This document shows, in pieces, positions 1 through 64,000 of a stretch of 64,000 bases of DNA. The stretch lies in the NCBI GenBank assembly GCA_040220235.1, contig JAVJTO010000026.1; one strand, given 5' to 3'. The translations under genes and the position numbers were made by a program. Position 1 is the stretch's first letter. Every line of letters begins with the position of its first letter. Under the pieces are notes generated by a model. It had not been told where the DNA came from. It was given only the letters and a program-made list of their open reading frames with translations, and searched no databases. This stretch comes from Coleofasciculus sp. B1-GNL1-01 (GTDB lineage Bacteria > Cyanobacteriota > Cyanobacteriia > Cyanobacteriales > Coleofasciculaceae).

Positions 1-183
1 TCATTAGACAATTTTATCATCTTTGCAGCTCTTTTAAAATAGTTAAGTGGCTATTTGAATTTTTTGCTGATGGTCAAATATTCGATTTTCCGAAAATTTT
101 TCAGTATGGAATTTTGCCACAACCTAAATAGGATTGCTATAGTTTATAGATTATAGTTTGACTTACCTCCATCAAGGGCGTAC

Positions 184-427
184 TCGCAAACCCCTTCGTC
201 TTCCTCCATAATGACCGCTCGATAACAGTTTTGGCTTACCCCGTTAGGGGTGCGATCGCAAACCCCTTCGTCTTCCTCCATAATGACCGCTCGATAACAG
301 TTTTGGCTTACCCCGTTAGGGGCGCGATCGCAAACCCCTTCGTCTTCTTTCATAATGACCGCTCGATAACAGTTTTGGCTTACCCCGTTAGGGGCGCGAT
401 CGCAAACCCTTCTCTTACTCCATAATG
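184..427. repeat. 72-bp tandem repeat, about 3.3 copies, with a HIP1 site at each junction
   Basis: Unit TCGCAAACCCCTTCGTCTTCCTCCATAATGACCGCTCGATAACAGTTTTGGCTTACCCCGTTAGGGGYGCGA starts at 184, 256, 328 and (partial) 400. Confidence 0.95.
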
Positions 428-918
428 AGTCTGACTTTTGTCAAGTACAATTTATACCAAATTAGATGAGCTTACCCTGTAGTTACCCGGAACTGCCAAC
501 AGTGAAGCTTGGAAAAGAAAACAGTGAGTAGGTAACCCCGATACGCTGTAAAAATATGGATATGAGTAATAGCAAGAGTGGATTGAGAAATTGGAATATT
601 CACGGACTTGAACGTAGATGATTTGCCAAATAAATAAGGCATAGCATGACGAACTTTTGGTTACCCGCTCGTCAGGACTTAACCTTGTGTTAATAGTTTA
701 GCACTATGACTTATTTTTATGTCAGAAATCATTCTTTTGACTTATCTATCCACTCCGGAAAGTACTACTTTTTATAGATAAGCATATTGAGTAAAAATAC
801 TTAATAATTTGCAACTCCTCACCCCGGCGTGAGGAAACTGTAGGGGCGCATAGGCTTGCACCCATCAAATCGGCAAAATCTAACTTGTAATGTTTGAATA
901 AAAAGCAAAAGCACATTT

Positions 919-1527
919 CTACCTCGTCAAAAGTTTACCCTGATTCGCGGCAGCCGCGATCGCGTTACGGTTTGCTGTAAAAACTTGGATTCCCGGAACA
1001 GTTACATAGTCACCATCATCCGTAATCACGTTCACGATTCCTGCTTGATCTATTGCTTCGAGTATGAGCAGATCGTAACCATCAAGGGGTTGAGTCTGGA
1101 GTCTGACTAGAGATTTGTTAATGCTAACATCATCCACTGTAATATCAATACATGAAGCCATAGATGTAACCAGACTCCAAGCGGTTTGAACTTCAGCTAC
1201 AACATTAGCTCTTTGCGATGGATGGTTGTGGCGATAGTCTTTGGCTTTTATTGTGGCGGAAAAAATTTTTCGTTCTGTTGTCTCAATATTGTGTGCTAAC
1301 TCTGCTAGGGAAAGACCACAGTATCGGAGTGAAGCTTGAACAGAAATAGCTTTCATTAAATAGGACGGATACACATTAGTCTGATAAGATAGTGCTGAGG
1401 TACTAGCTTGGGTATAGGTGAGCCAGTACCAGACATTAGTGTCAACAAGAAAAATGTCATCCTGTTTTGGGATATCAGAGTGAATATCAAAAACCTCAGC
1501 CTGAACTGTGTAGTTGATTACCATCAA
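919..1527 (-). CDS. PIN-domain ribonuclease (putative toxin/effector)
   Basis: PIN acidic motifs FLVDTNVW, AELAH, DGYDLLI, VITDDGDY; start overlaps the stop of the upstream STAS gene. Confidence 0.8.
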   Translation of the reverse strand: MMVINYTVQAEVFDIHSDIPKQDDIFLVDTNVWYWLTYTQASTSALSYQTNVYPSYLMKAISVQASLRYCGLSLAELAHNIETTERKIFSATIKAKDYRHNHPSQRANVVAEVQTAWSLVTSMASCIDITVDDVSINKSLVRLQTQPLDGYDLLILEAIDQAGIVNVITDDGDYVTVPGIQVFTANRNAIAAAANQGKLLTR

Positions 1528-1877
1528 AGACTATTTGCTTGTTCGCTAACGACTTTATCTACTGCTTTGCGAGTATACTCATCTGAGTAATACCGCTTCG
1601 AGTTCTCAATCACCGCTTTGAGTACCTGTTTGCCAACTGGGTTGAGGTTAGACACTTTAAGCAAACGGTTGAGGGTTTCTGGTTTTATGTCTCCTAGCAA
1701 TTGACCAATGGCAAAGTTAAAAAAAGGAGACGCAAAAATATTCACTCCAGCAAAGTCTACCTCGACAGGACGCTCTGCTTTCAGTTCCGGGTGAATGAGT
1801 TTGTAAACCTTTTGACCATCTTCAAGAGTCATGCAGTATTTGCCCACCAGGTCGTAGATATTGTATTTTTTCATCAT
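1524..1877 (-). CDS. STAS-like (DUF4325-type) protein
   Basis: 117 aa; GQKVY...VEVDFAGVNIFASPFFNFAIGQL resembles the STAS/anti-anti-sigma core with a Ser at the phospho-acceptor position. Confidence 0.75.
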   Translation of the reverse strand: MMKKYNIYDLVGKYCMTLEDGQKVYKLIHPELKAERPVEVDFAGVNIFASPFFNFAIGQLLGDIKPETLNRLLKVSNLNPVGKQVLKAVIENSKRYYSDEYTRKAVDKVVSEQANSL

Positions 1878-1889
1878 TCTGACCTCCCT

Positions 1890-2771
1890 TTAGAACAGCG
1901 GCTCCTCACTGGGTTCAGAGTTCAGCGAGTCTAGTGAGTAATAAGACTCATCAGATTTAAGTGTGATATTGACCAGTGTTCCCTCAAAGAAACTTTGACT
2001 ACTCTGATACGTTTCTTGTGTTTTATCAATTATGACATATCCATTATGACTGAAAATCTCTAGTTTTCCCTCATTCACCCTGACAAATTGTTTTAAATAG
2101 TCAAGTCCTATGCCCCTTGCTATACCATGTTTGGTGGTTGTCCCTCGCCTAAATGCCCATTTGATAGTCTCATCTGCTGATAAATCAGTCTGGTTCAAGA
2201 AATCGCGAACGTTGCGAGGAATACCAACCCCAAAATCGACTACGGTAAGTTTCAGTTCTCCCAGAGTGGGGTAGTGCTGTCCGCAACTAAAAACCCCAAT
2301 ATTTGTTTGTCCATGCTCGAAGGCATTTGCATAGATTTCCCAGACGGTTGAAACAATATGGTTTTTCAATAACTGATCGATATGAACCCAGCCACGACCT
2401 AACCATTGTTCAGATAGGTAGTCTACTAAACCGCTGTTGTCTAGATATCGGTCTTCTCTATATGGGATGGAGTTTCCTTCCCAAGGCTCTACACCCTCCC
2501 CAAAGATGTGCATGAAACCATTTTGTTGAAGATTTATCCGGATTGGATTGTAAAGTGTATCCTACTTGAAGCTAACCTTACGCCCCTGGGATTCAATTAA
2601 GCGGGCTAACCCACCTATAAAAGCTACAGCATTTTGTCGTAGAAAGCTGCATCCAGAGAAATCGAAGACTACTTCCAAGTCTGTCTGGTTGACTTGCTGC
2701 CAAAGTTGAAACAGCAGCTCAAAGTCTTTCAACTCATCGTTGATAGTTAGAACTTGAAGAACTAGGCTCAC
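1890..2771 (-). pseudogene. STAS-like N-domain + GHKL (HATPase_c) kinase-like gene interrupted by one in-frame TAG at 2562-2564
   Basis: ORFs 2562..2771 and 1890..2513 share a frame and read KVSFK*DTLYNPIRINLQQNGFMHIF; GHKL boxes EIYANAFEH, DFGVGI, RGIGL. Confidence 0.75.
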
Positions 2772-3507
2772 AATTAATTCTGGAATGTGTGGTCAAGATA
2801 TAGAGTATAGTTTAAACTTAGCCCAATCCCAGCGATGACTGAATTGGCGACGGCGGACACACCGACACCCAACAGGGTTAGCGATCGCACTCGTTGCCGA
2901 TAGTGACGAGTATAGTGCTAGTCTAGCAACCATGCCGTACTGCGACCAATCAGATGAACGGGTTGATCTAGGGAACTCTCTTTTTTTTGCCCATCTCCCT
3001 CAATGGCTGAGAAGCTGAGAAATATTTACGAAATGCAATATTTCTTCATCATTTTGTACTAATACTTAATTAAGTTAAAATATCCCAGCTTGTAAAAACG
3101 AATACAGCTTATTCTTTAGATTATTTTAAGGTAGGGAGTTGCAAAAGTCTTAAATAAATTAAAAAAAAGTTAGACTACCTAAATTGCTAAATTTTTGTTA
3201 GATAATAGAAGAGTATCCGGAAGAAGGCGGGAAGGTTAAAAGACCGTTAACCAATTCCGGAAACGACCGTCAGCCATATAGCTTGGGGGTTTAATGTCGA
3301 TTTATGCTATCTAGAAAAAACAACATTGACGTTGTTCAAAGAAGGACTCAATTGGAACATTTATGCTAATTCGATTACCAATAGAATTGACGTTTTGTAG
3401 TGGAAGAGACGAAATTAATAGGGGATTTGCAATAGATAAGGAATTAAGTTGAAGTTTAGCGCCCCAAACAAAAAAGATTACCTAGCAACCCATAAAGGTT
3501 TGTAACT

Positions 3508-6500
3508 ATGACGAAACGAACGATTGCAACTCTAGACGGAAACGAAGCGGTAGCTCGCGTTGCCTACCCACTCAATGAAGTGATTGCCATTTATCCGATC
3601 ACCCCCGCTTCACCCATGGGAGAATGGGCAGATGCCTGGTCTTCAGAAGGTCGCAAGAACCTCTGGGGTACTGTTCCCTCAATCATTGAAATGCAGAGTG
3701 AAGCTGGCGCGGCAGGTACGGTTCATGGTGCATTGCAGGCAGGGTCATTGACCAGCACATTCACAGCCTCTCAGGGCTTGCTGTTAATGCTACCCAACCT
3801 CTACAAAATCGCTGGGGAAATGACCTCAGCCGTGATCCATGTCGCCGCGCGATCGCTAGCCGCCCAAGCCTTGTCCATTTTTGGGGATCACCAAGATGTG
3901 ATGGCGTGTCGTGCTACCGGCTTTGGTCTGTTGGCGTCGGGATCAGTCCAAGAGGCACATGACCTAGCATTGATTGCCCACGCCGCTAGCCTCGAATCCC
4001 GCGTTCCCTTTATCCATTTCTTTGATGGCTTCCGCACCTCCCACGAAGTTCAGAAAATTGAACTCCTGGCAGAAGAAGATCTGCGGGAAATGATCAATGA
4101 TGAACGGGTAATGGAACACCGGGCGCGGGGTCTCACCCCAGATCGCCCCGTTCTGCGAGGAACCGCCCAAAACCCGGATGTCTATTTCCAAGCGCGGGAA
4201 ACCGTTAACCCCTACTACAACGCCTGTCCGGGAATTGTCCAGAACACCATGGACAAATTTGCCGAACTCACCGGGCGCAAGTATGAACTGTTCCAATATT
4301 ACGGTGCCCCCGATGCCGAACGAGTGATTATCCTCATGGGTTCTGGCACAGAAACCGCCCATGAAACCGTGGATTACCTGAACAAACAGGGTGAAAAAGT
4401 GGGGATGATCAAAGTGCGGCTGTATCGCCCCTTTGACATGAAACAATTGGTTAAGGCATTACCTACGACCACCAAGAGTATCGCGGCTCTAGACCGCACC
4501 AAAGAACCGGGTGCAGGTGGTGAACCCCTGTATTTGGATGTGGTAACAGCCGTTCAGGAAGCCTGGGAAGCCGATACACCTAAACCCAAGGTTGTCGGTG
4601 GACGCTATGGCTTATCCTCTAAGAAATTTAGCCCCGCGATGGTGAAGGGGATTTTCGATAACCTGGCGGCTGATCAACCTAAGAACCACTTTACCATTGG
4701 CATCAACGATGACTTGACCAATACCAGCCTCTCCTTCGATCCCAACTTCTCCACGGAACCCGAAAGCGTGGTGCGTTGTGTGTTCTATGGCTTAGGGTCA
4801 GATGGTACTGTGGGCGCGAATAAGAACTCGATCAAGATTATTGGCGAAGAAACCGATAACTACGCCCAAGGTTACTTCGTTTACGACTCCAAGAAATCCG
4901 GTGCTGTTACCGTTTCTCACCTGCGCTTTGGTCCAGAACCGATTCGTTCAACCTACCAGATTAGCCAAGCCAACTTTGTGGCTTGTCACCAGTGGGTGTT
5001 CCTGGAAAAATTGAACGTCCTTAGTAGTGCTGCCCCTGGTGCAACCTTCCTGCTGAATTGTCCCTTTGGACCCGATGAAGTCTGGGGTCTACTGCCGCGT
5101 CCAGTGCAAGAGGAAATTGTCAATAAGAACTTGAAGTTCTATGTTATTGACGCCAACCAAGTGTCCATTAACAGTGGGATGGGACGACGGATTAACACCG
5201 TGATGCAAGTCTGCTTCTTTGAACTGGCGAATATCTTACCCAAAGAAGAAGCGATCGCGAAAATTAAGCAGTACATCGAAAAGACTTACGGCAAGAAGGG
5301 TGCAGAAGTTGTCCGCATGAATATTGAGGCGGTGGACAATGCTTTGGCGCATCTGTATGAAGTGCAAGTGCCAGATAGCCTGGACAGCACTGTGGATATG
5401 CGTCCCCCGGTTCCCGACACCGCCCCAGCCTTTGTTCGGGATGTGTTAGGTAAGATGATGGCGCGGGGTGGCGATGACCTGCCTGTGAGTGCTTTACCTG
5501 TAGATGGGACATTCCCTACGGGTACAACCAAATGGGAAAAACGCAATGTGGCATTAGAAGTCCCGGTTTGGGACCCCGATGTCTGCGTCCAGTGTGGTAA
5601 GTGTGTCATGGTTTGCCCCCATGCGGTGATCCGAGGCAAGTCTTATGACCCGCAGGTGTTAGAAAATGCCCCAGCTTCTTTTAAGTCTATCGATACTCGT
5701 GATAAAGAGTATGAGGGACAGAAATTTACGATTCAGGTAGCGGTAGAAGACTGTACGGGTTGCGGAATTTGTGTCGATGTTTGTCCGGCGAAGAATAAGT
5801 CTCAGCCGAAGCTGAAGGCGATTAACATGGAATCCCAGTTACCGTTGCGGGATCAAGAACAGGAAAATTGGGACTTCTTCTTAGATATTCCTAATCCCGA
5901 TCGCCGTTCCTTAAATTTAGACCGGATTCGTCAGCAGCAATGGCAAGAACCCCTATTTGAGTTCTCCGGCGCTTGTGCGGGTTGTGGTGAAACGCCTTAT
6001 CTAAAACTGGCGACTCAACTATTTGGCGATCGCATGGTGGTGGCAAATGCCACAGGCTGTTCCTCGATTTACGGTGGGAACCTACCGACTACACCATGGG
6101 CGCAAAACGCGGAAGGACGTGGACCAGCTTGGTCGAATAGCTTATTTGAAGATAACGCCGAATTTGGTATTGGCTTCCGCGTATCCATTGACAAACACAC
6201 CCAATTTGCCGCTGAGTTAGTGCAAACGTTAGCGGGTGAGATTGGCGATAACTTAGTCAGTGGGATTCTCAACGCCGACCAGAAATCCGAAGCCGATATC
6301 TGGGAACAACGGGAACGAGTCGCCCAACTCAAGCAGAAACTGCAAGGGATGAACTCTCCTGAAGCCAAGCAGTTGTTAAGTTTAGCCGATTACCTAGTCA
6401 AGAAGAGTGTCTGGATTATCGGTGGTGACGGCTGGGCGTATGATATTGGTTACGGTGGTTTAGACCATGTGATTGCCAGTGGTCGTAATGTGAATATCTT

Positions 6501-7122
6501 GGTGTTGGATACTGAGGTGTATTCCAACACGGGGGGTCAAGCGTCCAAAGCTACTCCACGGGGGGCGGTGGCGAAATTTGCCGCAGCAGGTAAACCCGCA
6601 CCGAAGAAAGACCTCGGTTTAATTGCGATGACCTACGGGAATGTCTACGTTGCTAGTGTGGCAATGGGGGCGCGGGATGAACATACCCTGAAGGCGTTCT
6701 TAGAAGCGGAGGCGTATAATGGTCCATCCCTAATCCTGGCGTATTCGCACTGTATTGCCCACGGGATTAATATGACCACATCGATGTCTCATCACAAGGC
6801 GTTGGTTGAGTCCGGGCGCTGGTTGCTGTATCGCTTCAATCCCGATTTAGTCAAAGAAGCGAAGAATCCCCTGCAACTGGATATGCGGAGTCCGAAATTC
6901 CCGGTGGAACAATCCATGTATCAAGAAAACCGCTTCAAGATGCTGACCAAGAGTAAGCCAGAAGATGCTAAACGTCTCCTGCAAGAAGCGCAACAGGATG
7001 TGCAAACCCGGTGGCAGATGTACCAATATCTGGCAGCCCGTCAGTTGGACACCCACAACGGTCATGGGAATGGTCAGACAACCCAAACCGGTGAGGAAGT
7101 TAAGGAACCGACGAATACCTAA
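3508..7122 (+). CDS. nifJ: Pyruvate:ferredoxin (flavodoxin) oxidoreductase
   Basis: YPITP, GLGSDGTVGANK, two CxxCxxCxxxCP clusters, GACAGCGETPY, GGDGWAYDIG. Confidence 0.97.
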   Translation: MTKRTIATLDGNEAVARVAYPLNEVIAIYPITPASPMGEWADAWSSEGRKNLWGTVPSIIEMQSEAGAAGTVHGALQAGSLTSTFTASQGLLLMLPNLYKIAGEMTSAVIHVAARSLAAQALSIFGDHQDVMACRATGFGLLASGSVQEAHDLALIAHAASLESRVPFIHFFDGFRTSHEVQKIELLAEEDLREMINDERVMEHRARGLTPDRPVLRGTAQNPDVYFQARETVNPYYNACPGIVQNTMDKFAELTGRKYELFQYYGAPDAERVIILMGSGTETAHETVDYLNKQGEKVGMIKVRLYRPFDMKQLVKALPTTTKSIAALDRTKEPGAGGEPLYLDVVTAVQEAWEADTPKPKVVGGRYGLSSKKFSPAMVKGIFDNLAADQPKNHFTIGINDDLTNTSLSFDPNFSTEPESVVRCVFYGLGSDGTVGANKNSIKIIGEETDNYAQGYFVYDSKKSGAVTVSHLRFGPEPIRSTYQISQANFVACHQWVFLEKLNVLSSAAPGATFLLNCPFGPDEVWGLLPRPVQEEIVNKNLKFYVIDANQVSINSGMGRRINTVMQVCFFELANILPKEEAIAKIKQYIEKTYGKKGAEVVRMNIEAVDNALAHLYEVQVPDSLDSTVDMRPPVPDTAPAFVRDVLGKMMARGGDDLPVSALPVDGTFPTGTTKWEKRNVALEVPVWDPDVCVQCGKCVMVCPHAVIRGKSYDPQVLENAPASFKSIDTRDKEYEGQKFTIQVAVEDCTGCGICVDVCPAKNKSQPKLKAINMESQLPLRDQEQENWDFFLDIPNPDRRSLNLDRIRQQQWQEPLFEFSGACAGCGETPYLKLATQLFGDRMVVANATGCSSIYGGNLPTTPWAQNAEGRGPAWSNSLFEDNAEFGIGFRVSIDKHTQFAAELVQTLAGEIGDNLVSGILNADQKSEADIWEQRERVAQLKQKLQGMNSPEAKQLLSLADYLVKKSVWIIGGDGWAYDIGYGGLDHVIASGRNVNILVLDTEVYSNTGGQASKATPRGAVAKFAAAGKPAPKKDLGLIAMTYGNVYVASVAMGARDEHTLKAFLEAEAYNGPSLILAYSHCIAHGINMTTSMSHHKALVESGRWLLYRFNPDLVKEAKNPLQLDMRSPKFPVEQSMYQENRFKMLTKSKPEDAKRLLQEAQQDVQTRWQMYQYLAARQLDTHNGHGNGQTTQTGEEVKEPTNT

Positions 7123-7128
7123 ATAACA

Positions 7129-7156
7129 GTAGAGACGCGCCATGGCGCGTCTCTAC
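7129..7156. repeat. Perfect 28-bp GTAG-type palindrome (REP-like)
   Basis: GTAGAGACGCGCCATGGCGCGTCTCTAC; related copies at 19735-19760 and 25859-25882. Confidence 0.9.
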
Positions 7157-7201
7157 ACCCCTCCACAGGATTACCCATAAAGAATTGAGAGGTTTAAACG
7201 G

Positions 7202-8218
7202 ATGGATCTGACAACAACATATCTCGGGTTAGAATTGCGATCGCCCCTCGTCGTTGGTGCAGCGGCACCCTTGACCGAAGATGTGGACAATATCAAGCGC
7301 ATGGAGGATGCAGGCGCGGCGGCTGTGGTGCTGCATTCCTTATTTGAAGAACAACTGCGCCAAGAAAAGTTGGAGTTACACCATCACTTAGAGTATGGTA
7401 CTGAAAGTTTTGCCGAAGCCCTGACCTATTTCCCGGAAGCAGAAGTCTTTCATGTGGGTTCGGAGCAATATTTAGAGCATATCCGTAAGGCAAAAGAGAC
7501 GGTGAATATGCCGATCATCGCTAGTCTTAATGGTGCTACGGTGGGCGGCTGGACGCACTACGCCAAGGAAATTGAGCAGGCGGGGGCAAATGCGCTGGAG
7601 TTGAATATCTACAGCATCCCCACGGATATGGATCAGACGGGGGCGGAAATTGAGCAGAATTATCTTGATATTCTGCAAGCGGTGAAATCTGAGGTGAGTA
7701 TTCCGGTGGCGATTAAACTCAGTCCCTTCTTCAGCAATATGGCAAATATGGCGAAGCGGTTGACGGAGGCGGGTGCGGATGGTTTGGTCTTTTTCAATCG
7801 ATTTTACCAGCCGGATATTGATATTGAGGAGTTGGAAGTTTCACCCAATATCTTGCTGAGTACCCCGCAAGCGATGCGCTTACCCATGCGCTGGATTGCG
7901 ATTTTGTATGGTCGTCTGTCGGTGGACTTTGCTGCTACCAGTGGGGTACATAAAGGGCAGGATGTGATCAAAATGATGATGGCAGGTGCGAAAGTGACGG
8001 AAATCGTCAGTGTACTGCTGCGTCATGGGATTGGCAATCTGCAAGACATTGAGCAAGAGGTGCGCCATTGGATGGAGGAACATGAATACGAGTCTATCAA
8101 GCAGATGCAGGGTAGCATGAGTCAGATTAACTGTCCTGATGAAAGTGGCTTTGAACGGGCGCAGTACATGAAAGCGATTCAGACATACAAGCCTCAATTG
8201 GTGGGGTTTGCGCCGTAG
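7202..8218 (+). CDS. Dihydroorotate dehydrogenase-like flavoprotein (nifJ-associated)
   Basis: [46 protein letters not shown]; directly downstream of nifJ. Confidence 0.9.
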
Positions 8219-8236
8219 GGTGAACGCCAATTAATT

Positions 8237-8269
8237 AGATCCCCGATTTCTGGAATAAGTTGGGGATCT
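8237..8269. terminator. Repeated palindrome, likely terminator between convergent genes
   Basis: AGATCCCCGATTT...AAGTTGGGGATCT; related AGATCCCCGACTTCTCCAAGAAGTCGGGGATCT at 46114-46146. Confidence 0.55.
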
Positions 8270-8350
8270 GATCGGGACAAATCATCCAGGAAACCGTAGG
8301 GGCGCATAGACGTGCGCCCGACTCAATTGCCAGATCTGATTTAAACTGGA

Positions 8351-8776
8351 TTATTTACCGTCAGTTATCCGATCAAGTGTTAGTTTTTCGGTGTGGTTCA
8401 AGGATTCTTCTGATTTTTTAGCTTTTTCGGCTTTTTTAGCCATCGAGTCTAATTTACGGCTTGCCTTTTTCCGTCCATGTTCAATCGCCTGCTTTCTTTT
8501 CTCGGTTTTGCCAATCAATTCCTTGGTTGTCTCTAAGCCCTCAAATGCCTTTTCTGATGCCTTTTTCGCTTGTTCACTCCCTTTGTCTAAATCGACAGAT
8601 TTCTCAGATTGAGGATGGGCTGGGGTTAATTGTGCTGTAGGCGTTAGAGGGGTGGCTAAGGCGTCGCTATTATTGTCTGCGATCGCTAAACCAAAAATCA
8701 GGCAAATTGGAATTAAAAACAAGGCTAGGATTTGACGCAGTTTGCTGAGGTGTAATTTCATTTTTAATAGCGGCAT
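8351..8776 (-). CDS. Hypothetical exported/membrane-anchored helical protein
   Basis: Hydrophobic N-terminal segment followed by a Lys/Glu/Ala-rich region. Confidence 0.7.
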   Translation of the reverse strand: MPLLKMKLHLSKLRQILALFLIPICLIFGLAIADNNSDALATPLTPTAQLTPAHPQSEKSVDLDKGSEQAKKASEKAFEGLETTKELIGKTEKRKQAIEHGRKKASRKLDSMAKKAEKAKKSEESLNHTEKLTLDRITDGK

Positions 8777-8867
8777 AGATAGTCTTTAATAGTCTTTAAA
8801 GGCAACAGGGAGCTAGGAAATGGGCGATACCCGATACTTGCACCTTTGTCAATAAGCCCCGACACTC

Positions 8868-8982
8868 GCCAAGAACTCAAGTTCTTGGCTAAAAGCGCAA
8901 GTCGTCTCAAGACGACTAAAACTCTTATTCAGTCAGCTAAGGCTGACTTGGGATTTTAGTCTTGGGTTTCAACCCTAAGCGG
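8868..8982. repeat. Four-hairpin palindromic element
   Basis: Stems GCCAAGAAC/GTTCTTGGC, AGTCGTC/GACGACT, AGTCAGC/GCTGACT, CTTGGGTT/AACCCTAAG. Confidence 0.75.
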
Positions 8983-9066
8983 TTGGTGAGACTCTGGGCA
9001 TACTTTCCCATAGTGGCAATAAACCCCTACAATTTCCTTCATACTAAAGACAGAAAAACGGCAGTT

Positions 9067-10773
9067 TTGACACCTCAGCCCTTATCTCGTCCCCCAATTC
9101 TCAACCCACAAACAGCTTGGGGATTAGTATTTATCGGCGCGATCGCACTTTCTCTTTACCAGGCGGGTATCTGGGGAGAGGATATCTTGAATCCAGGTGG
9201 ATTTTCCTTATTGGGGCGATTCCTCCAAGCCAGTCTACAACCGGAGTTAAGCCTTGAGTTTCTCCAATTAACCTTAGAGGCGACGCTTACCACGTTAGCT
9301 TATGCCGTCTGTGGTACGTTTCTCAGTGTGGTGCTGGGAATTGTGGGCGGAATTTTCACCTCAGAGGTGTGGTGGTTGGCGGTTTCTCCGGGTTCAATCG
9401 AGAGACACCCTTCTCAAATTTGGTTGAGTTTGCGGGGATTGTTGGCGGTTCCCAGGGCGATTCACGAAATGCTGTGGGGACTGTTTTTTGTGAATATTTG
9501 GGGACTTGATCCCTTAGTCGCCATTTTAGCGATCGCGATTCCCTTTGGGGCGGTGGTGGCGAAGGTTTTTGCCGAAATTCTGGATGAGACGCCTCGTCAA
9601 CCGCTAATTACGCTGCTTAATAGTGGGGTTGCACCGTTAACCGCGTTTCTGTATACGCTGATTCCCCAAGCCTTTTTAAATCTTCTCTCCTATACATTTT
9701 ATCGCTTTGAATGTTCGATTCGTTCGGCGGCGGTGTTGGGAATTATCGGGGCTGGGGGATTAGGATATGAGATTTTCCTAAGTTTGCAGTCACTGCGTTA
9801 TCAGCAATTGTGGACATTTTTCTATGCCCTATTTATCTTAAATGGGATGGTTGATTTGAGTAGCGCTTGGTTACGCGATCGCTTAGGCTGTACCAGTCGC
9901 CTGGATTTAAATGCTGATCAAGGTTCTACGTCTCCAAGGAAATCCTATCAGCGTGATCCGTGGATTACTCTGGCGGGTATCGCAGTGGCGCTACTCATCC
10001 CCTTTTGCTTTTGGTATGTCCATCCTGACTTTACTCAACTTTGGTCACCCCGTACTGGGAAATTATTGGCGGATGCGATAACCGTATCCTTTCCACCGGA
10101 TATCAGCTGGGAACAATTGCCAGAATTAGTCCGATTATCAACCCAAACCCTCTCCATGTCCATTCTCGCGATCGCTTTAGCGAGTATAGGTGGTATTTTA
10201 CTCTCGTTTCCGGCAACTCGTAATTTTTTCCTACCTGGAGGATTACTCAATCCGAGTCGTCAAGGAAGAGGGCGAGGCGAGAAAATTTGGGTATGGATTA
10301 CCTTTTTACTCACCCGGGCGATTTTATTGGTGTGTCGGGCAATTCCTGCACCAATTTGGGCGTTAGTGGCGCTGTTTATCTTATTTCCGGGTATTTTACC
10401 GGGTGCGATCGCGTTGGGGATGCACAATTTGGGGATTTTAGGGCGGTTGATGGCAGAAGTGACAGAAAATATCCCCCAACCTCCATTACAAGCCTTGAAA
10501 GCTCAGGGAACCCCCGCTGCGTTGGTGTTTTTATATGGGGTGCTACCGATGACATTGCCCCGTTTTCTGGCGTATAGTCTGTACCGTTGGGAAGTCTGTA
10601 TGCGAGAAACGGTAATTGTGGGATTAGTGGGGGCGGGTGGATTAGGGCGGTTATTGAGTGAACAATTGAGTAGTTTTGACGCGCCCGGTATTGTTACCAC
10701 TATCGCCTGTTTAATTATGCTGACGGTTCTCGTGGATTGGATAAGTGGAATCAGTCGGCGTGCATGGCGTTGA
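9067..10773 (+). CDS. phnE: PhnE/PtxC-family ABC permease with two tandem permease domains
   Basis: Duplicated motifs (YRFECSIRSAAVLGIIGAGGLG; YRWEVCMRETVIVGLVGAGGLG); start moved to TTG 9067 because the upstream part of the ORF lies in a palindromic repeat. Confidence 0.8.
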   Translation: MTPQPLSRPPILNPQTAWGLVFIGAIALSLYQAGIWGEDILNPGGFSLLGRFLQASLQPELSLEFLQLTLEATLTTLAYAVCGTFLSVVLGIVGGIFTSEVWWLAVSPGSIERHPSQIWLSLRGLLAVPRAIHEMLWGLFFVNIWGLDPLVAILAIAIPFGAVVAKVFAEILDETPRQPLITLLNSGVAPLTAFLYTLIPQAFLNLLSYTFYRFECSIRSAAVLGIIGAGGLGYEIFLSLQSLRYQQLWTFFYALFILNGMVDLSSAWLRDRLGCTSRLDLNADQGSTSPRKSYQRDPWITLAGIAVALLIPFCFWYVHPDFTQLWSPRTGKLLADAITVSFPPDISWEQLPELVRLSTQTLSMSILAIALASIGGILLSFPATRNFFLPGGLLNPSRQGRGRGEKIWVWITFLLTRAILLVCRAIPAPIWALVALFILFPGILPGAIALGMHNLGILGRLMAEVTENIPQPPLQALKAQGTPAALVFLYGVLPMTLPRFLAYSLYRWEVCMRETVIVGLVGAGGLGRLLSEQLSSFDAPGIVTTIACLIMLTVLVDWISGISRRAWR

Positions 10774-11042
10774 ATCCAATAGGCAGGAGGCACGGCAACG
10801 CTGTATCCCTACGGAACCTGTCCTCGAACCCGCTACTGACTTCAGCTTATCTGTCTATTTTATAACAGTACCAAAGCAGGGAGAGGATATTCTTTACTGT
10901 TCTGTTGCCTGTTCCCTGTTGCCTAATCTCAACCGTTAATTTTAATTGTGTCCACCTACTTAGTGCTGTACTTGTTGACTATCGTGGTTTTTTGTATATA
11001 CAATGTACACACATACCTAAAACTCTAAAGTAGAGAGTAACT

Positions 11043-11333
11043 ATGGCGTTTCTTGATAAAACCAATAAAGACAAGCGCTCCCTTGTCGTCAATATGAGAG
11101 TTGAACCCAATCAGCTTGATCTCATAGATACAGCGGCATCTGTTTGTGGCAAGACTCGGAGTGCTTTTATGTTAGACGCAGCCTATCGAGCAGCAGAAGA
11201 GGCATTGCTAGATTGGAGATTGTTCCGCCTTAATGATGATCAGTGGAAGGCTTTTAATCAAGCTCTTGATATGCCCCCAGAGAAAAATGAAAAGTTACAT
11301 CAATTGCTTCAGGTAAAATCTCCTTGGGAATAA
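11043..11333 (+). CDS. DUF1778/TacA-family RHH antitoxin
   Basis: NMRV...LIDTAA...GKTRSAFMLDAA...LNDDQWKAFNQALDMPP; precedes a GNAT gene. Confidence 0.9.
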   Translation: MAFLDKTNKDKRSLVVNMRVEPNQLDLIDTAASVCGKTRSAFMLDAAYRAAEEALLDWRLFRLNDDQWKAFNQALDMPPEKNEKLHQLLQVKSPWE

Positions 11334-11357
11334 TTATTATTCTGTGGTAATTACCTC

Positions 11358-11855
11358 ATGAAGTATACCCCACCGGAACATATTCAACCAACCCATGATA
11401 TAGAGTCATTTGATTGTGGCGAGATAAGCTTAAATCAATGGTTAAAAACACGCGCTCTTAACAATGAAACCCTTGGTTCATCACGCACTTATGTAGTCTG
11501 TTGGGAAAACAAAGTAGTAGGATACTACTGTTTAGCTAATGGTCAGGTTTCTCATATTGAAGCTCCCGGTAAAATCAAAAGAAATATGCCCGATCCAATC
11601 CCAGTCGTAGTAATGGGTAGACTGGCTGTTGATATTCATCATCAAGGAAAGGGAATTGGTATGGGAATGATCAAAGATGCTGTAAAGCGTACTCTACAAG
11701 CATCGGAGATACTAGGGATTAGAGCGATTCTAATTCATGCCCTTAACGAAAATGTGAAAGATTTTTACGTGGAACGTTGCGGCTTTATGCCTTCTCCAAT
11801 TCATCCTTTAACGGTCATGGTAAAACTTTCTGACATAAAAAAGAATCTTATTTGA
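11358..11855 (+). CDS. GNAT acetyltransferase toxin (TacT/AtaT family)
   Basis: FDCGEISLNQWL, PVVVMGRLAVD, QGKGIG acetyl-CoA motif. Confidence 0.9.
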   Translation: MKYTPPEHIQPTHDIESFDCGEISLNQWLKTRALNNETLGSSRTYVVCWENKVVGYYCLANGQVSHIEAPGKIKRNMPDPIPVVVMGRLAVDIHHQGKGIGMGMIKDAVKRTLQASEILGIRAILIHALNENVKDFYVERCGFMPSPIHPLTVMVKLSDIKKNLI

Positions 11856-11943
11856 ATGAATAAAGACGCGCTGGGGAAACATCTGTACCTCACCTACGTT
11901 AGAAACTAGATAAATAACCTCCTTCCTGCCTTGAAGCCTGCTG

Positions 11944-12789
11944 TTATATTAACGCGATCGCACGATTGGTATAGTCGGGGAGTTCAGGCGTTTTTCCATC
12001 CTGATCCGGAACCGCTTCGACAAACACATCCTTATAGTTCATCTGAACATCACCAAAAATAGTGGCAAACGCGACATCAGCCGCATCGCGCCCAATACCA
12101 ATGCGAATTAACCCATTACAGGGGGCGAGTCGGCTGGCGTCAAACAAATACCAGCGATCGCCTAAATACGCCTCAAAATAGGCATGAAAATCTTGCGGTT
12201 CTAAATTATAAGCATATCCCGTCACAAATCGAGCTGGAATATTCAACGCCCGACAAAAAGCAATTCCCAAATGGGCAAAATCTCGACAAACCCCTGCTCG
12301 TTCTGTCGCGGTATCATAAGCCGAGGTATGTTGATTCGTGCTACCCGATAAATAGGTGACATTATCGTAAATCCAGTTACAGATTGCCGTAACTCTGGAA
12401 TAGTCAGGAATCAAATTACCAAACTCATTCTGTGCCAGACGCATCAGCCGATCTGACTCACAGTAACGCGATGGGTAGAGGTAATGTAACGTTTCTAACG
12501 GTAACTTATGCGGAGGATTTTCTGGAATCGAACTGGGGTCTTCATCCCGATAATATAAATCCACAGTTGCTTGATAGGACACCTGTAAGTCACCTTGGGG
12601 TAAATGGACTCGTAGATATCGGTTTTCCATCCGAGGAGAAACATACTCCTCATAATCCAGGGATGGTTCAATTCGCAAGCTTTCTTGCAGAATTTTTTGA
12701 TGTTTTTTCTCAACAACGCTGAGATTAAAAATAAAAGTGCTACTTGCCGCAACACTATAGTTTAATTGACAGCCTAGCTTGAATTTCAT
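11944..12789 (-). CDS. Transglutaminase-like family protein
   Basis: GVCRDFAH, DFHAYFEAY, WYLFD catalytic triad motifs. Confidence 0.92.
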   Translation of the reverse strand: MKFKLGCQLNYSVAASSTFIFNLSVVEKKHQKILQESLRIEPSLDYEEYVSPRMENRYLRVHLPQGDLQVSYQATVDLYYRDEDPSSIPENPPHKLPLETLHYLYPSRYCESDRLMRLAQNEFGNLIPDYSRVTAICNWIYDNVTYLSGSTNQHTSAYDTATERAGVCRDFAHLGIAFCRALNIPARFVTGYAYNLEPQDFHAYFEAYLGDRWYLFDASRLAPCNGLIRIGIGRDAADVAFATIFGDVQMNYKDVFVEAVPDQDGKTPELPDYTNRAIALI

Positions 12790-12968
12790 AATTTATCTCA
12801 ATAAGGATTATTTTAAGGCTTTCTCTAAATAATTTGCCATTATTTGGCATTTATTTATATTAATTGTTGTCAACGTACATTTTTAGAATTAACAATCTAG
12901 GTTCTAATAATCGTAAGCCATAGAGGTTTTATTGAAAAAATGACAGACAAATGACAATCACTAACGTC

Positions 12969-13385
12969 TTAAGAAGCTTGATGAGTTGGCTGTTGTGCGG
13001 CTGAACCCGAACAGCGAAATTGAGGCGTCTCAGCTAGTACAGCGATGATTCCCTCCCTTTTAGTTTCTAGAGTGGTATCACTAAGCAAATCAACCACCTT
13101 TACTCCCAAAATTTCCTGGATTCGCTCTCTCAATTGAGGCTTGATGGCAGCATCTAAATCTGAGCGCACCTTCTCAGTTAGGTCTTTCTCTCCTTGGTTA
13201 GCAAGTAACTGCTCCGGCTGAGTTACAGCATCTTCCAGAATCAGCGTAACTCTATCACCTTGAATACTGGCTGTTATTTTGCCAGGTTGATGTCCAAGTT
13301 GCTCACGGTACAGTGATTGTATTCCTTGAGAGAGGCGGCGTTCCAACTGCCCCCGGGTCGGACGAGCTTTTTTTGACATAGACAT
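12969..13385 (-). CDS. DUF2294-family protein
   Basis: TRGQLERRLSQ...LGHQP...ILEDAVTQPEQLL; start moved to ATG 13385. Confidence 0.75.
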   Translation of the reverse strand: MSMSKKARPTRGQLERRLSQGIQSLYREQLGHQPGKITASIQGDRVTLILEDAVTQPEQLLANQGEKDLTEKVRSDLDAAIKPQLRERIQEILGVKVVDLLSDTTLETKREGIIAVLAETPQFRCSGSAAQQPTHQAS

Positions 13386-13548
13386 AATAACAGAGGTAAC
13401 GCAGAGGACGATAGTAATAGATTGTCTCAAATGGATGCTTGGAAACTTAGCGTACCACAAAATGTCACACCTGAAGCAGCGAGTAAGCATTGGTGTCAAC
13501 TGAGTTGAAAGCAAATTTTTCCGACACCCCGCCCCCTCAGCTATCACA

Positions 13549-13590
13549 GTAACAGTTGTTACAAAATCTTGACATTAGCTTTGTTAACCT
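13549..13590 (+). promoter_or_regulatory. NtcA-activated promoter of nrrA
   Basis: GTA-ACAGTTGT-TAC (13549-13562), 22 nt spacer, then TAACCT -10 box (13585-13590): the canonical GTAN8TAC-N22-TAN3T arrangement. Confidence 0.85.
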
Positions 13591-13623
13591 GAGTAACAAT
13601 GCCGAAAAAGGAAACAAAATGCC

Positions 13624-14409
13624 GTGGGAGCATCGGTTTGTATTCAGATTATCGAGGGGAATCCCCATTTGCGATCGCTGCTAGGTTGGCACTTGCAGCA
13701 AGCGGGCTATTGGGTTTATCAATCTGCCTCCCTCTATCAAGCTAGAGAGACATTCTACAATCGCCAACCTACTCTCGTCATTCTCGACTCTGACTTACCC
13801 GATGGTGACGGGGTAGAGTTTTGTCGCTGGATTCACCAGCAGCGACATTCGTTAATTTTAATGCTGTCTGCCCGTAATCATGAAGTTGATATCGTCCAAG
13901 GGTTAAAAGCTGGTGCCGATGATTATCTAACCAAACCCTTTGGAATGCAGGAATTTCTGGCAAGAGTCGAGGCACTGATTCGACGTATCCGGATGACGGC
14001 TGTACCAATGACGCTGGAATATGGTGATCTCAAAATTGATTTAGTTCAGCGCCGGGTGTGTTACAAAGGGGAGTTTGTTGATTTAACGCCTCAGGAATTT
14101 AGTTTACTCTACGTTCTTACTCAAGCAGAAGGATTACCCTTAAGTCGTTCAGAGTTACTACGTCGGGCGTGGCCCGATGCTATTGATAATCCCCGTACTA
14201 TTGATACCCATGTCCTCTCACTACGCAAAAAAATTGAAACTGATCCCCGACAACCCAGTTTAATTCAAACGGTGCGGAATGTGGGTTATCGGTTTAATCC
14301 AGAAATGCTCGAACGCAGCCAATCAACTGGAGGAGAAGCAGATCATAATTATCCAACGTCTCGACCAGATGTTGCACCCGTAGCTGCGAGTACCGCTGGG
14401 CGACAATAG
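13624..14409 (+). CDS. nrrA: OmpR-family nitrogen-regulated response regulator NrrA (Rre37)
   Basis: N-terminus VCIQIIEGNPHLRSLLGWHLQQ; receiver + winged helix; NtcA box upstream. Confidence 0.88.
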   Translation: MGASVCIQIIEGNPHLRSLLGWHLQQAGYWVYQSASLYQARETFYNRQPTLVILDSDLPDGDGVEFCRWIHQQRHSLILMLSARNHEVDIVQGLKAGADDYLTKPFGMQEFLARVEALIRRIRMTAVPMTLEYGDLKIDLVQRRVCYKGEFVDLTPQEFSLLYVLTQAEGLPLSRSELLRRAWPDAIDNPRTIDTHVLSLRKKIETDPRQPSLIQTVRNVGYRFNPEMLERSQSTGGEADHNYPTSRPDVAPVAASTAGRQ

Positions 14410-14546
14410 TGTTTTTGGTGTAGGGGTACAGGGGGATAAGGGAGTCAAAATTGAGTAAGGGCGGGTTTTGTACAAACGTTACCATCAATCGCGATAAGAA
14501 AGTCCCTAAACCCGCCCCTACAAACCAGGTTCCCTCGAAGGTTGGC

Positions 14547-15380
14547 TTAAAACTCTTCCACTCCCCACTCTTGTGCTGCTTGCGCTTCGGCTTTGACTAA
14601 GGAATCTCGTAACAGGTTCCAGTCCAAATTAGTCGCTGATGTATCTTGCATGAGTTGACCTGTCTGGAGATACAATACTCGATTACAGAAGAGTTGAGCC
14701 ATGTCTAACTGATGATTCACCATTAAAACCGTAATCTGCTCCTGCTTTGCCATGTCAGCCAAGACACCCAAAACATGAGAAGCTGTCCCCACATCAAGGG
14801 CGGATGTCGGTTCATCCAATAGGATAATTTTAGGTTGACAAACTAAAGCCCGTGCGATCGCAACCAGTTGTCGTTGTCCGACGGAAAGTTGTAATTCTGT
14901 GCGTTCCAGCCAATCATTGGGGATGTGCAGCCGTTCCCGATAGGTTTCAATCCGTTGTGCGATTCCCTCTGGTACTGCGCTCCGCGCAATCGCGGATTTT
15001 CCGAGCTGCTGTAACACCAACGGATAAGCCAGCGCCTCCCGTACCGTCATTCCCAATAGTTTTGGTTCTTGGGAAACCAGCATAATTTGCCGTCGTAACT
15101 GTAGTACGGGAATGGTTTGAATATCTTGATTATCCAGATAAATCATACCGCTGGTGGGATCACTCAATCGGTTCAATAGCCGCAGCAGTGAACTTTTGCC
15201 CGCACCAGAGGGACCAATTAATGTTATGCGATCGCCTCTAGCCACGCCAAAAGAAATGTCGCTGAGAATAGGTGTTGCTGGAATCGCGCCTTTTGCGGCT
15301 GTCACCAAACTCACTTGCTTGAGTTGGAGTTGAGCCAGCGTCGGCGATAATGAACCATCAGATATCGGGGGTGAGTTCAT
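14547..15380 (-). CDS. ABC transporter ATP-binding protein
   Basis: GPSGAGKS, LSVGQRQ, LLDEPTSALD. Confidence 0.92.
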   Translation of the reverse strand: MNSPPISDGSLSPTLAQLQLKQVSLVTAAKGAIPATPILSDISFGVARGDRITLIGPSGAGKSSLLRLLNRLSDPTSGMIYLDNQDIQTIPVLQLRRQIMLVSQEPKLLGMTVREALAYPLVLQQLGKSAIARSAVPEGIAQRIETYRERLHIPNDWLERTELQLSVGQRQLVAIARALVCQPKIILLDEPTSALDVGTASHVLGVLADMAKQEQITVLMVNHQLDMAQLFCNRVLYLQTGQLMQDTSATNLDWNLLRDSLVKAEAQAAQEWGVEEF

Positions 15381-15386
15381 GGTTAC

Positions 15387-16595
15387 TTATTTTTCTCCTG
15401 ATTCCTCTATTTCTCTGATTTCTCGGATTTCTTTAACGTTTCCCAGTTTTACCGTCGTTTCCGCCCGGGCAATCACATCTTTGGCTAACCGTTCACTAAA
15501 TCCCACGGTAAACGCGATCGCAAAATAAAATAATTCTTCTTTTCTACCCGTAGCCTCTGTTGGGTTCGTATCCAGGGGAATCAGTCCAGAACTAATTAGG
15601 GTGTACATAAAAACACCAAATGATGCCCCAATAATTGGCTTAAACGCCCCGATTAAAAAGGGAATAACTGGATCGAGGATTTCTCGAAACTCTACATCAA
15701 ACTCCTTGAGTCGAATTAAAATACTGACCACACTTCCCAACGCTCCCGATGCACCCACCACAAACACTCGGAAAATAATTTGAGAATCTTCGGGGGATAA
15801 AGAAATTGTTTCCAAACCAAAGGGCAAGGTGATGGTTAATTGTTTATCGGGTTGATTTTGTTCCTGCATTAATTGAAGTTCTTCCTTGACCTGATCTTCG
15901 AGGGATGTCAAGGTTGATTCAATCTCACGGATTCTTTCTTCCATGGAAGTTGGACGGCTGCCCGCACCTAATGAACTTAAGGTTCTTTGGGGTGCCTCCA
16001 TATCGGCTAAGCTTTGTTTTATTTCTTCACGTTCATTGCTGATTTTCTCCAAGGATTCACTAACTTGGGATAGTTCGGAAGTTTGAGTTCCATAATTCAA
16101 AAAATAAACGGAAGAAATCAGCGCAATAATCCCGGCAAACGAAAAGGGAAAGCATAGTCCGATAATAACTTTGGTCGGGACTGAATCTAAATAGTAAATA
16201 TCGACAAAACTATTAAGAATTGAGCGTCTAAGGATTAGGAAAAATGGTTCGTGTCGGCGGAGCGATCGCAACAGCCTAATTCGGGTCTGTTTGACCAGAG
16301 AAATACCCGCTTTGTCATCCACAACCGATTTAATCGCTGGAATTAAAACGTCAAGGATACTGGTAAGTTCTAGAACTCTGGGTTCATGTCCTCGGTCAAC
16401 TTGCTTCTTTTTTATACTTAGTCTTTCAATCCGTTGAATAAAAACTAAAATATTAGAAATCTCATCAAGAATCTTTTGGCGAGATTTTGATGATCCATCA
16501 ATAGCTTTTTGTTTGTTAATTAATGCATCAACTAACTCCATAACTTCTTGCTTTTTTATAGCAAAATTATGCATATAGTCTTGAGTTGAATTCAT
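15387..16595 (-). CDS. Hypothetical multi-TM membrane protein with coiled coil
   Basis: 402-aa ORF; TM segments, coiled coil, GALGS...KPIIG...GFSER C-terminal region. Confidence 0.7.
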   Translation of the reverse strand: MNSTQDYMHNFAIKKQEVMELVDALINKQKAIDGSSKSRQKILDEISNILVFIQRIERLSIKKKQVDRGHEPRVLELTSILDVLIPAIKSVVDDKAGISLVKQTRIRLLRSLRRHEPFFLILRRSILNSFVDIYYLDSVPTKVIIGLCFPFSFAGIIALISSVYFLNYGTQTSELSQVSESLEKISNEREEIKQSLADMEAPQRTLSSLGAGSRPTSMEERIREIESTLTSLEDQVKEELQLMQEQNQPDKQLTITLPFGLETISLSPEDSQIIFRVFVVGASGALGSVVSILIRLKEFDVEFREILDPVIPFLIGAFKPIIGASFGVFMYTLISSGLIPLDTNPTEATGRKEELFYFAIAFTVGFSERLAKDVIARAETTVKLGNVKEIREIREIEESGEK

Positions 16596-16658
16596 TTTAT
16601 ATTATAGTAGAGTAAAAAACTGATAGATTAGTATTTTTAGGTGACATCGATATGATTC

Positions 16659-16756
16659 GTGTAAACTTAAACCTATTCCAATTCCCTCCCCTTGATAAGG
16701 GGAGGGTTAGGGTGGGGTAAAATCAAGGTATTGCAGATTTTTGCTTAAGTTTACAC
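16659..16756. mobile_element. MITE-like element, about 98 bp
   Basis: TIRs GTGTAAACTTAA / TTAAGTTTACAC around the CCCTCCCCTTGATAAGGGGAGGG palindrome; partial relative at ~36145-36219. Confidence 0.6.
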
Positions 16757-16844
16757 CAATAACCGACGTACACCCATAAAACCGATAAAGTCTACTGCAC
16801 TTAAGGGTATCACGCCCCTCGAACCGTCGGATTGGTTAAAAATT

Positions 16845-17441
16845 TCAAGCCATCAAACCTTGGCTAAAAACCGTCCAAATTGTCCAACCATCGACAAGCA
16901 ATAACAACAGCGTCAATCCTAACAAAATGAGATACATCCAGGGTTGTGCCAATGGACGGATATCAGTGGTATCGATACCCGTATACGTTTCCACCAACTT
17001 AACTAACCGAGCAAAACCCACCACACGCATAGGTAGTAAATACGCCTGCTCCGATGACTGGCTTACAAAATAGTAAACTAATCCCCCTTGTCCCGTCGTC
17101 CGCATTTTTAAATCTTTAACATCCGCCCAAGGTAACTCCCAACCCTTACGGAAAAAACGAGGAACCCATTTTGGATAAGTCACCTGAATTTTCTCGTCAC
17201 CCACAATGACTCGTTCACTCAACGCCCCATACAGCGCTAATAAACCCAAACCAATTCCTCCCCACAGCAATGCTGGTGGTACGGGAGCCGAAGACACTTG
17301 GGCTAAAAAGGGTAGAGGTACAGTTAGCGCCACATATAGACTCAACAGCGTGATCCGAATTAAGGGAGAGAGGCGAAACGTTGACGGAATAGGCGGAGTT
17401 TGTTGTTCTAATTTTGATAGAGTTTTAAGGTTTGATGACAT
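16845..17441 (-). CDS. Hypothetical membrane protein
   Basis: Three hydrophobic segments; TTGQGGLVYYF; probable ATG at 17441. Confidence 0.75.
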   Translation of the reverse strand: MSSNLKTLSKLEQQTPPIPSTFRLSPLIRITLLSLYVALTVPLPFLAQVSSAPVPPALLWGGIGLGLLALYGALSERVIVGDEKIQVTYPKWVPRFFRKGWELPWADVKDLKMRTTGQGGLVYYFVSQSSEQAYLLPMRVVGFARLVKLVETYTGIDTTDIRPLAQPWMYLILLGLTLLLLLVDGWTIWTVFSQGLMA

Positions 17442-17708
17442 AGACTTAAACGTGCCTATAAAAATATTTTTTTCCAAATTTCACACACCAGCTAAATCAA
17501 CTAGCATTTTTAGCTTGTTATTATACCATTTTAAAGTGCGACACTATGCTCCAGCAAGACTTTACGTAAATTAAGCGGTCATGCATTTAAATTGGGAATG
17601 GGTCGCGAGCAAGATGCTCGCACGACAAGAATTCCCATGAATTTACTCTCAGAAAGCATCGTCAAGCTAAAATTGATCTGAGATTTACCCTTCACGGAGT
17701 AATCATTA

Positions 17709-17990
17709 ATGGTAAGGTTAACAGATCATTGTCACATTGTCAGAAATGACGAAATACTGAATAGCGAACCCATTATCAAAGGCACCCGCACACCAGTCAG
17801 GGCAATAGTGGAAATGTGGCGCATCGGAGTCTCGCCGGAGGAAATTCCTCAGCGGTTAACCCATCTTGGTCTATCACAGGTATTTGATGCACTCAGCTAT
17901 TATCTGGATCATCAGGCAGAAATCAATGAATACATTGAGCGCAACCGTATTCCAGACGAACTTATTGATCCACGAGTTCGGAACGTATGA
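17709..17990 (+). CDS. DUF433-family antitoxin
   Basis: EPIIKGTRTPVRAIV...QVFDALSYY. Confidence 0.9.
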   Translation: MVRLTDHCHIVRNDEILNSEPIIKGTRTPVRAIVEMWRIGVSPEEIPQRLTHLGLSQVFDALSYYLDHQAEINEYIERNRIPDELIDPRVRNV

Positions 17991-18334
17991 CTGATATTTT
18001 TATTCATGTTTATTTGGACGAAGATGTTGACGTACTGGTCGCAAGTCTTTTGCAATCTCGGGGTTTCCAGGCAACAACAGCGCAACAAGCAGGACAACTC
18101 GGTGCAACAGATGCTGAACAGTTAGAATACGCGACAAGTCAACGGTATACTATTTTAACGCATAATCGTACTGATTTTGAAGATCTTGCACGGATATACT
18201 TTAATACAGGGAAGTGGCATTCTGGAATTATCATTGCTGTCAGGAAACCATACTCGGAAATTGTGCAGAGGTTGCTCATAATCCTGGATTCCACCACAGC
18301 AGATGAAATGGAAAACCAAATTCTTTACATCTAA
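17987..18334 (+). CDS. DUF5615 PIN-like toxin
   Basis: YLDEDV...TDAEQL...ILTHNRTDF...HSGII; ATGA overlap with the DUF433 gene. Confidence 0.88.
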   Translation: MTDIFIHVYLDEDVDVLVASLLQSRGFQATTAQQAGQLGATDAEQLEYATSQRYTILTHNRTDFEDLARIYFNTGKWHSGIIIAVRKPYSEIVQRLLIILDSTTADEMENQILYI

Positions 18335-18628
18335 CGATATAGACTTAAAAAAATGATCTGAATTAAGGGCAAGATGCAAAACGTAGAAGGGCTAAGCTAA
18401 ACTTATTGTTCTGATTTTGATAAGGTTTACATATTTGAGGACATCAGTTTAAATTTGTCTTTCTTTCCAAAATTCACCAGTAAAGGGGTGAGGGCGCAAG
18501 CCTTGCGCCCCTACAGCTTTTTTTTACTCTATGTAGTACATCCCATCTCTCCCAATACTGCTCGGATAAGTTCTAAGTTAATTTTTTCTTCCCCAGCTTC
18601 CCCAGCTCCCCCAGCTCTCCCAGCTCCC

Positions 18629-18970
18629 TCATCTCTCTTCCGGTGTCCAAACAACATCCTCCCCTTGTCCCCAAAAGCCGTCATATTTCGTCACCCGCAC
18701 ATCACCCAAAACCTTAGTTTGACAAGCTAAGCGACGATTAGCGGTGGGAGAATGGGGCGGGAGAGAACGTCTCGCCTTATCCTTCCAGTTCGCCTCTGAA
18801 ACCTCCCCTTCCACCTCAACCGCACAAGTGCCACAACTACCAATCCCCATACAGTTGATAATTTTGGCATTGCCGTTGTAAAGCGGTACACCATGCTCCA
18901 GTAAAACTTTGCGTAAATTACTGCCTGGGTCACATGAAAACGTTTTCCCTTGAGCTGTTACTTTAGGCAT
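18629..18970 (-). CDS. 2Fe-2S ferredoxin-like protein
   Basis: NCMGIGSCGTC...RLACQ. Confidence 0.92.
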   Translation of the reverse strand: MPKVTAQGKTFSCDPGSNLRKVLLEHGVPLYNGNAKIINCMGIGSCGTCAVEVEGEVSEANWKDKARRSLPPHSPTANRRLACQTKVLGDVRVTKYDGFWGQGEDVVWTPEER

Positions 18971-19052
18971 TGAGGATTTATCTATCGTAGTGACTACACC
19001 CTTTCTCTTTCTAGTTTACATTTCTTGACAATTTACACAACTATCTTTACTT

Positions 19053-20771
19053 ATGACTTCACAAGCACCCAATCCCATCTGGATTTACGACACAACACTG
19101 CGGGACGGTTCCCAGCGTGAAGGACTCTCCTTGTCCATCGAAGACAAACTCCGCATCGCCCGCCAACTCGACCAATTAGGGATTCCCTTCATCGAAGGCG
19201 GTTGGCCCGGTGCTAATCCCAAAGACGTGCAATTTTTCTGGCGACTCAAAGAAGAACCCTTAACCCAAGCAGAAATTGTCGCCTTTTGCTCAACGCGACG
19301 CCCTCATAAAACGGCGGCTGATGATCCGATGCTACAAGCAATTTTGGCAGCAGGGACACATTGGGTGACTATCTTTGGTAAGTCTTGGGATCTCCATGTC
19401 ACTGAAGGGTTAGGTACTACCCTTGACGAAAACCTGGCAATGATTCGCGACACTATAGAATACCTTCGCAGTCAAGGGCGGCGAGTGATTTATGATGCCG
19501 AACATTGGTTTGATGGGTACAAAAATAACCCAGATTACGCCCTGAAAACCCTGAAAACTGCCATGGATGCAGGGGCTGAATGGTTAGTCTTTTGCGACAC
19601 CAATGGCGGAACTCTACCCCATGAAATTGGTCAAATTGTCCGAGATGTGATTGAACGTTTAGAACTCAACCCTGAAAACCAAGGAAGGGCGGGTTTTGAA
19701 CCGACGTTATCACCAACAACAGAAACAGAACCCTTAGAGACGCGCCATGGCGCGTCTCTACATTCGCCTCGATTGGGTATTCACACCCACAATGACTCCG
19801 ATACCGCCGTGGCGAATGCGTTGATGAGTGTGGTGGAAGGCGTCTGTATGGTTCAGGGAACGATGAACGGCTATGGTGAACGCTGTGGTAATGCGAATCT
19901 GTGTTCCTTGATTCCTAACTTACAGATCAAGCTAGGGTATCACTGTATGCAAGAGGAACAATTAGCTACATTGACTCAAGTCAGTCGTTCCATTAGTGAA
20001 ATCGTTAATTTAGCGCCTGATGACCATGCTGCATTTGTCGGTCGGTCAGCATTTGCCCATAAAGGCGGGATTCACGTTTCCGCCGTTGAACGAAATCCAC
20101 TCACCTACGAACATATTCCGCCCCAACAGGTGGGTAATCAGCGAAGGATTGTGATTTCTGACCAATCTGGACTCAGTAATGTTCTGGCAAAAGCCAAGAG
20201 TTTTGGACATGAACTGCACAAACAAGACGCCGCCTGTCGCCAAATCTTGGGACGCCTGAAAGAGTTGGAAAATGAGGGCTATCAATTTGAAGCCGCCGAA
20301 GCCAGTTTTGATTTACTAATGCGAGACGCCCTCGGGCAGAAACAGCAGCACTTTGAACTGAAAGGGTTTCAGGTTCACAGTGACATGCTTCAAGGTATTG
20401 GCACGCCTTACAGTAATGCGATGGCGACAATTAAGGTTACGGTTAATGGTGAGGATATTTTAGAAGTGGCGGAAGGCAATGGACCCGTATCAGCACTGGA
20501 TGCCGCGTTACGGAAAGCCCTGGTGCGATTTTATCCAGAGATAGGAACCTTTTACCTGACCGACTATAAAGTGCGGATTTTGGATGGTGCGGCTGGCACA
20601 TCAGCAAAAACTCGTGTGCTGGTGGAATCGAGTAATGGCAAGCAGCGCTGGACGACAGTGGGTGTTTCTGCCAATATCCTAGAAGCGTCTTATCAAGCGG
20701 TGGTTGAGGGGATTGAATATGGTCTGTTGTTACAGTCGGCTGTGAAGACAGCGGTTGAACAGAAGGTGTGA
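19053..20771 (+). CDS. cimA: Citramalate synthase (alpha-IPM synthase family)
   Basis: YDTTLRDGSQ, EGGWPGANPKD, HTHND, GYGERCGN, LeuA-type regulatory C-terminus. Confidence 0.92.
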   Translation: MTSQAPNPIWIYDTTLRDGSQREGLSLSIEDKLRIARQLDQLGIPFIEGGWPGANPKDVQFFWRLKEEPLTQAEIVAFCSTRRPHKTAADDPMLQAILAAGTHWVTIFGKSWDLHVTEGLGTTLDENLAMIRDTIEYLRSQGRRVIYDAEHWFDGYKNNPDYALKTLKTAMDAGAEWLVFCDTNGGTLPHEIGQIVRDVIERLELNPENQGRAGFEPTLSPTTETEPLETRHGASLHSPRLGIHTHNDSDTAVANALMSVVEGVCMVQGTMNGYGERCGNANLCSLIPNLQIKLGYHCMQEEQLATLTQVSRSISEIVNLAPDDHAAFVGRSAFAHKGGIHVSAVERNPLTYEHIPPQQVGNQRRIVISDQSGLSNVLAKAKSFGHELHKQDAACRQILGRLKELENEGYQFEAAEASFDLLMRDALGQKQQHFELKGFQVHSDMLQGIGTPYSNAMATIKVTVNGEDILEVAEGNGPVSALDAALRKALVRFYPEIGTFYLTDYKVRILDGAAGTSAKTRVLVESSNGKQRWTTVGVSANILEASYQAVVEGIEYGLLLQSAVKTAVEQKV

Positions 20772-20773
20772 AC

Positions 20774-20806
20774 TAAGTAGGTGGGGACAATTAAAGTTAA
20801 CGGTGG
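20774..20806 (+). mobile_element. IS/MITE-end-like repeat
   Basis: TAAGTAGGTGGGGACAATTAAAGTTAACGG; relatives at ~10932-10963 (minus strand) and ~48839-48863. Confidence 0.5.
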
Positions 20807-21023
20807 GGATCGTCATTCGTCATTTGTCTTATGTCATTTGTAAGGGTTCGAGGCTTGTTAACATAACTTAATCTGAAGTTCCCCCAACCAAAAAATCTTG
20901 CACTGCCTCACCGTGAAGCTTTCCGCGATTTTTTAGTCGTCCTAACATGGGGGCGATTTTTGAGGATGTTGAGCTTCCCCCGCTCCCAGACGTGCCGTGG
21001 CACGTCTCTACATTGCTTCCCCC

Positions 21024-21075
21024 GCTTCCCCAGCTCCCCCAGCTCCCCCAGCTTCCTCAGCTTCCCCAGCTTCCC
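21024..21075. repeat. 9-bp short tandem repeat (CCCCAGCTY)
   Basis: Repeated CTTCCCCAG/CTCCCCCAG; also at ~18591-18628 and ~48937-48968. Confidence 0.8.
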
Positions 21076-21279
21076 TTAACGGCAGCCATTCCAGGGGCAA
21101 TGGTAGTGATTTCCGTACATTTTTCTAAAAAGGGTTGCGTAAAGGTCCTCGGATGGGTTATAAGGGTATGGTAATGCTTCCTTGCCGAGAGCCAACTCTA
21201 CGAACCGGCAAAAATAAATAACAGGAAGCGTTTTTTTGATCCAAGCATTTGCAAAAGTTATTTCGAGAAAATTGAGAGT

Positions 21280-21498
21280 ATGACTCAGCAAGTTACTCAC
21301 CCCATGGTGAAGATGCAGCGTCAGGTGCGTTCACTCGTGGACTCCAAGATAATCAAACCCAGCGACAGTATATGGAAAATCGCCCTGTTATATGGCGACG
21401 ACTGGTCGTTCTGGAAAAAGGAACTCATCGAATTTGGCTTCACCATGCAAGATCCAATTGGTGATTTACTCGCCGTGGAAGCTTGGGATGAAGAATAA
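21280..21498 (+). CDS. DUF4327-family small protein
   Basis: HPMVKMQRQVRSLVDS...DSIWKIALLYGDDW. Confidence 0.8.
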   Translation: MTQQVTHPMVKMQRQVRSLVDSKIIKPSDSIWKIALLYGDDWSFWKKELIEFGFTMQDPIGDLLAVEAWDEE

Positions 21499-21552
21499 GA
21501 TGTCCTGACCTCTTACAGTTAACGACGATCGGCGATCGCGCCAGCCAAAGCT

Positions 21553-22779
21553 CTAGCGACAAGCGTCTAAGGCGTTGGCAAGCTCTTTCGCCGTTTGGTA
21601 GCGATCGCACACTTTGAGTTGGCATACCCGGTCGATTACTTCCCGTAACGCGGGAGTAATCGTGGGGGCTTTGGATAAGTCAAATCCATAGCCTAAACTA
21701 CGGCGGCGATAAAATTTAAGGGGAGTCATCCCAGTTAACAGAAAAATCAGGGTCGGACCAATGGCATAGAGATCGGATTGAGTGACTGGAGTCCCTCGAT
21801 CTTGTTCGGGGGCGCTATATCCTTCAGCACCAATTCGAGTTCCTGGCATTGTCCCGATCTCCTTCACTGCGCCAAAGTCAAGGACAACAATGCTATTGTC
21901 TCGATGACGTACCATCAGATTCGCGGGTTTAATATCCCGGTGAATTAAGGGCGGATCGCTGGAATGGATGTAATCAAGAACATCACAAGTTTGAATCATC
22001 CACTCAATGGCTTGATTTGGGGTAACGGGTCCAGCCATTAAAATCCGTTGCTCCAAATCTTGTCCGTGGATAAGCGCCATTGCCAAATATTTTTTACCCC
22101 CTTCGACAAAAAAGTCGTAATACTGAGGAATTCCGGGATGATGCAGGGCTTGTAAGGCACGCGCCTCTCGCTCAAACAGTTCTTGGGCTTTAGCAATTTG
22201 TGCCACATCCGCATTCATTTCTTTGAGGACGAGTAACGTCGGGCGTCCCTCGATTTTGCCTGTATTATCCCAGGCGAGATAGGTTGTCCCCATTCCTCCC
22301 TGTCCCAGGGTTCGTAACACTTGATAGTGGCGGATAACTCGTTGTACAGGGACTAAAGGTTGACCACAGTGAATACAAAATAAATTACCGGGAGGATTGC
22401 CCAGGTGAGTGCAAGACGGTTTAGATTTAGGCGTTGGCGAGACTAAGCCAGAATTGGGCTGAGAAACCGGGTTCAGTTCAAATTTGAGCATCGGTCCTTC
22501 TCGAGCCAGCCGAATCAAGCCCTGATTCGGGAGTGTCTCTCGTGATACCAGCACTCCATTGAGAAACGTGCCGTTGGTTCCCTGATTAACCAACTGCCAC
22601 TTATGTCCAGATTGGACGACGGTGACTCTCAATTCTAGGTGATGCCGAGATACTAACGGATTGTTTAGAATCACATCATTATCTGGCGATCGACCAATAC
22701 GAATTGTAGACTGGTTGTGGAATTTCCACTGTTGTAATGGAGTGGATGCCTGCGGATGTAGAAGGGTCAGCGTGACCAT
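21553..22779 (-). CDS. FHA - zinc ribbon - Ser/Thr protein kinase
   Basis: IGRSPDND/VSRHH/GTNGT FHA; FCIHCG; LGQGGMG, HRDIKPAN, DFG, APE. Confidence 0.93.
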   Translation of the reverse strand: MVTLTLLHPQASTPLQQWKFHNQSTIRIGRSPDNDVILNNPLVSRHHLELRVTVVQSGHKWQLVNQGTNGTFLNGVLVSRETLPNQGLIRLAREGPMLKFELNPVSQPNSGLVSPTPKSKPSCTHLGNPPGNLFCIHCGQPLVPVQRVIRHYQVLRTLGQGGMGTTYLAWDNTGKIEGRPTLLVLKEMNADVAQIAKAQELFEREARALQALHHPGIPQYYDFFVEGGKKYLAMALIHGQDLEQRILMAGPVTPNQAIEWMIQTCDVLDYIHSSDPPLIHRDIKPANLMVRHRDNSIVVLDFGAVKEIGTMPGTRIGAEGYSAPEQDRGTPVTQSDLYAIGPTLIFLLTGMTPLKFYRRRSLGYGFDLSKAPTITPALREVIDRVCQLKVCDRYQTAKELANALDACR

Positions 22780-23486
22780 AGTCCTCAGTTTTTTGTCCTT
22801 AACTCACAGGGCTTGTTTCAATGTATTGGCGGGAGTCCCTTGAGCCAAACTCTGGCTCTTGAAGCCCGGTTTGGTATCCGTGGTTTATTATTTAGACGGA
22901 TTACTGGTACTCGTGGCATAAAAAATAATCTAGTCCTTAATTAAAGTTAGTCGCTCCCGTCCTTTTTAGCGATTAGGATTCCTCTGAGTCCTTGATGAAC
23001 CCACCGATGCACCTGCCATAGCAGAAGATAGAAGGTTCCAGGGCAGAAGGCAAAAGGTTTCTTACTGGTACGTAATCGTTTCAGCCATTTAATCTGTCCT
23101 AACCTTTATGGCGACAGCTATATATAAAATTAATACAATTCCCACATAGCCGGACATTGAGGTTTACTTACAGCTTCGACTAGGGCTGTTGTTAGTCTCC
23201 CAATACTGCTCGCATAAGCTCTAATTTAATTTTTTCTCCCAGACGTTCCACCGGAACGCCTCTACATGCACCCCTGCTTCCCCTGCTCCCCTATCCCTTG
23301 CAGTATTGTCTCAATTCCTTGTTCCTGTTCCCCGTTTCCCAAAATGATGTACAAACAGGCATTATACTCAATCCCGGTTAACTACACCCGTTTGGGTAGG
23401 GACAAGACTCTAGGACACAAGGCAGATGGTTCCAAGCTAAAAAATTTGGTATGACCAATGACGAATCACAAATGACCAATCATCAA

Positions 23487-25676
23487 TCACCAACTCCGTT
23501 GCTGAAAATTAGGTCGCACTTTTACTCGGATGAGTATCGCTGTGATGTTGTCATGACCATTCTGCTCATTGGCTAGGTCAACTAGCTGTAGGATACCCTG
23601 CTCAAGGTTAGCGCGAGAACTGAGCAAAGGAGCCAGGTGGGTCTGCCAGTTATTCTCGATAAGTTCATTATCGGACAACCCATCGGAACATAGAACGAAT
23701 AAGGTATCCTCATTCAGTTCCAAAAAATTGATGTCAGGATTAACAAACTGGTCGCTGCGGGGTCCTAAAGCTTGAGTGAGTTGATAAGCATCCGGGCGAG
23801 AATAGGCGATCGCTTCTTCTACGCCGCGTTTCATTTCCCGTTGACCGACTTCATGGTCTACGGTGAGTTGCTCTAAACCACCTTTTCGGGTTAACCGATA
23901 AAGACGACTATCGCCAACATGGGCGATCGCGACGTTGGTATTCTGAACCAACATCATTGCCAAAGTTGTCCCCATACGACCACTGCCTGATCGCGCATTT
24001 TGTTGGTTGACATCATAAATGTCCTGGTTAGTTAAGCGCACCGCTTCGCGAATACTTTCTTCTGTGGGTAACTCATCTTGCCAATGGTCTTGAAAATACG
24101 CCTCCAGCTTCTCCACCGCCATAGAACTCGCCACTTCTCCGGCAGCATGTCCACCCATTCCATCACAGAGGATATAAAGACCGCGAGCGTCTAAGGTTCG
24201 ACCTATGGGGGTTTCGTGCTTTTTCACCTGTGCCTGAATACCAAAGCAGTCTTCATTGTGATCCCGTTGACGACCAATATCCGTGCAGCCAACATCGTCA
24301 AGGCTGAGTAATTGCATGGGTAGAACAACCGTAGGACCACCATCGTCGTAGCTACCCACGTCTGCTGTGGGCATTTCCAGAAAACTCATCGCCTCTTCAG
24401 ACAGGGGTTCAGCCATATCTAAGGTAACTGCCGTTGCCTGTTCTTCTTGTGCTTCTTCTTCAGCGTGAGCGATCGCTTCTAACTCGGATCGCAATTGGTC
24501 AATCGTGGTAATTTCCTGGGTACACATCTGCCGAAATACCGTCCCCAATGAGGTCAGTTGAGTCCGTTGCGACTGATTAAATAACAACCGCCACATCTGC
24601 CCCAAATCCTCTAAGATTGGTGGATCGTCTTCCGGATCACGATAGAGGCGCTCTAGCCCCAACACCTGGTCTTCATCGACTCGTAAATTGGTGATTTCTA
24701 GTAGACTTTGGCGACAATTCCACGGTTCAAGTGCCTGCCAAAGTCGTGCCATTTCATCAAGCCAATACAATAACTGTAAGGTCGATAACGCTTCACTGCC
24801 CCACAAGTCACTGAGAAGCTGCCAGCTTGAGCGATCTTCAAGTAACATCACCGCCTGATTATCCTGCTGCCACGCATCATGAACCTCTGGCACAGTCGGG
24901 TAATGGTTTTGTTTCAACGCCACATAGGGTTTTGCGATCGCCGGAATTCCCAGGATTGACGAGGATTGGGACGGAGATTTCTCTGATTGTTGTTCCAGTA
25001 GGGCTTCCAGAAGTGATTTCTGAAAGGGCTGGCAGTCCAACACTTTGACAAACGTTTCCGATCCGGCGGGGGCATTCGCTAAGGTGTCGCGATTTAGGGG
25101 TTCGATAAGTCGGTAACGTTGTTGAGCATCCAGATAGGCGATCGGGGGAGCAGTGTAGGCATCACTTGCCTCAGATGTCGCTGTCGATGAAGCTTCGGTT
25201 GAGTTTGGCTCTACCTGATCCGTCTGTGATGTGGCTTGAGCCTCTTGATCAGATTCAGCTGTGGATTGTGCCGTTAACATCGAACTCTTTGCCGTTTCTG
25301 GCTGATCCGTTTCCTGAGACAGCGCCTCAGAATCGGCTTTGGGATCATCGGGAATTGCGGCGGATGTTGATTCACTCTCTTGGGTTGGTGTGGGTTGAGT
25401 CGAGGACTCCAGATCCATTGGGCTAGCCATTGGCTCAGAATCGGTGGAAGCATCCTCTGGAGCCGAGGTTGAGGTTACGCCATACTCTGGCTCTTTGGCA
25501 ATCATTGCCCACCAAACCGTTCCCGTAAACGCACCGCAATTATGGCAGGTTTCAGCATTAACGGGAACTTGGGTATCGCATTCAGGACACAGTTTATGGA
25601 TCAAGGAAGTTCCACATCGCTGACAAAACTTGTGAGTATTCGGGTTTTCAAAATGACACTGGGGACAAATTAACAT
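23487..25676 (-). CDS. Double zinc ribbon + PP2C Ser/Thr phosphatase
   Basis: CPQC/CQRC/CPEC/CHNC; RDHNED, CDGMGGH, HVGDSR, CSDGL, GHDNIT. Confidence 0.93.
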   Translation of the reverse strand: MLICPQCHFENPNTHKFCQRCGTSLIHKLCPECDTQVPVNAETCHNCGAFTGTVWWAMIAKEPEYGVTSTSAPEDASTDSEPMASPMDLESSTQPTPTQESESTSAAIPDDPKADSEALSQETDQPETAKSSMLTAQSTAESDQEAQATSQTDQVEPNSTEASSTATSEASDAYTAPPIAYLDAQQRYRLIEPLNRDTLANAPAGSETFVKVLDCQPFQKSLLEALLEQQSEKSPSQSSSILGIPAIAKPYVALKQNHYPTVPEVHDAWQQDNQAVMLLEDRSSWQLLSDLWGSEALSTLQLLYWLDEMARLWQALEPWNCRQSLLEITNLRVDEDQVLGLERLYRDPEDDPPILEDLGQMWRLLFNQSQRTQLTSLGTVFRQMCTQEITTIDQLRSELEAIAHAEEEAQEEQATAVTLDMAEPLSEEAMSFLEMPTADVGSYDDGGPTVVLPMQLLSLDDVGCTDIGRQRDHNEDCFGIQAQVKKHETPIGRTLDARGLYILCDGMGGHAAGEVASSMAVEKLEAYFQDHWQDELPTEESIREAVRLTNQDIYDVNQQNARSGSGRMGTTLAMMLVQNTNVAIAHVGDSRLYRLTRKGGLEQLTVDHEVGQREMKRGVEEAIAYSRPDAYQLTQALGPRSDQFVNPDINFLELNEDTLFVLCSDGLSDNELIENNWQTHLAPLLSSRANLEQGILQLVDLANEQNGHDNITAILIRVKVRPNFQQRSW

Positions 25677-25957
25677 AACGGAACTTCCTCAATTCCTATC
25701 GGGTTTCTAAGGCTGGGATTATAAGCTTGCTGCCATCTAGTTTGCCACGCCAGAATCAAAGGTTGCAGCTTTTAAGGGAGTTGTGATCGAGTGCAAAGGC
25801 GCAGGAGAGCCGCATTGACAAGGGAGTTACCTTAAAACTCAACCAAGGTGGGTTTAGTGTAGAGACGCGCCATGGCGCGTCTGTAATAAGGGATGTCTCC
25901 CAAACGTTATCGGTAAAACCCGCTCCTACAGACGCTGCCAAAGCATGTCTGGAACAC

Positions 25958-26542
25958 TCAAAACTTCACCAGTTTCTGGAGAGAGACAAGTTCCGGGGGC
26001 GTTAAATCACGCCACTGACCCGGTTGTAACCCATCCAGACGCAGATGAGCGATCGCGACCCGTATTAATCGTAAGGTGGGAAATCCCACGGCTGCTGTCA
26101 TGCGCCGTACTTGACGGTTACGCCCTTCGGTCAAGGTGATTTCTAACCAGCAAGTCGGTACAGTTTTGCGAAAGCGAATCGGGGGATCGCGGGGGGGTAG
26201 ATCGGGTTCTTGTGATAATCGCTGCACTTGAGCTTTTCTGGTCTGATAATCTTTAATCACTACACCCTGGCGCAATTGATTCAAGGCAGCTTCATCGGGG
26301 ATACGTTCCACTTGCACCCAATAGGTACGGGGATGTCGAAAGCGCGGGTTAGAGAGACGGTGCTGCAAGCGTCCATGATTGGTCAACAAGAGCAATCCCT
26401 CGCTGTCTCGGTCAAGGCGTCCGACGGGGTAAACCTCCGACACCGGAATATAGTCTTTGAGCGTTCGACGGGGACTGTCCTCCCTATCCGTGAACTGACT
26501 TAAGACATCGTAGGGTTTGTAGAACAAAAGGTATCGATACAC
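25958..26542 (-). CDS. rluE: rRNA pseudouridine synthase (RluE-like)
   Basis: [34 protein letters not shown]. Confidence 0.85.
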
Positions 26543-26562
26543 ATATTCAATCTTAACCGTTG

Positions 26563-27450
26563 TCAGTTAGAAGCTTCATCTGGGGAAGGGGGTAAATAAT
26601 CATTGAACCGTTGCTGGTCATAGAAATAAAGCGTGCGAATAGGATAGGGAATATTGATGTCGGCGTGATCAAAGGCTTTTTTAATCGCCATAATCGATCG
26701 AGTTTGCACCTGACGTACTCGTTGCTGCTGGGGTAACGTCCAATAGCGGACAACGAAATCAATGGAACTGTCGCCAAAGCTGACTAAATCGATTTCTGGT
26801 GAGGGCTGGGACAAGACGCCCTCGACCTGAGTAATGGTTTGCTTGAGCAGTTCAGCCGCTTCAGACAAGGGAGTATTGTAGTCAACGCCAACACCTAAAT
26901 CCGTTCGTCGTCGTCCGTAGGCGGTTCTGACTTGCACCGCACTGGTAAATACCGTTGCATTTGGCATGAGAATGCGTTCGCCTTGATAGGTACGAATTTG
27001 GGTGGTACGGATGTCAATCCTCTCCACCGTTCCTTCATAGTCCCCAATAATCACCTGATCATTGAGGCGAAACGGTTCTTGCACCAGTAATAGCACCCCA
27101 GCTAAGAAGTTTTTGAAGATATCTTGAAAGGCAAACCCAACGGCGACTGAACCCAACCCCAGCGCCGCGATAATGTCACCCAGGCGCAAGCCAGGAAAGG
27201 CAATAACACTAGCGGCTAAAATGCCAAGAACCCACGTTGTCACATAACTGACTTTCGACAGCAGCAGTTGCAGCGATGAGTTGCGGATTGTACGCTCTCC
27301 TATTTTAGCGGTGACTTGCTGGGCAGCTTCGGCGGCGTAGCGAGTCAACAGGAGAACGATCACTCCGCCGATAAGCCCCGGTAAGACCTCAATAGCAGAG
27401 CCAAGGAGATTGAGCAAGCTGGATTGGATTTTTTGAATAAGACGGTTCAC
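26563..27450 (-). CDS. MscS-family mechanosensitive channel
   Basis: [29 protein letters not shown]. Confidence 0.92.
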
Positions 27451-27761
27451 AGGTCGATCATGGACATATTTCTCTTGTTAACCTAGCAGCTACAGGGAAA
27501 CTGGTTTATGCCGATGGCAAAATTTTGCCAAAATTCCGCTAAAATGCTGAGATAATCGGGTTAAATCCGGCGTCTCATTCTGGCATGAGCTAAGGATGTT
27601 TCACTGGTGGTGGGAATTGTCCCTCTTTATCTGGTGTCTTGCCTGAGAGTAAATAGTAGGTAACATTTGCTGCCAGACAAAGCGGCTGGAGGAAAAGCCT
27701 CATTTGGCAAAACGGGGCAACCCTAATCCGCGCCTTATCCTTTTAGTGAGAGTTTAAAAAC

Positions 27762-28610
27762 ATGGGATCTCTTCTTTCATATTTTTTCGCACTGTTTTTA
27801 ATCGGCGGCGGCTACTATCTCGGTTCAATCAAAGTCATCAATCAGGGCAATCAGGCGATCGTTGAACGATTTGGGAAATATAAGAAAACCCTACAACCCG
27901 GTCTCCGACAGGTTTGGCTGGTGACTGAGCGCATTGCTGTAGAAGAAACCACTCGTGAGCAAGTTTTAGACACCGAACCCCAGCAGGCAATCACGAAAGA
28001 CAATATTTCTTTGGAAGTCGATGCAGTGGTGTTCTGGAGAATCAACAACCTCTATAAAGCCTACTACGATGTTGAAGATGTCAAGGAGGCAATTACAAAT
28101 TTAGTGCTCACGGCATTACGGTCGGAGATTGGCAGAATGAATTTAGATCAAACCTATTCATCCCGTTCTGAGATCAATGAAAATTTGTCTGTTTACCTCA
28201 AGGAAGCTGCCGATAGTTGGGGGGTAGAGGTTATCCGTGTGGAACTCCAAGAAATTAAACCCCCTCAGACTGTGCTACAGTCCTTGGAACAGGAACGAGC
28301 CGCAGAAAGTAAGAAAAAAGCGGCGATTTATGAGGCAGAGGGGGAGAGAGAAGCCGCGATCGCCCAAGCAGAGGGAACGGTGAAATCCCTAGAGATGATC
28401 TCAAAAGCGCTGCTCGAAAAGCCGAACAGTCAAGATGTACTCAAGTATTTGATTGCCACTCGTTATGTAGAAGCGAACGAAAAATTGGGAGAAAGTAACA
28501 ACTCCAAAATCGTATTCATGGACCCCAAAGCCTTGACTGAAGCGATGACTGATTTAATTGAGACTCCAGAATTACCAATCAAGAAGGATGGCGGAAATGG
28601 CTCGAATTAA
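27762..28610 (+). CDS. SPFH/stomatin-like protein
   Basis: VERFGKY, QQAITKDNI, RSEIG, WGVEVIRVEL. Confidence 0.92.
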   Translation: MGSLLSYFFALFLIGGGYYLGSIKVINQGNQAIVERFGKYKKTLQPGLRQVWLVTERIAVEETTREQVLDTEPQQAITKDNISLEVDAVVFWRINNLYKAYYDVEDVKEAITNLVLTALRSEIGRMNLDQTYSSRSEINENLSVYLKEAADSWGVEVIRVELQEIKPPQTVLQSLEQERAAESKKKAAIYEAEGEREAAIAQAEGTVKSLEMISKALLEKPNSQDVLKYLIATRYVEANEKLGESNNSKIVFMDPKALTEAMTDLIETPELPIKKDGGNGSN

Positions 28611-28777
28611 GCCTTCGGCTCAATAATTCCCCTCTTTGGCAGAAGCAGCAGCCAAAAGAGAAAGCCTGTTTGAGGGGCGGGTTTAGGCAAAATTTGTAGG
28701 GGCGGGTTTAGCCGCTAAATTAGACATCCACCGATAAATCCACAACAAAACCCGCCCTCCCCACCGATAAATCAACT

Positions 28778-28942
28778 CTAGTCCGTATCATCCTCCTCAG
28801 AAGTTGGAGTATTCATCTCTTCTTTAAAACCTTTAAGCGTTTTTCCTAATGCGCGACCCATATCTGGGATCTTCTTGGGACCAAAAATTACCAGGGCGAC
28901 AATTCCGATAATCGCCACTTCGGGCCATCCTAAGCCAAACAT
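28778..28942 (-). CDS. tatA: Twin-arginine translocase TatA/E subunit (54 aa, absent from the ORF track)
   Basis: MFGLGWPEVAIIGIVALVIFGPKKIPDMGRALGKTLKGFKEEMNTPTSEEDDTD. Confidence 0.92.
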   Translation of the reverse strand: MFGLGWPEVAIIGIVALVIFGPKKIPDMGRALGKTLKGFKEEMNTPTSEEDDTD

Positions 28943-28954
28943 ACTCGTCTACTC

Positions 28955-29320
28955 CTATCTACTCTGCTTACCTATATTGACATCATTGCCGACTTCCTGA
29001 GCTAACGAAGGAGCTGCACCACTTTGGGGATTTCCAGGTTCTTCGAGCCACCTTACACCAGCTAAGTCTTCGCTTTCCACCATCACACCATTCTTCCAGA
29101 TCTCATACTCGCTAATATCAATCTCCTCATTCCAGACAATTCCATATCCCTCTCGCTCAACCTTAAAATTCTTAAACAAAGCGGGTTGCCGGAGTGGAGA
29201 AAACATGGGGATATCTAAAAGATGACGAATATCGTATTTTTTAATCTCTTGATTGGTAAATTCAACAATTAAAGTAGTATCATTAGCGGCTTTAGCTTTG
29301 TAAATTCGGGGATATTTCAT
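28955..29320 (-). CDS. DUF2442-family protein (putative antitoxin)
   Basis: LIVEFTNQEIKKYD...FKNFKV...GIVWNEEIDI. Confidence 0.8.
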   Translation of the reverse strand: MKYPRIYKAKAANDTTLIVEFTNQEIKKYDIRHLLDIPMFSPLRQPALFKNFKVEREGYGIVWNEEIDISEYEIWKNGVMVESEDLAGVRWLEEPGNPQSGAAPSLAQEVGNDVNIGKQSR

Positions 29321-29347
29321 AGTATTACCAAGCCTAAACTTACTTTA

Positions 29348-29374
29348 TTACTTCAAAGGAGGTAGCTTACGGAA
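29348..29374 (-). pseudogene. 3' remnant of a DUF4160-type partner gene
   Basis: Reads FRKLPPLK* just upstream of the DUF2442 gene; nothing further upstream is recognisable. Confidence 0.5.
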
Positions 29375-29582
29375 ACATCTAGCAACTAGCTGACCACTTC
29401 ATTGTATCAAAGCCCTACCCTTACGATATCTACGCTGTGCGATCGCGGTTGACAATGCTACAACCTATAAGTGGACAGAGACAGGGACTAAGATTATGGC
29501 TATCCCAACGGAATCAGAAGCTGATATCCTAGACCTACTGCCTTATCCTGACTGGTTGAGGTTAATTGTTTAGGTTCAAGGA

Positions 29583-30323
29583 ATGTCAGTAACTACCAAG
29601 CCTTCCCTGCGAGAGCAACAACACCCCCTGATTCGCCAATTAGCCGACTGTATTGAAGCTAACTGGCGGCGTTACCTGGATTTGTCGCCCTATCAGCTTC
29701 CTGCTGATTTAGGCTATGTAGAAGGACGTCTAGAGGGTGAGAAACTCACGATTGAAAACTGTTGTTATCAAACACCACAGTTTCGCAAACTACACTTGGA
29801 ACTAGCAAAAGTGGGAACAATGCTTGACATTCTCCACTGTGTTATGTTCCCTCGCCCAGAGTATGACCTACCCATGTTCGGCTGCGATCTAGTCGGCGGA
29901 CGCGGGAAAATCAGTGCCGCGATCGCAGACCTTTCTCCAGTGAATGCTCAGCGTATCTTACCTGACATTTACCGTCAACCGTTAAACGCTTTACCTACCC
30001 CTAATTTCCAAGATGTCCGTGAATTACCAGAGTGGGGCGATATTTTCTCTGAATTTTGCATTTTTATTCGACCCAACACCCCTGAAGAGGAACACCAATT
30101 TTTATCGCGAGTAGAGAATTTTCTGCAAATTCATTGTACTCAGGCGGTTAATGCGACACCGATTTCGGCTGAAGACCAAGCAGAAGTTTTAGCGGGTCAG
30201 CATTATTATTGCACCAAGCAGCAGCAGAATGATAAAACCCGTCGTGTCCTAGAAAAAGCATTTGGTGCGGATTGGGCAGAGTATTATATGACAACGGTAT
30301 TGTTTGACTTGCCATCGATGTGA
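29583..30323 (+). CDS. pcyA: Phycocyanobilin:ferredoxin oxidoreductase
   Basis: [33 protein letters not shown]. Confidence 0.96.
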
Positions 30324-30495
30324 TTGGTCATTTATCCTTTGTCATTTGTCCTTTGGCTTTTGTCATTCGTTGATTCAGACATCTCTTCCATCTCTTCCAT
30401 TTCCCCTATCCTATTAGACGTGCCTTACTCCGAGCGTCTATAACTGAAGGAGGGGCGCGAATTCTAGAGATTAATCCTATTTATCTTAGGACGAT

Positions 30496-31914
30496 ATGGG
30501 GCATAAACCAGGGATGGACGAAGGACTATTTTCAAAACCGATAACTCGTTGGGCGATCGCGCTGGCTGTGGGTGGAACTCTGGCGACTGGAGTGGCGGCG
30601 ATTTACAGCCTAAATCAGACTCAACTGCGTCCAACTCAATCACATTCACAGCCGACGGCGACACCCGCAATCGAAGCGGTAACTGCCTTAGGGCGCTTGG
30701 AACCGGCTGGCGAAGTAATCACAATATCCGCTCCCACATCGCTGGAGGGCGCTAGTGTAGTGGAAGCATTACTGGTTTCGGAAGGCGATCGCGTTCGGGA
30801 AAATCAAGTGATTGCGATTATGGATAACCGCGATCGCTTGCAAGCGGCTGTCGATCTGGCTAAAAAACAAGTTGAAATTGCTCAAGCCAATCTGGAACGA
30901 GTGAAAGCAGGTGCTAAAGCGGGTGCAATTCAAGCCCAACAGGAAACCATTAATCGCCTGGAAAAAGAATTAGAGGGAGAAACAAAAGCCCAACAGAGCA
31001 AAATTAATCGCTTAGAAACTGAACTGAGAGAAACCACCAAAGCTCAAGAAGCCACGATTCAAGCCCAACAAGCCACCGTTAAAGGTCAAGAAGCTACGAT
31101 TAGACGACTCGAGGCAGAAAAACGTAACGCTGACAACGACTTTGCCCGCTATCAGCAGTTAGCCGAAGATGGAGCCATTTCTACCTCAGAATTAGAAAGT
31201 CGCCGTTTGAGGGTGGAAACAGCCCTAGAACGCCTGAGTGAGGCACAAGAAAACCTCAGTCAACAACAGGCGAATCTAATTCAAGCCGAAGCAAACAAAG
31301 CTCAAACCATCGCTAATCTTAACGAACAGCTAGAAGAAGCCAGAGTCAACCGCAATAAAACAATCGCTATTCTAGAAGCTCGGATTAAAGAAGAAGAAGC
31401 CCGCCTCGAAGAGATTAAAGAAATTCGTCCGGTTGATATTAAAAAAGCCGAAGCTGAAGTGGAAAGTACACTAGCTGCCGTTGAACAAGCCCAAGCTGAT
31501 TTAGATTCATTAGCTTATGTGCGGGCTTCAGAAGATGGTCGAATTTTAGAGATTAATACCCGGGCTGGAGAAACTATTAAAGAAGGGGAAGGAATTGTTG
31601 AACTTGGAAAAACAGACGAGATGATAGTGGTTGCTGAAGTCTACGAAAGCGATATTAGCCAAGTACGTCTCGGACAACGTGTTGCCATCCGTAGCGAAGG
31701 CAAAGCATTTGAGAAAAAACTGCAAGGAAATGTCAGCCAAATTGGACTAAAGATCGGCAAAAAAGATATTCTGGATACCGATCCGGCTGCTGATGTTGAT
31801 GCCAGAGTCGTGGAAGTGAATATTCGTCTCCGTCCAGAAGATAGCCAAAAAGTTACTGGCTTAACTAATTCAAAAGTTATCGTAGAAATCTTCCTTGAAT
31901 CAGAGTTGAATTAA
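30496..31914 (+). CDS. devB: DevB-family ABC exporter membrane fusion protein
   Basis: VTALGRLEP, long coiled coil, VAEVYESDI, DARVVEV. Confidence 0.88.
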   Translation: MGHKPGMDEGLFSKPITRWAIALAVGGTLATGVAAIYSLNQTQLRPTQSHSQPTATPAIEAVTALGRLEPAGEVITISAPTSLEGASVVEALLVSEGDRVRENQVIAIMDNRDRLQAAVDLAKKQVEIAQANLERVKAGAKAGAIQAQQETINRLEKELEGETKAQQSKINRLETELRETTKAQEATIQAQQATVKGQEATIRRLEAEKRNADNDFARYQQLAEDGAISTSELESRRLRVETALERLSEAQENLSQQQANLIQAEANKAQTIANLNEQLEEARVNRNKTIAILEARIKEEEARLEEIKEIRPVDIKKAEAEVESTLAAVEQAQADLDSLAYVRASEDGRILEINTRAGETIKEGEGIVELGKTDEMIVVAEVYESDISQVRLGQRVAIRSEGKAFEKKLQGNVSQIGLKIGKKDILDTDPAADVDARVVEVNIRLRPEDSQKVTGLTNSKVIVEIFLESELN

Positions 31915-32091
31915 TTGACAACTATGTCCTTTAGCGAAGCGAAGGATTAAGTCGCGGCGGATTTAGTTACATCAGGGTAAGGCAATAAATGATAATAGTA
32001 AAGCCTGCCCCTACACACCCCTTAAAATTTAATACCATACCCTCAAACAACGTGAAGGGTCAACACTCAAAACTCAACCCTCGAAACTTCA

Positions 32092-33240
32092 ATGAAAATT
32101 CCACTCGCTTGGTTACAACTAAGCCGCGAAAAAATCCGATTATTGGTCGCGATCGCGGGAATTGGCTTTGCTGATATTTTAATGTTTATGCAGCTTGGTT
32201 TCCGCGATGCCTTGTTTGAAAGTAATGTAACCCTACATAACAAGTTAAAAGGTGACATTTTTCTGATTAGCCCTCAGTCTACCGCAGCTATCGCCATGAA
32301 AAGTTTTCCCCAGCGGCGATTATATCAAGCGTTGGGCTTTGAGGGGGTTCAATCCATTAGTCCACTCTATATGGATTTTGGGTTATGGAAAAATCCGCAA
32401 ACTCGAGCAACTCGTGCCATTATGGTTTTGGGGTTTAATCCAGCTAACCCAGTATTAGACCTACCGGATGTCAACCAAAATTTGAATAAAATAAAAATAG
32501 AAGATGGAGTGTTATTCGATGACACTTCTCGACCTGAATATGGTTCAATTTCTCAACTCTTTCGTCAAAACGAAGAGGTAACGACAGAAGTAGAAGACCG
32601 CCGCATCCGAGTGGTAGGATTATTTAGTCTAGGCGCTTCATTTGCTGCCGATGGAAATATTGTTACAAGTGATCTCAATTTTTTGCGGATTTTTCCGCGA
32701 CGAGATAAGGGACTCATTGATATTGGTATCGTTCAATTACAACCAGGAGCAAATATCCAAAATGTTTTAACTAACATGAGACAGGAATTTCCGGATGATG
32801 TCACAATTTTGTCCAAGCAAGAATTTATCGATTTTGAAAAAAATTACTGGCAAACCAGTACCGCGATCGGTTTTGTCTTCACTTTGGGGACAGTAATGGG
32901 GTTTGTTGTCGGTACGGTGATTGTTTATCAAATTCTTTATACCGATGTTTCTGATCATTTACCCGAATATGCCACCCTCAAAGCCATGGGCTATACCAAT
33001 CGTTATTTATTGATGGTGGTTTTCCAAGAAGCGCTGATTCTGGCAATTTTAGGATATATTCCGGGAATGGTAATTGCGTCGGGATTATATGGTTTAACCA
33101 AAGCAGCAACTCGTTTACCGATGATAATGACGTTAAGCAAAACGATAACGATCCTAATCTTGACAATTATGATGTGTTGTGTATCAGGGGCAATTGCTGT
33201 GCGGAAACTCAAAGCTGCTGATCCGGCGGATGTTTTTTAG
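32092..33240 (+). CDS. devC: DevC-family ABC permease
   Basis: PLAWLQL, FMQLGF, YQILYTDVSDHLPEYATLKAMGY, ADPADVF. Confidence 0.92.
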   Translation: MKIPLAWLQLSREKIRLLVAIAGIGFADILMFMQLGFRDALFESNVTLHNKLKGDIFLISPQSTAAIAMKSFPQRRLYQALGFEGVQSISPLYMDFGLWKNPQTRATRAIMVLGFNPANPVLDLPDVNQNLNKIKIEDGVLFDDTSRPEYGSISQLFRQNEEVTTEVEDRRIRVVGLFSLGASFAADGNIVTSDLNFLRIFPRRDKGLIDIGIVQLQPGANIQNVLTNMRQEFPDDVTILSKQEFIDFEKNYWQTSTAIGFVFTLGTVMGFVVGTVIVYQILYTDVSDHLPEYATLKAMGYTNRYLLMVVFQEALILAILGYIPGMVIASGLYGLTKAATRLPMIMTLSKTITILILTIMMCCVSGAIAVRKLKAADPADVF

Positions 33241-33369
33241 CGGGTGAATAAGCTCTGTTATTGGTAGGAAAGGGCGGGTTTTGTTGTTCCGTTATTGGTG
33301 AATAGCGAAATTTAGTCCCTAAACCCGCCCCTACAAGAGATGTATGAAATTATAATAGATTTATGATTT

Positions 33370-34101
33370 ATGACTTATCACGTATTACCTAAATCTCCTG
33401 TTGTCTCGATTAAAAATCTAAACCATTACTTTGGTAAAGGTTCTCTCCGCAAACAAATTCTCTTTGATATCAACCTAGAACTATTACCGGGAGAAATTGT
33501 CTTGGTGACAGGTCCTTCGGGTTCAGGTAAAACGACCTTGTTAACGCTAATTGGCGGCTTACGTTCACCCCAATCCGGTTCTGTTCAAGTTTTAGGACAG
33601 GAACTTGTCAGTGCGACTGAAGAAAAACTGGTGCAAGTGCGTCGTCATATTGGTTATATCTTTCAATCTCATAATTTACTCAAGAGTCTTACGGCTTGCC
33701 AAAACGTGCAAATGTCTGTGGAACTTCACCCGGATATTTCTCCCGTCGAGGCGGTAGCGAAATCAACCGCACTATTAACCACAGTGGGTTTAACCAATCA
33801 TCTTAATCACTACCCGGATAACCTTTCTGGCGGGCAAAAACAGCGGGTTGCGATCGCACGAGCGTTAGTGAGTCGTCCTCAGTTAGTTCTAGCTGACGAA
33901 CCCACAGCAGCTTTGGATAGTCAATCAGGGCGGAAGGTAGTGGAATTAATGCAACAGTTAGCAAAACAACAAGGATGCACCATTCTACTTGTGACCCACG
34001 ATAATCGGATTTTAGATATTGCGGATCGGATTATTCATATCGAAGATGGACATATTCACCGAAGTAATCAGCATGACCTTGAGCGAAGCGAAGGGTCATA
34101 A
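33370..34101 (+). CDS. devA: DevA-family ABC ATP-binding protein
   Basis: GPSGSGKTT, LSGGQKQR, ADEPTAALD, VTHDNRILD. Confidence 0.92.
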   Translation: MTYHVLPKSPVVSIKNLNHYFGKGSLRKQILFDINLELLPGEIVLVTGPSGSGKTTLLTLIGGLRSPQSGSVQVLGQELVSATEEKLVQVRRHIGYIFQSHNLLKSLTACQNVQMSVELHPDISPVEAVAKSTALLTTVGLTNHLNHYPDNLSGGQKQRVAIARALVSRPQLVLADEPTAALDSQSGRKVVELMQQLAKQQGCTILLVTHDNRILDIADRIIHIEDGHIHRSNQHDLERSEGS

Positions 34102-34161
34102 GTAATAAGTAGGGCTTGCTGACCACTAACTGCTATTATTAAATCGATATTCTAAAGACCT

Positions 34162-36096
34162 GTGTTACTTTTTCAAGACTTTCATCCCCTAGTGGCGATC
34201 GCAACCACTCCTACCGCCGCCCAAACCTTACAGCCTCTGTGCCGTAGCGCCGGGGCGACGTTGTGGCTTCCTGAGTCTCTTCATACCTCTGAACAGAACA
34301 ATAGTCCCACAGTATCGTTCTATCAGGGTTCTCTTAAATCCCATATCGCCTCCCTCTGGCACAATCATCGCGCTTTTATTTTTGGATTAGCAACGGGGGC
34401 GGTGGTTCGCCTGATTGCCCCGCTTTTAAAGGATAAATCCTCTGATCCAGCGGTTATCGTTGTCGATGAAACCGGGCAGTTTGTGATTAGTTTATGCAGT
34501 GGACATCAAGGGAAAGCCGATCAACTGACGCGGATGATTGCCTTGCAACTAGGGGCGACTCCTATTTTAACTGGGGGTTCTACAGGGTTAAATTTACCTG
34601 CTGTCGATATGGTAGGTATTCCCTTCGGTTGGCAACGGGGTGAGGGAGATTGGACGGGTGTCAGCGCCGCCGTAGCTAAAGGTGAACGGGTTGAGGTAAT
34701 GCAAGAGGTGGGTTCTCAGTTGTGGCAAAATCATCTCCCCTCAGGACATCCCTTTGTTTTCGATGCTGATGAAGAGACAGTTGATGTTAATTCAGCCAAT
34801 CCAAAACCAATTAATGCCCGGATTTGGATTAGTTTTACTCAGCGTCGCTTTTCTCCAGACTCTGATTTACCCAAGGTGCAATGGCATCCACGGGTATTAT
34901 GGGTGGGGATTGGTTGTGAACGGGGAACATCCAGAGAATTAATTGAAACGGCGATCATTCAAACCTGTCAACGGTATCATCTAGCCCTAGGTGCGATCGC
35001 GGGAATTGCCACAATTGATATTAAAGCCTCGGAAGTGGGATTGGTGGAATTTTGTCAAGCCCATGATTTTCCCTTGCGAACCTTTCCGGCAAAGGTGTTG
35101 CGTTCGGTAACGGTGCCTACGCCATCAACGGTGGTGGATCAGGCAGTGGGTAGTCCCAGTGTGGCAGAAGCCGCCGCCTTAGTTTGTAGTGAACGCTTTA
35201 GCGCTTGTAGTCAGCGCTTTAGCGCTTCTGGCACTAACGTACCGACTACGAACCTACTGGTAAAAAAACAAATTGTTCGGGCAGATGATCAACCCGGGGC
35301 GGTAACGGTGGCGATTGCTGTGGCGGAACAAGAGTATACGGGTAGAATTGGACAACTGTTGTTGGTGGGTATGGGACCCGGAGAGTTAGACCAAATAACG
35401 CCAGCCGCAAAAACGGCACTCTCTCAGGCTGATGCGGTAATCGGTTATTCTCTCTATATTGATTTAATTTCCCCGATTCTGCATCCTGGACAAATTATTG
35501 AATCTCTGCCAATTACCCAGGAACGCCAACGGGCGCAACGGGCGATTGAGTTAGCCCAGTGGGGATTAACGGTGGCGGTTGTGTCATCGGGGGATTGTGG
35601 GATTTACGGGATGGCGGGATTAGTGTTGGAGGAACTAAAAGCCCAAGGGTGGGATGGGAAGACACCAAGGGTGCAAGTTTTTCCCGGAATCACCGCCCTG
35701 CAAGCAGCGGCGTCTCGCGTGGGTGCGCCCCTGATGCATGATTTTTGTGCGATTAGTTTAAGTAACCTGCTGACGCCTTGGGATGTAATTGAAAAGCGCC
35801 TGAATGCTGCTGCTCAAGCGGATTTCGTTATTGCTTTATATAATCCGCGATCGCGCACCCGTATCGAACAACTGACAATCGCCCATCGTATTTTACTTCA
35901 ATACCGTTCTCCCCAAACCCCAGTCGCGATCGTGCGATCGGCTTATCGAGAGGATGAAGAAATCACGCTTTCCACACTTGACAAATTACTCGATATTCCC
36001 ATTGACATGCTGACCACTGTACTCATTGGCAATCAAAGTACCCGTCTTCACGGAGATTGGATGATTACACCACGGGGATACACCCTTAACGGTTAA
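34162..36096 (+). CDS. cobJ: CbiG-CobJ fusion (precorrin-3B C17-methyltransferase)
   Basis: CbiG ATGAVVR/DPAV/GIGCERG/SVAEAAAL, then GMGPG, SSGDCGIYGMAG, HDFCAISLS, ITPRGY. Confidence 0.92.
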   Translation: MLLFQDFHPLVAIATTPTAAQTLQPLCRSAGATLWLPESLHTSEQNNSPTVSFYQGSLKSHIASLWHNHRAFIFGLATGAVVRLIAPLLKDKSSDPAVIVVDETGQFVISLCSGHQGKADQLTRMIALQLGATPILTGGSTGLNLPAVDMVGIPFGWQRGEGDWTGVSAAVAKGERVEVMQEVGSQLWQNHLPSGHPFVFDADEETVDVNSANPKPINARIWISFTQRRFSPDSDLPKVQWHPRVLWVGIGCERGTSRELIETAIIQTCQRYHLALGAIAGIATIDIKASEVGLVEFCQAHDFPLRTFPAKVLRSVTVPTPSTVVDQAVGSPSVAEAAALVCSERFSACSQRFSASGTNVPTTNLLVKKQIVRADDQPGAVTVAIAVAEQEYTGRIGQLLLVGMGPGELDQITPAAKTALSQADAVIGYSLYIDLISPILHPGQIIESLPITQERQRAQRAIELAQWGLTVAVVSSGDCGIYGMAGLVLEELKAQGWDGKTPRVQVFPGITALQAAASRVGAPLMHDFCAISLSNLLTPWDVIEKRLNAAAQADFVIALYNPRSRTRIEQLTIAHRILLQYRSPQTPVAIVRSAYREDEEITLSTLDKLLDIPIDMLTTVLIGNQSTRLHGDWMITPRGYTLNG

Positions 36097-36264
36097 TCTA
36101 TTAAGATAAACACTCCCAGGGGGGAAACCAAAGCCATTAGAATACCCTCCCCTTGACAAGGAGAGGGTTAGGAAGATGTCAAGTTAAGGTATTACAAATT
36201 TTTGACCTTAACACCAATAGAGATATCGTGTCCCTACGCTGTCTCACAGAGACATCAAATAGGC

Positions 36265-36456
36265 TTACATGATTCCTAATGTGTGCAGAACTCCTTGACC
36301 CGAAAAGTACTCAACGAATAGGGCAACAATGAAGCCTAGCATGGCTAGACGACCATTCCAAATTTCGGCTTGGGGGCTAAAGCCAAATTTCCAAGCATTG
36401 CGTTCTTCGGGACTGGTAATGGTTTCGGGTGCTGGTGTATTTGATGGGTTTGTCAT
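36265..36456 (-). CDS. High-light-inducible protein (Hli/SCP)
   Basis: GFSPQAEIWNGRLAMLGF chlorophyll-binding motif. Confidence 0.93.
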   Translation of the reverse strand: MTNPSNTPAPETITSPEERNAWKFGFSPQAEIWNGRLAMLGFIVALFVEYFSGQGVLHTLGIM

Positions 36457-36491
36457 AGTGCAATTCTCCGCTTTAGTTATCTATAATTGCC

Positions 36492-36509
36492 TTTGTAAAC
36501 AAATGTAAC
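36492..36509 (-). promoter_or_regulatory. HLR1 (RpaB-binding) element upstream of hli
   Basis: Minus strand GTTACATT-TG-TTTACAAA matches the (G/T)TTACA(T/A)(T/A)-N2 direct repeat. Confidence 0.75.
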
Positions 36510-36674
36510 CTGGATTGAGGCTAACGTTATCCCTCTTAGGTGGGAAACTCCTGGATTATTGCTCCTCGTTCCTAGAATACCCGTCTATTGACACTCAGCC
36601 GATTAAAGCGCGGGGGCTTTCACCTCCGCTATCCTGTAACTTGATACGGATGGATAATGTTGTACTCCTACAAA

Positions 36675-36881
36675 TTATGCTGATCGATTGAGTTCTGTTG
36701 ATAGCTGCTGCCAATCGGGTAATCGAGCATCCTGTGTCTGCCGTTGAGAAACAACTATCCTCTGCAAAACTCTAAAATTCTCTAAAAATGCCATGTCTTC
36801 GATATCAATCTGGGGTTGTTGGCAAAGATCGACATACCGTCGGGCGTTTAAGGATAACCAGAGTTCTAAATCACTTAACAT
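36675..36881 (-). CDS. Small hypothetical protein
   Basis: 68-aa ATG ORF in an otherwise empty gap; no recognisable family. Confidence 0.45.
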   Translation of the reverse strand: MLSDLELWLSLNARRYVDLCQQPQIDIEDMAFLENFRVLQRIVVSQRQTQDARLPDWQQLSTELNRSA

Positions 36882-37212
36882 TGACTTCAGCCTAAACTTT
36901 GTCTCAGTTTAGCTTTGTAGATTCGAGAGTAATAGGGAATATTTTCGGATATTTTACTCACTAAATTAAGAGGAACCTGGTAAAAATACGCAAGAAAATA
37001 CTTGAGGAATTAATCTACCAGTAAGGAGTAAAGTTAATTCTGAGCAATTACCCGCTCCTAGAAAAGCTTATTCTATCCTTGAACAGTCTTGCCCACCCTA
37101 CATAAAATCTAATCAAGTATCATTCCTCACCATTAACAGGCGATAGATAAGGGTAGGATAAAGACAGGCTAACTACTGAATGTTTTTATCTCCGGTTCTC
37201 TCACCGGATTTA

Positions 37213-37839
37213 CTAGCAAATTAAACCGCCTTTGTCAAGATCCCCCATCTGGAGCTTGATAAAATCAATCACGGTTGCTAATCCGTCCTGAGTCTTTAAA
37301 TTTGTAAAGACAAATGGCTTATCACCTCGCATCTTTTTGGCGTCTCGTTCCATAACACCCAAATCAGCCCCAACCATTGGCGCTAGGTCTATTTTATTAA
37401 TCACCAATAAATCCGATTTAGTGATTCCGGGTCCGCCTTTGCGGGGAATCTTGTCACCGGCGGCGACATCTATCACGTAAAGGGTCAAATCAACGAGTTC
37501 TGGGCTAAAGGTGGCGGCTAGGTTATCCCCCCCACTTTCTAAGAAGACTAAATCTAAGGGGGTGAACTTCTGTTCTAACTCTTCAATTGCCGCTAAATTC
37601 AGGGATGCATCCTCCCGAATCGCCGTATGCGGGCAACCTCCCGTTTCCACACCCCGGATGCGATCGCGCTCTAATGCTTGAGAGTTTACCAGAAACTGGG
37701 CATCTTCCTGGGTGTAAATGTCATTGGTGACGACAGCCATTTGATAGGATGCCCGCATTGCCTTACACAAAGCATCCAATAAAGCGGTTTTTCCGGAACC
37801 CACGGGTCCTGCAATACCAACGCGAAATGTATTCATCAA
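37213..37839 (-). CDS. ureG: Urease accessory GTPase UreG
   Basis: [32 protein letters not shown]. Confidence 0.96.
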
Positions 37840-37884
37840 CCGTGCTTGAGATGTGATTTATTAACTATAAATTTACTATTATTT

Positions 37885-38007
37885 TTACGGCTTTTCTCTG
37901 TAGGGATGCGATCGCACGTCTGCAATGGCTGTAACCCCGTGTTACTCGATGAGCGCGATAAACGCCTCAATGGTGTGATTAGAATGACCAATTGTAAATA
38001 CATTCAT
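37885..38007 (-). pseudogene. Truncated DUF488-family 5' fragment
   Basis: MNVFTIGHSNHTIEAFIALIE*HGVTAIADVRSHPY; internal TAA at 37942-37944, similarity ends just after a HIP1 site. Confidence 0.7.
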
Positions 38008-38039
38008 GACTATTGCTCATACAAGTCAACAGCTAATTT

Positions 38040-38648
38040 TTATGAGGACAGTTGTGATTGAATAAAATTATAACCCTGATCGAATTTCCAGATCATCCGG
38101 CAATTGAATTGATTCACTTCATTACTAATATCAGGATCATCAAAATCTCTTGTGTTCCGGTTGAGGAAACATGAGACTTGGGGTTGATACTGCCGCAAAT
38201 GGCTAATAACTGATGCATACACGATAGCATCTTGCGGTTCTAAGCCGTAAACAACTTCATAGTTTGCTGCATCACTGAGGATATCGGCAGTCAGTGCAAT
38301 AATGTCTGCACTTTCCAAGAGTCGTTCTCGATACTGTACAAAACGCTGTTTCTCCTCTTCATTAATCTGCATCAGCAACATAGGAATGTCTTCAATGTTG
38401 CTAATACGACTATGATATGATTTTGTGCGTTTAAGTTGATTTAACTCCTTGACAAGATCTTGTTCAAGCTTCTTACGGCTGGTTTCTTGACGAATTAATT
38501 TTTCATGGGGTTCAGCCAAACTATAGGCAGGTATGACCAGTTGTATCCGTTTGGCTTCACAACGTTGCAAAATTTGTTCACAGCTTTCAAACTCTTCTTG
38601 CTGGAAGGCTAATTCCAGGACAAAGTTAGTTTCGACATAGACATTCAC
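38040..38648 (-). CDS. PIN-domain protein
   Basis: VYVETNFV, SLAE, PQDAIVYAS, FLNRNTRDF. Confidence 0.75.
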   Translation of the reverse strand: MNVYVETNFVLELAFQQEEFESCEQILQRCEAKRIQLVIPAYSLAEPHEKLIRQETSRKKLEQDLVKELNQLKRTKSYHSRISNIEDIPMLLMQINEEEKQRFVQYRERLLESADIIALTADILSDAANYEVVYGLEPQDAIVYASVISHLRQYQPQVSCFLNRNTRDFDDPDISNEVNQFNCRMIWKFDQGYNFIQSQLSS

Positions 38649-39157
38649 ACCACAACCTCATAATCAAACTTACCCCCAGCGATGGCTTCATATAGTCCTG
38701 AATCAACTAACCATTGCTGAGATTCATCAATCTCTACAGGGAATTTATCAGAATGCATTACTGGCAAAAGCCATGATTCAATAATCAATTCTAAACTCTG
38801 ACGACTGATTTGTTTAGCCGTGATTCCAGCTTTTTCATAGTACGATTGAAGGATAGGGCGTGCATCAATCGAGTAAGTGGGTTGGTTCTGATCTGATTGG
38901 GCATCAACACCCGTCCATAAGTAGAAGCGATCGAGAAAAACCATCAGGAAATAGGGGGCTTTGTAAAACGTTCCGTGTGCGAGAATATTGCGGCGGAATT
39001 GTGCTGCCCAGTCTGGCGATGTATTGAGTTTAGGTTTAACTTCAATATCGAGAATTCGTTGACCATTACGGTTGTAAACTGACAAGTCCCAGTCATCATT
39101 CCCCTGAGGATAAGAAATAGGATATTGAATCGGCTTGGGTACTAAGTTACCTTTCAT
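38645..39157 (-). CDS. Hypothetical protein with PD-(D/E)XK-like motif
   Basis: WDLSVY...ILDIEVK; 4-bp overlap with the PIN gene. Confidence 0.65.
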   Translation of the reverse strand: MKGNLVPKPIQYPISYPQGNDDWDLSVYNRNGQRILDIEVKPKLNTSPDWAAQFRRNILAHGTFYKAPYFLMVFLDRFYLWTGVDAQSDQNQPTYSIDARPILQSYYEKAGITAKQISRQSLELIIESWLLPVMHSDKFPVEIDESQQWLVDSGLYEAIAGGKFDYEVVV

Positions 39158-39643
39158 TTTGTTTTTGCCGCAAACGTTACTATAGTAATCCTAGCTTAGA
39201 TGATCTAGATAGTTCGTTACCAGTAGGGACACGGCATTGCCGTGTCCTTACTCATTCTGCTTGGTAGCAGATAACCTCTGGGGTAGGTAGGGGTTCTAGG
39301 GATGCAACACGTCACAATCGCTGTAACTCTATGCTGTTGTGGGAGAGCGATGAAGGATGAATAGTTCTTCGGTGCAATAAATTTGTCATTTCTGCTAAAA
39401 ATAGCAGATTTCCCGATTCGCGATCAGGAGCAGTGTCGTGGGCTGGGGCGATCTGCTGGATCTGGACTGACACAGCTAAAAAGTTGGGATAAATTTGACA
39501 GTTGATAGCCGACGGTTTGATGGGCGCACGTCGGTGCGCCCCTACAATGCTAAATCCACTAAATTAGGTGTGCTACGCCAGATCACACGAGACAAGTTGG
39601 TGTGATAAATTTGAATTACACTTTTAGATTCGGCTCGTCTGTT

Positions 39644-40060
39644 GTGGCTAAAGATCGGTTTCATCAAGTTGTTAAGACTGCTCTTATTAAGGATGGATGG
39701 AATGTGACTCATGATCCGCTTAGGATTAAAGTCGGTGGAGTAGAGATGGAAATTGATTTGGGGGCAGAAAGATTACTGGCTGCGGAGCGAGGCGATGAGA
39801 AAATTGCGGTTGAAGTCAAAAGTTTTTTAGCTAGTGCATCGGCAATTTCAGAGTTTCATACTGCACCAACTCAGTTTATTAACTATCGGGCGGCATTGCG
39901 TCGTGAAGAACCTGACCGCATTCTCTATCTAGCTGTGCCAGATCTAACCTATAATAGCTTCTTTCAACTTGATTTTCCCGCATCAATGCTGCAAGAAAAT
40001 GCTGTAAAAATAATGGTTTACAATATTGAGGTGGAGGAAGTTTTACAATGGCAGAAATAA
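39644..40060 (+). CDS. xisH: XisH-family protein
   Basis: AKDRFHQVVKTALIKDGW, IDLGAERL, KIAVEVKSF, LYLAVP. Confidence 0.9.
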   Translation: MAKDRFHQVVKTALIKDGWNVTHDPLRIKVGGVEMEIDLGAERLLAAERGDEKIAVEVKSFLASASAISEFHTAPTQFINYRAALRREEPDRILYLAVPDLTYNSFFQLDFPASMLQENAVKIMVYNIEVEEVLQWQK

Positions 40061-40395
40061 CGGATAAAGTAATCAAATATCAGCAAATTGTGCAGAAATT
40101 GTTGATAGATTATGCAGAGGTTAAGCCAGCTTATGGTGAGTTCGAGGTGGAGACAATCTTTGATACGCAGCGAAATCACTATCAAGTTGTGCATCTAGGT
40201 TGGCACCATAGGCGCTGGGTGCATCATTGTTTAATGCATCTGGATATTCGGAATGATAAAATCTGGATTTTTTACAATTCAACAGAGCATGATATTGCGG
40301 CAGAATTAGTCGATTTGGGTGTGCCAAAACATGATATTGTCCTAGGGTTTCATCCTCCTTTCATGCGTGAAATGACTGATTATGCAGTGGGCTAA
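40048..40395 (+). CDS. xisI: XisI-family protein
   Basis: DTQRNHYQ, GW, HLDIRNDKIWI, GVPKHDIVLGFHPP. Confidence 0.92.
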   Translation: MAEITDKVIKYQQIVQKLLIDYAEVKPAYGEFEVETIFDTQRNHYQVVHLGWHHRRWVHHCLMHLDIRNDKIWIFYNSTEHDIAAELVDLGVPKHDIVLGFHPPFMREMTDYAVG

Positions 40396-40585
40396 AAGGA
40401 GAAGGATTAATACCATTTTTCTGTAATCGTGCAACGAATAAACCCCCCGGCTATCGCCGTCCCCCCTTACCAAGGGGGGACTACAGGGGGGTCTTTATAA
40501 AGTACAGCATCATAGAGAATTTGTATGAGGCGATCGCTTGATAGACAAGTCGTGCAATTTGTTATTCCTATTCGGCTTTTTAACG

Positions 40586-42525
40586 CTATTGAGCATTCCC
40601 AATTAAAATAAAGGGTGACCAATAGAAGGGATGACGATCAACCTGTTGAAGTTTTGCCTGACGCAGGGCTTCACCTTTACTCATCCCTTGGTTGAGATTT
40701 TGATAAAATTGGGTCATAATTTCGGAGGTTGTTTCATCCTCAGCATTCCACAAACTTGCCATGACTGCTTTAGCACCTGCCCGTTCAAATAAGTAGGCAA
40801 TACCTGCAATTTCTCGCCCGTCTGATTCTTCTCGCAAGGCTGTTTGACAGGCGCTGAGGACAAGAAGTTCTGTATTTTTCATGCCTAATCGCGCAGCATT
40901 GGCGATGTTGAATGGTTCATCGGCAAATAGGAGGGTATTGGGTTCCATATCGATACGACGCACACCATTACAGTCTTCTTTTTCTCCTAGACAACAACCC
41001 TCAAATTCAAAACAGCCGTGAGTGGCAAGGTGGATAACTGGAAAGCGAGAAGCGTGGTATTTGAATCTTTCGACAGTGGCGTCATTACCCAGATAGATTT
41101 CACTTCCAGGGAGGAGGTTGGGCAGATTTTTGATTTCAGCTTCTGCACCGGGTAAATTATAAGGTTCTTCTGGGATGGGATTCCCTAATCCTAACGCCCC
41201 ACGCTGTAAAGATGGAGAATTTCCGGTGTCTGCCAATTGCAGGGAATTGACACTTAAGCGAGTGAAATAATTGATCGGATAGTCTTCAATTAAGAATTTG
41301 CCTGTGTCTCGGTTGTAGAGGGTTTCAAAGGGAATATAGCGTAGTTTACCTGTGGCGATGATGGCAATTTGCGTCGGAGATAATGTCTGGATTTGGTCTT
41401 CAATGGGACGAATTAATAAGTCGTAGAGTTCGCTACCCCTGTCGCGGAAGCCTGTGGCATAACGGTCTTGCAATATCTCTCGGTAGTCAGTGATTAGGGT
41501 ATCTAGTTGATCCGGATCGACGGGAACTTTTTTGACCGTGATGGGTTGGTCTTTCGTCAGGATAAAAATAGCGATATTGTTGGGAACGTTGTTTATATTA
41601 GTCAGCAGGACGGGCTGAATAACGACTGTACGATCAGGAATACTGGCTTGGAGTTTTTCAAGATCATCAGGCGTGGTTTCTAGAAGTTCAGCGATTTCAG
41701 GATACTGGCGCGAGAGGTCTTCCGCTTCTTGGTTAACTTGTGCCTCAAATTCCCGAAATTGGCGAGAGCGTTCCTCAGAAAAGTTGGCTTGTAATTGCTG
41801 GCGGAGGAATTCTAATTGCTGATTTTTTTGATTCCACTGGTCTAGAGAGTTTTGGGCTTGGGGATTACTCACTTGGGCATCAATGAGGCGGGTGTAATCA
41901 GCGAGTTCGGCTGTGCTGTAAAGGTTAATCCATTCAAAAGCTTGTTTGGGTTGATTTTGGTCAATCAAGAGATTCGTGAGAGCAATTACACTACCTGGCT
42001 CATTTCCTAAAAATGACGGTCGATTTCCTCGCTGTAAACCCTGACGCATTTCTAGGGTAATGGTCACAGCTTGGTTCAAGTATTTTAATGCCTTTTGCGG
42101 TTGTCCAATGGCACGGTAGACCGCACCAATATTACTGAGAGTAGCGGCAACACCTGTGCGATCGCCTACTTCCCGGCGAATGGGTAAAGCTTGGTTATAG
42201 TAGTCTAATGCCTTCTGCGGTTGTCCAATAGCATGGTAGACCAAGCCAATATTATTGAGAGTCGCAGCTTTACCTGCGCGATTACCCACTTCCCGAAGAA
42301 TGGGTAAAGCTTGGTTATAGTAGTCTAATGCCTTCTGCGGTTGTCCGATGGCATCATAGAGCGCACCAATATTACTGAGAGTAGTGGCAACACCTGTGCG
42401 ATCGCCCACTTCCTGGCGAATGGGTAAAGCTTGGTTCAAGTATTTTAATGCCTTCTGCGGTTTTCCGATAGCATAGTAGACAGCACCAATATTATTGAGA
42501 GTAGTGGCAACACCTGTGCGATCGC
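40586..42525 (-). pseudogene. 5'-truncated TPR + CHAT (caspase-like) domain gene
   Basis: 120-bp TPR repeats (~42069-42525); IHLATHG and VLSACQT CHAT dyad; begins mid-repeat at a HIP1 site. Confidence 0.75.
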
Positions 42526-43073
42526 CTCTCCTCAATTACGCCAGACAACACCCCAATGCATGGCTATCCCAAGGGATACAATCCTTGGTTAACTTTAGTT
42601 CAACTCAGTTTAATTCGCTGCAATTTTTAGGCTCTCTCACTGTCGAAATTGTGATTGTATTATGGGCATTAACCGCACTATTTTGGTTAGCCCAATGGCA
42701 AGCCGATACCGATGCTTGGTTAGATGCGGTTAACGAAACCTCGACCCTACCGATTATCACCGTAGTTGCCCCAGACAACACCGTGTCCCTGGGACGCAAA
42801 CTGGACAATCCCTTAGTCAATCCGTCCGGTTTCCGGATTATCGGCGATCAAGATTTATATCAACGACTTCTGGGTAAAGAACTCACCGATACCAGCAATC
42901 CCGAAACCCCAAGAGTCTGGCGTTTACTCATTGATCGCGACGGTTATTTTTACATCTTTCCAGCTTTGCCCGATAAACGCGATCGCGCGTTAAGTCCACC
43001 TGTTGTGATGATGTATGAAAGTGACGGAGGCGATCAACTAATGATTCTCAGTCCTCCAACCTCCCGGAATTAA
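42526..43073 (+). pseudogene. 3' fragment of a hypothetical membrane protein gene
   Basis: Open frame with a TM segment that starts at the HIP1 junction; the listed TTG start lies inside the antisense TPR repeat. Confidence 0.5.
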
Positions 43074-43210
43074 TTTGTTTGTCCAAAGTCCAAAAAGTTA
43101 GATGTAGGAGCGGGTTTAGGGAATCAATCCAGCTAGTCACCGATAATGGAACAACAAAACCCGCCCATTCCGCCATCGCCAGACAATCAATTAATTGCAA
43201 ATTGGACAAC

Positions 43211-43527
43211 AAAACCCACCGGATTGTTACCCGCGATCGCACCTTGAAAATGTCGGGGTGAAAGGTGGAGTCGGGCGGGTTTTGTCGAAAGATGAGGGGT
43301 GACTCCATTAATTTTGTCCCTAAACCCGCCCCTACATTGGATTTTCTGTGCCGATATCAGATTTTCCTATGAACCTGAAACCCGATAATAAAACCCACCT
43401 GATTGCTAAGCGCGATCGCACTCACAAATGTCGGGGTGAAAGGGTGGAGTCGGGCGGGTTTTGTAGAAAGATGAGGGGTGACTCCATTAATTTTATCCCT
43501 AAACCCGCCCCTACATTGGATTTTCTG
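43211..43527. repeat. About 180-bp direct duplication containing HIP1 and a GGGCGGGTTT...AAACCCGCCCCTAC REP doublet
   Basis: 43211-43348 is nearly identical to 43390-43527. The same REP family occurs at ~14459-14522, 28675-28757, 33271-33334, 55300-55361, 59967-60053 and 61007-61171. Confidence 0.85.
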
Positions 43528-43543
43528 CCGCCACTCTAATTCT

Positions 43544-43663
43544 TCATTCCTCCTCAAGAGGCGTATCCCGTAGAATACTGTCAATGTCTCGCATCCCTGG
43601 CAGAATCCGCAGAATTTCTAGGCGATTCTCCTGGACAGCAAGGGAAAGAAAAACTAACTGCAT
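43544..43663 (-). pseudogene. Internally deleted RelE/ParE-family toxin remnant
   Basis: Coupled start MQLV..., then in another frame AVQENRLEILRILPGMRDIDSIL, resembling the ParE C-terminus. Confidence 0.65.
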
Positions 43664-43926
43664 GGGGCGGGTTTTTCATCCTCCATTCCCCAGGAAGAAA
43701 GCCAAGCTTCCACATCATCACCCTCAACCCACTTAGCTTGTGGACTATCAGCAAGGGTAACAGCTTCTTCAATCATCTGAATTTGCCAGCTTTGCTGCTC
43801 CACATATAAAGCAATTGCCTCCGCCGCCAGCCAGGATTTGCTGCGTTTTGTACTCAAAGCTAGGGCATTGAGTTTTGCCTTAACCTCTGGTGTTAATCGG
43901 ACGGTGACAACTTCAGTTTGAGACAT
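43654..43926 (-). CDS. CopG/RHH antitoxin
   Basis: VVTVRL...KLNALA...RSKSWLAAEAIALYV...VEAWLSSWG. Confidence 0.88.
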   Translation of the reverse strand: MSQTEVVTVRLTPEVKAKLNALALSTKRSKSWLAAEAIALYVEQQSWQIQMIEEAVTLADSPQAKWVEGDDVEAWLSSWGMEDEKPAPCS

Positions 43927-44173
43927 ACATTGCCTTGTTTATTGACCAGTTTAATCTAAGTGTATACTATGTATACAATCGCATCAAACCGTGTTGAGCT
44001 TGAACCCAGTCCTTCCTGCATGACGGCTAATAGAGATACAAGAGTACACCCGTTGTCCATTGATGGGACAGTACAAGCGCCACATTGACCATGTTATCCC
44101 CGTAATGCTATAAGAAATTTTGTTGATTAGTCAGCGCTTCAGCTTAAAGCGCTAAAGCGCAAACTACAAACTC

Positions 44174-45883
44174 TTAAGCCTGGGAACGGGTGAACTGGTC
44201 TCCCTTTTCCTCATAGCTGAAGCCTTGTTTTTCACGAACGATCGCTAAACCCTCTTGCAGTGCTGTCAAGCGATCGCCCATCCAGTGATGTCCGGGAATT
44301 AAACCAGCAATCCCCAATTTTTCTAACCGACTTTTTATCTTCCCGGTTGCGCCAACAACAATCACCTCTCGTCCTTCATCGATCGCCTCTTGAATCGCAT
44401 TTTCGATCGCCAAGGATGACGTTACACCCAGGATAGGAACTTCACCTAAATCGACAATCAAAACATCATAATTGGCAATAGCGTTGTGTTCTCTGGAAAT
44501 GGCTTTGGCTACACCAAAAATCATCGGTCCACTCAGATGGAACAGTAAAACTCGCCCATTCGCCACATCTAAAATGTACTTTTCTTCGTCAGTGAGAACA
44601 ATCTGATCATCCGCATCAGTAATCGCTTTAACTGCATTTGATTGTAGTTTTGATAGGTTTTCGATGGTTAATATATTCGCGATAAATACGCCAACGGCTA
44701 CAGCGATCATTAAATCCACAAACACCGTTAGCAGTACCACACCATAGACAATCCCCGCTGCTTTCCAAGAGATTTTGTGAACCCGCTTGAGAAAGCCCCA
44801 ATCAATGATATTCATCCCAACTTTTAAAACAATTCCAGCTAAGACAGCCAGGGGAATAGCAGAGGTTAAAGGAGCCGCCCACAACACCACGATAAACAGC
44901 ACTAAAGCCCGACAAATACCCGATAACGCCGTGCGTCCACCTGCTTGGATATTCACCACCGTCGCTGTTGTTGCTCCAGACCCGGCGATCCCACCACATA
45001 GACCCGTAATTAAATTAGCAACACCTTGACCAACTAACTCTTTGTTGGACTTGCACTCTTGTCGAGTTAGACTTTCGGACACGAGACAGGTTAACAGGCA
45101 ATCGATAGAACCTACTGTCGCCAACACAATTGCATTAACGAACATTAACCGCGCATTTCCGGGTGTAAAAGCAGGCATTTGTAGCTCAGGTAAACCCGGT
45201 GTAATTTCTCCAATCGTGCCAATTGTGCGAATCTCAACACCACTAAAGAAAATCAGCGAAATGGCTGTCCCAATCACTAAAGCCACCAATTGAGGCGGCA
45301 TCACTTTTTTAAATTGGGACGGGTACAAGAACAGAATCGCTAAAGTGATGGCTCCTAAAATCGTTTCCCAAGGATCGATATTCGTGATTAAAGTAGGCAG
45401 ATTTTGGATTACACCAAAGACACCCCCAGACGGAGTTTCTTGTCCCAAGAAAGGAGCCAGTTGCAGAAAAATAAGAATCACGCCAATTCCGGTCATAAAT
45501 CCGGAAATGACGTTATAGGGCAACATGGTAATATATCGCCCCAATCGTAATACCCCAAAGATAATTTGAAAGACTCCTGCCATCATCACCACAGTAAATG
45601 CCAGGGCGAGATAATTGTCCGGATTATTCGCTTGAAGTCCAGCAATTACAGCGGTTAAAATAACCGTCATTGGACCGGTTGGTTCAGAGATAAGGCTCGG
45701 TGTACCGCCAAATAAAGCGGCAAAAAATCCAACTAATATTGCCCCCCACAACCCCGCCGCCGCACCAGCACCTGAAGCGATTCCAAAGGCTAGTGCCATG
45801 GGTAAGGCAACAACAGCCGCCGTCAACCCGCCAAAAATATCTCCTTTGAGGTTACGAACGTGAATTTGATTGGTTATTTGCAT
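44174..45883 (-). CDS. bicA: SulP-family bicarbonate transporter (BicA-like)
   Basis: GDIFGGLTAAVVALPMALAFG, ISEPTGPM, C-terminal STAS LSGPMIFGVAKAI. Confidence 0.8.
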   Translation of the reverse strand: MQITNQIHVRNLKGDIFGGLTAAVVALPMALAFGIASGAGAAAGLWGAILVGFFAALFGGTPSLISEPTGPMTVILTAVIAGLQANNPDNYLALAFTVVMMAGVFQIIFGVLRLGRYITMLPYNVISGFMTGIGVILIFLQLAPFLGQETPSGGVFGVIQNLPTLITNIDPWETILGAITLAILFLYPSQFKKVMPPQLVALVIGTAISLIFFSGVEIRTIGTIGEITPGLPELQMPAFTPGNARLMFVNAIVLATVGSIDCLLTCLVSESLTRQECKSNKELVGQGVANLITGLCGGIAGSGATTATVVNIQAGGRTALSGICRALVLFIVVLWAAPLTSAIPLAVLAGIVLKVGMNIIDWGFLKRVHKISWKAAGIVYGVVLLTVFVDLMIAVAVGVFIANILTIENLSKLQSNAVKAITDADDQIVLTDEEKYILDVANGRVLLFHLSGPMIFGVAKAISREHNAIANYDVLIVDLGEVPILGVTSSLAIENAIQEAIDEGREVIVVGATGKIKSRLEKLGIAGLIPGHHWMGDRLTALQEGLAIVREKQGFSYEEKGDQFTRSQA

Positions 45884-46005
45884 GAAATAGTTTTCTCGAT
45901 TAACAAATTACTGTTACCCAGAGGAATAACTTATAAGTCAAAAATTACTGATGTACTAGCATCTGTAGGGACATACCCTATCCCCACCCGAAGCCAGGTT
46001 GATGC

Positions 46006-46021
46006 ATAAGTCCTCATCTAT
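46006..46021 (-). promoter_or_regulatory. Possible NdhR/CcmR (LysR) site upstream of the bicA-like gene
   Basis: Minus strand ATAG-N8-TTAT, one mismatch from ATAG-N8-CTAT; short and AT-rich, so weak. Confidence 0.3.
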
Positions 46022-46203
46022 TGTTAGTGAATACCCACAAGGAAACTTATGATTTCCATAGAGTATATCATGGTCATTTTACAATTTGCAATAAAATATA
46101 ACGGTATACAGACAGATCCCCGACTTCTCCAAGAAGTCGGGGATCTTGCTTAGAGACTGTACCTCATCAACCACCAAATCTGCTGTATGTCCAAAACCCT
46201 AGA

Positions 46204-48666
46204 CTATTCGGGCTTACTCACTCGCTTTAACAGCACCGCTTGAGAATCGGCTAACTCAAAGCAGCGTAAATCTGCCAAGCGATCGCCACTATCTAAACCC
46301 GGAGACGCGATCGCGACTTGCCATTCGTTCATGTCCAATTGCAGCCAGTCTCCCACGGTAACTGTCATTGGTTCTCCTCCCATGTGTGCGACTATGGCGA
46401 TTTGTTGATCATGATCATCAGGATTACTGCGAACCCCGTAATATACCGTCCGTTCCTCATCACTGATTTTATTGAATCGATCAATTCCAGCTAAATTGTG
46501 ACCTAACCAGGGATGAGCATGGCGGAAACGACGCAAGCTAAGGTTATACTCTGTTCTCGCTGCATCAAGCTTGTCCTCATAGTGAGAGACATTACACAGC
46601 TCATAACAGTCTTCCATGAACATCAACGCGAATGACTTGAGCTTTTCAATAGTCAACCCTTTCAAGAAACTCACCATTTCTGGCTTATTCAACTTTTTCA
46701 GCTGTTCAATATCACACTGATCCGTATTGTCTCCCAAACAGAACTGGCAAGCCTGGACCACTTCGGCGAGATTGTAGTCCTTTTCAGTCATGGCAACTTG
46801 CAGCGCCCTGCCAAACTCCCGCAATTCCTCTAGCTGACTAAATCCCAAGGACTTCAACCGACTGAAACTTTCCGGTGCGTCATAGAGTTCGGGCGTCACT
46901 TGCCAATCCAAGAAGCCAATTTCCTCAGAAACCACCTTGACCCCATAGCGTTCATCGGTATTGCGGAAAAACATCCACGGGGCGTGCATTGTCGCATTGA
47001 TAAAGTCCATGGGCAATCCGGGACTGAACCCATACACCCACAGCGTCACCGCCGGGTTATCATAAGCATTATTTAACACCTCTGGCAGCGTACTGCCTAA
47101 ATTCCAATTAATCTGGGCATCTAGCGGAATTTGATTACCTCGGCGCACGGTATCATGATTACCACAACCCGTGATCCAATGATCTCCTTCAAAGATTACC
47201 TCACAAACCCGTCGCCATTTGCGATCCCAAAACTTTTCCAAGGCTGGGGTGTTATGGGCAAAAATCAAGGGTCCCCATTGGAACGATTCCGGTTTCAGGT
47301 TAATTAATTCTCGGTACGTCGAGATCTCTTCCCACCCTTCTGCGGGCCACGGACGACCATCTTCAAAAATGGTGAATAAGAGTCGTTGATGCCCTTCAAT
47401 ATCCTGAACCACATCACTCATCGCCAGTAGATAGGCATCATCATATTCCACCAGTCCAGACAGAGGATTAAAGAAGCGGAAATCTTGACCCCCATCAATA
47501 CGCACCCCATCAGCGCCCGTGTTAATTTTACGCCGCTGCATTTCCAAAAACATCGCCCGTACCGTCGGTAACTGATGGTTCAAGTCTTGACCGTACATAT
47601 TCGGACCTTTGAGGAACTGGCGATGCAGGAGTAACTCCGATTGGTTATCTGCATGACCATACACCAGGTCATAGATAATTTGAATTGGACCGGTGGGAAA
47701 ATTATGCAGGGTAGCGATAAAGTCTACCAATTCATCAGGACGCAAGCTACCCAAAAGCGCTGCATTTGTAGCACTCGATCCCAAAATTGGCACGTCATAA
47801 CCCCAATCCTGGGTATGGGGTTTAGTCAGTTTAATTTGCAGATCATCTCCCTCTTCAGCCGTACAGACAAAAAATTCACTTTCTGGACTGTATTCGTCTC
47901 GGTACTCAATCGTGGGTTCTATGGGTAATAGCTGAACCGAGTCGTACCCCACATAGTTTTCTTCGGCTGGGGTTAAGGGGAGATTTCCAGCTAATTTACT
48001 GGCAATTTGGCGATAAATACGGGTTAATCCCTCAACCGTTCCCTCTTGAGAGGCGGTGCCAATATGAAGCTGTAAAATGTTCCGGGGGGCTGGCACACGC
48101 GGAAGCGTTAGGGGATCGGATCGGACACTGGTGGTTTTGAAATAGTCCAGATCGGCTCGTTGTTTCTGTAAGCTTGCCATATCATACAGTTCCGCCGGTC
48201 CAAACACCCCATAAGGCATGGAATAGGGAATCGTATCCCGAATCGCTTGTAGGTTCCCTTGCTGATCGACAAAGCGCAGCCAGTAGAACGATCCCATCTG
48301 CTCACGGTTCCCGGGGCGCATCCCAGCGATGACACCCCAATGGTATTCCCCTTCTTGTTTTAAGAATAAGCGATCGCGACGAAAGGAGACGGTTTGCTCA
48401 ACCGCCCGACAATCAATCGGCTCAAGGGGGGTTAAGACTTCCAGATAGATTTCCATCTTCCGCATCACCTGCGCCAACAACCGAGGTGTCCAGAAGCCAA
48501 TTTCGGTTAACCCATCAGCACGGTAATGCGCCCCCAAGCGTCCGGCTATGGCTTGAGCTTTTTCAAAATAGGTGGCGTCTGAATGCTCAATGGTAGCTGC
48601 CCAATCTACTAGTTCTTGCGTGGCATCTTCCACCAATTGAATGGACGGTTTAGTATCAACTTTCAC
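46204..48666 (-). CDS. gghA: Glucosylglycerol hydrolase
   Basis: LGAHYRADGLTEIGFWTP N-terminus; GH13-like QLLPIEP, WGYD, DGVRIDG, NHD; resembles the Synechocystis Slr1670 family from memory. Confidence 0.82.
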   Translation of the reverse strand: MKVDTKPSIQLVEDATQELVDWAATIEHSDATYFEKAQAIAGRLGAHYRADGLTEIGFWTPRLLAQVMRKMEIYLEVLTPLEPIDCRAVEQTVSFRRDRLFLKQEGEYHWGVIAGMRPGNREQMGSFYWLRFVDQQGNLQAIRDTIPYSMPYGVFGPAELYDMASLQKQRADLDYFKTTSVRSDPLTLPRVPAPRNILQLHIGTASQEGTVEGLTRIYRQIASKLAGNLPLTPAEENYVGYDSVQLLPIEPTIEYRDEYSPESEFFVCTAEEGDDLQIKLTKPHTQDWGYDVPILGSSATNAALLGSLRPDELVDFIATLHNFPTGPIQIIYDLVYGHADNQSELLLHRQFLKGPNMYGQDLNHQLPTVRAMFLEMQRRKINTGADGVRIDGGQDFRFFNPLSGLVEYDDAYLLAMSDVVQDIEGHQRLLFTIFEDGRPWPAEGWEEISTYRELINLKPESFQWGPLIFAHNTPALEKFWDRKWRRVCEVIFEGDHWITGCGNHDTVRRGNQIPLDAQINWNLGSTLPEVLNNAYDNPAVTLWVYGFSPGLPMDFINATMHAPWMFFRNTDERYGVKVVSEEIGFLDWQVTPELYDAPESFSRLKSLGFSQLEELREFGRALQVAMTEKDYNLAEVVQACQFCLGDNTDQCDIEQLKKLNKPEMVSFLKGLTIEKLKSFALMFMEDCYELCNVSHYEDKLDAARTEYNLSLRRFRHAHPWLGHNLAGIDRFNKISDEERTVYYGVRSNPDDHDQQIAIVAHMGGEPMTVTVGDWLQLDMNEWQVAIASPGLDSGDRLADLRCFELADSQAVLLKRVSKPE

Positions 48667-48863
48667 AGTAACTTAATCTCCCAACCATTACCCAACTGCT
48701 GTACGGGTGACTAAATCCTGACATTTGGGATCGGTTTACCTGTACGGCAATTCCCGTCAAGTTTAACAGTCCTACAGCTTCTCTGAGAGTAAAACACGTT
48801 TCTAGTTGCTCCCAACACTCTGAAGGATGAAATCCAATTAGGTGGGAAAATTAAAGTTAACGG

Positions 48864-48933
48864 CGTCATTCGTCATTCGTCATTCGTCATTCGTCATTCG
48901 TCATTCGTCATTCGTCATTTGTCATTCGTCATT
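48864..48933. repeat. Heptamer short tandem repeat (CGTCATT)n, STRR-type
   Basis: About 10 copies; inverse array at ~53873-53912. Confidence 0.9.
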
Positions 48934-48977
48934 TGCTCCCCCATCTCCCCCAGCTTCCCCATCTTCCCCAACACCCA

Positions 48978-49721
48978 TCAGGGTATAACTCTAATACAGC
49001 CGCGACAAATTAATTGTCCTGGGGTTAGAGTGAGTTCTTCGAGATCAACCTCTGAGCCTAAATCAATCGTGAAATGTTCTAACGTGATCGGGGGCTGTTG
49101 AGCGTTAATGTGAATCTGGAGGGGGTGGAGTTGCAGTTGTTGAGGTGTTGCCAGTTGAATGCCCGCATCAACCACAATGGAGGTTTCTCTCGTCGGATGG
49201 TGGATCAGTGTTCCTTTGAGAGTTAGTCGCTCCCCATCAATAGTAATCTGCTGCCAGTTCATTTTAGACTCACCTAGGGGTGGATACTGATCCGGTCGAT
49301 TATAAGATTTAATAAATGTATTCAGTAAATCCGTTAAAGCATTTGATAATAAAGGAGCGCCCAGAGAGGCTTGCAGGTCGCTCTCTCGCAGGATGAGTTG
49401 ACCCGTAACTGGGACAGGTTCTAGGAGTTGTAAGGGTTTGCCTTTAAACACCTGAGTGAGATTGAAGCGAATATTTGTACCATCTAGCTGGATTTGCGAC
49501 AGGTGCAGTCCTTGATAGATAGCCCGACAAGCCGCAATCGACACCGTAGGAATGTGTCCTCGCAGAATTTGCCGATCGCGACCCATCAGCTTAAACTGTA
49601 GTGTTTCTACGGCATCCACTTGCGATCGCAGCCATAATTGCACGGCGGGGGATACCACTGTGCTAATCATCCGGCTGCCTTTGTCTGTCCCAGCTTTTGA
49701 TTTATTAACGCCCATTGCCAC
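48978..49721 (-). CDS. DUF2993 (LmeA-like) protein
   Basis: PAVQLWLRSQV, AIYQGLHL, GKPLQLLEP, DLGSEVDLEEL. Confidence 0.75.
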   Translation of the reverse strand: MAMGVNKSKAGTDKGSRMISTVVSPAVQLWLRSQVDAVETLQFKLMGRDRQILRGHIPTVSIAACRAIYQGLHLSQIQLDGTNIRFNLTQVFKGKPLQLLEPVPVTGQLILRESDLQASLGAPLLSNALTDLLNTFIKSYNRPDQYPPLGESKMNWQQITIDGERLTLKGTLIHHPTRETSIVVDAGIQLATPQQLQLHPLQIHINAQQPPITLEHFTIDLGSEVDLEELTLTPGQLICRGCIRVIP

Positions 49722-49999
49722 AATTTCGGGTCAATCCTGTATTCTGACACAACGGGGATAGTCTCCGAGCAAGGCAATGAGCAGGTCAAAAAACCAAACG
49801 CTTGCAATTCTCCGCATTCTTGTAATATTTGTACATGGTCTATTCTGGTCAGGGCTAGAAGTGGACTGATTCTCTCCAGCTACCTTAAAAAGCCGGAGAG
49901 GTTTAACCAAACTCCTGCTGGATACTATAAGGATGGAGATCAACTTGGAACCAGCACGATCTGGGTCGAGACGAACTAGCTTACACAGGTAGTCAAGCC

Positions 50000-50767
50000 A
50001 TGGAGGAAAGAGTACAAAAAATTATTTCACAGTGGGGTATCGCCTCACGGCGTCAAGCTGAGAAAATGATCGTAGCCGGACAAGTTCGGCTAAATGGCAC
50101 TGTGGTGCAGCTAGGGCAAAAAGCGAATCCGGAAACGGATTTGATTGAAGTTAATGGCCAACGGCTCAAACCCAGTAATCGTCCTCAGGCAATTTATCTG
50201 TTGCTCAATAAACCCGTGGGTGTAGTCTCTACTTGTCGGAATTATCGGGTGTGTAATACCATTCTTGAGGAGCGTCGTACAGTTCTTGATTTACTGCCAA
50301 GCACGATTAGACAAGGTCAGGGTATCCATCCGGTGGGACGGTTGGACATGGAATCTACAGGAGCGTTAATTCTGACAAATGACGGAACACTGACCTATAA
50401 ACTTACCCATCCTCGCCATCACGTTCCCAAGACGTATCGGGTTTGGGTCAAGGGTCGTCCTTCTGAATCAATTCTCTCGGCTTGGCGTCAGGGTGTGGAC
50501 TTGTCGGGTAGAACCACTTTACCTGCTCAAGTTCGAGTCCTCAAGCAGCAACCCGATAAAACACTTTTAGAAATTGTCTTGACAGAAGGGAGAAACCGCC
50601 AAATTCGTCGAGTTGCTGACCTGCTAGGCTATCCAGTAATCCATCTGCACCGCACGGCAATTGGTCCGATTCAATTACAACGACCAGGTGAACCGATACT
50701 GCTCAGTGGTCACTACCGTTATCTTGAAGAATTTGAAATCCGCTTCCTCCACAACCGAGTTCACTAA
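50000..50767 (+). CDS. S4-domain rRNA pseudouridine synthase (RluB/RsuA family)
   Basis: ERVQKIISQWGIASRR, LLNKP, GRLD, EGRNRQIRR. Confidence 0.9.
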   Translation: MEERVQKIISQWGIASRRQAEKMIVAGQVRLNGTVVQLGQKANPETDLIEVNGQRLKPSNRPQAIYLLLNKPVGVVSTCRNYRVCNTILEERRTVLDLLPSTIRQGQGIHPVGRLDMESTGALILTNDGTLTYKLTHPRHHVPKTYRVWVKGRPSESILSAWRQGVDLSGRTTLPAQVRVLKQQPDKTLLEIVLTEGRNRQIRRVADLLGYPVIHLHRTAIGPIQLQRPGEPILLSGHYRYLEEFEIRFLHNRVH

Positions 50768-50809
50768 CCCTTACGAAAACGTGCCAGCAGATATCAAGGA
50801 GTACCGTGT

Positions 50810-51601
50810 ATGAAGGAGAATACGAGTCATTTGCAGCAGGAACAAGTTGAGAAGCTCGAAGAAATAGGCGCTCGCCTACGTCAGTTTCGCCTCGAACAGT
50901 CGATTACCTTAGAGGAAGTTGCGGCTCAAACCCGAATTCAGGCACGGCTTTTACAGGCGATTGAAGACGGAAAAATCGACCAGTTGCCAGAGCCTGTATA
51001 CATTCGCGGCTTTATCCAGCGATTTGCCGAAGCACTGGGACTCAACGGTGCAGAACTTGCCGATTCTTTTCCCGTGGGAGCGAGTATCCAGTTGATCAGA
51101 CCTCGTTGGCGGCATTTACCCGCTGCTCAATTGCGACCGCTTCATCTCTACCTGCTCTATATTATGTTGGTGATTGGTTCGGTCAGTGGTTTATCTCACA
51201 TTCTGAGTCGCTCGGCAGTGCAAGTAATTGAAGTTGACAATACCCCCTCTGCCCAGCAGTTTCCGACACCAAAAAAGCCCGAACCCAGACCACCGAAACA
51301 GTCCCTTGATATGAACCAATCGGCGGAAATTAGTCACGCCAGCCAAGATGGTAAACCCGTGCAGGTGGGTGTTACCCTGAAGGCTCAGTCTTGGATTCGA
51401 GTCGTTGTGGATGGTAAAACCGAATTTGAAGGCGTCTTGCCCGAAGGCACCCAGCGGACTTGGGTGGCGGATCAACAACTGATTGTCCGGGCAGGTAATG
51501 CCGGAGGCGTCCTGGTCGAGTTTAATGACCAAAGTGCTAAACAAATGGGCGCCCCCGGTGCGGTTGAGGAAATGACCTTTGCGGCTAATCCTCGGTCTTG
51601 A
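50810..51601 (+). CDS. rodZ: RodZ-like HTH + DUF4115 protein
   Basis: IGARLRQ...LPEPVYIRGF; TM; SWIRVVVDG...RAGNAGG. Confidence 0.8.
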   Translation: MKENTSHLQQEQVEKLEEIGARLRQFRLEQSITLEEVAAQTRIQARLLQAIEDGKIDQLPEPVYIRGFIQRFAEALGLNGAELADSFPVGASIQLIRPRWRHLPAAQLRPLHLYLLYIMLVIGSVSGLSHILSRSAVQVIEVDNTPSAQQFPTPKKPEPRPPKQSLDMNQSAEISHASQDGKPVQVGVTLKAQSWIRVVVDGKTEFEGVLPEGTQRTWVADQQLIVRAGNAGGVLVEFNDQSAKQMGAPGAVEEMTFAANPRS

Positions 51602-51629
51602 TCGTCTGTTTGCTCAACAGGTATAACCC

Positions 51630-53138
51630 TCAAGAATCATGCGGTGTCCGACCATAAGTATAAATTAGGGTTTTGATGCGATCGCGCAATTGATCCGTTA
51701 AGCTCTCTGCTCGATAACGCCATTTCCAGTTTCCCTCAGATGTACTGGGACGGTTCATTTGGGCGTCTGCACCCAAATCCAAGAAATCTTGGAAGGGAAT
51801 CATGGCAAGATTAGCGACGCTGCTGTAGGCTAACCGGATTAAATCCCAATTGATGCCTTCATCACTTAACCCTCCTAAGTAACGAATCGCATTTTCTCGT
51901 TCATAGTCGGGGATCTGGTTAAACCAGCCGATTGTCGTGTTATTGTCGTGAGTCCCGGTATAAATCAGACAGTTGCGCTCTATGTTAAAGGGTAAATAGG
52001 GATTATCTGGACCGCCACCAAAGGCAAAATGCAAAATCTTCATCCCCGGAAACCCAAATTGATCCCGCAATGCCTCGACTTCTGGGGTAATTACACCTAA
52101 ATCCTCAGCGATAATCGGGAGTCCTTCTAATTCCTGCTTGAGGACTTTGAAAAATTTAGCTCCTGGTCCTTTGACCCAGCGCCCATTCATAGCAGTGTCT
52201 TCACCTTGGTCAACCTCCCAATACGCCTCAAAGCCGCGAAAATGATCGATTCGCAGCACATCGACGTACTCGAACATCATCTTCAGGCGCATGATCCACC
52301 AGTGATAGTTATTATGTTCCATGCGTTCCCAGTCGTAAATCGGGTTTCCCCACAATTGACCGGTTTCACTGAAATAGTCTGGGGGAACACCCGCCATCAG
52401 CGAAGGTTCGCCTGTTTCCTCATCAACGGCAAACAGGTCTCGGTTTGACCAGACATCAGCGCTATTATGGGCGACATAAATCGGGATATCACCAATAATC
52501 TGGATATTATGGTCATTGGCATACTGCTTCAACCATGACCACTGGCGGAAAAACTCAAACTGGAGATACTTTTGGTAATAGATGCGATCGCTTAACCGTT
52601 CTCGCCATTCTTTCACCGCTTTGGGTTCGGCTTTGGCAATGTTTGGCTCCCACAAATGCCAACTCACATCATCAAAGGTGTTGTGGAGTGCCATAAATAA
52701 GGCATAATCATCCAGCCAATAGGCGTGACGCTGACAAAATTGCTCGAATTCCTCTTCTTGTTCCGGGGACGCTTCCCGCTGAAAGCGATCGCAAGCTTTG
52801 ACCAGAAGCGATTTTTTCATGGGAACGGCTCGGTCAAAATCGATAGAATCCGGGGGAAACTCAGGTAAATGAGCGAGATCTTCATCCGTGAGTAGCCCTT
52901 TCATTTGTAGTTGTTCTGGGCTAATCAACATCGGGTTTCCAGCCATGGCGGAGTAAGACATATACGGCGAGTTACCAAACCCCGTGGGTCCGACGGGCAA
53001 GATCTGCCAAAATCGCTGATCGCTAGCCGCCAAAAAATCAATAAATTGATACGCTGGTGAGCCTAAGTCCCCGAATCCATAGGGACTGGGGAAGCAAGTG
53101 GGATGCAGCAAAACACCACTCGATCTAGGAATCTGCAT
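51630..53138 (-). CDS. malQ: 4-alpha-glucanotransferase
   Basis: GVLLHP, GVPPDYFSETGQLWGNP, RIDHFRGF, AEDLG, TGTHDN. Confidence 0.96.
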   Translation of the reverse strand: MQIPRSSGVLLHPTCFPSPYGFGDLGSPAYQFIDFLAASDQRFWQILPVGPTGFGNSPYMSYSAMAGNPMLISPEQLQMKGLLTDEDLAHLPEFPPDSIDFDRAVPMKKSLLVKACDRFQREASPEQEEEFEQFCQRHAYWLDDYALFMALHNTFDDVSWHLWEPNIAKAEPKAVKEWRERLSDRIYYQKYLQFEFFRQWSWLKQYANDHNIQIIGDIPIYVAHNSADVWSNRDLFAVDEETGEPSLMAGVPPDYFSETGQLWGNPIYDWERMEHNNYHWWIMRLKMMFEYVDVLRIDHFRGFEAYWEVDQGEDTAMNGRWVKGPGAKFFKVLKQELEGLPIIAEDLGVITPEVEALRDQFGFPGMKILHFAFGGGPDNPYLPFNIERNCLIYTGTHDNNTTIGWFNQIPDYERENAIRYLGGLSDEGINWDLIRLAYSSVANLAMIPFQDFLDLGADAQMNRPSTSEGNWKWRYRAESLTDQLRDRIKTLIYTYGRTPHDS

Positions 53139-53296
53139 AGAAATAGACCATAGTACAGCAAAGCAAGTCCTATCGACATTAGCACGCTAGGGAGGCGTTA
53201 AAAAAGAGCGATCGGGGTAGATTTAAATCTGTCACCAGAGGTATTCTGAAAACAATACACCCATCGTGATCGCTACCCGTTACCTGAACTTAGCTT

Positions 53297-53725
53297 GTGA
53301 CTTACCGAAATCCCGTTCCCACCGTCGATATTATTGTCGAACTCATGGATCGACCCTCGCGACCGATTATTCTGATCGAACGCAAAAATCCCCCCCTAGG
53401 CTGGGCAATTCCTGGCGGCTTTGTCGATTACGGGGAATCGGTGGAAACCGCAGCGGTTCGCGAAGCGAAGGAAGAAATTGGCTTACAGGTGGAGTTAATT
53501 GAGCAGTTTCACGTCTATTCGGCACCTGACCGCGATCCGCGTAAGCATACCCTGAGTATTGTATTTCTCGCCACGGGGACAGGCGAACCCCAAGCCGCTG
53601 ATGATGCTAAGAATTTGCAGATTTTTAATCTGTGGGAGATTCCCACGAATCTATGTTTCGATCATGACCAGATTTTGCGGGATTATCGGTATTATCGCCA
53701 TTATCAGGTACGACCTCGTTATTGA
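53297..53725 (+). CDS. NUDIX hydrolase
   Basis: Nudix box [23 protein letters not shown]. Confidence 0.92.
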
Positions 53726-53753
53726 GGAGCTGGGGAAAATGGGGGAGATGGGG

Positions 53754-53860
53754 TAAGCTGTTCGGCATTTAAACCGTAATGTCAATAATGAATGGCGCAA
53801 TCCTTGTAGTGCGAGCATCTTGCTCGCTACTAATACCCAATTCAAATGCATAACAGCTTA
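53754..53860. mobile_element. MITE with imperfect TIRs
   Basis: TAAGCTGTTCGGCATTT ... AAATGCATAACAGCTTA; copies at 57938-58065 and (partial, inverted) 17572-17633. Confidence 0.75.
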
Positions 53861-53917
53861 GCAAATAACCAAGGACGAATGACGAATGACGAATGACGAA
53901 GGACGAAGGACGATCCA

Positions 53918-55234
53918 ATGAATGCGATCGCACAAACTCTAACCCCGATTGTAGGTGACTCTAACATCTACCAAGGGGATACTTTACCTCCGCTATGGCG
54001 AGAGCGACTCCAGAAGGCGTATGGCGTGGAAACGATTACCAGTACATTGGTTTGCCCTACCACAGTTAAACAGCTTTGTCAAGTAATGGAGTCTGCCAAT
54101 ACCCATAACTGGCAAGTTCTCCCCGGCGGAAATGGGAGTAAATTAGCCTGGGCGGGTGTCGGTAAACCCGTGGATTTGGTGATTAGTACCCAAAACCTGA
54201 ATCAGGTGATTGATCATGCGGTGGGTGACTTGACGGTAACAGCGCAAGCGGGTGTGAAATTGGCAGATTTACAGCCAATACTGCTGAAAACGAATCAATT
54301 TTTGCCTCTCGAACCCGCCTACCCAGAAGCCGCCACCCTGGGTGGAATTATTTCGACGGCGGATAGTGGCTCATGGCGACAACGCTATGGTGGGGTGCGG
54401 GATATGCTATTGGGGGTTTCCTTTGTCCGCAGTGATGGACAACTTGCCAAAGCTGGGGGACGAGTGGTGAAAAATGTGGCAGGTTATGACTTGATGAAAC
54501 TGTTGACGGGGGCGTATGGCACCCTGGGAATTTTGACTGAGGTGACGTTTCGCTTGTATCCCGTACAGGAAGCCTCGGGGACAGTGGTACTCACCGGAGA
54601 CGCTGACGCGATCGCATCAACAACTAAAACTTTACTCGCTTCCGCCCTAACCCCTACAGCCGTAGATTTACTCTCGTCTGGATTAGTTAAACAATTAGAT
54701 ATCGGTCAAGGGATGGGCTTAATTGTACGCTTCCAAAGCGTCACCAAAAGTGTACAGGAGCAGTCGTCCCGTTTACTAGAGGTGGGGCAACAGTTGGGAC
54801 TACAAGCCACACTTTATCAAAATAACGATGCAGCGAGTCTATGGCAATCATTACCAGAACAAATCTGGGGAATGCCCCAATCTACCTCGATTACTTGCAA
54901 AATAGGAGTAGTACCAACAGCGGCAGTTATGACGTTAACTGTACTGGATACTCTCACCTCTGGAACGGGATTAGGGTTAATTCATGCAGGAAGTGGCTTA
55001 GGAAAAATGCGGTTTGAACCCGAAACAGTGAAACCTGAAACGATTTTAAAGATGCGAGAGCATTGCCAATCCCACAGTGGCTTTTTAACGGTACTAGAGG
55101 CTCCAATTAGTGTAAAGCAGCAGCTTGATGTTTGGGGATACAGGGGTAACGCTTTAGATATTATGCGTCAAATTAAACAGAAGTTTGATCCGAAAAGCCT
55201 TTTAAGTCCTAATCGATTTGTCGGAGATATTTGA
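53918..55234 (+). CDS. glcE: Glycolate oxidase FAD-binding subunit
   Basis: ATLGG, GGRVVKNVAGYDLMKL, GTLG, KFDP. Confidence 0.85.
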   Translation: MNAIAQTLTPIVGDSNIYQGDTLPPLWRERLQKAYGVETITSTLVCPTTVKQLCQVMESANTHNWQVLPGGNGSKLAWAGVGKPVDLVISTQNLNQVIDHAVGDLTVTAQAGVKLADLQPILLKTNQFLPLEPAYPEAATLGGIISTADSGSWRQRYGGVRDMLLGVSFVRSDGQLAKAGGRVVKNVAGYDLMKLLTGAYGTLGILTEVTFRLYPVQEASGTVVLTGDADAIASTTKTLLASALTPTAVDLLSSGLVKQLDIGQGMGLIVRFQSVTKSVQEQSSRLLEVGQQLGLQATLYQNNDAASLWQSLPEQIWGMPQSTSITCKIGVVPTAAVMTLTVLDTLTSGTGLGLIHAGSGLGKMRFEPETVKPETILKMREHCQSHSGFLTVLEAPISVKQQLDVWGYRGNALDIMRQIKQKFDPKSLLSPNRFVGDI

Positions 55235-55421
55235 AGACAGAAGTCACAGAAGCAGATTTGACCCTTCACAACTCTCAATGGAACCTGGTTTTTACGAATG
55301 TAGGGGCGGGTTTTACTATTATCTTTTATTTTGCTCCTGAATGTGATTAAACCCGCCCCGACTAAACCCCTAAAGTCTCACAATTTATTTATTTCTGCAC
55401 ATCTACCTCAAATAAAGCAAT

Positions 55422-56825
55422 ATGCAAACGGATTTTAAATTTCCCACACCCGATTCAGTCAAAGAAAGCGCAGCAACAGCCCCCTTAGAAACGGAACAAA
55501 AGGATTCTCAATCCCCTGGCTTTGATGCCAAAAATCCTCCCAAACAAGACTTAATCGATACTTGTGTTCACTGCGGATTTTGCCTCGCCACCTGTCCCAG
55601 TTACCGAGTGATTGGCAAGGAAATGGATTCGCCTAGGGGACGGATTTACTTGATGGATGCGATTAACAAAGGTGAAGCCCCATTAGCTGAGGCGACAACA
55701 CAACATTTTGATTCCTGTTTAGGCTGTTTGGCTTGTGTGACCACCTGTCCTTCTGGCGTACAGTATGACAAGTTAATTTCAGCCACACGTCATCAGGTTG
55801 AACGAAATCAGCCTCGGAGTTTAGCGGATCGAATTGTTAGGGCGTTAATATTTAATTTGTTTCCTTATCCGGGACGCCTGCGCCCCTTTCTTGCGCCACT
55901 TTATCTGTATCAAAAATTAGGATTACAAAAGCTGGTTCGGTCTACAGGATTATTAAAGCAAATAGTCCCCCGTTTAGCGGCAATGGATTCAATTTTACCG
56001 CAAATTACCTTACAGTCCTTTCAGGATAACTTCCCCGATGTGATTCCGGCGCAAGGGGAAAAGCGGTATCGAGTGGGTGTGATTTTGGGATGTGTACAGC
56101 GGCTATTTTTCTCCCCCGTTAATGAAGCCACAGTGCGAGTATTAACGGCGAATGGCTGTGAAGTGGTGATTCCCAAAAGTCAAGGGTGTTGTGCTGCATT
56201 ACCCGAACATCAGGGACAAACAGAACAAGCCCAAGCCTTGGCGCGACAGATGATTGATAGTTTTGAGGGAACGGATGTTGATTATGTGATTATTAATGCC
56301 GCAGGCTGTGGTCATACGTTAAAGGAATATGGGCATATTTTAGACGATGATCCAGTGTATCGCCAGAAGGCGCAAGACTTTGCGGCAAAGGTGAGAGACG
56401 TGCAGCAGTTTTTGGCTGAGGTAGGATTGACGGCGGAGTTGTCACCATTAACCGATAAACCTTTGACCATGGTGTATCAAGATGCTTGTCATCTGTTACA
56501 TGGACAAAAGATTTCCGTACAACCGCGTCAACTATTACGAAAGATTCCGGGAGTAACATTACGCGAACCCATCGATGCAGCCCTGTGTTGTGGGAGTGCG
56601 GGGGTTTATAATATGCTGCAACCGGAAATAGCGGATGAGTTGGGACAGCAAAAGGTTGAGAATTTGTTGAATACGGGGGCGGAGTTAATTGCGTCATCGA
56701 ATCCGGGGTGTTCTCTGCAAATTAAGAAGCATTTAAACTTGCAGGAGAAAGAGATATCCTTGATGCATCCGATGGAGTTGTTGGATTATTCGATTCGGGG
56801 GGAAAAATTGGCGATTGGGGATTAA
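55422..56825 (+). CDS. glcF: Glycolate oxidase Fe-S subunit
   Basis: CVHCGFCLATCP, SPRGRI, CLGCLACVTTCP, two CCG-type domains. Confidence 0.88.
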   Translation: MQTDFKFPTPDSVKESAATAPLETEQKDSQSPGFDAKNPPKQDLIDTCVHCGFCLATCPSYRVIGKEMDSPRGRIYLMDAINKGEAPLAEATTQHFDSCLGCLACVTTCPSGVQYDKLISATRHQVERNQPRSLADRIVRALIFNLFPYPGRLRPFLAPLYLYQKLGLQKLVRSTGLLKQIVPRLAAMDSILPQITLQSFQDNFPDVIPAQGEKRYRVGVILGCVQRLFFSPVNEATVRVLTANGCEVVIPKSQGCCAALPEHQGQTEQAQALARQMIDSFEGTDVDYVIINAAGCGHTLKEYGHILDDDPVYRQKAQDFAAKVRDVQQFLAEVGLTAELSPLTDKPLTMVYQDACHLLHGQKISVQPRQLLRKIPGVTLREPIDAALCCGSAGVYNMLQPEIADELGQQKVENLLNTGAELIASSNPGCSLQIKKHLNLQEKEISLMHPMELLDYSIRGEKLAIGD

Positions 56826-56846
56826 GGAATTGATGTAGGGGCGCAC

Positions 56847-56906
56847 CGACGTGCGCCCTTTCATATCGACGTGCGCCCTTTCATATCGACGTGCGCCCTT
56901 GAATAT
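56847..56906. repeat. 20-bp tandem repeat x3 derived from a GTAGGGGCGCAC REP arm
   Basis: CGACGTGCGCCCTTTCATAT at 56847, 56867 and 56887. Confidence 0.8.
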
Positions 56907-57185
56907 CCTGTGTCCGGCAAATCACCCCTAATAAAAAATGTCGCGCCCAGCCTCTTATACCTGAAGGGGTGACGGGTGTAGGTTTTTTATTTAAGGGTGG
57001 AGACAAGACAAGGACGACAAGGAAGGAAAGAAGACAAGGGGGAAAAACTGTACAGAATTCGGTTCGGTCAAACTAACTGTAAAAAGCCGAAACGCCCTAT
57101 TTTTCGTTAAAACTCTTCCTTGTCTTACCTAAACCCCAATCTTAAAAAACCTACCCTTGTGAGTTGGGGGAGAGGGGGTTGTGGC

Positions 57186-57926
57186 TTAAGTTGACACGAC
57201 AGGTGCAGGGACAATAATATAACCCGTGCTAACCTCACCCAATACCCAATTTCGCTCAATTCCCCAATACCACCAGTAAGCCGCAATATAGGCACAGATT
57301 AAACTATCCAGTTTATCTTCTAGTTCCTTCAGCGTCGCCCCCGTAAATCGTTCCGAAAAATTACCATTTAAACCATCAATCCCATCAAATTTTGGTTCTA
57401 AACTCGGCAATACCTCCCGAATTAAATAATAAAGTTTTAATAATTCCCCTTGACGCTCTGCCAGTTTTCCTTTTTTATATTTCAGAATCCGATTTAATCC
57501 AAACAAATGCACGATGGCGGGATGGGGAAAAACCTCGATTTGATAGCGTCCCAGGGTTTTTGGCGTTATCTGGGGGGCGTGAATAAACCCTCGTGCTTCC
57601 AGACTCAAACCAAACTCTATTGTACGTTGAGCAAAAGGGCGTTGGCGATTGGCGGGATAACAACCCGCGTGGTAATGGTGAAAATACCGATGGCTGAGTT
57701 TATCCGGGAGGCGCATTCCCGTAACATTGGGAATCAGCGTGGGGGCGTCTACAGCGATGATGGCGGGTTCAGTGGCGGCTGTCCAATCATCAATCCAATT
57801 CAGGATATCAGCGGTAGTTTGTTTGCGGTTTAATTCTAATAGCTGAAGCTGTCCATCTGACCAATTGAGGCAACATAAACCACTCGCGCCCGACGTCCAA
57901 CCGAGATCAATTCCGATAAATTTCAT
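57186..57926 (-). CDS. DUF429 (RNase H-like) protein
   Basis: FIGIDLGW, VDAP, IEVFPH, DKLDSLICA. Confidence 0.85.
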   Translation of the reverse strand: MKFIGIDLGWTSGASGLCCLNWSDGQLQLLELNRKQTTADILNWIDDWTAATEPAIIAVDAPTLIPNVTGMRLPDKLSHRYFHHYHAGCYPANRQRPFAQRTIEFGLSLEARGFIHAPQITPKTLGRYQIEVFPHPAIVHLFGLNRILKYKKGKLAERQGELLKLYYLIREVLPSLEPKFDGIDGLNGNFSERFTGATLKELEDKLDSLICAYIAAYWWYWGIERNWVLGEVSTGYIIVPAPVVST

Positions 57927-57937
57927 AAGATAAAGAA

Positions 57938-58065
57938 TAAGCTGTTCGCCATTTAAACCTTAATGTCAATAATGGTGAAATTCTTGTAGTGCGTTTAGCG
58001 AAGCCATGCCGCAGGCTTTGCATCTTGCTCGCTACTAATACCCCATTTAAATGCATGACAGCTTA
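57938..58065. mobile_element. Second MITE copy with an internal ~25-bp insertion
   Basis: Aligns to 53754-53860 apart from extra sequence at 57994-58019 and small differences. Confidence 0.75.
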
Positions 58066-58270
58066 AGGAAACAAGCCTCAGCATCTTTCCGAGATTATTC
58101 ACTCGGCTTCCCTTTGTTCAGACTCCTCCCACTTTCATCCGCTTAGCGTGTAGGATAAGACACAGCAGGTTCTCAAACGGTGTAATAACGAGACATAAGA
58201 TCAACAAATTCCACTCTTGTTTGGCTATATTACATCAAGTCGGAAAATACTTTACCTGCTCAATTGACTC

Positions 58271-59182
58271 ATGCCATACCTTACGCAAGCCCAAGATATT
58301 GAACGCGCGATCGCAAGCTACACTCAAGCCTCTATCCTATGGTTAGATACGGAAGTCGCTGACTATAAAACCGATACGCCGCAACTATCGTTAATTCAAG
58401 TCTTGGCGGATGGGAAAGACCTCACGGCTGAGTCTGTCTCGATTCTCGATGTGTTATACCAGCCGGAACTCGCTGATGAGTTTATTGCTAAAGTAATGTA
58501 CAATCCGGCGATTGAGAAAGTTTTTCACAACGCCAGCTATGACCGGAAATTTTTGGGTAAACGTAAGGCAAAAAATGTCACCTGTACCCTGGAACTGGCA
58601 AAAACCATTCCCTACTATCGCCTCCCGGTCTCCAATTATCAACTGAAAACCTTAACTGAATATTTTGGGATATGTCTCCAGGTTGATAAAACCGAACAAA
58701 CAGGCGACTGGAGGAAACGCCCTCTCTCCCCCCGCCAACTGGATTACGCGGCTAAGGATGTTGTCTATGTGGCTCACCTTCACCGTCATTTATTAGACCT
58801 CGCTCAACCTGACCCCGCCACTGAGGATATTGAAGCCCTAACCCTACGATATCGGCAAATCGAGCATCGCTGGAAGCAACTGGATACGGAAATTCAGCAA
58901 ATTAAGGAACGGCTAAAAGCGGCGATGCAATCGCAAAACGTCAAAAAAGTCAATGGATTTCGCTTATCCAGTCAAAATCGCACCAGTAAAAAAGTTGCGT
59001 TTCATCAATTAGCAGACGTGACAAAAAAGCTAGGGATTGAGTTAGATATATCAGTACAATTGACGAAATCTCTACAACAAAAGTTAGGGGAGGTAATGGA
59101 AGAATTGCCTGTAGAAGAAGAGAATAAAACGACTTGGCGACTCTCGATTACTGAGCCAGAGGAGGAGGATTTGCCGTTTTGA
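58271..59182 (+). CDS. RNase D-like DEDDy 3'-5' exonuclease with C-terminal coiled coil
   Basis: WLDTE, VFHNASYD, QLDYAAKDV. Confidence 0.85.
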   Translation: MPYLTQAQDIERAIASYTQASILWLDTEVADYKTDTPQLSLIQVLADGKDLTAESVSILDVLYQPELADEFIAKVMYNPAIEKVFHNASYDRKFLGKRKAKNVTCTLELAKTIPYYRLPVSNYQLKTLTEYFGICLQVDKTEQTGDWRKRPLSPRQLDYAAKDVVYVAHLHRHLLDLAQPDPATEDIEALTLRYRQIEHRWKQLDTEIQQIKERLKAAMQSQNVKKVNGFRLSSQNRTSKKVAFHQLADVTKKLGIELDISVQLTKSLQQKLGEVMEELPVEEENKTTWRLSITEPEEEDLPF

Positions 59183-59300
59183 CGGGGAGTGAAACTGTTG
59201 ACTGTTACCGGTTCCCTGTGACACACAGATCGTGTTACCGATCGTGTTACTGAGCGAAGCGTTCGACGGCTCGATACCATCTACACTCATGCAGCAAGCC

Positions 59301-59519
59301 CTAAATAACCTTAATCAAGCCGTGACGTACTCCATAAATTAAACGGGTAATTGCATCTTCAGCCTCAGGACTCAATGTATCTTCTAACGGTGCCGTCATT
59401 AAGTCATACCACTGCGAGAAGGTAATTTGTCCAGTTTGCATGGTTTGGGCAAACACTAGGGCTAAATGAGATGAGCTGCGGTTAACGTCCCGTCGTTGTA
59501 TTTTTTCTGTAAGTATCAT
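59301..59519 (-). CDS. Small cyanobacterial hypothetical protein
   Basis: GQIT...LSPEAEDAITRLIYGVRHGLIKV pattern. Confidence 0.6.
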   Translation of the reverse strand: MILTEKIQRRDVNRSSSHLALVFAQTMQTGQITFSQWYDLMTAPLEDTLSPEAEDAITRLIYGVRHGLIKVI

Positions 59520-60083
59520 AAATTTACCAAATTCTAAAAATATTCTTAAGCCACACCAAGATTTTAATCAAAATCTTAGATTTTGTCTGTAAAAATAGAC
59601 GATAAACCCTGAGTTTTTAAGTAAAGATTTGTAACAACAACGAAAATTCATCGCTACTGTTACGGCTTTATGTTCCAACACAAAAGCGATCGCGCCCAAC
59701 CTCTTATACTATCATTGACCACCCTTGCTAACCTGACTTGACTGGGGCTAAAAACGATGACCATCGAATTCATACGCCATTTTTATCGGGCGACTGATCC
59801 GGGGAAGCCTCTGTTTGCTCAAGATCCATTAGTTTACGCTAAATTCTGGTCGCCCTAATTTTCTCTCATCACGGCGGAATTAGCCCTGCTGAAAAAGGGA
59901 GACCAGATGTTGCTTCGCTTTTTGTTCTATGGGAGGAGATTGGGAGAGGAGATCTGAGGTGAGGTCAGGCGGGTTTTGTTGTGCATTTATTGGTAAATAG
60001 CTGACGTTAGTTCCTAAACCCGCCCCTACATTAGTTTCTAAACCCGCCCCTACAATCGATGCCAATCTCCAATCACGAAATCA

Positions 60084-60818
60084 TCAATCTCCAATATCCT
60101 GAAGCGCCTGTCGCAAATCATCCCTAATCTCTTCAGCACATCCTTTAACAGGTTTATGACAGTAATCTGCCACCGATAAAGGCGAACCAATATGAATATC
60201 AACATCGCATCCCTGGTGCGGTACAGGTTGACTGTAATGAATCCGAATCGGCACAATTTTAATTCCTAAACCCGGTTGATCCGTTTCTGCATGGAGCGCA
60301 ATCCGAGCCAATCCTGGTTCTAAGGGTTGGATTTCTTCCGTCCGAAAAATATTGCCTTCAGGGAAAATAACCAGAACTTTTCCCTTCTCCAATAACTCAA
60401 TTCCGTGACGCAGACTGGAAATTCCCGGATGTTTAGGATCAACGGGAAATCCGCCTAAACGACGAATAAACCACCCTTGCACGCCTTTCATTTCATCAAC
60501 CGACACCATAAACTGCAAATCCCGTCCGGTAATATCTCGACCAGCGGCATAAGCTAACATCAGCGCATCCCAGCGAGACCGATGGGTGGGTGCAAAGATA
60601 ACTGGACTATCCTTGGGTAAATTCTCCCGTCCCTTGACCTCAATCTTGCCAAAGTAAAAAGGCAAAACTAGGTGACGCCCTAGGGGATAGACTAGGCGCA
60701 CTAACCAGGGGGAAACATGAGAGGTAGTTGCCTCTTCCTTAGTATGGGTGGAATGGTCTTGAGTTTTGTCGGGGGATTTAGTCTGGCTCATTGTGGCAAT
60801 TGGTGATGTGCAAGCCAA
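60084..60818 (-). CDS. plsC: 1-acyl-sn-glycerol-3-phosphate acyltransferase
   Basis: THRSRWD (HX4D), GGFPV, IFPEG. Confidence 0.85.
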   Translation of the reverse strand: MACTSPIATMSQTKSPDKTQDHSTHTKEEATTSHVSPWLVRLVYPLGRHLVLPFYFGKIEVKGRENLPKDSPVIFAPTHRSRWDALMLAYAAGRDITGRDLQFMVSVDEMKGVQGWFIRRLGGFPVDPKHPGISSLRHGIELLEKGKVLVIFPEGNIFRTEEIQPLEPGLARIALHAETDQPGLGIKIVPIRIHYSQPVPHQGCDVDIHIGSPLSVADYCHKPVKGCAEEIRDDLRQALQDIGD

Positions 60819-61269
60819 AAATTTTCATTACAGCTTTACCTTAGGTGTTATGACCTAGACTATCCTCTGCCTAAAGGTTGATGACGTTAGTTCGTAGTTC
60901 GTAGTTCGTAGTAAGGGCTTTAGCCTTGATCAAAGGAAGCAGCGCCAGAGAACGAGGAAGGCATAAATAAAGGTGGGTTGTGTTGATATCACTATATCGG
61001 TGAGCCAGGGCGGGTTTTGTGGTTCATTTACTGATGGCTATCTTAATTTAGCGCCTAAACCCGCCCCTACAATCGACTGGACTAGGGCGGGTTTTGTGGT
61101 TCATTTATTGGTGGCTATCTTAATTTAGCGCCTAAACCCGCCCCTACATTAGTTTCTAAACCCGCCCCTACAATCGACTATAATTGCCCAAAAATCTGCC
61201 TGTTGAATGGTGCAAGACTTACTTCACCTATGCAACCTTCAAATCAGGTACAGATACTCAAACAACAAT

Positions 61270-62616
61270 ATGTCTTATAATTACGAACTCCTAATCATTG
61301 GCGCAGGATCTGGCGGTCTAGCGGCGGCGAAACGAGCCGCCGCTTACGATATCAGTGTTGCTGTGGTGGAAAAAGAATCCCTGGGTGGTACTTGTGTCAA
61401 TCGCGGCTGCATTCCCAAAAAATTAATGGTTTATGCGGCTGATTTTGCTTTGCAAGATCAACTCGCCACCAGCTATGGCTGGAGTGAATGTCAACGGCAG
61501 ATCAATTGGTCACAATTTCTCAGCAAAGTCCACCACCATATCGATAAACTGAATCAATCCTATCGGCAAACTCTGGAAGAAGCGGGAATCGACCTGATTC
61601 GCGGTCAAGCCAAATTTGTGGATGCTCATACGATAACTGTAAGCGATCGCCAAATTACTGCCAATAAAATTATTATTGCTGTGGGTGGACATCCCATTGT
61701 CCCAAACATCCCTGGCAAAGAGCATGGGATTACCTCCCGCGAAATGTTTCACCTGCAAGACTTGCCCAAGCGACTGGCAATTATTGGCGGCGGCTATATT
61801 GGTGTAGAATTTGCCAGTATGATGGATGCCCTGGGATCTGAGGTCACGCTGATGGAGGTCGAAGAGTCAATCTTACCCGGCTTTGATCACGATATCCGTA
61901 TGTCTGTGCAAAAGGGCTTAAGTCAACGGGGAATTCGGATTCTGACTCAAACGACAGCCAAAGAAATTAGCCAAGGAAGCGATGGAATCCAACTCAGCTT
62001 ATCTGGGGACTATCAGGAAACCCTGAACGCCGATACCGTCTTAATTGCCACCAGTCGCGCCCCCAATACGAAAAATTTGGGTTTGGAAAACACGGAGGTT
62101 AACGTCAGTGAAAAAGGCGTCATTGAGGTGGATGAGTACAGCCGCACGACGCAGGATACTATTTTTGCCATTGGCGATTGCACCAATCGTATCCCCCTAA
62201 CCCCCGTCGCCATCGCTGAAGGTCAAGCTGTTGTAGATACGGCGATTGGCAACCAGCCCCAGTCTGTAAATTACGACGATGTTCCCTCTGCGGTGTTTAC
62301 CCGCCCAGAAGCGGCGACTGTGGGAATGACACAAAGCAAGGCGCTTCAAAAATTTGGTGACTCCGTGCGCTGCTACCGCACTGAATTTAAACCGATGCTT
62401 TACAGCCTGAGTGAACAAGACGAAAAAGCGATGATTAAATTAATCGCTGAGGGAGAAAACCAACGCATCGTGGGCGCTCAGATGGTGGGTGAACATGCGG
62501 CGGATATTATGCAAACTCTCGCCGTGGCGATTCGCCAGGGTATCAACAAGCAAGAGCTAGATGCGACGATTTGTATCCATCCCACGATTGGAGAAGAGGT
62601 TCTCACGCTGGATTAA
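61270..62616 (+). CDS. gor: Glutathione reductase
   Basis: GAGSGG, GGTCVNRGCIPKK, GGGYIG, LTPVAI, HPTIGEE; probable ATG at 61270. Confidence 0.88.
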   Translation: MSYNYELLIIGAGSGGLAAAKRAAAYDISVAVVEKESLGGTCVNRGCIPKKLMVYAADFALQDQLATSYGWSECQRQINWSQFLSKVHHHIDKLNQSYRQTLEEAGIDLIRGQAKFVDAHTITVSDRQITANKIIIAVGGHPIVPNIPGKEHGITSREMFHLQDLPKRLAIIGGGYIGVEFASMMDALGSEVTLMEVEESILPGFDHDIRMSVQKGLSQRGIRILTQTTAKEISQGSDGIQLSLSGDYQETLNADTVLIATSRAPNTKNLGLENTEVNVSEKGVIEVDEYSRTTQDTIFAIGDCTNRIPLTPVAIAEGQAVVDTAIGNQPQSVNYDDVPSAVFTRPEAATVGMTQSKALQKFGDSVRCYRTEFKPMLYSLSEQDEKAMIKLIAEGENQRIVGAQMVGEHAADIMQTLAVAIRQGINKQELDATICIHPTIGEEVLTLD

Positions 62617-62739
62617 TGGGGAAGCCAATCCTATTTTCAGCAAATTGTATTCAGGCACACATTGGTACACTCAGACAAATTACAAATGACAAGACTCGTC
62701 CCCCTATAATTGAGGAAAATCAAGAGCAAAGTAGCCCAA

Positions 62740-64000
62740 ATGAGTGCAACAAATAGCGCTAAAAAAATAAAATTCGGTACCGATGGCTGGCGGGGAATCA
62801 TCGCTGATGATTTTACCTTCGCCAATGTCTGTAAGGTAACTCGTGCGATCGCGAATTATCTGGATACAGCCTACGGCAAAGACCGCACCGTCTTGGTAGC
62901 TTACGATACCCGCTTTCTGGCTGATGAGTTTGCCCGCACTGCTGCTGAGGTTTTGGCAGACTTGGGCTGGACGGTGAAAATTGTCAACCGGGATTGTCCG
63001 ACGCCAGTGATTGCCTATCAAGCACGTCAACTCAACTCAGCCGGAGCGCTGATGTTTACAGCATCCCACAATCCCGCTGCCTATTGCGGGATTAAATATA
63101 TTCCGGATTATGCAGGTCCTGCTACCCCGGAAATTACGGATACGATTGTTTCCAATATTGCTGGGGCAGATGATTCACTGCCTAGTGGTAAGTCGGGTGA
63201 TAAAATTTCTACCTTTGATCCGAAACCGGATTATTTACAGTTTATTTACACGCTACTAGACGTAGAGCGGATTCGGCGGGCGCAACTCAACGTAAAATAC
63301 GATGCCCTCTATTCCACCTCTCGCGGTTATCTGGATGATGTCCTAGAAAACTGCGGCTGTCAGACTGAAGCTTTTAACACCACCCGTGATGTCTTATTTG
63401 GTGGCGGAATGCCCGAACCCAAAGGCGAGTATCTGGTAGGGTTAAGAGAAGCCGTGACGCGAGATAATGCGGATTTAGGTCTAGCCACTGATGGAGATAG
63501 CGATCGCTTTGGTATCGTAGATGAACAGGGTAATGTACTAACCCCCAATACTGTGCTATTGTTACTGGCACGTCACCTGATTAAAAACAAAGGTAAAAAA
63601 GGTGCGATCGTCCGTACCGTTGCCACAACTCACCTATTGGATAACTTTGCCGTAAAACATGGTCTAGAAACTTACGAGACAGCCGTCGGTTTCAAATACA
63701 TTGGTCAGAAAATGCGGGAAACCGAGGTGCTGATTGGCGGTGAAGAATCCGGGGGATTGAGCATTATTGGGCATATTCCTGAAAAAGATGGTATTTTAGC
63801 CAATATGCTGGTGGCTGAAGCCATTGCCTATGAAGGTAAACCCCTAAGTCAGTTAGTCGAAGAAGCGATTAAAGAAGCGGATGGTCCGGTTTACAACCAG
63901 CGTCTAGACTTGCATTTGAACGAGGATCACAAAGCTGCTGTTCTAGACACTTGTACCAAAAATCCCCCTAAAGAAGTGGCTGGAATTAAGGTTAAAGAAG
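62740..64000 (+). CDS. Phosphoglucomutase/phosphomannomutase (runs off the window end)
   Basis: KFGTDGWRG, TASHNP, TDGDSDRFG, GFKYIG, GGEESGG; missing from the ORF track because there is no stop in the window. Confidence 0.93.
   Translation, partial: MSATNSAKKIKFGTDGWRGIIADDFTFANVCKVTRAIANYLDTAYGKDRTVLVAYDTRFLADEFARTAAEVLADLGWTVKIVNRDCPTPVIAYQARQLNSAGALMFTASHNPAAYCGIKYIPDYAGPATPEITDTIVSNIAGADDSLPSGKSGDKISTFDPKPDYLQFIYTLLDVERIRRAQLNVKYDALYSTSRGYLDDVLENCGCQTEAFNTTRDVLFGGGMPEPKGEYLVGLREAVTRDNADLGLATDGDSDRFGIVDEQGNVLTPNTVLLLLARHLIKNKGKKGAIVRTVATTHLLDNFAVKHGLETYETAVGFKYIGQKMRETEVLIGGEESGGLSIIGHIPEKDGILANMLVAEAIAYEGKPLSQLVEEAIKEADGPVYNQRLDLHLNEDHKAAVLDTCTKNPPKEVAGIKVKE

Follow-up and report, generated by a model that had tools for sequence, protein, structure and literature searches.

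The closest described relative of the locus considered here is VapKSC, a three-gene operon (vapKSC) reported by Chambers, Rani, Min, Villa and Corbett (EMBO J, 2026; PMC13373217; PDB 9Z7O), with 289 instances, 36% of which have another PADLOC hit no more than 10 kb away. At the structural level, the crystal structure of Escherichia VapS-VapC is a 2:2 assembly in which VapS residue S48 is buried in the interface, and a C-terminal helix of VapS (residues 94–116) inhibits VapC. Escherichia VapC is toxic and its D28A mutant is not. VapS rescues cells from the toxin; the S48E substitution abolishes both binding and neutralisation, and a C-terminal deletion also fails to rescue. At the level of the infected cell, the Escherichia operon protects against phage Bas42 by about 2 logs, and this effect is lost in the VapC D28A, VapS S48A and VapK F54A mutants (PMC13373217). 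VapK is insoluble, and its kinase activity on VapS and its activation by single-stranded DNA are deduced in the paper from the related kinase CapK, from a model and from the F54A phenotype. In the intact system, as shown for the Escherichia proteins, VapS binds the VapC dimer and blocks it with the C-terminal helix. On the proposed model, VapK would be activated by single-stranded DNA arising in phage infection or DNA repair and would phosphorylate the buried serine, VapS would let go, and the freed VapC would cut RNA, arrest the cell and limit the phage.

Dataset EV3 of the paper lists many cyanobacteria, including the organisms of two loci (L005 and L006) found with the PIN protein described below; its main text makes no mention of cyanobacteria, pseudogenes or loci lacking vapK (PMC13373217). 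Since the published search started from VapK and kept complete triads, relatives without the kinase or without the phospho-acceptor serine fall outside the published set. Among the literature matches listed, the name vapKSC occurs only in this paper and its preprint. The coupling of a PIN domain to DUF4325 was tabulated earlier as cluster PIN.4, with no function attached (Matelska et al., 2017; PMC5499597).

The operon beside nifJ

In the window, i.e. the whole stretch of 64,000 nucleotides that was analysed, three coupled minus-strand genes occupy positions 919–2771 and are divergent from nifJ. The features are as follows.

1890–2771, minus strand: vapK, STAS-like N-domain and GHKL kinase domain, 293 codons, with an in-frame TAG at codon 70
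2562–2564, minus strand: premature TAG stop in vapK (codon 70), where the third STAS strand ends; it splits F43 from the kinase domain
1524–1877, minus strand: vapS, predicted DUF4325 STAS antitoxin, 116–117 aa, with Ser50 at the phospho-acceptor site and the C-terminal inhibitory helix present
919–1527, minus strand: vapC, predicted PIN RNase toxin, 201–202 aa, with D29, N31, E76, D149, D152, D170, D171 and D173 intact
2772–3507, no strand: intergenic region common to vapK and the divergent nifJ; a variable site where the operon is present, a remnant or missing in congeners

The gap of 12 bp between genes 1 and 2 and the overlap of 4 bp between genes 2 and 3, the latter with a TTG start, agree with the first-pass annotation; an in-frame ATG at 1524, which fits the homologue starts better, would reduce the overlap to 1 bp. 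That annotation had proposed a kinase-gated STAS-PIN toxin-antitoxin or anti-phage module and knew of no characterised system of this architecture. The mechanism it proposed was essentially right and fits the Escherichia orthologues, but the system was already published and named (PMC13373217). The window adds one cyanobacterial member, in which the gate is probably not working because of the TAG in vapK.

Gene 2 encodes 117 aa and matches Pfam DUF4325 (PF14213; E 3e-19) as well as the chain 9z7o_A, 'Escherichia VapS' (E 6.8e-22, residues 5–115). Its S50 aligns to the FASPFFN serine at chain position 66 of 9z7o_A, which would correspond to residue 48 on the assumption that 18 of the 134 chain residues are a tag. 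The alignment reaches residue 131 of 134, and thus the C-terminal helix is present. The early description of a stand-alone STAS-like protein with a phospho-acceptor serine is upheld. A GGAGG sequence 5 nt upstream of the start gives vapS a strong ribosome-binding site of its own.

Gene 3 has no Pfam match. Its model, built from a 138-row alignment (pLDDT 97.8), adopts the PIN fold of VapC toxins, which are its closest structural matches (best Z 12.7, rmsd 2.5, 127 aligned residues), and the family profile matches 9z7o_C, 'Escherichia VapC', over the whole length (E 6.1e-71). D29 aligns to D28, the tested catalytic residue of Escherichia VapC. D29, E76, D152, D171 and D173 are found in 118 of 118 aligned PINs and all eight listed residues in 115–118 of the 118, in keeping with the intact acidic motifs noted at first reading. 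Searches of PLSDB plasmids and INPHARED phages with the PIN protein gave no match. In a genome of the same genus (G003, locus L012) and in the sequencing run X5 there is a 15-nt in-frame duplication near the vapC start, at window position 1464.

Gene 1 had been described as having a STAS-like N-domain, GHKL boxes and no recognisable HisKA domain, with a hint of an interruption only in the words 'repaired kinase'. HATPase_c is found above the Pfam cut-off (E 5e-6) and HisKA is absent; the STAS part has a weak STAS_2 match at residues 20–69 that falls below the cut-off (E 0.012). The gene is not an open frame. Read through the stop with X, it has 293 residues, and the TAG splits it into ORFs of 69 aa and 207 aa. 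F43, E145, N149, H153, G181, G220 and G222 are each kept in 47–50 of 50 intact relatives; the catalytic Asn, N149, is invariant (50/50) and position 43 is F or Y in 49/50. F43 and N149 are 106 residues apart, the same spacing as F54 and N160 of Escherichia VapK (PMC13373217), and F43 is tentatively equated with F54 on this spacing to the catalytic Asn. The predicted model of the intact VapK allele of G003 (pLDDT 89.6) begins with a beta-alpha STAS-like domain. Foldseek lists only GHKL proteins for this model and no STAS chain, a profile comparison of the kinase with VapS was not significant, and for the kinase the clusters retrieved from ESM Atlas were all either unnamed or HATPase.

With PADLOC 2.0 and NCBIfam 20, there is no model for VapS or VapC, and gene 1 retrieves only DrmA (E 8e-9) and weak kinases. 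The PADLOC check suggested at the outset yields no family for genes 2 and 3, and such loci are missed by standard annotation. The kinase matches positions 13–274 of the 1750-column PADLOC DrmA model, which hints at VapK-like domains fused to DISARM helicases. In the search for longer fused forms none was found for the kinase and none with a STAS alignment; both are weak negatives.

From the sequence, the triad is almost certainly VapKSC. The genes and their order are the same, the kinase is of the STAS-GHKL type with the catalytic Asn (N160 in Escherichia) and has no N-terminal HTH, the STAS antitoxin has a Ser at the S48 position and the C-terminal helix, and VapC has the D28 equivalent. The one difference, that vapK is not one intact frame, bears on function and not on orthology. 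CapK/CapS (PMC13373217; PDB 9Z71–9Z73) also pairs a STAS-GHKL kinase with a STAS substrate and uses ssDNA-activated serine phosphorylation as the switch; however, CapK has an N-terminal HTH, and CapS has 184 aa with a C-terminal winged HTH and represses transcription. The window, with a 293-codon kinase, a 117-aa STAS protein free of HTH or wHTH and a PIN toxin as putative output, does not belong to that family. SpoIIAB/SpoIIAA and RsbW/RsbV likewise rely on a GHKL serine kinase whose target is a serine in a STAS domain (PMC13373217), but the window operon has neither sigma factor nor phosphatase (no sigma factor gene is found among the ORFs of window positions 1–12000), and in VapKSC the output is sequestered by the STAS protein and not by the kinase. 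Classical VapBC differs in having a DNA-binding VapB in place of a STAS antitoxin and a PIN protein of ∼130 aa as against ∼200. Gene 2 matches only the DUF4325 STAS family and no RHH, AbrB, HTH or Phd, which sets the locus apart from VapBC. Compared by description, PIN.4 is similar in that a VapC-like PIN is coupled to a DUF4325 gene (PMC5499597).

The GC content of the triad is 42.1%, which is AT-rich relative to nifJ (51.1%), as had been remarked, but is unremarkable relative to the genome (45.5%): of 3000 segments drawn at random, 12% have a GC content at least this low. Horizontal acquisition on the basis of GC content alone was rejected. A promoter scan gave two promoter-like sites where 6.3 are expected, with no sigma-70-like promoter upstream of vapK, and a terminator scan gave none. 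The immediate surroundings are not a defence island: nifJ lies upstream and the contig end downstream. A second toxin-antitoxin pair, a TacA1-like antitoxin with a GNAT acetyltransferase, is found at window positions 11043–11855, and a tandem array (period 72, 3.4 copies, 95% matches) lies near the contig end at 184–428.

Kinase loss among relatives

The neighbourhood survey proposed with the initial reading found a conserved gene order. In the first 10 genome loci retrieved with the PIN protein alone, vapS is directly upstream in all 10 and the kinase is present in seven, and hence the triad is not a chance association. At E ≤0.001 there are 610 PIN clusters at 50% identity. The PIN profile is found in 32 of the 401 genomes searched from the phylum to which the window belongs, in 10 of 401 of the phylum of G699 (Desulfobacterota-level), 3 of 400 of the class of G702 (Gammaproteobacteria-level) and on four viral contigs; the non-cyanobacterial sample is small, given the few loci from the Desulfobacterota- and Gammaproteobacteria-level searches. 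Complete vapKSC operons are present on viral contigs at L101, L102 and L104, the first two beside phage integrase or terminase genes and hence prophage-borne copies.

A possible defence context is seen among the relatives. By Pfam, 20 of the 42 kinase-bearing loci that are left after dereplication have hsdS or hsdM among the first two ORFs upstream (a raw count), and this gene is often 3–15 nt from vapK; NCBIfam adds two HsdS-like upstream neighbours. These restriction-modification-linked loci may be largely one lineage, many of them from one ancestor. In L004, L007, L029, L049, L050, L053, L061, L073, L076, L082, L083, L086, L099, L100 and others, vapK is a few bases behind the hsdS of a type I restriction-modification operon. 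The hsdS-linked layout is stressed in the published work for capKS and not for vapKSC (PMC13373217). In L115, L117, L120, L121, L123 and L124, from related cyanobacteria, the operon adjoins uvrB, probably at one inherited insertion site; CapK activation needed UvrAB (PMC13373217).

At the same chromosomal site in congeners, the locus sits between nifJ and yggT-accC. G003 has the whole operon intact with ∼94% DNA identity to the window, G006 has scraps of vapK and vapS, and G001 has scraps of vapK. Nothing is found at the site in G002, and none upstream of nifJ in G007 and G008. The sequencing run X1 has a deep contig with deletions and shallow contigs with intact genes. Such variation between congeners is what a dispensable defence module shows, being present in some genomes and absent from others.

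The cyanobacterial set consists of 54 distinct genome loci, part of them found with the STAS rather than the PIN query; four are not determinable, and L131–L134 are counted in neither group. Where vapS and vapC are both intact, vapK is intact in 21 loci, broken in nine (the window included) and absent in 13. Thus 22 of these 43 cyanobacterial loci lack an intact vapK, versus 1 of 17 elsewhere (Fisher p = 0.001, a value that is overstated because kin are not independent). The 19 other genome and viral loci (one not determinable) comprise 16 that are complete, one with a broken kinase and one with a broken vapC. Of 70 metagenome loci, 40 are scored as complete, four as broken, three as absent and 23 as not determinable. 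In cyanobacteria, vapC is broken or absent in seven loci; only one of these has an intact vapK and the other six are kinase-less or kinase-broken. A decay route in which the kinase goes first, the toxin later and the antitoxin last is often seen in cyanobacteria, and the operon in the window probably represents its first step. An exception to the last-lost antitoxin is L048 (5157–6612), which joins vapK to vapC with vapS missing and is possibly a misassembly or a local rearrangement. In L070, parts of vapS and the start of vapC are repeated in tandem, again a misassembly or local rearrangement. Such an order of decay would be consistent with a toxin wired to a signal of DNA damage being costly for organisms that live in high light. 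Frequent vapK loss in cyanobacteria, together with the relatives that lack both serine and kinase, goes beyond the published account (PMC13373217).

A rival reading is that cyanobacterial VapS-VapC is kept as a kinase-independent type II toxin-antitoxin pair, released by antitoxin turnover, by another GHKL serine kinase or by a protease, in which case the window locus would be functional in another way. This reading, which is compatible with a real stop codon, is rather unlikely, but of the alternatives it fares best. The 13 cyanobacterial loci devoid of any vapK trace keep vapS and vapC with all acidic residues; vapK was not found elsewhere in nine of 10 kinase-less genomes searched whole, the tenth (G433) having one vapK beside its own decayed vapS/vapC. 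The lineages L165, L166 and L170 hold the pair at one site across species, and vapS has a strong ribosome-binding site to itself. However, toxin-antitoxin pairs persist passively, as the antitoxin cannot be lost first, and the six kinase-defective loci mentioned above have already damaged or lost vapC. In addition, congeners have deleted the whole locus, and VapS lacks the kind of DNA-binding domain through which VapBC pairs typically regulate themselves.

At the phospho-acceptor site, 121 of 127 PIN loci were scored for VapS, leaving out the window's duplicate and five with no usable STAS hit. Of the 83 loci that have a kinase, 82 carry Ser or Thr (the kinase being intact in 76 and split in 6) and the remaining one, a decayed locus, has Tyr. 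Ser or Thr is also present in 3 of 3 loci with kinase remnants and in 8 of 13 with no kinase; 22 of the 121 are not scorable.

The stop codon in vapK

The reading preferred here is that of a vapKSC operon that has probably lost its trigger, leaving the module disarmed in this strain. The nonsense change at codon 70 would cut VapK between the putative sensing aromatic residue and the kinase domain; what remains is most likely a VapS-VapC pair locked in the bound state, with no kinase-triggered defence. A search of the source genome (G000) found neither a second vapK nor another DUF4325 gene; its two weak vapK hits are long histidine kinases. The stop codon and the lack of another vapK in the genome together suggest that the module is disarmed. 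Judged by the sequences compared, the stop is private to this assembly, recent and most likely real.

It is improbable that the TAG arose as an error of sequencing or assembly and that the strain has a fully working VapKSC. Codon 70 is Trp in G003 and in 36 of 50 relatives. All three sequencing runs that cover the site (X1, X2 and X5; a fourth has no coverage there) read a Trp codon and none has the TAG; X1 differs from the window at only 6 of 850 nt. Four independent, near-identical sequences (G003 and the three runs) are thus in favour of an error, as is the lack of decay in vapS and vapC. On the other hand, of 38 G003 proteins from 60 kb, 35 match the source genome at ≥85% (12,639 aa), and the TAG in vapK is the only internal stop among them, which argues that the assembly is not error-rich. 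The change is a base substitution and not a homopolymer indel, and the frequency of kinase loss in cyanobacterial loci raises the prior for a true lesion.

It is highly improbable that the split kinase still works, as a residual or deregulated VapK, by amber read-through or by a 69-aa N-fragment together with a 207-aa product restarted at M88: the restart (ORF 1890–2513) would retain the whole GHKL domain with all its boxes (N149, DxGxG, GxG), and the absence of a Shine-Dalgarno sequence at M88 says little since vapK's own start also lacks one, but on the G003 model the TAG interrupts the STAS domain past its third strand, F43 is separated and residues 70–87, which include a helix, are in neither piece, the F54A change alone abolishes defence in Escherichia (PMC13373217), and a constitutive kinase would release the toxin and be selected against.

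Serine-less VapS relatives

Outside the window, a group of kinase-less relatives has an N-terminally extended VapS in which Pro or Ala replaces the serine (5 of 5 loci). The five loci fall in three clades (FastTree, 80 rows) and a sixth, L202, in a fourth. Long VapS proteins of 222–270 aa have Pro at the serine site in 13 of 13 cases (13 long proteins among 15 search matches).

In L148 (6326–9919; G013) and L202 (3724–8645; G746), which belong to separate clades, the order is a TPR-CHAT gene, a fusion of a helical domain to VapS (Ser to Pro) and an intact vapC. The cassette lies a few bases behind the TPR-CHAT gene, whose HFxGHG and SACET (His-Cys) motifs are intact. The helical domain has 130 residues and also stands alone in many cyanobacteria; ESM Atlas gave nothing usable for it. 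The fusion is rare, with 1 in 401 genomes of the order and 1 in 79 in the genus of G698. No vapK is found at the L148 or L202 locus, nor anywhere in the G013 genome. In L008 (4521–6627), L010 and L107, an N-terminally extended VapS (CIPPF) is followed by vapC, which is frameshifted in L010. A TIGR04255 gene precedes the extended VapS at these three loci (checked for L008 and L010), and the three genomes show no vapK. A third kind of extended VapS, of 204 aa with Ser to Ala, is found in L149 (5991–7911; G181) behind an unannotated 227-aa gene.

Perhaps cyanobacteria have swapped the input to VapS-VapC, which would then be a portable effector cassette. On this tentative reading, the ssDNA-responsive kinase would have been shed repeatedly, and at least four lineages would have lost the VapS serine and gained an N-domain. 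The two fusions behind a TPR-CHAT protease suggest that antitoxin cleavage, and not phosphorylation, might free the RNase; a third lineage lies behind a TIGR04255 gene. There is a precedent in a cyanobacterial caspase homologue that is reported to cleave an antitoxin (PMC7935541), and among the literature matches listed no description of TIGR04255- or TPR-CHAT-linked STAS/PIN variants was found. If true, the kinase-less, serine-less relatives would extend the published theme of modularity to a new input, a caspase-like protease (PMC13373217). Just as likely as protease gating is a chance fusion that came about when vapK was deleted and then drifted. A complex prediction for the serine-less VapS and VapC of L008 gave weak support, with a score of 0.36 versus 0.00 for the best control, contacts at least 95% alike and a partner pLDDT of 72; no weight is placed on it, as 5 of 78 solved complexes score this high, all four passing mismatches do so too, and a like complex has already been solved. 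The serine-less, possibly protease-gated variants are the part worth following.

Two other gene neighbourhoods are of note. At L209 (3177–5706; G523), a kinase-less vapS-vapC pair starts 17 nt behind a 521-aa gene that resembles kaiC. At L149, a KAP-family NTPase gene is located downstream of vapC.
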